Below are positions 1-64,000 of a stretch of DNA of 64,000 bases, in pieces. The notes under the pieces are model-generated. The model ran no database searches and had not been told where the DNA came from. It saw nothing but the letters and a program-made list of their open reading frames with translations. How positions within the stretch are numbered: the stretch's first letter is position 1; each line of letters begins with the position of its first letter. This stretch comes from Neocallimastix sp. 'constans' (taxonomy: Eukaryota). The position numbers and the translations under genes are program-made. The DNA lies in contig JBODTK010000131.1 of the NCBI GenBank assembly GCA_050613775.1, positions 248,001 to 312,000 of the forward strand. The letters run 5' to 3'.

Positions 1-700
1 TCTTTTCTTTTTATACTAATAAAAAAAACTTAAAAAAATTTTTTTAGTTCCATTTTTTTTATTTTTTTTAATTTTTAAATTTTTATTTAAATAATTAAAA
101 AAAAAAAAAAAATAAATTCAAAAATTTGGACCTAAAATCAAAAAATTTTAATTTTTTAATTTTTTTTTTTTTATTATTTAAATTAAATGAATAAATATAA
201 TGAAATATATTATTAATAAAAATAATATATATTAAAGTATTATTTACATATATTATAAATTAATATTATTTTAAACTCTTTTATTGAATTTTATATCAAT
301 AAATAAATGAATATATTATAATACATTACAATATATATTAAAATATTATTTTCATATTTAATAAATTATTTTTATTTTAAATTCTTTTAATTGCTATTTA
401 TGTCCATAAATAAAAAAAAAAAAGATTAAGAATTAATAATAAATAATAAAAATAATTAAATGAGTATTTATTAATAAATAATTAAATAATAAATAATAAA
501 TAATAAATAATAAATAATAAGTAATAAATAATAAATAATAAATAATAAATAATAAATAATAAATAATAAATAATAAATAATAAATAATAAATAATAAATA
601 ATAAATAATAAATAATAATTAATAAAAATAATTAAATAATATAATAATAAATAAATAATGAAAAGAGTATTTATTAATAAATAATAAATAATAAATAATA
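1..700. repeat. Direct-repeat copy of the ankyrin-gene upstream region at ~9935-10825, ending in an (AATAAAT)n microsatellite
   Basis: Near-identical blocks occur in both places: ttttatactaataaaa..acttaaaaaaatt..ttagttcca, ttgg(a/c)actaaaatcaaaaaattttaa and aatgaaaagagtatttattaat. Confidence 0.85.
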
Positions 701-1897
701 AATAATAAAATAAAAAAAATAAAATAAAAAAATAAAAAATTGAAATGAAATATTTTTAATGTTGAGTTGAAAATTATTTAAATTCTAATGTTTTTTGCTT
801 GTAAATTAATTATCATTTCAATTAATTTTAATTTATTTATTTATTTTTTATTTTTATTTTTTGTATTAAAAAAAAAAAAAAAAAATAAATAAATATAAAA
901 ACTATTACTTTCAATTATTATACCCTCTTCCTTAACTAAAAGTGTAACTAACGTAGGAGTACACATTTGAATAACCTTCTTTAAAATAAACCTTTACATA
1001 TTCCATAAAAGGATCTAAGGTTAACGAACGCCTGCCAACAAACATGAATAACAAAAGAATGATTAATTTAGTATACAAATTTACTCTCCCTTAGCGTGAG
1101 TAGAACTATTGTAATAAGTCACCGCGGTATCAAATGAGTTTCTAGCCGAGGAGTTTCCATTTACATAGGATACACCATACCAAAAGGCAGCTTCAAGATA
1201 TTGTCCCTGTTGCATAAAAATTGAAGCTATGGAGGAAGAGGCTGCAGAAATAAAAGAATTCTTCAGCACAGAAACAAAACAACTATCAACTAATTCATTT
1301 TTTAAAAGACACTCACCAAAAGTGCCATATAATTTTTCTGACGACGGCACTGCAGATTTTTCTCCAAAAAAAGCCTCCTCAAATTTTAACAATGCTGTAC
1401 AAGTCTGCCCTGCTTTTTGTAACTCCAAAGCCACGTCATAGATTTCACTTGCTTTTTCTAGAGCCTCTTCGTCGCTTATTTCGCTCAACACAACTTTTTT
1501 CCTTGCTTCTTTGCATCCTGAATGATATGAAGGAAGCATTCCTAAACATAATTTGTAAAATGATTAATTTTTTTTTTATTTATTTATTATTTATTTTAAT
1601 TTTTGAAAAAAAAAATAATATAAAATTATAAATAAGTATAAATATAAATATAAATATAAATATAAATAAATAAATAAATATATAAATATAAATATAAATA
1701 TAAATATAAATATTAAATATAAATATAAATATAAATATTAAATATAAATATAAATATTAAATATAAATATAAATATAAATAGAAATAGAAATAGAAATAT
1801 TAAATATAAATATAAATAAATATATAAATATATATAAATATAAATCTATATTTAAATTATAAAAAAAAAAAAAAAAAAATTTATATATAAATATAAA
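700..1897 (-). repeat. Left arm of a ~1.2 kb inverted duplication (partner ~21706-22900)
   Basis: Reverse-complement identity covers the ORF and its flanks. Homology stops where the Copia LTR begins at 1898. Confidence 0.9.
1081..1539 (-). CDS. Hypothetical 152-aa helical protein, weakly TPR/Sel1-like (copy 1); may be a terminal exon
   Basis: Open ORF that is much more GC-rich than its flanks. Motifs ALLKFEEA and YLEAAFWYGVSYVNG resemble TPR/Sel1 helices. It is preceded by tttag, a possible splice acceptor. Confidence 0.55.
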   Translation of the reverse strand: MLPSYHSGCKEARKKVVLSEISDEEALEKASEIYDVALELQKAGQTCTALLKFEEAFFGEKSAVPSSEKLYGTFGECLLKNELVDSCFVSVLKNSFISAASSSIASIFMQQGQYLEAAFWYGVSYVNGNSSARNSFDTAVTYYNSSTHAKGE

Positions 1898-4800
1898 TGT
1901 TAACTTTATTAATATAAAGTTATATTCTAGCTTAGGTTTAATAAAATATTAAATTAAATTATATTAAATACATTGTAATCATAAATTAAATATAAATTAA
2001 TATGTATCTAGAACAAGCCACAATTAAATATAAATACATGTAATTTTCTCTGTACTTTAAATCTTTGTTAACCATTTATTTATATTCTATAAATAATAAA
2101 TTTATATTAATTAATAAAACAAATTTTAATAGATTAAGAGTCTCAAGCAACCGAAAATGTCTGACAGCGCTGAATGTTTCGTTTACAAGGGTTCCAACTT
2201 CAAAATGTGGAAAAAGCTACTCATTAACATTTTGAAAGCCAAAGATCTCTCTGATTACGCCACAACCAATATTTTCAATGAAGCCGATAGAGACCATGAA
2301 AACTTTGGGGAAATTGATAAAAACAACTCAAAGATTGTTGCCATTAACATCAAGTCTGTGGATGAATCAATTTATCAAGATATTGAGGATTTAGAATCTG
2401 CTTTTGATATGATCAAGAAACTGGAAGAGATTAACCAAGAGGCAGATGAACTAATTGTAGAGAAATTAATAAAGAAACTGAAAATTATGAAGCCTCGAAA
2501 CTATATGGAAGTTTTAAAATGTTTATCTGACATGTTAAACACTTTTAACAAACTTAAAACCGCCAATTACGATATGAGTGAAAATGACAAGATCCAATAT
2601 ATGTTCAAGGCGCTACCAAAGGAATTACAAATTGCTTTCCTGCCTGAACCTGGTAAAACAGCTGAAGAATATTATGATCTCATCAAATCAAGAAATATAT
2701 TTATTAGATGCATGAATGAACAAAAAATAATCAAGCCACAAATTAACCATAATAATCGTAACAATTATAATAACTACGATGATCCCATGGATTTAGACCT
2801 AGTATTTAACAGAAATAATAGGTATAAAAGCCACAGACAAAATAATTCTCAACGAAGAATTCCAAATAAATACTGCCATATTTGTAACCAACGTGGTCAT
2901 TTAACAAATGAATGCCATTACAACGGGAGAACAAACGGAGCCATGAATCAAACTAAATTTAATAATAATAATAATAATGACTATAATAACAGATTTAATA
3001 ACAATAATTATAATAATAATAAATTTAATAATAATTATGATAAAAATAATAATAAAAATTATAAAAATAATAATAAAAATTATAATAAAAATTATAATAA
3101 AAATTATAAAAATCGTAATAATTATATTAATAACATTGAAAATAACAATTTACCTGTTGATTATGATGATGACATAAATTATGAAAATTTAAGTCACATG
3201 ATTAACAATAGTCTTGATAGTGTTGAATTTTTAAATAACTTAAATAAATCTACTCATAACCTTAATAATTATAAAAATGATAAAAATAAATTAAATAAAA
3301 ATTTTAATAATAATCTTAATAATTATGAAAGTAAAAATAATAATTTACATAAAGAACTTAATAATGATATAAATTACACTAATAATTCTAATTATATTAA
3401 TAATTATGATAACAATAACAATTGCCCTACTAATGACAACAACGAATCAACTTGGATCTATGATTCTGGTGCAATTGTTCATATTACAAATGACCGAAGT
3501 TTATTAACTAACTTTAAAAAATACAAAATTAATTTAACATGTGCCAACAATTCTGAAATGGAATTCGAGGGATTTGGTACATACAAAGGCTCAATTAACG
3601 GTTATGACATTACTTTAAGTAAAGTATTTTATTCTAGGCACGCAAACAAAAATTTAATTAGTGGTATACAATTTGCCTACACTGAACTAATATCAATTAC
3701 TAAACTTATTAACAATGAGCCACATCTTATCATTACGGATAATGATAATAATATTATTAATACTTATAGCTCAATTGATGGAAGAAACACATTTAGAATC
3801 AAAATAAACAATAAATATAATAACTTAATTATGAACACCGATAATGATAATCTTTGGCATAGAAGACTTGGTCACTTCTATCACAAAGATTTATCAAAAT
3901 TTATAAAGGAACACACCACAAGTCATAATAACAATGACAATAATTGTATTACTTGTGGAATGGCTAAAATGAAAAGGTTACCTCACAACAGGGTAACTCC
4001 TAAAGCTACCAAGTTATTAGATGTTATCCACTCCGACATTGTTGGTCCTTTCCCGGATTCATTTTTTGGTTTTAAATTCATCATTACTTTCATTGATGAA
4101 TTCTCTAGGAAAGCCTGGATTTTTACTATGAAAAGAAAATCAGATGCCATCGATATTATTATTAATTTTTTCAAATATTTAAATAATATTTTTCCAAATA
4201 ATAAAATTACTAATTTCAAATCGGACCAAGGAAAAGAATATTGTAGTAGAAGAGTCAACAAATTCTGTAAAAAGAATGGTATTAGAAAACTCTATTCTCC
4301 TCCAAGAAATCCTCAAAATAATGGAATTGCTGAACGATTTAATCAAACCATTCTTTATTCCCTAAAATGTTTATTAAGCTGGAGTAAACTCAACATTAAA
4401 TTTTGGGATTTTGCTATACGTTATTCAAAATATCTTTATAATCTTACTCCTCATTCAGGAATAAATAATCAAATTCCCAATGAAGTATTTTATGGTACTC
4501 CCATTCATGTTAATCATATTAAAGTTTTTGGATGCATCACTTATTATAAGGATTTCTCTCCCAAGAAAGGAAAATTAGATCCTAATGCTAAAAAAGGTTT
4601 TTTCTTAGGTTTCAGTAATGATTCTAATTCTTATTTAATAATGGACTATAATAATTTTTCTCTACATCAAGTAAGAGAAGTATTATTTCAAGAAGACACC
4701 CCTGCCTGCATTACTAAAGATATTACAAAAAGAATTTCGCCTTATGTTAAAGACAATAATAATAAATTAAATTTATGTTTAGATTTATCTTTTATCAACA

Positions 4801-5153
4801 AATTATTAAGCAATTATACAAATAATAATATACATAATAATAATGATATCAACAACAATTATGACAATAATGACGATAATTATTTTATTCCTGACAATAA
4901 TAATATCATTAATATTCCTGATAATCCATCTAATAATATTAATATTCATAATAATATTCCTAATAATAATATTAATAATAATAATTATAATAATAATTCT
5001 CCTGATGATTATAATGTTAATAATAATAACTTTAACAATAATTTAAATATTGATAATTATAATATTTCATATCAAAATAATGAAAAATTTTTAATTAATA
5101 AAAATTTGTCAAAAAATGAACAAAATTTAAATTATAATTTCAATAATAATTTT

Positions 5154-5198
<45 letters not shown>

Positions 5199-7175
5199 TT
5201 AATATACGATAAAAATTTTTCAAATAATTTTATTAATTCTAATAACAATAATTTTATTGGCTCAAAAATTCAATACAATGGTAAAAATTTTTCTGATACA
5301 ATAAATTCTGAATTTAATCAAAATTTAGAAAATTTTAATCAAAATACAAATACCAATACAATAACCAATGAAAATTTTTCAAACACCAAAAATTTCTCTA
5401 ATCCAAATTATGTACAAAATTCTAATAATAAAAAATTTTTAATTAATGAAAATTTTAATTCAAAAAATGATCAAAATTTTATTAATAAAAATAATAATAA
5501 TATTAATAATTTTATTAATAATAATTCAAATAATAATAACATAAATATTTATAGAAATAATAAAAGAAAATCCAAATTTTCCAATAATAATATTATTAAA
5601 CACTTCAAACCTAATATTAATAATAATAATATTGATATTTACAATAATAATAATAATCATAATAATATTATTTCTTATAATAATAATCCTAATAATTTTA
5701 ATTACAACAATGATAATTTAATTAATACTATTGAAACTGAAAATGAAGAAGTTCCGAAAACCTATCAAAAAGCTCTCAATTGTGATCATGCCGATGAATG
5801 GGATATTGCTATCCAAGAAGAACTCAAAAATTTATATGATAATAATACAATGACTTTTGTTAAAAAACTACCAAGAGGAAAACAACCAATTTCTACAAGA
5901 TGGGTTTTTGCAATTAAAAAGGATGCAAATAATAAAATTATTAAAAGAAAGGCCAGACTTGTTGCAAGAGGTTTTGCTCAAAGATACGGTATCGATTATG
6001 AACTTACATATAGTCCGACATTAAACGTTGATTGTATAAAATTACTTCTCGCTTTTGCTGCTCAATTTCAATGGACTGTTTATCAATTAGATTTTAAATC
6101 TGCCTATCTAAACGCCGCCTTAGATAAAGAAATTTACACCGAAATTCCTTACGGCGATGAAAACTACGGTAAAGGCTATTGGATTCTAAATAAGGCATTG
6201 TACGGCCTTAAACAATCAGGCCGCCAGTGGAATAAAACCATTACAAAATTTTTAACCGAAAACAAATTTCATCAATCCACCACTGATCCATGTGTTTTCT
6301 TTAAAAAGCAGAAGGAAGAACTAACTTGTATTATAGGACTTTATGTTGATGATATGCTAATTATAGGTGAAAATTTCGAAATTGTTAGAATTGTTTCAAG
6401 AATTAAAGATAACTTTAAGGTATCAAAATGTGGATTTGCTGACTTCATATTAGGAATCAAAATAGAAAGAGAAAATAATGATATTTATATCTCACAAGAA
6501 GCATTCATTGATAATCTATTAAATAAATATAGTATAAATAATAAAAAGAAAATAAAATCACCATGTTCAGTAAATGAAAATAATGAAGATAATGAACCTG
6601 TTGACAAAATAAAATTCAAAAGTATTATCGAATCCTTAATTTATCTTGCAAGATGCACACGTCCAGACATTGCATTTGCTGTTAACTTTGCCGCTAGAAA
6701 ATCAGAAAATCCAACTCAAGCCGATTGGAAAAAAGCTATTAAAATATTAAAATACTTAAATGGAACAAAACATTATAAAATAAGATATGACGGTAAAGGT
6801 AAAATAAATGCACATACAGATTCAGATTTTGCCGGTAATCCAAATGATAGAAAATCTACTTCAGGACACATTATCTTAATGGGTACAAATCCTATTTCAT
6901 GGTATTCTAAAAAACAAACAACTGTCGCAACGTCTACTGCCGAAGCTGAATATTTAAGTACTACAGAATGTATTAAGAAAGTATTACAAATTAAAAATCT
7001 ACTTTATGAATTATTTGGAGAAACTGAAACTATAGACATATACACGGATAATGAAGCAAGCAAAAGTAGCATTGAAGCAGGTCATTTAAATCCAAAGCTT
7101 AGACATATTAGTGTTAGCTACCATTTCAACAATGAAAATATATTAAATAAAAATGTTCAACTAAAATATATTAGA
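1898..7175 (+). mobile_element. Ty1/Copia LTR retrotransposon, 3'-truncated (5' LTR ~1898-2131; no PPT or 3' LTR seen)
   Basis: The LTR starts TGTTAA and ends TTAATA, followed by a PBS and a single gag-pol ORF. RNase H is cut before the ADxxTK motif and runs into a (TTTTTATA)n tract. Confidence 0.9.
2132..2145 (+). promoter_or_regulatory. Primer-binding site complementary to the anticodon arm (positions ~27-40) of tRNA-Lys(CUU)
   Basis: GATTAAGAGTCTCA lies directly after the LTR end. Its reverse complement is TGAGA-CTCTTAA-TC, a stem strand plus a 7-nt loop with anticodon CTT. Confidence 0.75.
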
Positions 7176-7196
7176 ATTTTTATATTTTATATTTAA
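2157..7196 (+). CDS. Copia gag-pol polyprotein (Gag, Zn knuckle, protease, integrase, RT, RNase H) with long Asn-rich linkers
   Basis: Motifs in Copia order: CHICNQRGHLTNEC, WIYDSGA, LWHRRLGH, HSDIVGP..SDQGKEY..NGIAER, KARLVARGF, LYVDD, DSDFAG..RKSTSG, STAEAEY. Confidence 0.97.
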
Positions 7197-7373
7197 TATT
7201 TTATATTTTTATATTTTTATATTTTATATTTAATATTTTATATTTTTATATTTTATATTTTTATATTTTTATATTTTATATTTTTATATTTTTATATTTT
7301 TATATTTTATATTTTATAATTCTTTTTTTTTTTATTTTTTTATTATTTATTTATTTATTTTATTATTTATTTA

Positions 7374-8085
7374 TCTATTAAAATTTTGCGAAATGAAACT
7401 TTTCCGAAATGAAACTTTTGCGAAATGAAACTTTTGCGAAATGAACTTTTGCGAAATGACACAAAAAATTTTGAGAAATGAAACTTTTCCGAAATGAAAA
7501 TTTGCGAGAAATGACACACATTCAAATTGTAAACTTGAAATTATTAAGTAAATTGGCATAAAACTTTTTTCAAAGAATAATTATAAAAGAATTATTCTTG
7601 TTTTTATATTTTTAATTCATTATAAACTATTTATTTAATTAATAAAATTTTAAGATAATTATAAAGTATTTAAAGTATTTCGTATAAAAAGTATAAAATT
7701 AAATATTAAAATTAAAGTATTATAATAATTTTAGAAATTTATTATAAATAATAAGGTATTAATATAAAATAATAACTATTTAAAAGAAGAATATAATAAA
7801 ATAAAATATTAATACAAAATAATATAAAAATAATAAAAAAATAAATTTATAAATTATTTTCACATTTAACAGTAACATAAAATTTATGTTATAAAATTTT
7901 ATGTTTACATTAATTTTTATGTTTTTGTATAATTTTATGTATTTACATAAATTTATTTTTATCACGTTATATTAAATCACGTTTAAATTATATCACGTTT
8001 TAATAATGATTTATTAATTTATTTTTATGTAATTATTAATGAGCAAATTTTATTAATAATTAAAGTTTTTATTGTTATTTTATAC
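7374..8085 (+). mobile_element. Dispersed non-coding repeat with a sharp A|TCTATT terminus and subterminal CGAAATGAAACTTTT tandem repeats (Helitron-like, tentative)
   Basis: Homologous copies at 13214-13828 (+), ~44420-44711 (-), ~45668-45712 (fragment) and ~63241-63830. Confidence 0.6.
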
Positions 8086-8431
8086 CAGTTACATTTACAA
8101 TATTTTTTTATAATTAACTTTAATTATTATTATTATTCTTTAAATTTTTTTTTTTTTATTTTTTTTATATATTATTTTAATGTAGTTTATATTTTATATA
8201 ATTAAAAAAAGAGTTTTTCCTTGTTTTTTCCTTTTTTTTTCAAATTTTTTTTATTATACATTCCATTTTTTATTATTATTATTATTAGCAATAAAAGAAT
8301 TTTTAATAAATTCTGCTGTATAAATAAAAGATAGTAAATTCTAATCTTTATTGTTTATAATAATTAATAATATAAAAATATTCTTATAATGAAGAGAAGG
8401 GAAAGAAAAAGATTTTATGAAATTAATAAAT

Positions 8432-9730
8432 TTAACTTAATAAATACTTTATTAATTCTATATTTCCATTTTTACATGCAATTAATAATGGGGTGTCTCC
8501 ATCTTTATTTTTCTTATTGATATTCATTCCATAATGAATCAATTTTTTAACTTCTTCAATATTACCTTGCTTACATTCAGAGGTTAATAAGGTTTCATTA
8601 TTATCTCTTTTCTTCTTAATTTTTTCAATTATATAATTCTTCTTTTCCAATTTTTTTTCTTCTTTTTCCTCTTTTTCTATTCTCAGTAATTCCAAATCTT
8701 TTTTTATTTTTTCTTTCTCTTTTTTTTCTTTTTCCAATTCTATTTCTGTTATTTCATTTTCAATTTCTAATACTTCATAATCCCTATTTTCATTTTCTAT
8801 TCTTTCATTCTTATTAAATTCATTAAATTTTTTCAAAAAGTAACTGTTTCTGCTGAATATTACTTCAATTATATTTTTATTTTTACAAAAATTGATTAAT
8901 TCGATAAATTTAGAATTTATTTCTGAAATATTCTTTAATTTACAAAGCGGATATTTTTTCGAAATCATATTTTCAATATCATTTTCATCAATTCTTAATT
9001 TTATTTCTTTTTCTATGGAATATTCCACCAGCAATTTAAACATTTCAATATTATTATTTTGTATTGCCCCAAATATTGGAGTATATCCATCTTCATTTTT
9101 TTCATTTAATTTCAAAATAATTTTATTTTTATTGGCATAATCTATTAACAATTGAACCATTTCAACATTATTGTAATAAGTGGCAACTAAAAGTGGATAC
9201 CATCCATATTCATTTTTTTCATTTAATTCTAAAATAATTTTATTTTCAGTGGCATAATCTATTAACAATTGAACCATTTCAATATTATTACGATTAGTGG
9301 CTTGTAAAAGTGGATACCATCCATATTCATCTTTTTCATTTAATTCCAAAATAATTTTATTTTCAGTGGCATAATCTATTAACAATTTAACTATTTTAAT
9401 ATTATTATTATCAATGGCTTTTAAAAGTGGATAATAATTTTCATAAAAAAGTGGATACCATCGATATTTATTTTTTTCATTTAATTCTAAAATAATTTTA
9501 TTTTCAGTGGCATAATCTATTAATAATTGAACCATTTCAATATTATTACAAGAAGTGGCATATAAAAATGGATAATTTCCATCTTCATCTTTTTCATTTA
9601 ATTCTAAAATAATTTTATTTTCTGTGGCATAATCTAAAATAGTTTTTACTTTTTGAGTATTGCCACTTCCAATTTCCTTATTAAGTTCTTCTTTCAAATC
9701 TTTTTTACTTTTATCAATAAATAAATCCAT
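8432..9730 (-). CDS. Ankyrin-repeat protein with a Lys/Glu coiled-coil segment
   Basis: Repeated YPLLxA..NNIEMVQLLIDYA..LNEK units and a C-terminal GDTPLLIACKNGNIELIKYLL. Confidence 0.9.
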   Translation of the reverse strand: MDLFIDKSKKDLKEELNKEIGSGNTQKVKTILDYATENKIILELNEKDEDGNYPFLYATSCNNIEMVQLLIDYATENKIILELNEKNKYRWYPLFYENYYPLLKAIDNNNIKIVKLLIDYATENKIILELNEKDEYGWYPLLQATNRNNIEMVQLLIDYATENKIILELNEKNEYGWYPLLVATYYNNVEMVQLLIDYANKNKIILKLNEKNEDGYTPIFGAIQNNNIEMFKLLVEYSIEKEIKLRIDENDIENMISKKYPLCKLKNISEINSKFIELINFCKNKNIIEVIFSRNSYFLKKFNEFNKNERIENENRDYEVLEIENEITEIELEKEKKEKEKIKKDLELLRIEKEEKEEKKLEKKNYIIEKIKKKRDNNETLLTSECKQGNIEEVKKLIHYGMNINKKNKDGDTPLLIACKNGNIELIKYLLS

Positions 9731-10349
9731 AATTTTTAAATTTTTTTTTATTACTATTCAATTATTATTTTTTATACTTTTTTATATATATTTTTTTTTT
9801 GAAGTTTCTAATAAAAGAATGAAATTATTTATAATTTATGTTTAATTTTTTTTTATAATTTATTATTAAAATTATTATTATTATTTTTTTTTTTTATTAA
9901 ATTATTTTATGAATTTAAAAAAAAAATTTTTTTTTTTCTTTTTATACTAATAAAAATAACTTAAAAAAATTTTTTTAGTTCCATTTTTTATTTTTTTTTT
10001 CCATTTTTTTTAAATTTTTATTTAAATAAGTAAAAAAAAAAATTCAAAAATTTGGAACTAAAATCAAAAAATTTTAATTTTTTTAATTTTTTTATTTCTA
10101 TTTTTATTATTTAAATTAAATGAATAAATATAATGTAATATATTATTATTATATATAATATATATTAAAGTATTATTTACATATATTATAAATTAATATT
10201 ATTTTAAATTCTTTTATTGAATTTTATATCAATAAATAAATGAATATATTATAATACATTACAATATATATTAAAATATTTACATATTTAATAAATTATT
10301 TTTATTTTAAATTCTTTTAATTGCTATAAATAAAAAAAGGATTAAGAAT

Positions 10350-11715
10350 TAATAATAAATAATAAATAATAAATAATAAATAATAAATAATAAATAATAA
10401 ATAATAAATAATAAATTATAATAAATAAATAAATAATAAATAATAAATAATAAATAAGTAATAAATAATAAATAATAAATAATAAATAATAAATAATAAA
10501 TAATAAATAATAAATAATAACTAATAAATAAATAATAAATAATAAATAATTAAATAATAAATAATTAAATAATAAATAATAATAATATATAATAAATAAT
10601 AATTGAATAATAAATAATAACTAATAAATAATAAATAATAATAATATATAATGAATAATAATTGAATAATAAATAATAAATAATAAATAATAAATAATAA
10701 TAATATATAATGAATAATAATTGAATAATAAATAATAAATAATAAATAATAAATAATTGAATAATAATAAAAATAATTAAATAATATAATAATAAATAAA
10801 TAATGAAAAGAGTATTTATTAATGAATAATAAATAATAAATAATTGAATAATAAATAATAAATAAATAATAAATAATAAATAATTAAATAATAAATAATT
10901 AAATAATAAATAATAAATAATAAATAAATAATAAATAATTAAATAATAAATAATTAAATAATAAATAATAAATAATTGAATAATAAATAATTAAATAATA
11001 AATAATAATAATATATAATAAATAATAATTGAATAATAAATAATAACTAATAAATAATAAATAATAATAATATATAATGAATAATAATTGAATAATAAAT
11101 AATAAATAATAAATAATAAATAATAATAATATATAATGAATAATAATTGAATAATAAATAATAAATAATAAATAATAAATAATAAATAATAAATAATTGA
11201 ATAATAAATAATAAATAAGTAATAAATAATAAATAATAAATAATAAATAATAAATAATAAATAATAAATAATAAATAATAACTAATAAATAATAAATAAT
11301 AATAATATATAATAATAATTGAATAAAAAATAATAAATAATAAATAATAAATAATAAATAATAAATAGTAAATTAATAATAATATATAATAAATAATAAT
11401 AATATATAATAAATAATAATTGAATAATAAATAATAAATAATAAATAATAAATAATAAATAATAAATAATAAATAATAAATAATAAATAATAAATAAAAA
11501 ATAAATAATAAATAATAAATAAATAATAAATAAATAATAAATAAATAAATAATAAATAATAATAATATATAATAAATAATAATTGAATAATAAATAATAA
11601 ATAATAAATAATAAATAATAAATAGTAAATTAATAATAATATATAATAAATAATAATATATAATAAATAATAATATATAATAAATAATAATTGAATAATA
11701 AATAATAAATATAAT
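10350..11715. repeat. Long degenerate (AATAAAT)n microsatellite
   Basis: Directly visible in the sequence. Confidence 0.95.
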
Positions 11716-12632
11716 AATGATAACATAAATTGTATTTTTTTTATTTTTTTAAAATATTTTATCTTTTTCTTTCATAATAGATTTTATTTAAAGAGAGAGT
11801 ATAATAAAATGAAAATATTTTCTAATTCAATCATTTTAAATTTAATTTTATTTTTCAGAGACATAAATTCTATTAAAATATTAATTATTTCAATATTTTT
11901 ATAAATAATTGATGATAAACCGTTGACATCATCCATATTCATATTCATATTTTTATTTGTATATTTATTTATTTTACATTTTATTTTGTAATTCTACAGG
12001 AGTTTGTATTATATAAAGTTTATAATGATAAAATTATAAATAAAAAAAAAACATCTTTTCACTTTGAAATTTTTGAAAAATGGGAAAAAAAATATACATG
12101 GATATTTATTTATAGAAGTGAATGATTAAAATATAAAAAATTAAAATAAAAAACAATTAAATAAAACCAAAATGAGATGTAAAAAAAAATAAAATAAAAT
12201 AAAATTTTAAAATAAAAAGCCTATTAAATTTATATATTTATGGTTATATTTAAATATTTTAATTATAAAAAATTATTAAATAACAACACATCAAAATAAA
12301 AATTAATAAAAAAAAAATATTTTAAAATAAAAATAAATTTTTTTTAAATATAATTTTTTTTTAAATATAATTTTTTTTTTGTTCTTAATTTTTTATTTAA
12401 TTATGAAAAAAAAAATTTTTACATTATTATCTATAATAGAAGAATTTTTAATAAATTCTGTTGTAAAAAAAAAAAATTATAATTTCTAATTATTTTTTAT
12501 AATAAATAAAATAAAATAAAAATATAAAGAAAAGGGTTTTTTAAAATAAAAATAAAAAATTATAATTTCTAATTTTTTTTTATAATAAATAAAATAAAAT
12601 AAAATTATGAAGAAAAGGGCTTTATAAAATAA

Positions 12633-13206
12633 TCACTTAATAAATATTTTATTAATTCTATATTTCCATTTTTACATGCAATTAATAATAGTGTATCTCC
12701 ATCTTTATTTTTCTTATTGATATTTCATTCCATAATGAATTAATTTTTTTTTAACTTCTTTAGTATTACCTTGATTAATAAGATCTCATTATTATCTCTT
12801 TTATTTTTAATTTTTTTCCATTATATAATTCTTTCTTTCCAATTTTTTCTTTTCTTTTTCTTATTTTATTTTTCGTTCATTTTCCAATTTTGATTTCAGT
12901 AATTCATTTTCTTTTTTCAATTCTATTTTCATTAATTCATTTTCAATTTCTAATACTTCACATTTCTTACACTCATTTTCTATTCTTTTATTCTCATTAA
13001 TTTCATTAAATTTTTTCAAAAAGTAACTGTTTTTGTTGAATATTACTTCAATTATATTTTTATTTTTTACAAAAATAGATTAATTTTATAAATTTAGAAT
13101 TTATTTCTGAAAAACTTTTTAATTTACAAAGCGGAATTTTTCCGAAAACATATTTTCAATATCATTTTCATCAATTATAAATTTTATTCCTTTTTTTATG
13201 GAATAT
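12633..13206 (-). pseudogene. Frameshifted 3' fragment of a paralogue of the 8432-9730 ankyrin gene
   Basis: Aligns by eye to ~8432-9023 with indels and is cut off at the TCTATT repeat terminus at 13214. Confidence 0.85.
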
Positions 13207-13213
13207 TTATTTA

Positions 13214-13828
13214 TCTATTAAAATTTTGCGAAATGAAACTTTCACGAAATGAAAATTTGCGAGAAATGACACACACTCAAATTGTAAACTTAAAATTATT
13301 AAGTAAATTGGCATAAAACATTTTGCAAAGATTAATTATAAAAGAATTATTCTTGCTTTTATAAACTATTTATTTAATTAATTAATTTTTAAGATAATTA
13401 TAAAGTATTTAAAGTATTTCGTATAAAAAGTATAAAATTAAATATTAAAAATAAAGTATTAAAAATAAAGTATTATTCATAAAATAATAATAATTTTAGA
13501 AATTTATTATAAATAATAAGATATTAATATAAAATAATAATTATTTAAAAAAAGAATATAATATTAATACAAAATAATATAAAAATAATAAAAAAAATAA
13601 ATTTATAAATTATTTTCACATTTAATAGTTAAGTAATATAAAATTTATTTTATGTTTACATTAATTTTTATGTTTTTGTATAATTTTATGTATTTACATA
13701 AATTTATTTTTATCACGTTATATTAAATCACGTTTAAATTATATCACGTTTTAATAATGATTTATTAATTTATTTTTATGTAATTATTAATGAGCAAATT
13801 TTATTAATAATTAAAGTTTTATTGTTAT
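13214..13828 (+). mobile_element. Second copy of the TCTATT/CGAAATG repeat, interrupted by an LTR
   Basis: Near-identical to 7374-8078. Confidence 0.75.
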
Positions 13829-14034
13829 TGTTAAAAGTAGGAAACTCTAATCTAACTTTGGGTGAAAGTTAGAGTTGAAGAGAAATATTGCAAATGTATT
13901 ACTAAATAAAATAATATTTTTAATAATAATAATACAACTAACATATTATTAAGTATATGAAAAGAATTATTTTATTTTTATTTGTAAATTTAAGAAATTA
14001 TTATTATATATTTTAATTTCTAACGTTTCCCCTT
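13829..14034 (-). mobile_element. Putative 3' LTR (~13829-14025) with a polypurine tract
   Basis: On the minus strand, AAGGGGAAA precedes (C)GTTAG...TTTTAACA. The block interrupts the preceding repeat. Confidence 0.55.
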
Positions 14035-14179
14035 ACTTTCAAATTGGATTGGATTTTATTTTTTTTTATTATTAATATTATCCATTAATCTTTCCTTGCT
14101 TAATTTATTATTATACTTTTTATCTTATTTTATTATTTAATTTTTATTTTTATTAATTTTTTTTTTTTTTATATTTATA

Positions 14180-14906
14180 TATATATGAATCACTTTCTGT
14201 GAAATATTTTACTGTTTGATGATAGAAAATATTCATAGTATCATGCACAGATTAAAGGTAATTTGATATATCAGCCTTATGCTTAGCTTCTAATAATTCA
14301 ATCTTTTAAATAATTTCTTCACATAATAATTCATATTTATCCTTCTTTATTTTATAGGATTGTTCATGTTCCTTTAATATTGATGTAATACGTCTATATT
14401 CTTTACTACTATTAATTTCAGTACTTAATCTTTGTTCTGTATGAGCAATCATTGAGTGGTAATATCCATTTCAGTGCGAACATTATAATAGTTGTAAATA
14501 GAATCTTCAGCATCACAAATAGCCTTATTTAAGAAAGTTTTTTTTTTTTTTTTTTAACTATTCATAAAAGTTTTCCAGAGCTGGTAAGTATAAGCATTCA
14601 ATATCCTTAGAACTTGAACTTAAAGAATCACTAACAACTTCATCTCCTTTTAATTTTGCATCTTTAGATACAAAGGCATATTGCTTTTGTATATTCATAG
14701 TAGTTTTCATACAATTAATCATCTTTTTTACATTGTCTTCGGTTTGTTTGATATATTTTTTTAGTCTATTAAGTATATCAATAGCTGTATCAACCTTTGG
14801 ATCAACAATTTTAACCGGTTAGAAAAAGCCAAATTAAGCATTAACCTGTTCTTTAAAAGCTTGATTAAAGCGAGCTAAACGAAAAATGATTATTAGATTC
14901 AACCAT
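14180..14906 (-). pseudogene. Decayed intronless helical ORF, BAR/arfaptin-homology-like (tentative)
   Basis: Manual translation gives VKIVDPKVDTAIDILNRLKKYIKQTEDNVKKMINCM... and KDKYELLCEEII*KIELLEAKHKADISNYL*SVHDTMNIFYHQT. Confidence 0.4.
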
Positions 14907-15479
14907 TTTTAATTATATTTTTTGTTTGCCTAGTTTTGTCAGATTATTTATTATAATCTTTTTAAATTTACCCGAAACTAAATAAAATAATTTACAAAAC
15001 AATAACAATATATAATTTATAATATTGGTTTATAGTTGATTATTATATTTATACTAATATATAATTTTTTTATTTTTTATTTTTATATATATATTAATTA
15101 TATTTAGCGTATTACGTATAGCTGTATTTAAATAATGTGTGGGTGTTTTTTTTTTTTTTTTTTTTTTTAATTATACATAATACTGTCTAATTCTCCTACT
15201 TCTATTTTTATATATATAAATTTATATGATTCCTATTTATATTCAGGTGTTAAGTATTGATTTGAAGCATCAAAAATTATACCATTAGGATATTTTTTAT
15301 TTTCTTCTAAAAACATTTTTATACATCATTGTTTTCTTATAATATGGTCATCACTAATTAATATTGGATTATTAGGATATTACTTTAAGATTGGTATCAG
15401 CTTTTAATGGTTATTTATATTTCTTTTATATCGAAAGATTTCAATCAAAATAATAAAAATTATATTTCATATTTATTTT

Positions 15480-16374
15480 ATAATATCTTATGTTTTAAAT
15501 GAATGTAAATCAAAAACGGAGAGAGTTTTTTTTTTTTTTGTGATTATAGTAAAAATAAATATTTATACAAAAGTATAATTTTAATATTATTGGCTGTTAT
15601 ATATTATTTCATATATATATTATATTAATTTTCTATTTTAACATTCCTCCTAAAATCTATCTTTGTTGATTTTAATTCATAATATTAATAAATAAAGATA
15701 GATTTTCATATTTATTTTATTTGTTTTGGAATAATATTATAACGAAGAGTTTCTAAATGTTTGTCAAATTTTAAGAGATTAATAGTATAATGAAGATTAT
15801 CATTTAAAATGAAATTGAAATTTTAACCAAAAGTATTAATTCCATTAATATAATGTCTACCTTTGTCTTCCAAGTAAAATTTGTTATATTGATTAACAAA
15901 ACATGATGCTTTTTCATTATATTCTTCAGTATCATTATGAGTACACCAATTTATTATGTCTTTTTATATCATATTTCCTGAACTAAAGGAAGATCGTTGT
16001 AAATACCGGTAGGAATATTAAATGTATAAAATTACATATAGTACATTACATTTATTGTTTGTTGTGGTAATGTCTAACATTTCTTGAGTTATATTTTCTT
16101 AAGAAGTTTTCTTTATTTTCAATGAATAATTATTTAAAATTCCATTAACATTAGCTACATTATTTGAATAATTATCTTCAGTAATGGCAAAGTCTTAAAA
16201 AAAAAATATTAAAAAGAATTTCAAAATTTTTTATAATCATTTATACCACAAGTGTATAAATTATTGTAACCTTTTTGGAGGCATATTCACTGTTTTCATC
16301 ATCCAACTATTCCACGTTTGAAATTTTATTAATCCAAGGTTGTATAATATATTCTATAACTTTCTCCTCATATT

Positions 16375-16408
<34 letters not shown>

Positions 16409-16823
16409 ATTTTATACTGGCAGAATCAAATTTCTAAAGAGGATTTCCAATTAAAATTTGGATATTTTAATTAATGTTTTAACATTAACAATTTCATATT
16501 GATCAGCTTCTTTAATATTATTATATTTTTTTTTTTTTGATTTCTTTTCAAATTTAGTAAACTGAGTCAATCATTTTATTAATATTTCTTTTTTCTGAAT
16601 CTTTGAAAATATTTCATTAGATCATTTTTAAATCATTATCATTTTTATTATTGATTATTCTAAATGATAAAATGATAATTTCATTATCATTCATTTGTAT
16701 TTTAGTATTAAATTGAAAATTATTTATATTAAATCCTTGTTTTCCAACACTGTGAAATTTAAAAAGTAATATACCTAATTTATAAGGATCATTGTATTAT
16801 CTTCTCTTTCTTCAATTTGCAAA

Positions 16824-16854
<31 letters not shown>

Positions 16855-17050
16855 TTTTAAATTTTTTTTTTTTATTAATTTTAAAATTTTTTTTTATTAG
16901 TTTGAATTTTTTATATTAATGTGATTTGTTTCATTAATGAATTTAGATAGATGTTATTAAATAAAGTTTGGTAGTATAATTATACAATTTATAGATCAAA
17001 TTTTATTGATTATTTTATTTATAAAAGCTTGATATAACTCGATTCTAATT
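15480..17050 (-). mobile_element. Highly decayed Copia remnant
   Basis: The minus strand has PPT AGGAGGAA followed by TGTTAAAA at ~15643, plus faint protease- and RNase H-like traces. Confidence 0.5.
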
Positions 17051-17569
17051 TCCACTTTTTGGGAGAAGCGATTATATTCTTTTTAATATTTATTTTTATT
17101 TATTTAGTAATAATAATTAGTTAACAACTTAACAATTACATAATATAAAATAATTTACATTTATACTAATTTATAATAAAGTTTTCAAATAATAAAATAT
17201 AAAGTTTAATATAATATATATACATAATTAAATGTTATAAAATATAATAAATATTAGAAATAAAATAAAAGTTATTTAATATAATAAATTATTAATAATA
17301 CACAATGAAGAGAGAGGTCCAAAACGCCAATTTTTTTCACGTGATATATCAAATTTTGAGGCTTTTTAAATTAATAGTTATATGATACTATTTTGTTGTA
17401 TTATTAATTTGTAATAATTTTTCTTAAAATTTATTAAGTGAATAATTAAATAAATTATAATGGTTAGATAAAAATAAATATTTTTTTACAAAAAAAAAAA
17501 ATAAAATAAAATATTCAAACAATTAAAAGGTTTAATATTCAAACAATTAAAAGGTTTATTTTAAAAAAA

Positions 17570-17910
17570 AATATTAATAAAATACTTTAACAATTATATA
17601 GATTTATTTATTTAAAAAAAATATTAATAAAATACATAACAATTATATAGATTTATTTATTTAAAAAAAAATATTAATAAAATACTTTAACAATTATATA
17701 GATTTATTTATTTAAAAAATATTAATAAAATATTTAAACAACTATTAATAAAATACTTTAGCAATTATATAGATTTATTTATTTAAAAAAAATATTAATA
17801 AAATACTTTAACAATTATATAGATTTATTTATTTAAAAAAAATATGAATAAAATACTTTAACAATTATATAGATTTATTTATTTAAAAAAAAAATTAATA
17901 AAACATTTAA
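17570..17910. repeat. ~50-bp tandem repeat in the MULE subterminal region
   Basis: caattatatagatttatttatttaaaaa recurs about six times. Confidence 0.85.
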
Positions 17911-18344
17911 ACAATTATTAATAAAATTAATTATAAACATTAATAATAAAATATAAAAATATAAAAATATAAAAATATATTATTGATATTAATAATAAAG
18001 TATAAAAATATAGGATTATTTATTCTAAAAAAAATATTAATAAAATATTTAAACAATTATTAATAAAATTAATTATAATAATAAAATTATAGAATATTTA
18101 TTTAAACTACATAAATTTTATCAAGTATATAAACATTTTAACTTTTTAATAATTATAAAATTTTAATTAATAAATTTAATCATAAGTTTTTGTATGAAAG
18201 AATTTTAATGATTTTTTCATTTGGAAATTCCTCTGTCATTTCATAATTATTTATTATTAAATAATATTTATAAAATATTATTTAAATTAGTTAAACATTC
18301 AAACCACAATTTAGTAAGATCACTTCTATCATATTTAATATTAA

Positions 18345-19688
18345 TTAACTTGGCTTCTTTATTTTTGTATTTTTCAATAAGATATTAATTTCATCAGTTT
18401 TTGTTTTTATTTTTTTTTTCATTCTCCAAATTCCTTTTATTTTCATTTGGTAATCATAATATGATAAATGTTCCTGTTCTTTTAATTTATTTATTAATTC
18501 ATAAAAATTTGGTTTCATTGGAAATAGTTTATTTAAAGAATTATTGAGTGATTCTGAAGCATTATTGGTTATATGTTCAATATTATTATAATAATTCCAA
18601 CTTTTCATATCGTAACCAATTAAATATGTTTCATAAAAATATTCTAAAAATTTTAAAAATTGACAAGAATTTTTTTCAATGGATTTAGTTTTAATTAATG
18701 AAAAAATATCCATTATGTATTCAGGGTTGATAAATGGTAAGTTTGAAATTCCTTTGTAATAATTAAATATTTTTCCATCATCGTTCACTTCATTACGGCA
18801 CAATTCATTTTTTTTAATTTCTAATAAATTTTTATAATGCCAAATACAGTATTTAATATTTATATTAGGAAATATTTTTTTAACTGCTTTGGATATGCCT
18901 TTTTCAAAATCGCAATGTACATTTTTTGGTTCAGTTATAATATTATTATTAGAATTTTGTTTTAATTTATTGAATAACATTTTATATGTTTTTTGCTTTT
19001 TATTTCTTAATATTGCATAAGAAGTAGCATAAAAACTATTCAATTCTTTAACGTAAGTTCTAGTAATAAACACTTGTTGACTAAATTTAGGTGCGATATA
19101 AAAAGTACCATCCACAAATATATCATTATTATATTTCTTAAATAATTTTGCTTGAAAAGGGGATTGAAAAATTACTAAATCAGAATTTTTGAATATCATA
19201 AAATCTTCATTTCGTTCAGTTTTATAATATTCAGATTCATTAGGAATTTCATTAAAAGTTGTTACATTGGATGGTAGTTTTTTATTAATACTTCTTAATA
19301 TTAGAGTTTTAACTGAAATATATTCTGGACACGGATATATAAATCCCATTTCTTTAGAAATTTCATTATATAGTCTTTTTCGTTTTATATCAAAAGGATT
19401 TGAATGTTTTTTAATTTCATCTTTAATTTTATGTTTCATTACAGATAGGGATACACTATATTCGTTTCCAGGATGATTATGTAAACTCTCATATTTTAAG
19501 ATTTCTTTCTCATTATTTAAAATAATAAAAGATTTACATTTATTATTTTTTTTATATTCGGTACATTTATAAACTCTTGAATTATCTTTCCTTGAATGTG
19601 AAAAATTAAATTTATATTGTTTATTAATAATGATTTGTTCTTCTCCTTTATTAGACTCACTTATATAAATAGTTATGTTTTCTTCCAT
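18345..19688 (-). CDS. MULE transposase (N-terminal FLYWCH/WRKY-like Zn finger plus DDE domain), probably with a frameshift near the C-terminus
   Basis: Motifs YKC..C..HNH, FVDGTFY, HCDFE, CIWH and TNNASES. An alternative frame continues homology with the 60-61 kb copy to ~18270. Confidence 0.92.
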   Translation of the reverse strand: MEENITIYISESNKGEEQIIINKQYKFNFSHSRKDNSRVYKCTEYKKNNKCKSFIILNNEKEILKYESLHNHPGNEYSVSLSVMKHKIKDEIKKHSNPFDIKRKRLYNEISKEMGFIYPCPEYISVKTLILRSINKKLPSNVTTFNEIPNESEYYKTERNEDFMIFKNSDLVIFQSPFQAKLFKKYNNDIFVDGTFYIAPKFSQQVFITRTYVKELNSFYATSYAILRNKKQKTYKMLFNKLKQNSNNNIITEPKNVHCDFEKGISKAVKKIFPNINIKYCIWHYKNLLEIKKNELCRNEVNDDGKIFNYYKGISNLPFINPEYIMDIFSLIKTKSIEKNSCQFLKFLEYFYETYLIGYDMKSWNYYNNIEHITNNASESLNNSLNKLFPMKPNFYELINKLKEQEHLSYYDYQMKIKGIWRMKKKIKTKTDEINILLKNTKIKKPS

Positions 19689-20856
19689 TTATAAATTTTA
19701 ATATATAGTTTTTAATTATATCTTTTAAATTATTATATTAATTATCTAAATATTATTTTTTAATATTAATTCTGAACAATTAAATATTCAATTTTTTTTA
19801 AAAGATAAAAAGTATTTTAATTATTTCTTTTTCTTTTAATTTTTTTTAAAAAAAAAACAGATACATAAAGTATATATGAAAATATTTTAATTTTTATTAT
19901 TTAAAAATAAATTATTTATTTAATGTATATAAAAAAAACTTAATTATTTATTTATTCTAAATTAATATTAATTATTTTTTTTTAATATATACTAATAAAG
20001 AATTTATGAATTAATTAATTATTTTATTTATATTATAATCTAATTAAATTATTAACTTTTAAATATTTTTAAAACAACAAATATATATAGCATTTTTTAG
20101 CATATAAAGTAGAACTGGGCTTTCTACTGGTTTGTTATGTGGCGACTTAATAATCATCTGGTGTCCAGCCAACCCCTGCTGGTATCTATTCTTGATCTGA
20201 TTTTCCCGATAGGGTTTGGAGAAAGGGTAAAGGGGTTATAATGGAACAATTTCAGGTAAGTATTAATTCCGCTCCTACCATTATTGGATTGCCACGTATT
20301 TAATTTCTATATTTGATCACCCATGGCATCCTAGTGTAGTTGTATAGCCTATACTGTGAGGGTTACGAGTTCAATTTCTATAGGATAACACGGATGTTAT
20401 TTGGCAAGACATGTCTACTGGAGCTACCTCTGCTTAGGAATTTGGAGCGCCGACGTCGTACTGATATAGTATAAGATATATATACCAAAGTATATATGTT
20501 CTTTACAAGCCCATATATATAATATGGGATAGACATGTGAATTCATATGTGTAAAAAACCTATTTATATATCTCTACAAAACGGTTGCTGTAATATATAA
20601 ATAGTAATTGAAATGTGAACAACAAATTTTAATTTTTGAAATTTCAATTTACAGCTATAATTTAAGTCTTATAAAAATATTATTTTGTAATTTTTATTAT
20701 TATTTAATATTTTATTTATAAATTATATATAAAATAAAAGGTTTAATTCTATTATTAAGATGTTATAATAACAACTAAAGTTTTAGTTATAATATAAAAA
20801 ATTAATATTTTAAATAATATTAATTTAAATATAAATTTATAAAATAAAATTTTTTA

Positions 20857-21035
20857 ATAATAAAATATAAAAATATTATATTGATATTAATAATAAAATA
20901 TAAAAATATTATATTGATATTAATAATAAAATATAAAAATATTATATTGATATTAATAATAAAATATAAAAATATTATATTGATATTAATAATAAAATAT
21001 AAAAATATTATATTGATATTAATAATAAAATATAA
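20857..21035. repeat. 33-bp tandem repeat, about five copies
   Basis: Unit aataaaatataaaaatattatattgatattaat; the spurious ORF over it shows an 11-aa period. Confidence 0.9.
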
Positions 21036-21705
21036 AAATATAAAAATATAAAAATATAATATTAATAGAAAAATATAAAAATATAATATCAATAATAAAA
21101 TATAAAATATAAAAATATAATATAAATATTAATAATAAAAAATAAAAAATAAGGTTATAAGGAAAATAATTATTTATCATTTTCCTTATAACATGATTGT
21201 CAAAAAAAAAAAAATTGTATAAAAATATTTTATTTTTTATTGACCTTTTTAATTTTTATTTATTTATTTATTTACTTATTTATTTATACATTTATTTCTT
21301 TTTTACTTAAAATTATATTAAATTTTATGGCGTAATAATATAAATTTTAAAAGCCACAAATAAATAGATGGCTTATTAAAATTTCAAAAAAAAAAAAAAT
21401 TGGCGAAATGGACCACATTCTATAGTTAGTTATATAATAACTTAGAATATAATATTATTAATGTATTAAATAATTAAATATGTATTGTTATGTAAATGTA
21501 TTGTGGCGCATATATGACGTACATCATATACTTACATAAACAACCAAATATAGTTATATTAAATGTAATAAATAAATAATATTTATATAATTGTATTATA
21601 CAATTAATTATAAAGAAGAACCTTATTAAATAAAGATATTATTAAAAGTAGAGATCGAAATCTCAATTTCAAAGAAATATTTTTAAAACTAATAAATATA
21701 TTTAT

Positions 21706-22900
21706 TTATATTTATATATAATTTTTTTTTTTTTTTTTATATAATTTAAATATATATATATTTATATATTTATTTATATTTATATTTAATATTTATATTT
21801 ATATTTATATTTATATTTATATTTATATTTAATATTTATATTTATATTTAATATTTATATTTATATTTATATTTATATTTAATATTTATATTTATATTTA
21901 TATTTATATTTATATATTTATTTATTTATTTATATTTATATTTATATTTATATTTATACTTATTTATAATTTTATATTATTTTTTTTTTCAAAAATTAAA
22001 ATAAATAATAAATAAATAAAAAAAAATTAATCATTTTACAAATTATGTTTAGGAATGCTTCCTTCATATCATTCAGGATGCAAAGAAGCAAGGAAAAAAG
22101 TTGTGTTGAGCGAAATAAGCGACGAAGAGGCTCTAGAAAAAGCAAGTGAAATCTATGACGTGGCTTTGGAATTACAAAAAGCAGGGCAGACTTGTACAGC
22201 ATTGTTAAAATTTGAAGAGGCTTTTTTTGGAGAAAAATCTGCAGTGCCGTCGTCAGAAAAATTATATGGCACTTTTCGTGAGTGTCTTTTAAAAAATGAA
22301 TTAGTTGATAGTTGTTTTGTTTCTGTGCTGAAGAATTCTTTTATTTCTGCTGCCTCTTCCTCCATAGCTTCAATTTTTATGCAACAGGGACAATATCTTG
22401 AAGCTGCCTTTTGGTATGGTGTATCCTATGTAAATGGAAACTCCTCGGCTAGAAACTCATTTGATACCGCGGTGACTTATTACAATAGTTCTACTCACGC
22501 TAAGGGAGAGTAAATTTGTATACTAAATTAATCATTCTTTTGTTATTCATGTTTGTTGGCAGGCGTTCGTTAACCTTAGATCCTTTTATGGAATATGTAA
22601 AGGTTTATTTTAAAGAAGGTTATTCAAATGTGTACTCCTACGTTAGTTACACTTTTAGTTAAGGAAGAGGGTATAATAATTGAAAGTAATAGTTTTTATA
22701 TTTATTTATTTTTTTTTTTTTTTTTTTAATACAAAAAATAAAAATAAAAAATAAATAAATAAATTAAAATTAATTGAAATGATAATTAATTTACAAGCAA
22801 AAAACATTAGAATTTAAATAATTTTCAACTCAACATTAAAAATATTTCATTTCAATTTTTTATTTTTTTATTTTATTTTTTTTATTTTATTATTTATTTA
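21706..22900 (+). repeat. Right arm of the inverted duplication
   Basis: Reverse complement of ~700-1897. Confidence 0.9.
22055..22513 (+). CDS. Hypothetical 152-aa protein (copy 2)
   Basis: Identical to copy 1 except for one G>R change (FGEC vs FREC). Confidence 0.55.
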   Translation: MLPSYHSGCKEARKKVVLSEISDEEALEKASEIYDVALELQKAGQTCTALLKFEEAFFGEKSAVPSSEKLYGTFRECLLKNELVDSCFVSVLKNSFISAASSSIASIFMQQGQYLEAAFWYGVSYVNGNSSARNSFDTAVTYYNSSTHAKGE

Positions 22901-23512
22901 TTTTTATTTATTATTTAAATTTATTTTTTATTATTTATTTATTATTTATTATTTTTATTTATTTATTTATTTTTTTTTTTTTTTTAATCTTCATCCTGAA
23001 GTATGGTATTTTATTTTTCATTTTAAGAATAATGTAAACTCTGAACATTAAACTATTTTTTATCATTCAAGTATTTTTATATATAAATATATATATAAAA
23101 GTATTATTTTTTTTTTTTATTTATTAATTAGAAAAATTAATGTAGAAGTTATAGTTTTTTTTAAAAAAAAAAATTATAAATTACATAAATAAAAAAAGAA
23201 TTTATAATAATATTAAAAATAAATATATATATATGATATTTTTAATTTTAGATACTCAAATAAAAAATATTTATATATATGTATTACATTGAATTATAAT
23301 ATATAAATTTAAACACTTTTTAATACAAGTTTGGATAATTCAAAATTAATAATAAGAAATAAAAAAATATAGAAATAAATAGAAATTAATAAATAAACAT
23401 AATAATATTTTAATAAAAGAAATAATTTTAATTGAATAAACTAAATTTATAAAGAAAAGCCTTAAATAAAAAATATAATTAGTTAGGTAGTAAAGATAAT
23501 TTATGGAAGTTG

Positions 23513-23552
<40 letters not shown>

Positions 23553-24136
23553 TCTTTGAATTATATATATATATTTTAATGTTTAATGAATCTATAAATA
23601 AATAAATAATTAATATTTTAAATTATTAAATAAATAATACTATACTAAAAAAAAAAAAAAAAAAAAAAAAACCCAAAATTTTTAGTAATATTTAATTTAT
23701 AAATATACTCTTTCCTTCAAACAAGAATATATATTTTATATATAATATTTTTTTTTTAAAAAATAGAAATAAAGAAATAAGAAATATGATAATAAAAAAT
23801 AAACCTAATTAATTAATTAGGAAAAAAAAAATTAGTATTAAGACTTCATTCTTAAAATATTTTATTCTTATTTTATTTTATTTTGTTTTTTTTTTAAAAA
23901 AATATTATCAAATATTTTTTTATTTTATAATTATATAATTATATAAAATATAATTATTTTTTTTTCTTTAATATTAAATTTTTTACAAAGTAAACCATGT
24001 TAATGTTAAAGGAATAAATTATCTTTTTTTTTTTTTTTTTTTTTTTATAGGAAGATATTTATTAGTAATTAATTTGTTTTAATGTATTTGAAGGGTTTAA
24101 TTTTAAGAACAAATAAAACATTTTATTAAAAATTAT

Positions 24137-25408
24137 TGTTTTATTAATATTTATTATTTAGAAATACGCAATATTACAAAGATAAAAAATGTTTAACAAA
24201 ATTATACTTACATATATTGTGGCATGACAATAATAAAATAAAATTATTTTAACAATGAATTAAATAATGTATTTCAAATACAAAAAAAATAATTTACTAA
24301 TAACAAAATAAAATAATTAATATAATTTTAAATATATTTAATTAACTTCATATAATCTAACATTCCTCCTCAGACCAGAATACTTTTCATTAAATATTTG
24401 GTCTTTAAATTTGATCTTTTATGGTCCATTTAAGTTCTTGATTAAAGGATCCGCTTGCATATTCTCGGTGTTAATATAATTTAAAGTAATTTTTACTATC
24501 TTTGATATTGTCCTAATTAATTAATATCTATATGCTTTAGTTTATTATTGATTTCTCCGTTTCCGAGTGTTGTTTTTCTTGAAAATATTATCAGTCATAA
24601 TTTTGTATAATTTTGCTATATTGAATAGTTCCATGAAAAATATTTCTGATCAATAAAGCTTTCTTAATGCATTCGCTGGTAGCAATATATTTCACTTCGT
24701 CAGTAGATGTGGCAACCACTGATTGTTTTTTTCGATTACCATCAAATCGGATCCCATTCTCATTAGAATTATATATCCTGAGGTGGATTTTCTATCATCG
24801 GGATCTCCAGCATCATCCAAGGTCTGTAGAAGCTAGTATTTCACCTTTACCTTTATATGTGATTTTGTATTCTTTTCTTTTGTATAGTTTTGATATTTTA
24901 AAATATTTATTACCTTATTTCCAGTTTTCCATTGTGGGATTTTCTGAATGTCTTCCAACTTTACCTGTATCATACGCTATATATCTGGTCTGGTACAGCA
25001 TGCTAAATATAGGAAAGATCCTATGGCACTTTCATAAGTTATTTTATTAAATTTCTTATTGTTGGTTGATAGTCTTATTTATTCCTGAGAATGGTGTTTT
25101 TTTTTTTTTTTTTTTAATATTTGTTACTTAGAATTTTTTGTAAAAAATATCATTAATTAATTTTGTTTGTGAAATGGGAGTAGTTTAAATTAATTTAATT
25201 CCCAGTAGAAGTAGATCGTTTGTCTTGTTCGTATTTCGATATTTTTAAAGTTATTCGTTATTTTATATATCATTTTATTTATTTAATACCTGTGATTCGC
25301 AAATCGTCTACATATACTTCTATTATACATGATACCAAGTCTCCGCCCATTTTCTTAAAAATACATAGCTCAGAAGAAAATCGATCAAAACCATTGTTTT
25401 TAAGGAAA
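24137..25408 (-). mobile_element. Decayed Copia 3' part (RT/RNase H, PPT, 3' LTR)
   Basis: The minus strand encodes VYVDD (~25310), KQSVVATSTDEVKY and ENMQADP. PPT GAGGAGGAA is followed by TGTTAG at 24362. The left LTR boundary is uncertain. Confidence 0.8.
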
Positions 25409-27453
25409 TGCAAAGTAGAAACGAAAAAAATTACAAAACGAAATAAAAAATTTAAACCATTAAAAGTAGGAAATTAAATACAATTATTAATTTTGTTTAT
25501 AATTTATTCATTTATAAAAATGTAAAATAACAGTTACATCGATCCCAATTGTATGAATTTTTTTTTTTTTTTTGGACTATTTATATTTTTTTTTAATTAC
25601 ACTATTATTATGTTATTTAATTTAAATATATCATAAAATAATTATATTGTGGTTAATCGAAATCCTAAACTATAATTATTAATAAAACTAATTTTAAATC
25701 GTTAATTTAATTCTAATTACTATTTAAATTGAATAGAATCAAATTATTATGTATTTATTATTTTAATATTATAAATAAATTTTATATTTATTACTAACTT
25801 AAAAACAATAAGAAAAGAATCATAAATAAATTTTTGAGTGTAATTTTCACAACAAAAATTATTAATTTATTTTAATTTGAACTTTATTTAATTGATTTTA
25901 AATTATTGTATTTTTTTTCAGAAATGTTTTAAGAAATATTTTTACTTATAAAAATTTTATCTTGTGGCTTTAAATGATTTTAGTACGAATATTGTAATAA
26001 TTTACAAACGTATATCAAGAAATAATTTTCATTTACAAGTAACACATGAGAAATTTTTAATTTAAAAGGGTGGTTGGGGAAAATGACATCTTTACAATCT
26101 CCCTCCTTAAAAGTCGAGCTCCTGCGAGATTGTGGTTTTCTTGAAGTGAATATCCATCGTGAAAGGTTGGTATTTGTGTCTAACGCCGTATTTCAGTTTC
26201 ATTCAATTCATCATCATTTCCTGGTTGGCTTCCTTTTCGGAGTCTTCTTTTTTTTCGAATTCTTGGATTAATTGTTGATCAGGGATTTAACTTTCTTCAC
26301 TCCAGCTATTGTCTTCCCTATCACGATTCTTTCCAGGAAATAAGTTTTTTTTTTTGCCTTTAATAACCTTCATGTCATTAATTAATTCTTTTAGGAGTTT
26401 TTTTTTTTTTTTTGAATTATCTGTAGTTAACTTTGATATTTCGTCTTTTACTTTTTTTTGATCTGTCAGAAATCTTGTTTTCATAAAAAGGCTCCTACAA
26501 TGAAACGTGGAATAACGTATCTCCTTAGAAAGAATCTAATTCGTAAGCTAAATAGCTTACCTTTTTCTATTATTCTAATGGATGCATCATTGGGTTTGAA
26601 AATTTCCTTTTCCTTTTATTTTTTTTTTTATACTTGTTCCCTTGAGTAAACCAAACTTTATCACCAACTTCAAATCTAGGAGGATCCAATCTTCTTTGAT
26701 CAGCATATTTCTTATAAGTTTTTTTTTTTTTTTTTTTTTATTGCTTTATTTAAATTTTTTTTAAAAAGATTAATATTTTCTCTAATTTCGGTTTTACATA
26801 TGTTTCCGCTCTATTCGGTCTTTCGTTGGGATGGAATGGTCGGATATCCTTTTGGATTAAATTCATAATTTTTTTAAAAAAAAAAAAAAAAAAAAAAAGG
26901 CATTTGATTGATTGATTGATTGATTGTTGTAGGGATTTATTATATGGAAAATTCAACAAATGGTAAAAGATCAGCCCCAATTATTTTTTCTTTCATTGAT
27001 GAAACAACGAAGATGTTATTCCAATATCGCATTCACCCTCTCTGCTTGACCATCAGTTTAAGGATGGTTAGCAGTAGGGAGGTTATATTCAATGTCAGAG
27101 AGACTGCATAATTTCATTCCAAAAAGGACAGAAGTAAATTGAGAGCTTCTATCAGAGATTATTTTATAGATTCTGATAAAACCATGCAAACAAAAAAAAA
27201 AAAAAAAAAATAAGAAAAAAGAAAAAGCATCAGCCACAATAGAAACCATAGGAAAAAAATATGGTCCATTTTTGGGTTAAACAATCAACCATTGACCATA
27301 ATGCAAGTAAAAAAAAAAAAAAAAAAAAAATTTTAGACTTCAGGAGCTTTCTAATAAATTTCATTGATCTATCTGGCCAAGGTCTTTTAGGTGTAGATAA
27401 GGGAGTTAAAGTAGTCCAGAAGGTTTTGTGACGAATACGTGGAATCTTATTTT

Positions 27454-27484
<31 letters not shown>

Positions 27485-28439
27485 ACAACTTATTTCACAA
27501 GATTTAATAAAATTTAGTGACTTCAGATAATAATTTAGGCTACCAAACATTTCATCAAAATTAATTCAGAGGTGTTCTTCATATCAACATGGCCGGAAGA
27601 AATGGAATCGTAATGAAGTTCAAGAACTCTTGTTCTCAAGGATTTTTTTTTGGAGGACATATATTTTAATTATCGATAAGTAAAAATCCTTCCTCATCTA
27701 TTTTGGCTTATATCTATATTTTTGATAGGAGGCACCGAAGACGGGGGGTGTAAGTACCCTTAAGGTAAAAGCTAATTTTGCAATATATACATTATCAGAA
27801 TTTAGAGAAGATAAAATACAATCTGATAAAGATCCATCAAACTTCTTACTAATTTTAAAATAATATTTAGAAACAGTATGTAGACTCGCGAATAAATGGT
27901 CACTTCTTCTCAAGAGAATACTGGGCTTTCCAGATTTCTTTCCAGAAAGGATAAACAACCTTATAATCAAATCTTAACAAAAAAATTCATACCATCTTAA
28001 ATTTGGCGTTGAGAGATACATCCCGGACTTTCCTAGGGAAAGTGAGATTCTTGATGGTAGGTATAGACAACGAATTGATGACGAGCTCCTTCCTAATAAT
28101 ATCGCCATTTCTCATGCGCATATTTTAATGGCTATACTAAATGGTTCTTTATCATAAATTTGGTAGTTTCTTTGACATTGAGTTAGGCTTTTTCGATAAA
28201 AAAAAAAAACTCCAAAGGATGCCATTGGCCTTCAAATTTTTAAGATAAAAAAACGGCACCGACAGCAAAGTTACCGGCATAGGCCTCAACAATAAAAGGT
28301 GTGTTGCTGTCAGGATTTCTTAAGATTGTAGGATTGGAGCAGAAGTGAATCTCTCTTCTAATTTATCCAAAGCTATTTGTTGATCATTACCCCCATATAA
28401 AGGGAACCTTCTTCCTTGGATAATATGTAAACTGGATTA

Positions 28440-28479
<40 letters not shown>

Positions 28480-28769
28480 CAAAATCCTTGATGAAAGGAC
28501 AATAATAATTGCATAATCAAATGAAGGACTGAACTTCTTTGACAGGTGAAGGTAATCGGCCAATCTAGTATGGCTTTAACTTTTTTTTTTTTTTTCATTA
28601 TCCATTTTCTATCCCTCTTTTTAAAAGTACATACTCCAAGGAAGGTGGTTTCGGATTTGTCGATTTAGGATTTTTTTTTAATTTTTTTATATATAAATTA
28701 TTTTCAAGTAATCTTTTTCAAAAAAAACCATTTTAACAAGAACATGATGTTCCTCAATCATCTTTCAAC

Positions 28770-28800
<31 letters not shown>

Positions 28801-31330
28801 ATGTCATCAATGTATGAGATAGCAAAGTCACCTAAATAGTCGCTAAGAACATCATTAATGGAAATGTTGTGAAGGTGGCAGGTGTGTTCTTTAGACCGAA
28901 AGGCATGACTAAGAATTTAAAATGATCATATCAAGTTCTAAAGGTAGTTTTATATTCATCCCCCTTCTTTGATACGAACTAAATTATATGCCTGATTTTA
29001 AATCTAATTTAGTAAATACCTTAGCCCCTTTTTATACTCTCTCTCTAATAACTCGCTAATTAGAGGTAAAGGATTGGAGTTACATATCGTCATTTCGTTT
29101 TAACTTCCTATAATCAATAACTAATCGTAATGTATCATCCTTTTTTCTAATAAATACAACAGGATTTCTGAAGGAGAGGTGGATTTCCTAAATAAAAAAA
29201 AAAAAACCTTTATCTAATCATTCCTATAATTGTTTCTTTCGTTTCTTCACGCTCCAACTCCCTTAAAGGGTTTAACGGACCATAAAATAGACATTGTATT
29301 TATCTTTTTTAAATATTTTATTTCACAATCATTCACCCTATGGTGGTGATGGAACATTGCCATTCTTTTCATTAAATACTCCTTTGAAATCTAAATAGAT
29401 TATTGGTACGGTGACCGAATTTGAATCTTTATTTAAATCGTTGTTATGACACGATTTAGTATCGTTATATGTTTTTAATTTCATTACATGAATATTTTGT
29501 AGTGGCATTATTTACTAACACTATCAAACATAAATTTATCATCTAATTCACCACCACTATCCGATTCATCATTTATCCTATGTTCAAATCGACCTTTAAA
29601 GTGTAAAGATATAATCAAAATCTTTAATACATTAATTAATTTATTGTACATTAGGTTACTTAATGTAATTCACGTTTACATAGTAATACTAATACATTAA
29701 ATTATGTAAAATATATTAATTTATGAAATGAATTAATTTATACAAATTAATCATAAATTTAGAAATATAATATTAATTTCTAAAAACTTAAAATTTAATA
29801 ATAAAATATATTTTAATAATAGAGTTGAGTTTAATTTTAGTTTAGTTTAATTTTAGTTTAGTTTAATAATCATAAAATTAAATACTAAATATATAATTAA
29901 TAATATTAATAATAAAAGAATAATAAATAAATAATAAATAAGCACTAATTCAATTTGAGTCGAAACAAATTGAATAAAAAGTTTATTGAATTAGTTTTAG
30001 TCCTTTTATAACTTTATTTAATTTTAAATTAGTTTTGGTTTATTTTATATTGAATATACGTTCGAATAAATAGAAATAGTATACTATAATATAATTAAGA
30101 AAAAGTATAAATACAGGTAATTTTATTTTATTTATTAAAGAAATGTAGTTGTTTTTAACTATTTTACAGTTAATAACTCATAAAAGAAATTATTTTTTTA
30201 ATAAAGTGATATTAATAAAAGAGAAGTTTTTTTAATAAAGCAAATTTAATTGCGTATTGCTATTAATTGTGTTTTCGTGTAATTATAATCTGTTCCATAA
30301 AAACACTTTACATAAAGTAAGGTTCTGGCTCGGACTCAAATTCGGATTTGGAGTCCCGGGCATTTTAAACGATAGAGTAAGAAGGTTCTTCATTTAACGG
30401 ATTTTCTTTCGATCCTCGCAATTCCTCCTCTAAAAGTACCATTTTGTTTTTTTTACTTTGTTTCTTTTACTTTTGTTTCTTTTCATTACTTCTTTTTTCT
30501 TTTATCATTGTTATAGTGGCGAGCACAGAATCCGGAACTTGAAGGCGATCTTTGCTAAATCATAATAATTACTTGGACAATGTTTGTTAACCCAAGGAAC
30601 ACTGAGAATGACATCAACATCCGGGATTCTAAGAATGTGTAATTGAATGATTTCTAAGGGGCTTTTTGAGGGAAGGATACATTTCTCAGTGGCTTTGTTT
30701 GCCGTAGGGATCCCTTAGCCGATACCAAAAATATTGAAAGGTGTATCGATTTTTTTTTTTTTGATTTCGATTACCTAATTTCATGACAATGTCTGGATGA
30801 ATACAATTTATGTCAGATCCAGAATCAATTAATACCTTGATTTTTGATTCTTCTATATCATTAGTTTTGATATAAAAATCTAATATATTGGTTTTGTTAG
30901 AATATTTTTCCTCACGACAAATTTCTCTTACTGAAAAATTCTTCTCATTCAGGTAGATTAGGGGTTTTCATCATTTTCGGGCAGGTTCCTTTCCTTTCCT
31001 TTCCTTAACATTCTGAGTTTTTTTTTGATCTGATTTTGTTTGGACAGTTGAAACTCATATGTCAAGACTGCTTACCACGAGAACATATTCCATTTCTCCT
31101 TTCTTTGCTATAATCCTTTATATTTTTCACGTTATTTTTTGTTCGAGAGTTATATTTTACATCATTTGGACCTCTCTTTATGCAGTAGAGGTCAATTTCC
31201 TTGGGGCTGTTATGAAGTGTAACTTGTTCATAGTAATCAGTTTTGTCGTTTCTTTTAAGCAAGTTTTTTATATTGAGAATAGTGGTAGAATCATGTTACT
31301 CAGTGAGAAGCACGAAGCCAACAGATAATA
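25409..31330 (-). mobile_element. Decayed Ty3/Gypsy retrotransposon with 3' LTR (~25409-26096)
   Basis: The minus strand shows a Gag Zn-knuckle remnant (~31060), VLIDSGSD (~30820), MPFGLKNTPAT and YIDDI (~28810-28905), then RNase H and integrase. PPT AAGGAGGGAGAT precedes TGTAAAG at 26096. Confidence 0.88.
29602..30312. mobile_element. Solo LTR (711 bp) with 5-bp TSD TAAAG, nested in the Gypsy pol
   Basis: Flanks and termini read TAAAG|TGTAAAG...CTTTACA|TAAAG. Confidence 0.88.
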
Positions 31331-31792
31331 AAAAAACTACAAAAAATAAAATTTGACTCAAACAACTTAACCGTTCGGCGATAAGGAATATATTATATCT
31401 GGCGGTATGTACAAGACTAGATATATTATTCTCAGTAAGTAAATCAGCTAAAAGGTCTATTAACCCAACAATGGAAGATTAGAAATACGTATTAAAAATA
31501 TTTAAATAAATTAAAGGAACAATTAATTAATTAATTACGGAATTTATTTTACAAAAAATAAAAAAGTAGAATCATTTGTTGTTGCGGATTATACTGGGAA
31601 TACTGAAACAAGAACATCAACAGCGATGGGAAATAGTCCAATAAGTTGACGCTCCAAGCTTCAACGTTCAATATCCACATCAAGTACTGAATCTGAATTT
31701 AAGTTAGTTAATTTAGTTATTTTATTTAATTTAGTTAATTTAGTTTAGTTAATTTAAATTACTTTAAAATTAATTTTGGAATGGTTTTAAAT

Positions 31793-32004
31793 TGTTAAAA
31801 TTAGTTTAAATAGTTTATAAAGATAGTTTTGAAATATAAATATATAAACATTAGTAATAAATATTTGTTTATAAATAAATAGTAATATATGTAAATTAGA
31901 TAGGAATGATATATTAAAATGTAATCATGAAAAAATATAAATACATGTAAATTTCATTATTTAAATCGATGTATTAGTTATTGACTATTATATAGTTAAT
32001 AACA
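31793..32004 (+). mobile_element. Copia-type solo LTR (~212 bp)
   Basis: TGTTA...TAACA termini with flanks TAAAT/TAATT. Contains TATAAATACATGTAA, also present in the 1898-2131 LTR. Confidence 0.6.
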
Positions 32005-32134
32005 TAATTTAATTACTGTTTATAATAAAAGATATTTTTTATAAAATGTAAAAGTGAATTTTTTTATTTAATGTGCTTTGTTTTCTTTTTTAAATTATTA
32101 TTATCTGTTTCTTTAAAATAAAAACTTTACATAA

Positions 32135-33030
32135 AGACTTGAACCAATACTAGATCCCCTGACTTATATTCAGCACGCATTCTCCGAATTTGTTTATGCC
32201 TATCACTCCAAAGCTTATTTTGGATTTCAATATTGTTCATTGCTTCTCGTATTCATTTGTGGTAAGTAGTTGTGTAATTTACATAAACATCATGGAGGAC
32301 GAGAAATGCTTTTGTTTTGTCAGAATAGAATTGTGGGCCATTGTCAATTATCAACACTTCGGGGGGGTACCATAATACGCATACACCTTCTTTAAGAACT
32401 TAATCACTTCATTAGAATCTGTTTCTATTAGTGGTTCCGATTCTATCCTCTTACCCACTTAGTTAGGTAGTCTACTCAAACTATTATAAACTTATTTCCT
32501 AATTTAGTTTTCGGTAGAGGACCCAAAAGATCGAATCCAACCTAGGAGAAAGGAAAATCTGGCTTAGTTGGTAGATTTTCTAAGTTTTCATTTTGTTTTT
32601 GGCATTTATACATTTGACACCTTGGGCAACACTTGATGTATATTTGGATTTCTTTATTCAATTCTTTCCAATAGTAGTTAGGTTTCAACCAGTTGTAAGT
32701 TTTATAGATTCCCTTGTGTCCCACCGAATGAGCAGCTTCTATTAGCTGAAACCTCTCTTTTTGATCATCCACTATTTTCTTAAGTCGATCATCTTATTTA
32801 TAATATTTCTTCCCTTCTAATACCAGGATTCTTTGATTAATGAAATCTTTGAAATTTTGTGAGAGCAGTACCGCTTCCTTATCTTCACTAACTAATTCTT
32901 CAACCTCCCTTTCTTGTTTCCATTCTAGATAAAGCATTGGCAATAGCATTCTTCCTTCCCTCTTCAAAAAGAACCTTAATCTTGAGTACACTTAACAGGG
33001 TTACCCACTTTAAATGACGATTATTGGAAA
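32135..33030 (-). mobile_element. Gypsy RNase H/integrase remnant
   Basis: AH..GHKGIYKTY..YYW..CPRCQ (integrase HHCC) and an IIDNGPQF-like core. Confidence 0.8.
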
Positions 33031-33039
33031 GTTCAGTAT

Positions 33040-36000
33040 ACAGTTTTTAATAAAATTATAAACTTTCCTTCAGTATACAGTTTATCTAATCTCTCCAGAA
33101 AAGACAAAATCAACCTTTGGTATCGCCGCCTTAGACATTTTAATATTATTCACCTTAAAAATAAATTGCTTCAGATTAATATTAAATCAAGGTGCCCCGT
33201 TTGTTCCAATTTAAAAATGAAAAACTTCAGTTTTAAAAAAATAGAAAACAAAACAAAGTCTACTTTCGATTTAGTGCATATGGATTTAGTAGGCCCTATC
33301 AACGAATCCCTCTTCAGCAATAAATATTTTTTAACTATCCTTGATGATTTCTCTCGTTTCGGTTAGGTATTCTTTCTCGAAAGTAAAAACGATGCATTCG
33401 ATAAATTTCTTGTTTGGGCAAAAATCATTACTAATATGTTCAACAAAACTATTATTTTCTTACGTTCTGACAATGGTACTGAATTTAAAAATAACAGATT
33501 CAAATCTTTCTGTATTAATCATGAAATCACTCAGCAATTTACAGTACCTCACAATCCTCAACAAAATGAACGTGCTGAAAGGTTTAATGGAACTTTAATT
33601 TCTTCTGCTAAAGCTCTTTTAAATGATGCAAGGCTTAGTCACCAATTTTGGGAATGCGCCGTTAACACTGCAAATTATATACACAACAGAATCCCACATT
33701 TAGGCATTAATAATAAAATTCCTTTTGAAGTTCTTTTTAAGTCAAAAGTTGATTATTCACAATTTAAGGTCTTTGGTTGCAAAGTTTTCTTTTTCGTACC
33801 AAAATGTTTCAGGAACAAATTTGAAAGTAGTGCTCTTCCCGGTATTTTCCTTGGCTACCATCCTCTCTCCTCAGCTTATAAAATCCTTAATCTAGAAACG
33901 AACAAAATTATTCTCTCAAGATCTGTAGAATTCTTCGAAGATAATCCCGCCGATTCTAAACTTATCTCTCGTATCCCTAATATTTTTTCGAATTTTATTC
34001 CCTCTTCCGAAATCAGGGGGAGCGGTAAGTATTTTAATACTAACAATTTCAATAACTCCAATTTATACAATAGAATCACCTTATCACCTATAGAACTCAA
34101 TAATAAAATCAATAAAGTTAGTAATACTTATTCAGATCAAAATTATAAGGATAAAAATAAAAACATAACAAACTCTGAATCAACCCCATCAACTAGTTTT
34201 CTCACAATCAATGATAATGATAGAAGAAATAAAAGAATAAATGAAGATAATACAGTTAATACCATAATCAAAAAAACAAAATTAGAAAAGAAAATAAATA
34301 TTTATTTTAGTGAACCACAAAATTATAAAGATATATTCAACCTACCAGATAAAGATGAATGGATGAATGCAATAAAAGAAAAAATAAACAATATGAAGAA
34401 TATAAATGTTTTTCAAACAGTAAACAATATTCCTAAAAAGGCCAACCTTATATAATGCAAATGGGTATTCAAATATAAACGTGATGAAAATGGAAATATA
34501 ACAAAACGAAAGGCCAGGTTAGTTGGGAGAGGTTTTTCAAAACGTTTGGGTATTGATTATTCAAACACTTTCTCACCAACATTAAAACAAGAATCTCTTA
34601 GAATTATAGTTGCCCTAGCTGTACAAAGAAATTTTGAAATATTTCAAATTGACATCAACGCAGCATACTTAAATGCTGACCTAGACATAGAAATTTATAT
34701 GAAACCACCGGAAGGATACTCATCGGAAAATAAAGGGTTTTGGAAATTAAAGAAGGCACTTTATGGTCTTAAACAAGCAGGCCTCCAGTGGAACGAAAAA
34801 TTAAATGAAACATTAATAAAAATAAATTTTAAAAAGCTCATTAGCAAACCCTGTGTGTACATTAATGAAAATAAAAACAAAGAAATTATTTGTATATTAA
34901 CAATGTATGTAGATGACATTCTAATAATAGGTAAGAAAAATGAAATATTAGATGTGAAAGATCAAATAAAAAATATTTATAAAATTTAAGATATATGCGA
35001 AGTTGATTTCGTAATCGCCATAAAATTCGAAAAACAAAAGAATGGATATATCTTACACCAAAAAGGATATATAAAGGAATTAATTGAAAGATACAATTTA
35101 TCAAATACTAAACCAGTAAGAAATTTAAAACCTGTAAATGAAATTAAAAATATATGCAAAGCTTTCAATGAGACAAGTTATAGAAGTGCCATAGGAAATT
35201 TACTATAATTGGCTGTATGTACAAGACCAGATATAATATTCTCCGTAGTCAGAGCCGCAAGAAAAAGTAAAAACCCAACAATAGAAGACTGCTACAATGT
35301 AAAGAAAATTTTTAAATATCTAAAGGGTACTTTGAATTATAGTATAAAATTTTCAAATGAAAAAACTTTAAGAGTTTTTGCTGATGCTGATTATGCCGGG
35401 GACGAAGAGACAAGAAAATCAACTTCAGGTTTCGTAATGATGATCGGTGACTCACCAACAAGTTGGTATTCAAAATTGCAACATGTCGTCGCTACTTCTA
35501 CGGCGAAATCGGAATATATAAGTGTTAATGATTGTGCAAAACACAGATTGTGGTATATGAACATTTTTAAAGAATTAAATATTAAAATAAAATCGGTGAC
35601 TATAAATACTGATAATAAGGTCGCTATCTATAATTGCCAGAATAGATCAATTAACGCAAAATCTAAACATATTGATATTAAATATCACCACGTAAGAGAT
35701 TTAACAAGTAAAGGTACAATAAAATTAAAATATATTAAGTCCGAGAACAATCTAGCAGATGGATTCACAAAATACCTAAATAGTACATCAATGGATAGAT
35801 TCAGAAATAATTTATTTTTTGAAATCTGATAAAAAAAATAAGAAATAATAATAATAACTATTAATCAAATCAAACTTTAATATCTAAATAAAATTGAAAG
35901 TTAGATTTGAGGGGGAGTGTCAAATAATATAAAAATAATGTAAATTAAAATAAGTTATTCTACCAATAATATTTAAATAAGCACGTATATATATAAAGTA

Positions 36001-36043
36001 AAAATTATATAATAAAATAAAAACTCTCTTAAAATTCTTAACA
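33040..36043 (+). mobile_element. 5'-truncated, pseudogenised Copia (integrase-RT-RNase H, PPT, short 3' LTR from 35918)
   Basis: Motifs HMDLVGP, RSDNGTEF, ALYGLKQAG, MYVDD, DADYAG..RKSTSG and NLADGFTK, split by in-frame stops. GAGGGGGAG|TGTCAA marks the PPT/LTR junction. Confidence 0.92.
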
Positions 36044-36059
36044 ATAAAATATTTTAATG

Positions 36060-37400
36060 TGTTGTTCTCATCTATTTTATTTAATATATTCCTTAGAAGT
36101 CATATTCCCCAGTCATGAGCAAGGTCTTCGTTAACTAGATTTACCCCCGGAACCGGAGTCCAATATGGCAACGGTTTCCCTCATGTCACCGGTAGATGGG
36201 ATTTTCTTTCACAATTTGAACCTGATGAAAACCCAAGAGAAGTATTTATGAAGGAAAATATTTTCTCTTGATTCTGAATTTATTTATTGGAAATCCCTCT
36301 TCGAGTTTTTTGCTTCATTCTATTCTTCACATCTGTATTTTTTTTTATGATTGTTGTTGTTATTCTATAACATGTTACTTTTATTATCCTTAAATTTGTT
36401 GTTGGTTTCATTATTGTTACCATTTCTAGAGAAAAGATGTCCTTTATAGTATTTGAACCTCTTATTCTTCCTATGTTCATTGTCGGCGGAGTTCCTTTTC
36501 CTTTTACTGGAATCAAAATCCCAGTGGCAATCTCTTTCGCAATCGTATTTCATAAGCATACTGAAGTAGTTTCCGATAGTCCTTCTCTGATGTTCTAAAT
36601 CCAACAATTTCTTCTTTATCAACGGATGAACACGGTCTTCGAAAAGTTCTAACTGGAAGATTTCCGGAATTTATAGTTGGGAAGCGTATAACTTGAACTT
36701 GGTAACAAAGTCAGCATCGTTACCCCCACTTATGTTTGATTTCTTTTAATCGTTTGAATCCTAGTGAATCTAGAAAATCTATAAGGTGGAACTTCTTAAG
36801 TTCGTTCCAAAAGTATATTTGAATAGGGATTTTCACCTTGATTCTCATCCATGAAAATATAATACCATTCGGAAGCAGAGCCTAAGTGAGCTTCAATAAA
36901 TTCGACCCTTTTATTTTCGGAAGCATAGAATTTCTCGTAGAAGTCAAACTGGCGTAGGCACATTGAAAAGAATCTTTCGATATATGTGTCTTTACCCTTG
37001 AATGAATTTATGTTATCTAGATGATTTGAGAAGACTTCTAAGGAAGTGATGACAATATCCCCATTATTTTTGATGCTGGTGTTCGAGACCGGGTTCCTTC
37101 AAGTAAGCTTTCCTTTCAGGTTACACATTGAATCCAATAGTAGTTATAGACTTCTCATGAATTGCGTTTGGCTTTCTATAGCTTGGACTATCACGCTGAG
37201 ACAGGTGATGATATTCATTTTAAAATCATCTTTGTTGGTAACATCGGATTAGGAGCTAGCCTTCTTATTAACAGTATCAGCTGTAGATTTACTGGCTTCT
37301 ATGTTAGTGATATCAGGGTAAAGTCAATAAAAAGATCAATGTTAAATACATTAGTTATAGATTAATGTTTACCGGGATATCACAGGATTGTTCTAACTTT
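36060..37400 (-). mobile_element. Gypsy gag-protease remnant
   Basis: AILDSGS on the minus strand at ~36150-36170, with fragmented gag-like frames upstream. Confidence 0.6.
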
Positions 37401-38250
37401 ATTTATTATTTTATTTTATTAATTATGTGATTTAGAATTATCTTTATTCAATATTTAGTTTCTCTCTATTAGAGTAGTAGTAATGCTCTTGAAGGATTAG
37501 TTTTATCTATTTCCAATATGTAAACTTCTTATAAAAATTGATCTTTTTATTGAGAAGAAAAGTTAGAAAAAAGAAAAACGCAAGATTTCTAATTTTTTGA
37601 AGTATTATTTATTTTTGAAGTATTTCATCTAAAGTATTTTTTAGACATAAAGAAAAAATGTAAAAATACTAATGGCTGAACTAATTTATTATGTCTATTT
37701 ATTTCTTTGTTGTGGCGCATTATTATAAAATGTGGCGCATTATTAAAATAAAAGAATTATGATTTTAATTATGAGAAATGCATTACATATAAAATTATAA
37801 ATAAATTAAATAAAATTTAATTATTAATATTTTTTATAAGATAAAGATTCATATTAAAAATAGAAATAAAAATATATTATAAAATATTTTTTTATATTTT
37901 GGACATAAATTATTTTTTTTTAATAGATTGAATATGATTGAATTTCTCTTTGTTTTACTTTATTTCCTTTTTTTTTTTTTATTCCAATCATCTCATATAT
38001 AATTATAAATATTTATATTTTGCATTATATATTTGATTTTAATTAAATGAATTAAAAATATAATATAAAAAAATTTTTTTTTTATTAATTTAAAAAATAT
38101 AATAATATATATTTTATAATAATATATATTTTAAATAAATAATAGCTTTTATAATTATCAATTATATTTATTAAAATAAAAAATAATTTTATATTATAAA
38201 GAATAAATTAGAAAAAATAATAATAAAACACAGTATAAAATACAATTAAT

Positions 38251-40710
38251 ATGAATAACCGTGAAAAGAAGAGAAATATAAAATCTGAAGATTATAATAA
38301 TAATGGACATACGTCTAAAAGATTAAAAACTCTAACAAATGATCAAGAAAATGATAAATATATTACTTCTTCTGAAATAAAAGAATTAATAAAGAATTCA
38401 AATTTAAAGAAATTAAAAAATATTTTTAATATTTCAAAGTTTTATGATGATGAATTTATTAAACGTTTACTTTTTCTATATAAAAATAAAACTCCTACCA
38501 AGAATTTAAATTATGAAATTTCTAAAAATAAATATAAAATTAAATTAGATTTTAAAAGATGGTATGATTTTTCCATAATTGATACTTATTTAATTGAAAA
38601 TGGAAATAAAAATTTATTAAAATTTTTAGTAAAACATGGAGTGGATACAAAAAAAATATTTTATAAGGATAATGAAATACTTTTATTTGATGTGTGTGAA
38701 AGTGGAAATAAAGATTTAGTAGAATTCTTAGTAGAAAATGGAGCAGATATAAATGAAGAAAGTGATTATGGTACAACACCATTATTTTATGCATGTGAAA
38801 GTGGAAATAAAGATTTAGTAGAATATTTAGTAGAGCATGGAGCAGATATAAATAAAGAAACTGAAGATGGTGAAACACCATTATTTTATGTCTGTGAAAG
38901 TGAAAAAAAAGATTTAGTAGAATATTTAGTAGAGCATGGAGCAATAATAAATAAAGAAAATGAATATGGTAAAACACCATTATTCAACGCATGTAAAAGC
39001 GGAAATAAAGATTTAGTTGAATATTTGGTAGAACATGGAGCAGTTATAAATAAAGAAATTAAATACTGTGAAACACCATTATTTTATGCCTGTGAAAGTG
39101 GAAATAAAGATTTAGTTGAATATTTAGTAGAACATGGAGCAATTATAAATAAAGAAAATAAAAATGATGAAACACCATTATTCAGCTCATGTAAAAGCGG
39201 AAATAAAGATTTAGTTGAATATTTGGTTGAACATGGAGCAGTTATAAATAAAGAAAATAAAAATGGTGAAAGACCATTATTCAACGCATGTAAAAGCGGA
39301 AATAAAGATTTAGTAGAATACTTAGTAGAAAATGGAGCAGATATAAATAAAGTAAATAAATACGGTAAAACACCACTATTTTATGCCTGTGAAAGTGGCA
39401 ATAAAGATTTAGTTGAATATTTAGCTGAACTTGGAGCAGATATAAATAAAGAAAATAAATATTGTGAAACACCATTATTTTATGCCTGTAAAAGTGGAAA
39501 TAAAGATTTAGTTGAATATTTAGCTGAACTTGGAGCAGATATAAATAAAGAAAATAAATATTGTGAAACACCATTATTTTATGCCTGTAAAAGTGGAAAT
39601 AAAGATTTAGTTGAATATTTAATTAAACATGAAGCAGTTATAAATATGGAAGGTGAATATGGTATAACACCATTATTAATAGCAATTATTAATAAAAATA
39701 AAGATTTAGTAGAATACTTAGTAGAAAATGGTGCAGATATAAATAAAGAAAATGAAGATGGTGAAACACCATTATTTAAGGCAATTGGATATAAAAATAA
39801 AGATTTAGTAGAAATATTAGTAGAAAATGGAGCAAATATAAATAAAAAAAATAAAGATGGTGAAACACCATTATTTAAGGCCTGTGAAACTAAAAAAAAA
39901 AAATTAGTAGAATACTTAGTAGAAAATGGAGCAGATATAAATAAAGAAAATAAATATGGTAGAACACCATTATTTAAGGCCTGTGAAAGTGGAAAAAAAG
40001 ACTTAGTTGAATATTTGGTAGAACAAGGAGCAGATATAAATAAAGAAAATAGAGATGGTGAAACACCATTATTTAATGCCTGTGAATTAGAAGATAATGA
40101 TATAATAGAAATATTAATAGAAAATGGAGCAGATATAAATAAAGAAAATAGAGATGGTGAAACACCATTATTAATAGCAATTATTAATGAAAATAAAGAT
40201 TTAGTAGAATACTTAGTAGAAAATGGTGCAGATATAAATAAAGAAGATAAAAGTGGTGAAACACCATTATTAATAGCAATTAGCAGTGGAAATAAAGAAT
40301 TACTAGAATACTTGGTAGAAAATGGTTCAGATATAAATAAAGAAAATAAAGATGGTGAAACACCATTATTAATAGCAATTAGAAGTGAAAATATAGATTT
40401 ATTAGAATACCTAGTAGAAAATGGAGTAGATATAAATAAAGAAGATAGAAATGGTGAAACGCCATTATTTATAGCAATTGAATTAGGAGCAAAAGATTTT
40501 GTAGAATTCTTAGTTGAACATGGAGCAGATATAAATAGGGAAAATAAATTTGGTGAAACACCATTATTAATAGCAATTAGCGATGAAAAAAAAGAATTAC
40601 TAGAATACTTAATAGAAAAAGGAGCAAATATAAATAAAAAAAATAGAAATGGTGAAACACCATTTTTAAAAGCAATTGAATTAGGAGCAAAAGATTTGCA
40701 GAATACTTAG
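38251..40710 (+). CDS. Ankyrin-repeat protein (about 21 repeats of 33 aa); ends at a frameshift, with decayed repeats continuing to ~41165
   Basis: GETPLFxAC.SGNKDLVEYLVEHGADINKE repeats throughout. Confidence 0.93.
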   Translation: MNNREKKRNIKSEDYNNNGHTSKRLKTLTNDQENDKYITSSEIKELIKNSNLKKLKNIFNISKFYDDEFIKRLLFLYKNKTPTKNLNYEISKNKYKIKLDFKRWYDFSIIDTYLIENGNKNLLKFLVKHGVDTKKIFYKDNEILLFDVCESGNKDLVEFLVENGADINEESDYGTTPLFYACESGNKDLVEYLVEHGADINKETEDGETPLFYVCESEKKDLVEYLVEHGAIINKENEYGKTPLFNACKSGNKDLVEYLVEHGAVINKEIKYCETPLFYACESGNKDLVEYLVEHGAIINKENKNDETPLFSSCKSGNKDLVEYLVEHGAVINKENKNGERPLFNACKSGNKDLVEYLVENGADINKVNKYGKTPLFYACESGNKDLVEYLAELGADINKENKYCETPLFYACKSGNKDLVEYLAELGADINKENKYCETPLFYACKSGNKDLVEYLIKHEAVINMEGEYGITPLLIAIINKNKDLVEYLVENGADINKENEDGETPLFKAIGYKNKDLVEILVENGANINKKNKDGETPLFKACETKKKKLVEYLVENGADINKENKYGRTPLFKACESGKKDLVEYLVEQGADINKENRDGETPLFNACELEDNDIIEILIENGADINKENRDGETPLLIAIINENKDLVEYLVENGADINKEDKSGETPLLIAISSGNKELLEYLVENGSDINKENKDGETPLLIAIRSENIDLLEYLVENGVDINKEDRNGETPLFIAIELGAKDFVEFLVEHGADINRENKFGETPLLIAISDEKKELLEYLIEKGANINKKNRNGETPFLKAIELGAKDLQNT

Positions 40711-41237
40711 TAGAAAATGGATCAAATATAAATAAAAAAAAATAAATGTGGTGAAATACCATTATTTAAAGTCTCGCAATGTGGTAAAAACGATTTAGTT
40801 GAATATTTAGAAAAACATGGAGCATATATATACATGGAAGATAAAAATGGTAAAACAATGGAAGTGTAAATAGAAATTTTGTGGAATTCTTCATAGAACA
40901 TGGAGTAGATATAATTCACGAAAATAAATTTAAGAAAATAAATATGGAAGAATATAATTAATTTAAGTATGTGAAAGTGGAAAATAAGATTTAATAGAAT
41001 ATTTAAAAAAAAGATATGAAGCCTAAATGGATATAACAGTTAATATTCTATATATTTAAGGCCAGTAAAAGTAATAAAAAAGAATTAGGAGAATATTTAA
41101 TAAAGCATGGTGTAGATGTAAATAAAAAAAAATGAATTTGTGAGAATCCCATTAAATTATGTAAGTATAATAAAAAAAATTTTATACAATAATTGATTAT
41201 TAAAATAAAAAATTTAAAAAATTTAAAAATTAAAATA

Positions 41238-41282
<45 letters not shown>

Positions 41283-41301
41283 CAAATAAATTATAAATTT
41301 T

Positions 41302-41336
<35 letters not shown>

Positions 41337-41468
41337 TATTTTTTATTTTTATATAAATTAATATTTAATTATTATTTAATAAATCGATTTTAAAATTAGT
41401 AAAAAAAAAAATAAATAAATAAAAAATAAAATTAATAAATAAATATAAAATTGAAATATGGATTAAAA

Positions 41469-41502
<34 letters not shown>

Positions 41503-41531
41503 TTTTTTATTTAAGATAGTTATAAATTTTA

Positions 41532-42523
41532 AAAGGTAGAATTTTTTTTTTTTCCTAATTGTAAATTTTACGAAGCGGATATAGATTAGATGCTAGAATT
41601 GCTAAAGCTGCAAAAATAATAGATTAAATGTGTCCTAATTTTTGTCCCTGTTGTAAAAGTAATAAACAATGGATAAGGCATTGGTTAATTGGTTATTCAT
41701 TTTTCAATCATATTCGTAGTAAAGTTAATGATAAAATTTTATTTTTATTTAATGCTTTTAACGGTAGCAACCTAACAAATGATATTGTTAATTGTAATAA
41801 TGATAATAGCAACAGTAATAATAGTAATAGTAATAATAGTATTAGTAATAATAATAATAGTAATAATAGTATTAGTAATAATAGTAATAGTAATAATATT
41901 TATAGTAATATTAGTAATAGTATTATTAGTAATAGTATTATTAGTAATGTAAGTAATAGTATTGAAAATAATGTGTATGTTGATTCTAGTGTATATGAAA
42001 AAGTGTTTAATTTCCTTCTTGGAGGCAGAAGTATTAATAACAATACAAGGGAATGGAAGGATCTATTTAAGCGCCGATGAAATCAGGTACTTATTCTGAT
42101 ACGCCATTCTTGGTGGTTACTGCGGCTCTTCTTCAATCGATTATACCTATTGCTATTGGCCAGTAATGGTCTTTATTCAATAGGTTCAAATCGAATCGTA
42201 CTACTACTACCAAGAGCGTCAATGCTGAAGAAACAGTAAGACAGGCCAGCAGAGTTAGTGCAACCAATGAAGATCATAATTTTGTATCTTAAAATAATGA
42301 TTAACATTGTGAAGTCAAAATTAATTATTATACTACAGTATAATAATGCCCTTGTGAAATCTAACAAATATTAAATAAAAGAAACTAGAATATATTATAC
42401 CATTATTTTTGTTTTTTGTTTTTTGTTTTTGTTTTGTTTATTTTTTTATCTTTTTTTTCTTTTTATTACATGTTTTTTTTTTAATATTTAAATAATAAAG
42501 ATGAAACAAGTTTGCTGCCGTTA

Positions 42524-42546
<23 letters not shown>
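41532..42546 (+). mobile_element. 5'-truncated non-LTR retrotransposon (LINE) 3' end with a poly(A) tail
   Basis: LRSGYR...CPCCK..HWLIG resembles the C-terminal Zn-finger region of LINE ORF2. Poly(A) at ~42523-42546. Candidate TSD TTATAAATTTTA at 41520-41531 and 42547-42558. Confidence 0.75.
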
Positions 42547-42554
<8 letters not shown>

Positions 42555-42919
42555 TTTATTTTTATATAAAATTTTTTTTTTAATTATTAATTATGAAATA
42601 GAAATAAAAAAAAATATAGGTAATGTAAATAAATATTAAGTATTAATTATTTTTAAATAGTAATAATAATAAGAATAAGAATAATAAAAATAAGAATAAG
42701 AATAAGAATAAGAATTTTTATTTAATTGAATTTATATTTCCTTCCTAAATATTTTTTTTTTTTTTATTTTTTTGTTAATATCTATTGATGAATATTCTTA
42801 TAAATTTATTTTTATTATTTATTTTTTTTTTTTTTTATTATTATTATTTCATTTTTTTTTTCTTTTCGTCTTTTTTTTTTTTTTTTTTTTACAATAATAT
42901 ATTATTTTTTTTATATATA

Positions 42920-43110
42920 ATTTAAAGATTGATCTATTTCTGAAGTATTCTTTTAAATTTTTATATCATCTTTGTGTGTCGAAAATTATTTCTCTTAATA
43001 TCATTTTTCATCTACTATTAATTTATTTTCTTTTTGATAGAATATTCCAACAATAATTTAAATAATTCTTTTATAATTACATGTATTTATTGCTTGAACT
43101 ATTTGAAGTA
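42920..43110 (-). pseudogene. Remnant of the 8432-type ankyrin gene family
   Basis: Resembles ~8915-9060 (atttctgaa..tattc; tatcattt..catc; gaatattcca.ca..aatttaaa). Confidence 0.55.
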
Positions 43111-43199
43111 CTTTTTTTTTTATTTTTTAATTATTTTTTTTCTATTTCGTAAAAAATTATATTATTTTTTATAAGTATAATCTATTAAATATTAAGAAA

Positions 43200-43830
43200 T
43201 ATAAAAATATATATTTTAAATAAATAATAGCTTTTATAACTATCAATTATAATTATTAAAAAAAAATAAAATAAGAGTGGAAATAAAAATTTAGTAGTAT
43301 ACTTAATAGACAATGGTGTAGATATAAATAAAAAAATAGAGATGGTAAAGCACCATTATTTAAGGCCTGTGAAAGTGGAAAAAAAGATTTAATAGAATAC
43401 TTAGTAGTAAAACATAAAATAGATATAAATAAAGAAACTAAAAATGATAAAACACCATTATTAAATGCAATTAGAAGTGAAAATAAAGATTTAGTAGAAT
43501 ACTTAATAGAAAATGGAGCAGATATAAATAAAGAAAATGAATATGATGAAATACACCATTATTTAATGGGAGTCGAAAAGGAAATAAAGATCTTGTAGAG
43601 GGCTTAGTGGAACATGGAGCAGATACAAATATAAAAATGGTATAACTTCATTATTTTATGCGTATGAAAGTAGAAATAAAGATTTAATTGAATATTTAAT
43701 AGAACACGGAGCAGTTATAAATATATAGAAAATAAAGATGGTGAAACACTATTATTATAAATAATACTATATTTCTTTATTTAAAGTAATTAAAAGTGGA
43801 AATAAAGATTTAGTTGAATATTTAGTATAA
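43200..43830 (+). pseudogene. Internally deleted, decayed paralogue of the 38251 ankyrin gene, including its upstream sequence
   Basis: 43200-43260 matches ~38120-38175 and is followed by frameshifted ankyrin repeats. Confidence 0.85.
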
Positions 43831-44419
43831 CTAAATAAATAAAAAAAATTGTTTTAATAAACAAAAAAAAAAAAAAAAAGCAAAAAAAATTTTTTTATTT
43901 GCATTTTCTTTTTAATTGAAATTTTTCTAATTTTAATAATTAAATAAAAAATAAATAAATTATATAAAATTTTAAAATAAATTTTATAATAAATTAAATA
44001 AACATTAAAATAATTTACATTATTAAACATTAATTTAGTAATTGAGATTTATTTTAAAAAAAAAAATAAATAAATAAAAAATAAAATAAAGTATAATAGC
44101 ATATTTTATACTTTTTTTATTTTTATTTTTTTTTTAATAATGTTCCTTATAAATGTCTCTTTCCAGGGTAGTGAATTAAAGCTAGTTTCAGTATATTTAT
44201 TTTTATTTTAACTAAAACTATAGTTCTACCAAAAAGAAATATCAATAATCATAATAAAAAAAATAATAATAAAACTAATAAAAATAATAAATTAACTTAA
44301 ATTTTATTAAATATATTTTTTGATAAAAAAATTTTTTTCTTTTATAAATTTATTTCTTTATTTTTATTATATGTTTTAATTTTTTTTTTGGAGTATTATT
44401 AATTCATGCGTTAATTATG

Positions 44420-44711
44420 TTATTAATTAATATATAAATAACCATAAAAACTTTAATTATTAATAAAATTATTTTATTACTCATTCACATAAAAATAAAT
44501 TAATAATACAATAATTAATTCATTTGATTAATTATCACTTGATTTATAAGTTGATATGAAAATAACATGATACAAAATAAATTTATGTATTATTATAAAT
44601 TTTATACAAACACATAAATTTTATGTTATGTAAATATAAATAATTTAAAAATGTAGAAAAGTTTTTTTTTCGAGTGTGTGTGTGTCATTTGGCAAAATTT
44701 TAATAAATAGA
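44420..44711 (-). mobile_element. Diverged reverse copy of the TCTATT/CGAAATG repeat
   Basis: The minus strand reads a|tctatttattaaaattttgccaaatgacacacac...attttattaataattaaagtttttat. Confidence 0.7.
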
Positions 44712-45045
44712 TAAATAAATAATAAAATAAATAAAATAAATAAAATAAAAAATAAAAATAAAAAAATAAAAAATAAAAAATAAAAAAATAAAAAAATAAA
44801 AAAATAAAAAATAAAAAAATAAAAAATAAAAAATAAAAAAATAAAAAATAAAAAAATAAAAAAATAAAAAATAAAAAATAAAAAAATAAAAAAATAAAAA
44901 AATAAAAAAATAAAAAAATAAAAAATAAAAAAATAAAAAATAAAAATTAAAAAATTAAAAAATAAAAAAATAAAAAATAAAAAAATAAAAAAATAAAAAA
45001 ATAAAAAATAAAAAAATAAAAAAAAATAAAAAAATAAAAAAAATA
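44712..45045. repeat. (A5-7T)n microsatellite
   Basis: Directly visible in the sequence. Confidence 0.95.
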
Positions 45046-46391
45046 GATAACACCTAAAATCATTTTAATTTTGTGCTACTTTTAACTTCCTTTTTTTTTA
45101 AATGTTCTCATCTTTTTTTTTTTTTTTTTTTTTTTACTGGATTTTATAAATATTTTTACTGAATTTATAAATATTTCTTTTATTAAAAAAATTTATTAGT
45201 AATTTAAGATTTTTTTAATATACTGCGCAAAGACTTAAAAGGTGTAAAATGATCAATTAATTATTTAGATATTATTTTTTAATCTTTATAATAATTATTT
45301 TTAATTATTTTTAATTTTAATAGTTATATTTTTAATTATTATCCTTTACATCTTTTAAATTATTAATACTTATTTATATATATATATAAAATTATTATTA
45401 ATCATATATATTTATTGAAATATTATAAAACGTTTAAAATGTATGATAAAATATTTTATTTTTTTAAAGCTTTAATTCTAATGAATATTTATTATTATAT
45501 AATGTTATTTTATATATTTTTTTTCTTTTTTCTAAAAACTTAATTTTAAATTTATTTATTTATTTATTATAGTTTTATTTATTTATTTTTATTTATTTAG
45601 CTATTTATTTAAATTATATACATTATTTATTTGTTTTATTATTAATTTATTTATTTATTAACTTTTTAAAAAAATTTTGCGAAATGAAACTTTTCCAAAA
45701 TGAAATCTTGCACCTCCCCCTTTATTTTCATTTTAATTATTTTATTTTATTATATTTTTATTATATCCTTATATGTTATAATTATTATAAATATTTTATC
45801 ATTTATATTACTCTTTTTATAATATTTAATTAGATAATTAATTCCTATTATTTTAAAATAGTTTATAACTAAATAGTATTATATGAAGAATACTTATTTA
45901 TATGTTTATTCTTTGTAACAGCGTTTTTATCATTTTAAATATTTATTTTTATTATATGAAACTCATTTAATGATATTAGCAATATGAACTTATAAAAAAG
46001 AATAAATACATAAATGAATAAAATTATATTAATACATAACATAAATAATTTATAGACCTTTTCCCAAGAAGAGATAAAACGAACCAGAGTTATATCATAG
46101 AGTAATTAATAATAATATTACCTTTAAAAAAAAATAAATATTCATAAGAAAAAAAATAAAGAACATCTTTATTAAATAAAAAAAAAAACTATTATTCCAA
46201 TAAATATTATATATTATTTGATCCTATCTTATTAATATTTTATTTTATTGAATAATATTTTAAATTTTTTATTCAATAATTTATTTCCTTTTTATGGTAT
46301 AAAAAAGTTATTTGAATAGTAATAATAATTAATAAAAATAAATAATGAATTAAATACTTTATATGGTTAGGACTTCACACATTCTTTCATT

Positions 46392-46682
46392 GAATTAGTG
46401 TGTTTCGCAATCCTGCATTTCACAACGTGGCGTACTTTGTATGTGACTTGCTTATTCAATAATTAAATAAATAATAAATATTCTTTTTTTTTATATATAT
46501 AATTTATTAATATTCAATTATAAAAATAATTTTTTATAATTCATTTTTAATAGAATATATTATTATTTCTTTTGAAATAATAATAATTTAAATATTTTTT
46601 TATGATAATATAAAATATCTTAAAAATGTATGGCTTTATTTTAAATTACTTATAAGCCACATTGCGAAATGCACTACATTTC
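46392..46682. mobile_element. Putative MITE with imperfect terminal inverted repeats
   Basis: Left gcatttcacaacgtggc matches the right-end reverse complement gcatttcgcaatgtggc. The interior is almost pure AT. No TSD found. Confidence 0.5.
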
Positions 46683-47120
46683 ATACTTAATCAGTAACCC
46701 TAATCATCATATTTCGTAAAAAAAAAAAACCTCTTGTGAGGAAAAACCTGGAAAATGGGTCAAATAGGGCGAGATCGAACCAAGAAAACTTATGTATGTA
46801 TGATAGTCCATAGTCTAAGAACCAGGAAAGATAGAACCTCGGATTCGTATATAATAAAACAAAAGAAGTAGCAACTTTAAAATAGATGGTTTGTGGTGTA
46901 GGTGTCCACAAAACCCTCCCTTAAAAATACAGAAAGTTTTCTCTTTTATGAGAATTACTCTCCTTATAATAGATTCTGTAAGCGGAACTAGACTACTGTT
47001 AGTTATTTGTGTTTGAAACATATATAATAGGAACTACTAATAATATGGCTCCTAAGTCATATTGATACTATTGTAGGAGCAAGATTTAAATAATAAATAA
47101 TAAAATAAAAAAGGGATACT

Positions 47121-47154
<34 letters not shown>

Positions 47155-48122
47155 GAAAAAGAAAAAGAAAAAGAAAAGGATATCAAAAAAAAAAATGGAA
47201 AATAAAGAATAAGACTTTAAAAAAAAAAATACAATACTTAGCCTAACATAGTCATTGCAATTACTAAAAATAAAAATAATATTTTTATACATATAAAAGT
47301 TATAAAATAAAATGAAATAAAATAAAATAAAATAGTTTAAAATATAACATTATAAAATATAGATTTTAAAATAAAAAATACTTATATAATTATATATAAA
47401 AGTTTATTAGAATTATATTTATAAATCAAATGTATTATTAACCAAAATAATTCTTAAATAAATAAAAAAAAAAATATAATAAAAAAATAATAAAAATAAA
47501 AAAAAAAATAAAAAAAATAAAAAAATATATATATATAAATATATATATTATATCCAAGTTTTCAAACAATTTCTTTTACGAAATATTATTTATAAAAATA
47601 TAAATATAAAAAATATTTTAATGCCAATAAACTATTTCTTCGTACTATGGAATCGATTTTACATTGAGAGTAAATTCCCCCTACTTATAGTTGAAATTTC
47701 CAATTTATTATAAATTAAAGATAAATTATGTCCCTTTCAGGGAAATACTAATGAAGATGGGGATACAAATAATTAGAGATTAAAAATAGGAAAAAAATAA
47801 TAATAATGAAAGTAATATATTATATATATTATATATATTTTAATTATTGTAATTCTAATACTATTATATTGTTTATAATTAAAAAAAAATAATACACACG
47901 AAACTAAAAAAAAAAAAATTAATGAAAATCAATAATCAAATTATAAAAAATTTTAAAATTTATAAATAATTTTATTTGATTATATAAAATTTTCTTAAAA
48001 AATTATTAATTAAATTATAACTTTAATTTTAAATTAATTATTTTTGTATAATATCAATTATTTTTATATATGTTATCAAATTTCAATTAATAGATTTCAA
48101 AAGTTAATAATAGATTTAAAAA

Positions 48123-48166
<44 letters not shown>

Positions 48167-48334
48167 TAAAGAAATATTAAATTATTAAGTTATAATAATA
48201 GATTAAAATATTGATAATAAATTAAATAAATTAAAATATTACTACAAATTTAATGTAAAAAAAAAAAATTTTTTTTACGTTAAAAATTTAAAATTATTAA
48301 AAAAAGCTATAAATTGTAATAACACCTATTTTTA

Positions 48335-48365
<31 letters not shown>

Positions 48366-48380
48366 TTTTAATTAATAGAT

Positions 48381-50844
48381 TTACCAACATTTTCCATAAT
48401 GGGATTGACATCCAGAACTCTTTTTACAATACTTTGTGGAAGTACCACAGTAACCATACTTACTACAGCATTCACCATGAAGACATTTGCCATAATTTTT
48501 ACCACATCTTCCATTATTAGATTTACTAATAGCTTTCTTAGTAGTGGTCTTAGTAATGGTCTTCTTTGCTATGCAGGTTCCAAATTCTGATTGACAGCCT
48601 TCACTTATATTACAGTATTTACTAGAAATTCCACACCAACCATATTTACTACAGCATTCACCTTTTGGACATTTACCATATTTACTACCACATCTTCCAT
48701 TAGTACTAATAACTTCATTACATTTACCAAATTCTGATTGACAACCTGCTCCACAGTACTTTTCACTCTTGCTACACTAACCATACTTACTAAAGCAGTA
48801 TCATTCGATACATCTACCAAAACCTTTACCACATCTGTCAGTGTTTCCTTCAATTTCACTTTTACAAGTACCATAGTCAGATTGGCAACCCTTATCTATC
48901 TTTCAATATTTATCAGATTTTCCACACCAACCATACTTACTACAACAGTATCCTTCAGCACAGCTACCTATACCTTTACCGCATTGTTCTGGAATTATCG
49001 TTCTGGAAGTATCAGTACATTCACCATATAGAGGTTGGCAACCATTCTTGACATCGCAATACTTCTCAGATTTTCCACACCATCCATACTTGCTACAGCA
49101 TAAACCTTCTGCATAGCTACCAATTCCTTCACCACATTTCCATGGATCACGAGTTTGCTGATCTTCTTCTTCACTTGGTTGATCTTCTCCTTCATTTGGT
49201 GGTTTTTTTTCAGTTGGTTGTCTTTCAGTTGGTTGTCTTTCAGTAGGTTGATCTTCTTCTTCAGTTGAATCTTCATTTTCTTCTTCTTTTTCCTTATTTT
49301 CTTCTTCATTTTCTACTTCTTCTTCTTTATTTTCTTCTTTTTCTTCTTCTTCCTTACTTTCTTCTTCTTCTTCATTTTCTTCCTCTTCTTCTTCATTTTC
49401 TTCTTCATTTTCTTCTTCTTCCTCTTCTTCTTTTTCTTCTTCTTCATTATTTTCTTCTTCTTCATTTTCTTCTTCTTTTTCTTCTTCTTCCTTATTTTCT
49501 TCTTCTTCATTATTTTCTTCTTCTTCTTCTTCATTTTCTTCTTCTTTTTCTTCTTCTTCCTTACTTTCTTCTTCTTCATTATTTTCTTCTTCTTCATTAT
49601 TTTCTTCTTCCTCTTCCTCTTCTTCCTTATTTTCTTCTTCTTCCTCTTCTTCATTTTCTTCCTCTTCATTTTCTTCCTCTTCTTCTTCATTTTCTTCTTC
49701 TTTTTCTTCTTCCTTTTCTTCTTCTTCTTCTTTTTCTTCTTCTTCATTATTTTCTTCTTCTTCATTATTTTCTTCTTCTTCTTTATTTTCTTCTTCTTCT
49801 TCTTCCTCTTCTTCCTTTTCTTGTTCTTCCTCTTCATTTTCTTCTTCTTTTTCTTCTTCTTCCTTACTTTCTTCTTCTTCATTGTTTTCTTCTTCTTCTT
49901 CTTTTTCTTCTTCTTCCTATTCATTTTCTTCTTCATTTTCTTTTTCATTTTCTTCTTCTTCTTCTTTTTCTTCTTCTTCCTTACTTTCTTCTTCTTCATT
50001 ATTTTCTTCTTCTTCTTCTTCTTTTTCTTCTTCTTCCTATTCATTTTCTTCTTCATTTTCTTTTTCATTTTCTTCTTCTTCTTCCTTTTCTTGTTCTTCC
50101 TATTCATTTTCTTCTTCATTTTCTTTTTCATTTTCTTCTTCATTTCTTTCTTCTTCTTCATTTTCTTCTTCTTTTTCTTCTTCTTCATTTTCTTCTTCTT
50201 TTTCTTCTTCTTCTTTTTCTTCTTCTTCTTTTTCTTCTTCTTCTTTTTCTTCTTCTTCCTTTTCTTCTTCTTCTTCTTCTTCTTCTTCTTTTTCTTCTTC
50301 TTCCTTTTCTTCTTCTTCCTTTTCTTCTTCTTCCTTTTCTTCTTCTTCTTGTTCTTCCTATTCATTTTCTTCTTCATTTCTTTCTTCTTCTTCATTTTCT
50401 TCTTCTTCTTCTTTTTCTTCTTCTTCCTTACTTTCTTCTTCTTCATTATTTTCTTCTTCTTCTTCTTCTTCTTCATTTTCTTCTTCTTCTTCTTCTTCTT
50501 CCTTTTCTTCTTCTTCTTGTTCTTCCTATTCATTTTCTTCTTCATTTCTTTCTTCTTCTTCATTTCTTTCTTCTTCTTCATTTTCTTCTTCTTCTTCTTT
50601 TTCTTCTTCTTCTTCTTTCTTCTTCTTCATTTTCTTCTTCTTCTTCTTCATTTTCTTCTTCTTCTTCTTCTTCCTTTTCTTCTTCTTCTTGTTCTTCCTA
50701 TTCATTTTCTTCTTCATTTTCTTTTTCACTTTCTTCTTCATTTCTTTCTTCTTCTTCATTTTCTTCTTCTTCTTCTTTCTTCTTCTTCATTTTCTTCTTC
50801 TTCTTCTTTCTTCTTCTTCATTTTCTTCTTCTTCTTCGTCATTT

Positions 50845-50876
<32 letters not shown>

Positions 50877-53042
50877 CTTTTCTTGTTCTTCCTATTCATT
50901 TTCTTCTTTTTCTTCCTTTTCTTCTTATTCTTCCTTTTCTTCTTCTTCCTTTTCTTCTTCTTCTTGTTCTTCCTATTCATTTTCTTCTTCATTTTCTTCT
51001 TCCTTTTCTTCTTCTTCCTTTTCTTCTTCTTCTTGTTCTTCCTATTCATTTTCTTCTTCCTTTTCTTCTTCTTCTTGTTCTTCCTATTCATTTTCTTCTT
51101 CATTTTTTTCTTCATTTCTTTCTTCTTCTTCATTTTCTTCTTCTTCTTCTTTATTTTCTTGTTCTTCCTCTTCTTGTTCTTCCTCTACTTGTTCTTCCTC
51201 TTCTTGGTTATTTAAAATTACTTTTAAAAAAATATTAATAATATTTTTTATTTTTATATATTATTAATACTTACTAGCTATTTATATAAAAAAATTTTTA
51301 TTATAAAAAATCATTATTAATTATATATTTAAAATATTGATAATAAATATATATATATGATGATATTTAAAAATTAATTTCAAAAAATTTTAAATAATGT
51401 ATTTAAATACATATTTATACTTACCATCTATTAATATAAACCAATTTTTTAATATAAATTTAATAACAACGAAATATGTAAAATAGATATAATTGATATA
51501 TGTTAATTATAAATTAATTTGAAAAATTTGTAATAATATATTTACATTAAATACATATTTTTACTTACTATCTATATATATATGAAACAATTTGTTGAAT
51601 AATATTAATGAAATATTTTAATAATTAATAATAAATATATGTTATTTACAAATAAACTTCAAATTTTTAAATAATATGCTTAATTATTTATACTTACGAG
51701 CTAATTTATATAAATCAGTAAATTATATATATTAAATTAATAATAATTAAATTGTTTAAATAATTAAAATAAATATTTCTTATCTTTAAACTGATTTCAA
51801 AAATTTTAATTATATCTAAATATAAATTTAAACTTACGTCCTATTAATATATAACAATTTGTTTTTTAAAAATTAAAATAATTAATTATTCGAATGATCA
51901 TTAATATATATAAATTATTTAAAATTAATTTCAAATAATTTTAATATTATATTTATAAATATATATTTATACTAACCAACTTTATATGAAATAATTTTTT
52001 GTATTAAATGTATGATAAAAAAATATTATAATAATACGTAATAAATATTTGTTTTTTTGCAATTACTTTCAAAAAATATTTATAATATTTTTTTATATAT
52101 ATTTATACTCACTAGCTATTTATATAAAACAATTTCAAATATAAATATTTATAACAATTAAATATTTTAATAATTGATAATAAATATGTTATTTACAATT
52201 AATTTCAAAAATATTTAATAATATACTAAAATATATTTATACATACCAGCTATTTATATAAAACAATTTAAAAAATAAAAATTTATAATAATTAAATATT
52301 TGAATAATTGATAATAAATATACGTTATTTATGATTAATTTTAATAGTTGTTAATAATATATTTATATATATATATATTTAAACTTACTTCCTATTTAAG
52401 TGAAACAATTTGTTGATTATAATTTAAAATAATAAATATTTGAATAATTGACAATAAATATAAGTATGAAATAATTTTTTGTATTAAATTCATAATAAAA
52501 AATATTACAATAATACGTAATTAATATATATATATTATTTTTCTTTTTTTTTTTTTTTTACAATTACTTTCAAAAAATATTTATAATATTTATATATATA
52601 TATATATTTATACTCACTAGCTATTTATATAAAACAATTTCAAATATATATATTTATAACAATTAAATATTTGAATGGTTAATAATAAATATATGTTGAT
52701 GATAATTACTTTTAAAAAATACTAATTATATATATATTTATTTATTTATATTATTTATATATACGGCCTATTTAAATGAAACAATTTGTTGATTATAGTT
52801 TATAATAATAAATATTTGAATAATTGACAATAAATATTAAATATGAAATAATTTGTGGTATAAAATTTATAATAATTATATTTAAAATATAAAAATATAT
52901 AATAATTAAATATTTGAATGGTTAATAATTTTTAATTTTAAATTAGTATAATATAAAAAAAATAATAATAATAATAACTTATATTTTTAATTATTTTAAT
53001 AAATTACTTGCTTGAAATAATAGCAAGAAAAACCCTGTACAT
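48381..53042 (-). pseudogene. Secreted-type chitin-binding protein gene: short exon 1 (53042-53012), eleven 3-nt micro-exons, and a large exon (51220-48381) encoding a ~2 kb Glu-rich tract plus five CBM18/hevein domains; disrupted as assembled
   Basis: Five RCG..G.C..G.CCSKYGWCG....C...GCQS.(Y/F)G.C units lie at ~48385-49145, ending KCW-TAA at 48381. In-frame stops occur in domains 2-3 and indels in the (GAA)n tract. Splice signals are listed in the findings. Confidence 0.85.
49265..51205 (-). repeat. Coding (GAA)n-rich low-complexity tract (poly-Glu with N/K/Q interruptions)
   Basis: TTC repeats on the plus strand with higher-order units. These explain the spurious poly-S/L/F/K ORFs. Confidence 0.95.
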
Positions 53043-53069
53043 TTTATTTTATTTTATTATTTATTTAAA

Positions 53070-54853
53070 AAGCATTTAGAGGAGCGAATAGAGTTTATAT
53101 ACAGAGTTAGAAGAATTGTCTTCTTTAGTGTTGTACTCGACGAATAGATTTGGTTCTAGACTAGGTAAAACTCTATAAGAGAGCACCGTAGCCTATTATA
53201 AAGGAAAACGGTTCTAGGTTTGCAACAACTCTGGCAAATAAGGGGCTTACGTCACCGAAGGCGTAAGATTAAAATTATATAGTATTTTAAAATTTTATTT
53301 CGTGCTTACTCGCGGCACTAGTAATAATAGTACTGACAGTTTTTTCCGTTGTTGTGAGTCAATAGTTTTATTCTATTTTATCGATCAATAATTTTATAAT
53401 TAATATTATAATTAATATTATAATTTTATAATTAAAAAAAAAAGATTAAAATATAAATATAAGGTTTATACGACTTCCAAAGCGACAGAAGTTGGTCTCT
53501 GTTTTCGTAACATTTTAGTGTTCAGATACTATTGATATAGGGGAAAATAATTTGTTTTATTCATTTCAGCTAACAATAAATTAGATATAATAAAGAATCT
53601 AATAATATTACTTCCTTTTGTCTATAAGACATTAACAATCGATTTTATCTGCGTTATCACTAAATGGCTAAAGGAACTTATCGTATAAAACTTTGATAGA
53701 TTATATATTAAGTTAATCCAATACTATATAATCTAGTTTATATTTCAGTAATTTTTGATAAATTATTATAAAATAGGAATATTTAATTATAAAATATTAT
53801 AAAGTGTTATTAAAATTTTGTGTTCTTATCTATTAACCTTGGAGACCTACCAATAAACTACTTTTGAACTTTTGGAATTTTTGCTACTTATCTACTACCT
53901 TTTGGATTATTGGAATCTGTACTATCATTTTGGGAACTTCTGGATTCTAACGCCTAATATTTACCTTTGAAAACTTATTCTACTCTACCTTATCAATTTC
54001 AATATGGACAACAATAACCATGAAATTCCTATCTTTAAGGACGGTTTTGCTGGTGATCGTCGATTCTTTAAAGGATTTCTAGTTAAAATGGGAACTAATT
54101 TTTATGATTCAACCGGAAAGATTTGCAAACGATGAAGCTAAAGTAATTTATATCATTTCTCGCTTGTATGGAAACGCCATGAATCGGGCAGCTACTCTTA
54201 TTGAAAACCAAGATCCTTGTCTCCTTAATTATAATCAGTTCATTGCTAGACTAAAATCAGTATTTGGAAGCTATGATTCTACCTTTATTGCCAACCAGAA
54301 ATTAAGAACAATCAAACAAAGACGAGTTGGTGAAGTCAGGAATTATATTTTAGAATTTAATAAATACCCCGATGAATCTTCTTGGAAAGAAGAAGCTAAG
54401 ATGGACACCTTTCTTGCCGGTCTACATGACCATATTGCTACTAGAATTTTAGAAATGTTTCCTGGACCTCAATCCCTCTTTACTATGCAAACAATAGCGT
54501 CTAGAATCGATAATCGTATTTCTACTCATAGACAATTCTCCAATTTCCAAGGTCAAAATTCATATAATAGTAATAATAATAAAATTAAAAAGGGGAAAAA
54601 ATCATTCTTTTTCAAAAACAATCTAAATCCAAATCTCGTGGTCCTCTATCTCAAGAAGAAAAGGAAAGAAGAAGAAGAAATAATCTTTGTTTATATTGTG
54701 GATCCTCTGAACATTCTCTCGACAATTGTCCACTTAAAAATAAATACAAAAATAAATCTTTATCAAGTAGCACTTATATTTCTAATCCCGAATCAAAACC
54801 AATATCTAGACCAAGAATTTCTTATCCTTCTCAGACTGTGGAAAATTTCTTAG
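53070..54853 (+). mobile_element. Gypsy 5' portion: partial LTR (ends ...GTAACA at ~53512), leader and frameshifted gag
   Basis: Retrotransposon-gag motifs QPERFANDEAKVIYIISRLYGNA..ANQKLRTIKQ..YILEF, and Zn knuckle LCLYCGSSEHSLDNCP in a shifted frame. Confidence 0.85.
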
Positions 54854-54854
54854 T

Positions 54855-55920
54855 AGTTGTTGTGAGTTATCGGCCAAAATTGGAGTCGAATTGGTTTTGG
54901 GCTTGACTGACTAGCACTCGACTGGTGGTTAATATATTGGTTTTGGTTACTGGAAGTTTTCCTTTTCACATCTTCTAGTTTAAAAAGTCCATTCTCCTTC
55001 ATTTCAGCTAAATCTCTAAAGGAGTATATACATTCGGGGTGGGGACTTATGACTAAGTTGGATACATCTAAAACAACTAATGATGATAGGTTTCCTAGTA
55101 GATACAACTTTTACCAACTAAGATTAACTTTTTTTTTTTTTTTTGAATGTTTTTATTGTAAGCATTATTACATTTTGATTTCCTAGAAGAAGTGAATTTC
55201 CTAGTAGAAGTAAAGTTCTCATTAAGCTTCATGATTTCTTTGTTGGTAATCTCGGTAGCCCTGTGTAGTGAGAAAGTTTCTGGCTTTGGCAATCGTAGTA
55301 ATTTTTTTTTTTTTTTTTAAATTTCGTCTTCTTTTTTGGTTGGGAGCTCTCTCATTCCTGTCCTGAATTTCCTGTTCCATTGTTTCAGCACGCTCCAAGA
55401 TTTCATAAGTCTCTTGTAAAGTATATCTACTTTAGCAAAAGATACCTGAGAGCATGGAAAAATCCTGGTACTAATAAACTCCTTGTACTCCTTGACGGTT
55501 ATTAATTTCTGATATTCCCGACTAAGATTATGATACAACTTTTTATAGAGGTAGTTAACCTGCTTTAGCGTTTCCCCCCCTCTGTTATTGTAAGATTCCT
55601 CAAGACTGCCCATTTGTCACCTTCAGTTTTCGCTAAATACCTTTCCACAGCCTTTTGTATTTCACTAAATTATGGGTAGCATTTTTCACCGTTTCTTCTA
55701 GAAGCATGAGCATGGATAACATCCTTAACATCTCGTCTTTCAGAGCGGCTAATACCCACGTAAATACCTTTTGTGGTTCTGTTATGTCATAGAGAAGTAG
55801 ATATTCCTTAAGGTCTTCTATCTATTCTAAGACATTCTTTTTGTAATCTTCAACCGGTGGAAGTTCTTTTTTTTTCACTTTTGCAGCGACTAATATAAGT
55901 TTGTTATAATTGTTTTTCAT
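54855..55920 (-). mobile_element. Decayed gag-like retroelement remnant
   Basis: Fragmented minus-strand ORFs with coding-like composition; no decisive motif found. Confidence 0.4.
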
Positions 55921-57219
55921 TATCTAATCTGTTGTAAATAAAAAAAATTATTAAAACCAAAACAAAAATATGTTTTTTTTTTTTCTTTTTTTTTTTTTTT
56001 TTAAAATGTCCATAAATTTTCAAAAAATTTTAAAGAGTACTCTCCCGTACTCTTAACCGTAAAGTTTGAGACGCAATGCTCTTATAAGATGTAAAAATTT
56101 TATATTACTTTTATTTATTTATTTTTCTCTTTGTCCCTTTTTTTATTTAGGGAGAATTCGTTATTTTTATACCTTTATATAAAATTAAAATTTCTAAATA
56201 ATTTAATATACATGTTGATTTTTAATTATTTTATTATAAATAATTATTTTAATTAAAAAATACAAATAATCTTAATTAAATATTTATTATTTATTCACTT
56301 ATTAATAATTTATTTAAATTATCCACTTCCACTTAACTATTAACTTAATGCAAAACATTACTTTTATTTATTTTTTACATTGTACATTTAAAAGAATAAT
56401 TACTAAGTTTCCGTATTTGTATAATTTTTTATTTTAGTTTAAAAGATAGTATTATATTTATAAGCCTAGATTAGATTTTAATGATATTTAGAAAATTAGA
56501 TTAATTTAGATCAGATTCGGTTATTCTTTATTTTTCCTTTTATTTGATGATCTAAATTAAAATATAGAAAATAGGTATTTTAAGGTTTTATCCAAATATT
56601 ATAATATATTTGGTTTTACTTAATGTATACGATAATCGATATGAATAGAATATTGATCAAAAAACTTATCAGGTTTTTTCTTCTAATCTTTTTCTAGATA
56701 AGATATTTATTAAGATTAGAAAACATTTTTTTTATTTAACCTTATTTTCACAAAAAATATATATAAATAAGGCTCTTGAGTTCTCTTCAGTTAAGTATTA
56801 TACCCACATTTGATACTCCTAGATCTCTAATTCAACTTTCATCGATTTACACTTCTTTCGGACCTGAGAAGGTTGAGTGTGAATGGCAAGTTTCTTAAGA
56901 GGAGATACAAAACATATGGTGACATAGGAAAAATTTAATTATCCTTACTTATAGGTATGTTATGGAGCAATTGTCACGTGATCACAGAGATTGTGGCAGC
57001 AAGACCCATTTGTAAGATTATCGTACAATGACAAGCAGTAATAATACTTGGGTAAGGAGCCCTAATGTAGAGAAACTGGAAGGCAGTTCAGCAGGGACAG
57101 CACCACCTACTAAGTAAGAAGTCAGATAAGGGCTCCAGTAATAAACCATTGTGTGTCTACGGATTTGCAGCTGAATGTAGTTGAATGTTTTAATTTTACA
57201 AGTTAATTATTTATTATTG

Positions 57220-57475
57220 TATTATTTAATTATTTATTTATGTATATATTATTTATTATTTATTATTTAATTATTTATTTATGTATATATTATTTATTAT
57301 TTATTATTTAATTATTTATTTATGTATATATTATTTATTATTTATTATTTAATTATTTATTTATGTATATATTATTTATTATTTATTATTTAATTATTTA
57401 TTTATGTATATATTATTTATTATTTATTATTTAATTATTTATTTATGTATATATTATTTATTATTTATTATTTAT
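57220..57475. repeat. 41-bp minisatellite, about six copies
   Basis: tgtatatattatttattatttatta recurs at 57241, 57282, 57323, 57364, 57405 and 57446. Confidence 0.92.
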
Positions 57476-57502
57476 ATTTATTAGAAAATAAAATTAATAT
57501 CT

Positions 57503-59400
57503 TATTAACTTTATTTATTAATTATAAAGAGTTATTTCTATATTGATTTTATATAGATTAAGGCTTATGTAAAAATAGATACAAATTACATGTATTTATA
57601 TATCTTAAATGTAGCTTAACAATATTAGAAATAACTTAATACATGAATATTCTAAGAACTATTAGATTAGTAATGTTATTATTAATTATTAGTAATTTAA
57701 CTATTTTCACATATTCTAACATTCCCTCTTAAATCTAATTATTCAGTAATGAATAAATTGGTTTACTGGTGCAAATGCCTATATAAAATTATTCTATTCG
57801 ATAATATTATTCACTTGATATTATTAAGCTATAAATTATTTCTTTTACTAACCTAACTTCACTTTTTCATAAATACAATAATCTTACAATATTTTAATTC
57901 TTTAATTCAATTTAAATATTGCTAAAATAATTTCGTAAAATATATTTGTAATCTAATTATTTTCCTCTAAAACTAAATATTTAATATTATTACACCATCT
58001 ATACTTCTAGATGTACCTAAAAACATCTCTTATCATATATGGTCTATATACCATTTTTATGATGGAAAGCTTCCTCTTGAAGGGTGATATTATACCATCT
58101 CAATCTATAAATACCTCTTATTTATTAGGATTTACATCACTTTCAATCTTAACCCGCTTTCTAGATAAGCGCTAACTCTTATATATTTTCGCTTTATAGT
58201 TTTAGCGATAACTATTACAACAAATCCTTAATTATATATCGTTGTACTTTATAATCATAATTTTGGGGTATTAAAATTGATTGCATTTATAATTAATTAT
58301 ATTATTCTAGTTATTTAAACTTATTAAGTAAATAATATAAATTGTCTTATAATTGATAAATAATTCGACATTTCAACTAATATCTTCTTGTAGGTTAATT
58401 TTTGCTAATTTTCACTATTAGACTTCTTAATATGCAAATTTATAATTGAGTCATTTAAGTATTTTGAGAAATATTAGTCTTATCATGTAAATTTCTATTT
58501 TCATTTTCTTCTTTTTTTGATATTTTTAAATCTTCTTTTCTTATTATATCATTCTTCGTTACTAAATGATATCCTAAAAAATATTTTCGTGTTAATTAAT
58601 TTATAATTGATGTTTTCTCATATTCGTTTATGTTCTTAATTTAAATTTTTATATATGATCATTATTCCCCCTCAAATCTAAAATATTTAGAAGTAAATAT
58701 TTAGATTTGAATATATATATGAAAATTATCACTGAATAAATATTGCCAAATAAACAACATACTATACATGAAAGTATTCAGAAAATATGATGATATATGC
58801 AAATATTTTCAATTATTAGTTTATTTATCTTTTAATACACAATATTTTAAAAGTAATATGAGGAGTCTTACTACAACCACCTCTTCTGTAATAAGTCGGC
58901 ATCACCAACATTCCACGAATGTTATATTAATGTCATCATAATTATAATGGAGCCCTTTCACAAAAAGGCGTTCGCTGTCGATGGAACCCTATCTAATATA
59001 TATAGGTCTTACACCATTCTTCATAATCCTTAATATCTATTATCTATGGAAAAAAAAAAACTTATTTCACTCTAAGTTAAACCATAATATATTGTTTTAA
59101 TAAAATTGAATATACCCATTTCACGGTATTCAATTTATTTAAAATTACAAAAAAAAAAAAAAGAATTTAAGAACATGCTTATTTCAAGTTAAGCATTTCT
59201 TTCATAAATATGACGTCCTTCCTTTTTAAAATCGTATGAATCTGCTCATTTCACGCTAAACAATTTCTATTTAATTTATGAATATGTACTTATTCTAATG
59301 CTAAATAGTACTTGTTGACATTCTCCTTCGAATATCCACTTTCTAGTTAAGCAGTAACTATTTTTAAGTATATTAGGATAAAGTTAATCCTACATGTTTC
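57503..59400 (-). mobile_element. Decayed Copia 3' ends (LTR ~57503-57721; PPTs at ~57722 and ~58667)
   Basis: The minus strand has AAGAGGGAA|TGTTAGAATATGTGAAA, a second GATTTGAGGGGGAA, and the shared LTR motif TATAAATACATGTAAT. Confidence 0.55.
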
Positions 59401-60234
59401 ACAGTATAATATTATACTATATATTTGTGCAATATTTAGGAAGAATAATTAACCTCAAGTTAATTATAATTTTCTTTTATTTATAAGTAATTTATTATAT
59501 ATTAATTCTAAGTTAATTATAAATTAATATTTTATATTCTACTATTATTTTGAAATATAAGTAGATTTAATGGGTGCACGAGTGATTAACCTCTTTCAGT
59601 AGAATATATATATTAATGTATATATATTAATACATGATATTTACGAATTCTATGTTTCTTTTCTTTTCTCTATCCACAAGTATTTATAGTTTTGAGTATG
59701 GAATTAAATATATGGTAATTTAAATTGATACTTTATAAAATGACATGAGTAATTCTTTATATTTCATAAATATTGAAATTTAGGGAAATCATTATAAAAA
59801 AAAAAAAAATTTTTATTTCTTATTAATGTTTACAACAACAGGCGATTATAATGATTAAAATTATTATAACAAAAATTCCAATTCCAATTCATAGCCAAAG
59901 CGAATGTTTTATTATTTTCTTGGTCTTGTTCATTATAAAATTGATCATCATTAATTTTTGTTTCTGAGGGGTCATCAGAAACTTCTATTTCTATTTCTAG
60001 ATTAGAGTCTGGTATCTTCCCTTCTTTGTCATATATGATATATCAGTAGTCTCCATTATCACAACTACTGTTTCCATTATTGTTTGTATTAACAATACTG
60101 TCAATATTTTTATTACATCTATAATCATTGAGAATATATGAGGTTTTATTTATCTTTTACTAAAAGAATGATTTCATAGCAACTGAAACAGCCCAAGTTT
60201 CAAGATCTGCGCATGCTGGGGTTTAAAATATGAT

Positions 60235-61916
60235 AGTTCACCTAATCATCCTAAAAAAGAATACGATGTATCTCTAACTATAATGAAACATAAAATTAAA
60301 GATGGAATTAAAAAAAAAGTTCAATTCCTTTTAGTATAAAAATAAAACCCCTATATAATAAAATTTCTAAAGAAAAGGGACTTATATGTTCAAAGTATAG
60401 TTCAATTAAATCTCAAATATCAAGAAATTTAAATAAAAAACTACCATTCAATGTAACAACATTGGCTGAAATTCCTAGTGAATCTGAATATTATAAAACA
60501 AAGCGAGGTGAAAATTTTATGATATTCAAAAATTCTAATTTAATAATTTTTCAATCCCCTTTTCAAGCAAAATTATTTAGGGAATATAATGATGATATTA
60601 TTTGTTGATGGTACATTTTTTATTGCCCCTAAATTTAGTTATCAAATATTTATTACAAGAACTTATACTAAAGAATTATATAGTTTTTACACTATTTCTT
60701 TTGCAATATTAAAAAATAAAGAACAAGAAACATATAAAATATTATATGAAAAATTAAAAAAAAAAAAAAAAAATTAATACATGTAACAATAATATTATAA
60801 TTGAATCAAAAAAATTTGCATTATGATTTTGAAAAGGGCATATCTAAAGCAGCAAAAACAATATTTCCTAATACCAATATTAAATATTGCATTTGGCATT
60901 ATAAAAAATCACTAGAAATTAAAAAAAAATAAATAATGTTCTAATGAAGTAAAAAATGATAATAATATATTTATTTATTTATAAAGCTATTTCAAATTTA
61001 CCATTTATAAATCCTGAATACATATTTGATATTTACGTTTCAATTAAAATTAAATCCATTAAGAATAATTATTGTCAATTTTTAAAATTTTTAGAATATT
61101 TTTATAAAACATATTTAATTGATTATGATATGAAAATTTGGAATTATTATAATAATATAGAACATATAACAAACAATGCCTCAGAATCACTCAATAATTA
61201 TTTAAATAATTTATTTCCAACAAAATCATCTTTATATGAATTAGTAGATCAATTAAATGAACTTGAACATTTATCATATTAGGATTATCAAAGAAAAATA
61301 CGAGGAATTTGGAAAAAAAAAAAAGAGCCATAAATGAAGCAAATGAAATCAGTGTCTTAATTGAACGCTACAAAAATATTGAAGCCAAGTTAAATTGATG
61401 CTAAATGTGATAGAAATAATATTATTAATTTGAGGTTTGATTGTTTAACTGATTTAAATAATTTAATATAAATATTATTTTATAATAAATAATTAAGAAA
61501 TGAGGAATGACCAAACAAAATAATCAAAATTCTGTCATTCAAAAATTTAATTTATAAATCTTATTTAATTTAAACAGTATAAATAAATATTCAAATACAA
61601 TATATAATTAATAATTTTATCATTATAATTATTATTTTTATAATAACATTTAAATAAAAGAATTATTATTAATAACATTTATACTTTTAATAACATTTAT
61701 ATTTTTATATAATTCTTTTATAAATAACATTTAAAAAAAAGAATTAAAATCATAAAATCTAACCATTATATGATTTATTTAATTATTCACTTAATAATTA
61801 ATTTAAAAATTGAAGTAAAAAAATAATACAATAAAATAATATTATGTAGCATAATATAACTAAAGCCACATATTTATATATATATCACGTGAAAATTAAC
61901 GTAATGAAACCTTTCC
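60235..61916 (+). mobile_element. 5'-truncated MULE with a transposase pseudogene and its 3' terminus
   Basis: FVDGTFFIAPKF and NNIEHITNNASESLNN are homologous to 18345-19688. The terminus at 61880-61916 matches the 17310 end (ttttcacgtgatatat). Confidence 0.88.
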
Positions 61917-63240
61917 TGTATTTTTATTATTTATAAATAAAATGTAACTTAATATAAAAATAATTATTTTCTTATTAATTATTTTTTATTTTTATATAAA
62001 AAAAAAAAAAAAAAAACTAATAAAACATAAATAATATATTTTATATTAAAACAGAGTTCTTTTATTCCTAAATTCACTTGTAACTTCTTTTTTTTTTTTT
62101 TTTTTTTATAAAGAAGTCCAATTTTGCTTAATTTTTCTAATTTTTATAATTTTCTATTTATGTTTTTTTTTCTCTTATTTAAAAATAACTTAATCTATTT
62201 AATTAATCCATATATTATTTAAAAAAAAATTATATATAAAATATAATTTATAATATATAAAAATACAACTTAATAATATAAATTTAATATATCAATATAA
62301 TATATAAATAATATAATTTTTAATAATTATTAATACATTGCTAAATACAAAAAGTGTACATTTTGTATTTACTTTTTTGAAATATTTCTTAATATTTTTG
62401 TTTAATTCTTTATTTATTATTTAATTATTTATAGTTATAAAAAGCAATTAAAAAATTAATTGATATAAAATGAAATATTCAAACCTTAATAAATATAAAA
62501 TTAGTTTTTATTATTCAAACATAAATTAATGTCATAAATCAAATTTAAATTTAATGATTTTATAACAATTTCAATATGTGGCTTGATTTCTATATATTAA
62601 TTATATTTATAATTAATAATAAATTTTATAGCATAAATCAATGTTTTAATTATATTCTTATTATTTTATATTTATATTTATATAGTTTTTAAATATTTCC
62701 TTAAATAATAATTATTAATAGTTTGTTCTAATCACAAGAACAATTAATTAAATAGTTAATTATAACTAAATAACATAAAAATAAAGCATTTCTCTGAATT
62801 AAGAGAAGTGTCATCGTTGTTGTGTAAAAGTTAAGATTAAAATTTATATTATGTTAAGTTAGTTTGTAATTAAAAGTATAAGAAAGTTGTTAAATAGTCT
62901 TTTTAATTATATGTAAATTTTATATGAAATTAAATAAATAAATAAATAAATAATAAATTAATAAATTTAATAAATAAATCCCAACAAAAGTACATCGAAC
63001 TTTTATTATAATATATTATATTATATTATAATATATTAATTTAAATTATTAAAAATGAAATAAAAAAAAAAATTAAATAATGATAAAGTACGCCTTTGGT
63101 TCAAGTTCTCTTGTTGGGAGAAGTTTTATAAAGTTGTTATTTAATTATAAAATTTATTTATTTATTTAAAAATAATTATAAAATTAATTAATACATGTAT
63201 TTAATATTTATCTTGAAAATATAAAATAATTATAATATAA

Positions 63241-63830
63241 TTTTGGCATAAAACTGTGCTGCAAAGAATAGTTATAAAGAATTATTCTTGTTTTTATATT
63301 TGAAATTCATAATAAACTATTTAATTAATTAATTCTCTTAGAGTAACTATTAAGTATTTAAAGTATTTAATATAAAAGTATAAAATAAAATATAAAATAT
63401 TCATAAAATATTAATAAAAATATAAATTTATTATAATTAATAAAATATTAATATAAGATAATAATTATTAAAAATAATTAAAAATATAATAAAATAAAAT
63501 ATTTAAAATGAAATAAAATAAAACTTAATTCATTTATAAATTATTTACTAACATAAAATTTATGTTATAAATTTTATGTTTACATTAATTTTATGTATTT
63601 TATAGAATTTATGTTGTTACATAAATTTATCTTATATCATGTTATTTTTAGATCATTTTATAAATCCTATGATAATTAATCAAGTGATTAACTAATTTAT
63701 TTTTATGTAATTATTAATAAAATAATTTATTAATAATTAAGGTTTTTATTTCCATTTCATATCAATAATAAGAAATTAAATAAAAAAATTAAATTTTTTT
63801 TTTTTTTAGTTCCAAATTTTTTTTTTTTTA
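63241..63830 (+). mobile_element. Diverged copy of the TCTATT-family repeat body, lacking an ankyrin insert
   Basis: ttggcataaaact..caaagaata..agaattattcttg matches 7553 onward and runs directly into ttttagttcca. Confidence 0.65.
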
Positions 63831-63841
63831 AATTTTTTTTT

Positions 63842-64000
63842 TGTTAGAATATGTGAAATAAACATGAAATATACGTTAAATGTATTGAAATGTATTTGTT
63901 ATATATGTAATGTATGAGCCACAATGTATTAATATAAAAACATGTAAATTTATTAAATTTAAATATTCGCAGCTCTTTATCATAAAATATATTAATAAAG
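63842..64000 (+). mobile_element. Start of a Copia-type LTR running off the window
   Basis: TGTTAGAATATGTGAAA is identical to the LTR start at 57721 (-). Contains TATAAAAACATGTAA. Confidence 0.65.

Follow-up and report, generated by a model that had tools for sequence, protein, structure and literature searches.

The minus strand of a 64,000-nt stretch of genomic DNA from Neocallimastix sp. 'constans' (the window) carries an array of eleven AG-NNN-GT units. On balance, the sequence signals make it probable that the units hold real spliceosomal exons one codon in length, arrayed at the 5' end of a chitin-binding (CBM18) gene of Neocallimastix that has since become a pseudogene. The features of the locus are collected in Table 1.

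Table 1. Features of the array and its flanks, numbered from the first letter of the window.
Feature	Position	Strand	Basis or remark
Probable first coding exon, 31 nt, ATG in A-rich context	53012..53042	minus	sequence
Alternative: 27-nt internal exon	53033-53007	minus	between CAG and a GT donor, also phase 1
Eleven 3-nt putative exons	51275..52767	minus	coordinates, shuffles, GC, phase-1 codon bias, triplet-versus-flank identity
Micro-exon 1, GCC	52767-52765	minus	donor gtatat
Micro-exon 2, CTA	52620-52618	minus	donor gtgagt
Micro-exon 3, GAA	52391-52389	minus	donor gtaagt
Micro-exon 4, CTG	52249-52247	minus	donor gtatgt
Micro-exon 5, CTA	52115-52113	minus	donor gtgagt
Micro-exon 6, TTG	51979-51977	minus	donor gttagt
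Micro-exon 7, GAC	51840-51838	minus	donor gtaagt
Micro-exon 8, CTC	51700-51698	minus	donor gtaagt
Micro-exon 9, ATA	51571-51569	minus	donor gtaagt
Micro-exon 10, ATG	51427-51425	minus	donor gtaagt
Micro-exon 11, CTA	51277-51275	minus	donor gtaagt
Eleven homologous AT-rich introns	51278..53011	minus	62-86% pairwise identity
Block duplication and in-frame unit loss	51950..52700	minus	pairwise and multiple alignments
Truncated twelfth intron: donor and 5' half of repeat unit	51207..51274	minus	alignments
Glu-rich repetitive coding-like region, ~640 codons	49284..51206	minus	sequence reading
Acidic/Pro linker and five CBM18 (Chitin_bind_1) repeats	48381..49283	minus	Pfam PF00187, alignment to ORY70871.1

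Anatomy of the array and coding properties of the triplets

All eleven units claimed in the first-pass annotation are present on the minus strand, each with its triplet and donor. They had been described as recurring every 130-150 bp or so; nine of the ten start-to-start intervals are indeed 129-150 nt, but one is 229 nt. Tandem Repeats Finder assigns the array a period of about 136-139 with ~70% matches. The introns are 126-147 nt long, with the exception of intron 1 (244 nt) and intron 3 (226 nt). The donor is GTAAGT in six units, GTGAGT in two, and GTATGT, GTATAT or GTTAGT in one unit each; a good donor had been credited to every unit, which is correct for most of them but not for gtatat and gttagt, which are weak. 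Acceptors are TAG in ten units and AAG in unit 6.

The region 53011-51221 contains 16 occurrences of AG-N3-GT, that is, the eleven units and five overlapping by-products, whereas 1000 dinucleotide shuffles average 1.16 and never exceed 5; this comparison ignores the tandem-copy origin of the units, and the count alone is compatible with a satellite. Other AG-to-GT spacings between 0 and 30 yield 0-2 matches each, save spacing 7, where the 11 matches are the second GT within the same donors. Elsewhere in the 64-kb window we found neither a second AG-N3-GT array of this kind nor an ordinary intron-bearing host gene to serve as a splice-site control. Since the units are tandem copies, the argument rests on the contrast between flanks and triplets rather than on the number of motifs.

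The triplets are much more variable than the flanks. The mean pairwise identity between units is 79% in the flanks and 36% in the triplets; the upstream flanks of units 1 and 3 are 95% identical, but two of their three triplet bases differ. G or C occupies 15 of 33 triplet positions (45%) versus 121 of 1605 positions in intron interiors (7.5%; P = 4e-9). Read in phase 1, the triplets form ten codons, none of which ends in G or C, with a codon adaptation index (CAI) of 0.78; the phase-0 reading has a CAI of 0.22, and the phase-2 reading is shut by two stops. When the 33 triplet bases were shuffled 100,000 times, only 0.27% of the shuffles reached 0.78 in their best frame (P = 0.003), with a codon table built from five ORFs of the window, two of them transposon genes. 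None of the eleven triplets has T at the third base, and all 66 ordered skip junctions are free of stops; the chance of having no T-ending triplet is ~0.06 (by hand, from a T frequency of 0.223) and is suggestive only. The AG and GT letters are invariant at 44 of 44 positions compared to 85% in the near flanks (P about 9e-4), but this check is partly circular and was given little weight, as the units had been picked on those letters. The triplets are therefore likely to be codon-sized exons rather than satellite DNA. Both the one-codon exon length and phase 1 had been claimed before; the former gains support from triplet variability, GC content and codon bias, and the latter from evidence independent of the earlier argument, namely the codon bias and the two stops in phase 2.

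Alignments of the units reveal part of the history of the array. The 3' half of intron 2, exon 2 and the 5' part of intron 3 closely match the 3' half of intron 5, exon 5 and intron 6. At the point where intron 6 reaches its acceptor and exon 6, intron 3 continues into the 3' half of another unit; nothing in intron 3 corresponds to exon 6, so that one unit has dropped out without shifting the frame. The junction recurs in intron 1, whose last ~100 nt closely resemble those of intron 3. Whole units of the array were thus gained by duplication and, at least once, lost by deletion, and every such event altered the array by a single codon with the frame preserved. The probable cause of these gains and losses is unequal crossing-over. 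The locus thus preserves both duplication and in-frame deletion steps.

Flanks of the array and decay of the CBM18 gene

The 31-nt ATG exon claimed upstream of the array is there and ends in phase 1. Its donor, absent from the first-pass annotation, is of the GC type (gcaagt, a consensus GC donor). The alternative 27-nt reading has the same codon adaptation (0.52 each), which does not tell the two apart. The hydrophobic stretch in the predicted N-terminus is short, as judged by eye, and the predicted N-terminal peptide resembles none of 199 CBM18 proteins (the first 199 of 294 fetched; best local score 30). Other Glu/Asp-rich CBM18 proteins of gut fungi start with ordinary hydrophobic leaders.

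The DNA just upstream of exon 1 may be a repeat family rather than a promoter. The segment 53075-53320 has >95% identity to short contigs in two RNA-type sequencing runs (X1 and X2), and 40 nt of it (53231-53270, overlapping a small hairpin) were found in other contexts in two further runs (X3 and X4). A Ty3/gypsy-type gag fragment (PF03732, PF19259) is located at 54083-54853 on the plus strand, ~1 kb upstream of the gene and opposite to it; no LTR pair was found upstream of exon 1. The window is largely transposon debris. It includes a 1.3-kb inverted duplication (599-1898 and 21704-22986; 96.6%) with a 160-aa ORF, one copy of which adjoins an apparently intact 1687-aa polyprotein ORF (2133-7196), copia-like by eye. 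ORFs with ankyrin repeats, and a MULE-like transposase ORF present twice (82%), were recognized by eye at 8432-9757 (minus), 38239-40710 (plus), 18345-19688 (minus) and 60223-61574.

At the other end of the array, the first 68 nt past exon 11 are a donor and the 5' half of a normal unit. The acceptor proposed for the large exon, at 51221, exists as letters but lies within a mid-intron block that also carries an AG in introns 2, 3 and 6 (52709, 52567 and 52066), where skipping is necessary, and it does not have the T-rich block that precedes real acceptors. About 14 nt further, near 51207, the sequence switches abruptly to Glu codons. The large exon had been said to need exactly phase 1, and 51221 does fit this phase; however, the match is weak evidence because wherever one GAA codon follows another, the AG at their boundary suits phase 1. 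An ungapped acceptor matrix did not help much: it scored 3 of 11 true acceptors negative in leave-one-out, and its score of -6.5 for 51221 was not counted as evidence. The frame joined via 51221 stops after 66 codons, a stop that the first-pass annotation had not reported. A deletion near 51207 probably joined intron 12 to the Glu-rich exon, and it would have taken the true acceptor together with a stretch of undefined length after it.

A working gene is not supported: the large exon, of about 2.8 kb, contains 14 in-frame stops, of which the Glu run has 11 and the CBM18 part three, and the CBM18 gene is a pseudogene. The stops of the CBM18 part are at 48905-03, 48803-01 and 48779-77, and cysteines are lost too. 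Two ORFs match PF00187, each at two stretches (48 and 63 bits; cut-off 27.8), and the third CBM18 repeat was read by eye. The stops of the Glu run are ten copies of a repeat unit with an in-frame TAG and one TAA. Between 49922 and 51089 (minus), a single change from Glu to a stop is present in ten copies owing to growth of the Glu repeat; the repeat thus expanded after the stop had arisen, which implies turnover after the death of the gene. Three frame switches near 50817-50637 in the Glu run cancel out and are possibly assembly errors. Read-through of the repeated TAG was considered and rejected, as TGA and TAG stops also strike conserved Cys, Gly and Trp in the CBM18 part.

The nearest database relatives are partial models or fragments that do not include N-termini. 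The CBM18 part is identical, as read by eye, to the partial model KAL6604297.1 of Neocallimastix sp. 'constans', which skips a stretch containing all three CBM18 stops. Between the CBM18 part and the partial protein ORY70871.1 of N. californiae, identity is 66% over 271 columns. An IMG fragment (P0213) matches the last 101 residues exactly; it starts off frame, which, judged from the protein only, suggests a sense codon at the position of the first CBM18 stop here. No full-length close homologue, and no intact one with an N-terminus, was among the matches of word-based protein searches and of a HMMER search of 1.84 billion representatives. An Atlas look-up gave a best score of 0.85, a lead only.

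In sequencing data, none of the 24 listed runs contained half of the words of the CBM18 part, the best share being 0.14. Contigs of four of these runs (X1-X4), which derive from other isolates, were compared with 51200-53320 at 85% likeness. The exon-1 bin had zero depth, and the contigs showed only short AT-rich matches to the array and no joint at exon 1 or the triplets; gaps in other isolates are uninformative. A two-unit AT-rich motif had no matches in genome_contigs and none in viral_contigs.

Origin and possible role of the array

In a working gene, splicing would have linked the triplets to the ATG exon in phase 1, so that each codon took its first base from the end of one exon and its other two from the start of the next. 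Unequal crossing-over would have added or removed single codons without a frameshift. By analogy with Tuber, exon skipping may have varied the N-terminal tip further, and a skip in phase 1 would also have made a new hybrid codon. The loss of the end of intron 12, of the true acceptor and of the sequence beyond would have come later. This reading, a codon-sized exon array of the CBM18 gene itself, agrees with the position of the array on the same strand as the Glu/CBM18 exon and in a sensible order relative to it. Against it, the protein searches gave no intact homologue with an N-terminus, the hydrophobic stretch of the predicted N-terminus is short, the junction to the large exon resembles a rearrangement that could have fused two genes, and all splice dinucleotides are intact despite the decay of the downstream exon.

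The junction is the starting point of the main alternative, in which the array is real but comes from another gene and was set beside the CBM18 pseudogene by deletion, rearrangement or mis-assembly. We consider this rather unlikely. It would account for the abrupt break of intron 12 into Glu codons where a normal acceptor block is expected, for the absence of a similar N-terminus among the 199 CBM18 proteins checked, with the ordinary hydrophobic leaders of the gut-fungal Glu/Asp-rich ones, and for a window made mostly of transposon debris. Yet the ATG exon, the array, the acidic region and the CBM18 repeats follow one another on one strand, no other candidate CBM18 5' exon is present between 51207 and the gag fragment upstream, and the closest relatives are partial and stop short of the N-terminus, as expected if the 5' end of such genes defeats gene finders. 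The intactness of the splice sites could instead mean that the array is still spliced apart from the dead CBM18 region, yielding a short peptide (66 codons, with 51221 as a cryptic acceptor) or a non-coding RNA. All 22 splice dinucleotides are intact and the triplet frame is open and codon-biased, in the face of 14 stops downstream; but the AG at 51221 is homologous to AGs that are skipped inside three introns, some donors and acceptors are weak, and a target of 33 nt plus 44 splice bases can outlast modest neutral decay, so that continued splicing seems improbable.

The array could also be an AT-rich minisatellite, or a single long intron, with AG-NNN-GTAAGT as part of the unit and triplets that were never exons. 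A tandem repeat of ~138 nt would copy one chance motif, and in several metagenome loci simple satellites do match the motif with a triplet that never varies. The triplets of a satellite should, however, diverge like its flanks, and here they are 36% identical compared to 79%; moreover, they are GC-rich and form preferred codons in one phase, the one that also fits the upstream ATG exon. We regard this explanation as very improbable.

We speculate that intact gut-fungal genes encode chitin-anchored proteins with a long acidic stalk and an N-terminal tip made from phase-1 codon-sized exons, the locus described here being a dead copy. Combinatorial surface variation would then have arisen independently of the ascomycete NLR/HET arrays. 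This proposal is doubtful. Were it correct, any skip pattern would stay open, since codons are split across exons and no exon ends in T, and skipping would write residues present in no single exon. Arrays of this kind escape ORF finders and probably short-read aligners too; given that the nearest gene models have no N-termini, a class of variable proteins may be absent from the annotations of gut fungi. The present copy is of limited value, as it is a pseudogene and its splicing is predicted.

Comparison with codon-sized exons in other genomes

A scan of metagenome contigs for three TAG-NNN-GTRAGT units returned 127 stretches from 13 of 64 parts, from which ~630 are estimated overall. We analysed 125 loci; 96 are variable arrays, with at least 8 units and 5 different triplets, and the remaining 29, which are satellites or short arrays, were excluded. 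Like the array described here, the metagenome arrays consist of homologous tandem introns with variable triplets between AG and GT or GC donors, and they reach 60 units in length. The period is at most 85 nt in 93 of the 96, versus about 138 here. Most of them are not phase 1, as follows from the pooled stop counts (198 of 1624 phase-1 junctions, 29 of 1624 phase-2 junctions, and 20 of 1886 whole triplets); a phase-1 stop occurs in 71 of the 96 arrays, and seven look phase-1 compatible.

Among the flanking ORFs of 38 loci (56 of 57 found), HET is encoded downstream of the array at five loci, two of which may be the same gene, and ankyrin repeats upstream at three. CBM18 is not among the 56 flanking ORFs, and the loci from the 13 of 64 parts include neither a homologue of the present array nor a locus with GC <22%; arrays of gut fungi may lie in the remaining parts. 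A 77-nt period and similar triplets at the two ends of the array are common to many metagenome loci, which suggests a large unannotated gene family. Two loci (L046 and L061) stand apart from the 60-85-nt class, their variable 3-nt arrays having a period of 129 nt and 40% GC. In another locus (L032:1900-2500), a 3-nt array lies just ahead of a HET ORF; its donors alternate between gtaagt and gcgagg, and its introns are homologous.

The first-pass annotation knew of no description of such an architecture. Codon-sized exon arrays are in print, however, for NACHT-ankyrin (nank, NLR) genes of Tuber melanosporum: passages that credit them to Iotti et al. 2012 (Fungal Biol 116:261, as cited in PMC4986451, PMC3689799, PMC13449251 and PMC9815663) describe tens of 3-bp mini-exons diversified by alternative splicing. 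As far as we found, such arrays had previously been published for this one ascomycete immune-receptor family, and no paper joining micro-exon terms with Neocallimastigomycota or Neocallimastix was found in a search that left most subscription journals outside. What appears to be new here is the occurrence in Neocallimastigomycota, the phase-1 split of codons and the likely link of the array to a CBM18 gene.

Short exons are also known from other systems. In Coprinopsis cinerea, a passage of PMC12230235 gives 27 exons of 3 nt in 26 genes; these show that fungal spliceosomes cope with exons of 1-3 nt, but they are single exons, unlike the tandem array here. The micro-exon genes (MEGs) of Schistosoma, as outlined in part of PMC10526429, have exons mostly of 15 bp (range 3 or 6 to 81) and introns of 100-5000 bp, and the micro-exons encode the greater part of a short secreted protein whose signal peptide is conserved. 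The Neocallimastix array resembles them in having at least ten very short exons, multiples of three, near the N-terminus, where skipping could give variation. It differs in that all of its exons are 3 nt, that homologous repeats form the introns between them and that the array precedes a large multidomain exon; the micro-exons add up to 33 nt compared to ~2.8 kb, and so do not provide most of the coding sequence.

The closest parallel is with Tuber, where, judging from the citing passages, a fungal gene likewise contains a run of consecutive 3-nt exons and short introns and keeps its frame whichever exons are used. The Tuber genes are from Ascomycota and have NACHT and ankyrin domains; the host here is from Neocallimastigomycota, and its downstream exon is Glu-rich with CBM18 repeats, NACHT and ankyrin domains being absent. 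The host is neither a nank gene nor a MEG. Tuber has tens of such exons; the array here is N-terminal, counts eleven and belongs to a pseudogene. Alternative splicing has been reported for Tuber and is predicted here, and the exons here are phase 1, the phase in Tuber not being given in those passages. The presence of such an array in an early-diverging phylum, in an unrelated gene and in another phase than most metagenome arrays suggests that this architecture arises repeatedly by tandem copying of an intron plus a codon.

Follow-up and report, generated by a model that had tools for sequence, protein, structure and literature searches.

Arrays of codon-sized micro-exons have been described in the nank (NACHT-ankyrin) genes of Tuber melanosporum, and extensive alternative splicing has been reported for them (Iotti et al. 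2012, PMID 22289772, as conveyed by the citing papers PMC4986451, PMC10197012, PMC13449251, and PMC3689799). Where one of these papers (PMC13449251) treats such arrays in fungi, it credits them only to truffle NLR-like genes and calls them lineage-specific. Another group of genes with very small exons is found in Schistosoma. In the sections of two papers that deal with these micro-exon genes (MEGs; PMC4350168 and PMC10526429), a signal peptide is followed by very small symmetric exons, and skipping of these exons is proposed to create a pool of similar secreted proteins. MEG exons are given there as 3 to 81 bp, separated by long introns; together they constitute the bulk of the coding region, and such genes are said to occur in flatworms only. 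Our literature search, which did not reach most subscription papers, including that of Iotti et al. 2012, found no report of micro-exons in Neocallimastigomycota and none of a gut-fungus array.

Here, we analyzed a 64,000-nucleotide stretch of the genome of Neocallimastix sp. 'constans' (contig JBODTK010000131.1, positions 248,001 to 312,000), referred to as “the window” and numbered from its first letter. An array of 3-nt units flanked by splice signals runs along its minus strand. Our reading of the locus, to which we give a probability of roughly 0.6, is that eleven likely phase-1 micro-exons lie in an anaerobic gut fungus gene that is likely dead and would have coded for a secreted CBM18 protein. 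Tuber nank, as that system is portrayed in the citing papers, and the window array have in common a long series of 3-bp exons within a single fungal gene, proposed to diversify the protein; at the DNA level, all 11 units of the window are consecutive 3-nt units with splice signals. The lineage is Neocallimastigomycota rather than an ascomycete, and the neighbor of the array is a CBM18 repeat protein only, without NACHT and ankyrin domains in the same gene. Ankyrin frames do occur in the window, at least 10 kb from the array, the nearer one (38239-40710) on the other strand. The window array is likely read in phase 1 rather than as one codon per exon and belongs to a broken copy; it is known from DNA alone, whereas the citing papers relay splicing for the nank arrays. 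With the Schistosoma MEGs it shares very small symmetric exons, which here would follow a putative signal peptide of a likely secreted protein. It differs from them in that all of its units are 3 nt long, its introns are short tandem duplicates, and only about 11 residues are involved; small exons do not make up most of the coding region, given that the array supplies 33 nt beside an intronless part of about 2.8 kb comprising a Glu-rich tract and CBM18 repeats. The array appears to function, or to have functioned in the past, in the manner of a nank-type array of codon-sized micro-exons without belonging to a nank gene. The architecture is known from Tuber nank, but its occurrence in Neocallimastigomycota is new, as are the reading in what is likely phase 1 and the pairing with a likely secreted chitin-binding protein.

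The array and the gene around it

Eleven AG-NNN-GT units follow one another on the minus strand from 52767 down to 51275. Their triplets, in order, are GCC (unit 1, 52765..52767), CTA (unit 2, 52618..52620), GAA (unit 3, 52389..52391), CTG (unit 4, 52247..52249), CTA (unit 5, 52113..52115), TTG (unit 6, 51977..51979), GAC (unit 7, 51838..51840), CTC (unit 8, 51698..51700), ATA (unit 9, 51569..51571), ATG (unit 10, 51425..51427), and CTA (unit 11, 51275..51277). Nine of the 11 triplets are distinct, and T is absent (0 of 11) from their third positions, which read C, A, A, G, A, G, C, C, A, G, A. Rereading the sequence gave the same eleven units, triplets, and T-free last bases as the initial annotation had described. 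The acceptor is TAG in 10 of the 11 units and AAG in unit 6, and the donor is GT(A/G/T)(A/T)GT in 10 units and GTATAT in unit 1. A three-unit search pattern matched four times in the window and not once in any of 100 shuffles. The triplets are also GC-rich relative to the introns, as had been claimed, with G or C at 15 of 33 positions versus about 9.5% (P = 9e-8). Judged by these features of the sequence, the units are likely real micro-exons. No strong branch-point motif was found at a fixed distance in the array introns.

These introns are 126 to 147 nt long, apart from two of 226 and 244 nt, have 7 to 11% G+C, and are mutually homologous, with alignment z-scores of 5 to 15 for most pairs and −1 to 4 for most pairs that involve intron 1. 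The latter is a GC..AG intron of 244 nt (52768..53011, minus strand) whose 3′ part resembles the 3′ part of intron 3; intron 3 itself, at 226 nt, appears as two units fused through the loss of one exon. Column identity across units is 0.36 in the exon versus 0.69 upstream and 0.88 downstream of it. Units 1 and 3 are alike at 62 of 65 upstream bases, yet they differ at two of three exon bases (P = 0.006).

Contigs from two public DNA runs with different study codes (X1, which may be the source sample, and X2) cover 51215-52089 and 52114-52350 with 0 differences at a depth of 23 to 29, which rules out an artefact of assembly. Diverged contigs, which were sought at a likeness of at least 80, lie on single units. 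One X1 contig of 502 nt, which differs from the window at 21 letters, spans unit 4 and reads TTA there, a triplet absent from the window array, at the same depth; other contigs at this unit read GCC and are possibly cross-placed from unit 1, and unit 10 lies under a contig of 680 nt that has 17 differences. Together these sequences suggest that the same organisms carry at least one further array or allele. Contigs of two of nine RNA or RNA-guess runs (X16 and X18) placed only mismatched pieces of 37 to 54 nt on the array, and a low cover on the repeat described below, in a genomic placement that could not register spliced 3-nt exons. The RNA runs contain only 10 to 14% of the CBM18 words, which is no evidence of expression.

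Downstream of unit 11, the donor and the 5′ half of a unit intron can be read directly (51208..51274, minus strand). This truncated last intron passes straight into a Glu-rich tract without a unit-type acceptor, which leaves adjacency and strand as what connects the array with the CBM18 exon. The tract, a GAA-rich low-complexity sequence (49269..51207, minus strand), has 11 stops, namely, ten GAA-TAG-GAA copies and one GAA-TAA-GAA, and changes frame at about 50806, 50775, and 50615; the frame slips could be assembly errors. The ten GAA-TAG-GAA copies (49922-51089, minus strand) suggest that the tract went on expanding after a stop had arisen. A linker and CBM18 repeats (PF00187) follow at 48381..49268 on the same strand, with three in-frame stops, two lost cysteines, and no introns. 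The PF00187 match spans 4 stretches and scores 106.9 bits versus a curated cut-off of 27.8, and the three stops correspond to C, G, and W in a Neocallimastix californiae relative that is 65% identical (P0122).

Those top CBM18 matches that bear names are nearly all Neocallimastix, Piromyces, Anaeromyces, or Orpsp1 proteins. Protein searches returned no close full-length relative, the best match being partial, at 66%. Multi-CBM18 proteins of Neocallimastigomycota with acidic linkers, such as N. californiae LY90DRAFT_404638 (ORY70871.1, partial), have tandem chitin-binding repeats at the C-terminus, as in the window, and the multi-CBM18 proteins P0036 and P0039 combine a signal-like start with a D/E-rich linker. 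The array-encoded peptide occurs in none of these relatives, and the window copy differs from them in having stops and no intact open frame. Among 247 relatives, none matched the predicted N-terminal peptides (best local score of 30, versus a mean best of 29 for shuffled queries).

The 5′ end of the locus is occupied by a high-copy repeat (53036..53400, plus strand), in all likelihood a Ty3/gypsy LTR, which begins with TG at 53036 if its boundary is correctly placed. In runs X1 and X2, contig depth is 2,100 to 3,400 over 53070-53400 versus 23 to 29 on the array; one high-depth contig continues for 29 unplaced letters beyond 53070, towards the ATG, and the depth data do not span the left boundary of the repeat. 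The window holds no second copy of the repeat, and no target-site duplication was found downstream in the window. Behind the repeat lies a Ty3/gypsy gag-like frame (54083..54853, plus strand; Pfam Retrotrans_gag, Ty3_capsid, and DUF4939). The ATG (53042-53040, minus strand) falls within the repeat as delimited here, at its edge, and probably belongs to the LTR, which leaves the signal peptide as earlier read insecure. Host codon usage suggests a remnant of an upstream exon at 53012..53035 (minus strand), which would end in phase 1 at a GC donor; its short hydrophobic stretch of 7 residues likely comes from a signal peptide.

The 5′ repeat, the cut-short intron, the stops and frame slips of the Glu-rich tract, and the stops of the CBM18 part make this copy very likely a pseudogene, and the gene is likely dead. 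AG and GT are nevertheless kept in 11 of 11 units, which were found by those very signals. From their order and strand, the array and the CBM18 exon were likely once one gene, encoding a secreted chitin-binding protein.

The surroundings have 4 to 33% G+C per kb and contain many copia, gypsy, and MULE elements as well as ankyrin frames. The ankyrin-repeat frames, of 823 aa (38239-40710, plus strand) and 441 aa (8432-9757, minus strand), have no link to the array. A copia gag-pol frame of 1,687 aa (2133-7196, plus strand) is apparently unbroken. Two inverted copies about 20 kb apart (678-1873 and 21720-22917), with cores that are 96 to 99% identical, each carry a 160-aa open frame without a Pfam match and an AG-C-GTGAGT motif. 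Long AT-only simple-repeat tracts of about 4 to 9% G+C occur at 10300-11800 and 44600-45100.

Similar arrays in other DNA

In 4 of the 64 parts of the JGI metagenomes, the three-unit pattern matched at least 119 stretches, which represent 117 loci; about 2,400 stretches are estimated overall. Among the matches listed, 100 of the 117 loci have at least 5 seed units, 49 pass the combined filter of low motif density and at least 4 distinct triplets, and 34 have at least 10 units; dropping the duplicates L069 and L074 left 32 clean arrays. These 32, among the matches listed, comprise 759 units, 10 to 70 per array, at a median spacing of 59 to 81 nt. Just one of the 759 triplets is a stop, versus 34.8 expected, which suggests that these arrays hold one codon per exon (phase 0). 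Units ending in T number 359 of 759 and are present in all 32 of these listed arrays, and only 1 of the 32 would be skip-proof in phase 1; in phase 0, simple stop avoidance makes them skip-proof. The long arrays are L010, L018, L032, L039, L068, L073, L015, L009, and 24 more loci. Three loci, L073, L033, and L025, would encode variable peptides rich in aromatic and charged residues.

The window array and these metagenomic arrays have in common duplicated homologous introns with hypervariable triplets; exon-column identity in 10 of the metagenomic arrays is 0.33 to 0.62, the same signature as in the window. The metagenomic arrays appear to have one whole codon per exon, whereas for the window array phase 1 is statistically favored by codon usage and third-base make-up. 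Their units measure about 60 to 80 nt, in contrast to window introns of 126 to 147 nt with about 9% G+C, and no sequence homology was found between them.

Among the matches listed, array flanks include NACHT (L075), ULD_2 ubiquitin-like (L018), and P-loop GTPase (L074 and L003) frames. At L075 (1761-4591), a 16-unit array starts 43 nt past a 546-aa NACHT / NPHP3_N frame, an arrangement like that cited for Tuber nank. The ULD_2 domain of L018 lies upstream of its array, as do, at a distance of about 1 kb, the P-loop GTPase-like frames of two other arrays (L074:1009-1332 and L003:7509-7970; weak matches to MMR_HSR1 and Arf). Pfam gave no match for 37 of 41 frames flanking the listed arrays and HET in none, and tblastn found no CBM18 in 128 loci among the matches listed. 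None of the listed metagenomic arrays is AT-rich enough for a gut fungus, and none is homologous to the window introns; this lack of gut-fungus arrays among the matches listed is weak evidence. Among those listed, the best DNA match to the window array is L055, where AT-rich sequence adjoins a microsatellite. Genome contigs and viral contigs each gave 0 matches to a two-unit pattern specific to the window array, and the generic three-unit pattern found 11 viral loci with chains of 2 to 7 motif matches.

Tolerance of skipping and the reading phase

Composition indicates that the array is likely read in phase 1, as initially annotated. In this phase, no stop arises at any of the 66 ordered junctions, and the array could in theory yield 1,904 distinct products. 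The initial annotation held that no pattern of skips can create a stop or a frameshift; the first part stands in phase 1, but keeping the frame is a property of any 3-nt exon. Its further statement that each skip removes a residue and can recode the junction agrees with our count, in which 5 of 11 single skips would recode the junction codon.

These properties might be taken to mean that the array, or its live paralogues, is a combinatorial splicing cassette selected to stay open, in which T ends are purged, junctions are recoded, and the N-terminus of secreted proteins is diversified. We consider such a cassette rather unlikely. The stop-free junctions and the recoding would fit it, as would the faster divergence of triplets than of flanks, the two extra triplets on diverged contigs (TTA and GCC), which likewise have no T end, and the extensive alternative splicing that citing papers report for Tuber nank arrays. 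A T end is harmful only when a GAA or GAC unit follows, however, because only these two can complete a stop. Given that 22% of host codons have T at position 1, the probability of no T in 11 is 0.06, and the share of skip-proof arrays is 0.23 among arrays drawn from host codons and 0.39 among base-shuffled arrays that stay open on full inclusion. Since stop-proofness is not beyond chance (P of about 0.06 to 0.39) and the units are duplicates rather than independent draws, it is no evidence of selection for skipping; moreover, no isoform was observed, and the locus is broken. The view of the missing T as a design for skipping is therefore not supported, the lack of T being within chance once phase 1 is assumed. 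For the initial annotation, frequent T-ending exons that generate stops in paralogous arrays would have counted against its view. T-ending exons are present in every one of the 32 clean arrays elsewhere (among the matches listed), but those arrays appear to be phase 0, in which a final T does no harm. The window array does tolerate every skip pattern; this most plausibly follows from the 3-nt length of its units and from phase 1, and stop-proofness here is weak evidence of anything.

The lack of T ends mainly marks the phase, in that it distinguishes phase 1 from phase 0, under which its probability would be 0.0014. Phase 0 would put G or C at 6 of 11 third positions, against 15% in the host (P = 0.003), and phase 1 at 0 of 10. 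Among six combinations of frame and donor, the remnant and array joined in phase 1 agree best with host codon usage, derived from five frames of the window of which two are transposons, and have third-position G/C in 1 of 18 codons. Phase 1 as originally counted requires a GC donor (GCAAGT at 53011) and the ATG at the edge of the high-copy repeat; because codon usage favors phase 1 independently, this phase is supported without the ATG. Phase 2 was rejected, as full inclusion yields stops and 12 of 66 ordered junctions are stops.

It is quite unlikely, in our judgment, that the array is instead read in phase 0, with one codon per exon as in other arrays from fungi, the product being a hydrophobic stretch rich in leucine. 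The near absence of stop triplets from the 32 listed arrays indicates that other arrays behave so, two open phase 0 readings of the remnant plus array exist, four different codons would be used for leucine, and TAG acceptors within the Glu-rich tract would join in phase 0. Such a reading has to accommodate G or C at 6 of 11 third positions despite a genome at 15%, as well as a complete lack of T ends (P of about 0.001), whereas almost half of the units in the listed arrays end in T; a preference at donor position −1, raised initially as a caveat, might account for the three G ends but not for the three C ends. If phase 0 were true, junction recoding on skipping would not apply. Phase 1, for its part, would make the window array exceptional, the other arrays among the matches listed being phase 0.

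It is very improbable that the units were never spliced as exons and represent an AT-rich minisatellite that amplified a splice-like motif by accident: RNA support is absent and some same-pattern matches elsewhere are plain microsatellites (L055, and L012 with 44 identical triplets), but the three bases enclosed by AG and GT are rich in G+C (P = 9e-8) and form the most variable columns between conserved flanks, the joined frame has host-type codons, and arrays of this architecture in other genomes avoid stops.

Proposed growth of the array and its meaning

Under our reading of eleven likely phase-1 micro-exons, the array would have grown by duplication of a unit made of one intron and three coding bases. 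Units would have been lost through deletions that took acceptor, exon, and donor together, leaving the double-length introns 1 and 3. The array would have encoded about 11 variable residues directly after the signal peptide, with variation arising from mutation and from reshuffling of triplets in the DNA. By analogy with what citing papers report for the Tuber nank arrays, exon skipping was probably a further source of variation.

The metagenomic matches (at least 32 clean arrays in 117 loci, among the matches listed) suggest that the codon-sized array architecture is common and under-described. Consecutive 3-nt exons strain the limit of what the spliceosome can handle, and they escape standard aligners and gene finders. 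The presence of such an array in an early-diverging gut fungus, ahead of a likely secreted protein and with introns that are longer and unrelated, would suggest that such arrays have originated repeatedly, by duplication of an intron together with three bases, and phase 1 would add the recoding of junctions. More speculatively, and with considerable doubt on our part, gut fungi may have independently evolved phase-1 arrays whose live paralogues skip units combinatorially, deleting and recoding residues to give thousands of N-terminal variants of secreted chitin-binding proteins per gene. If true, this would be a fungal counterpart of the schistosome MEGs that gene prediction has wholly missed.
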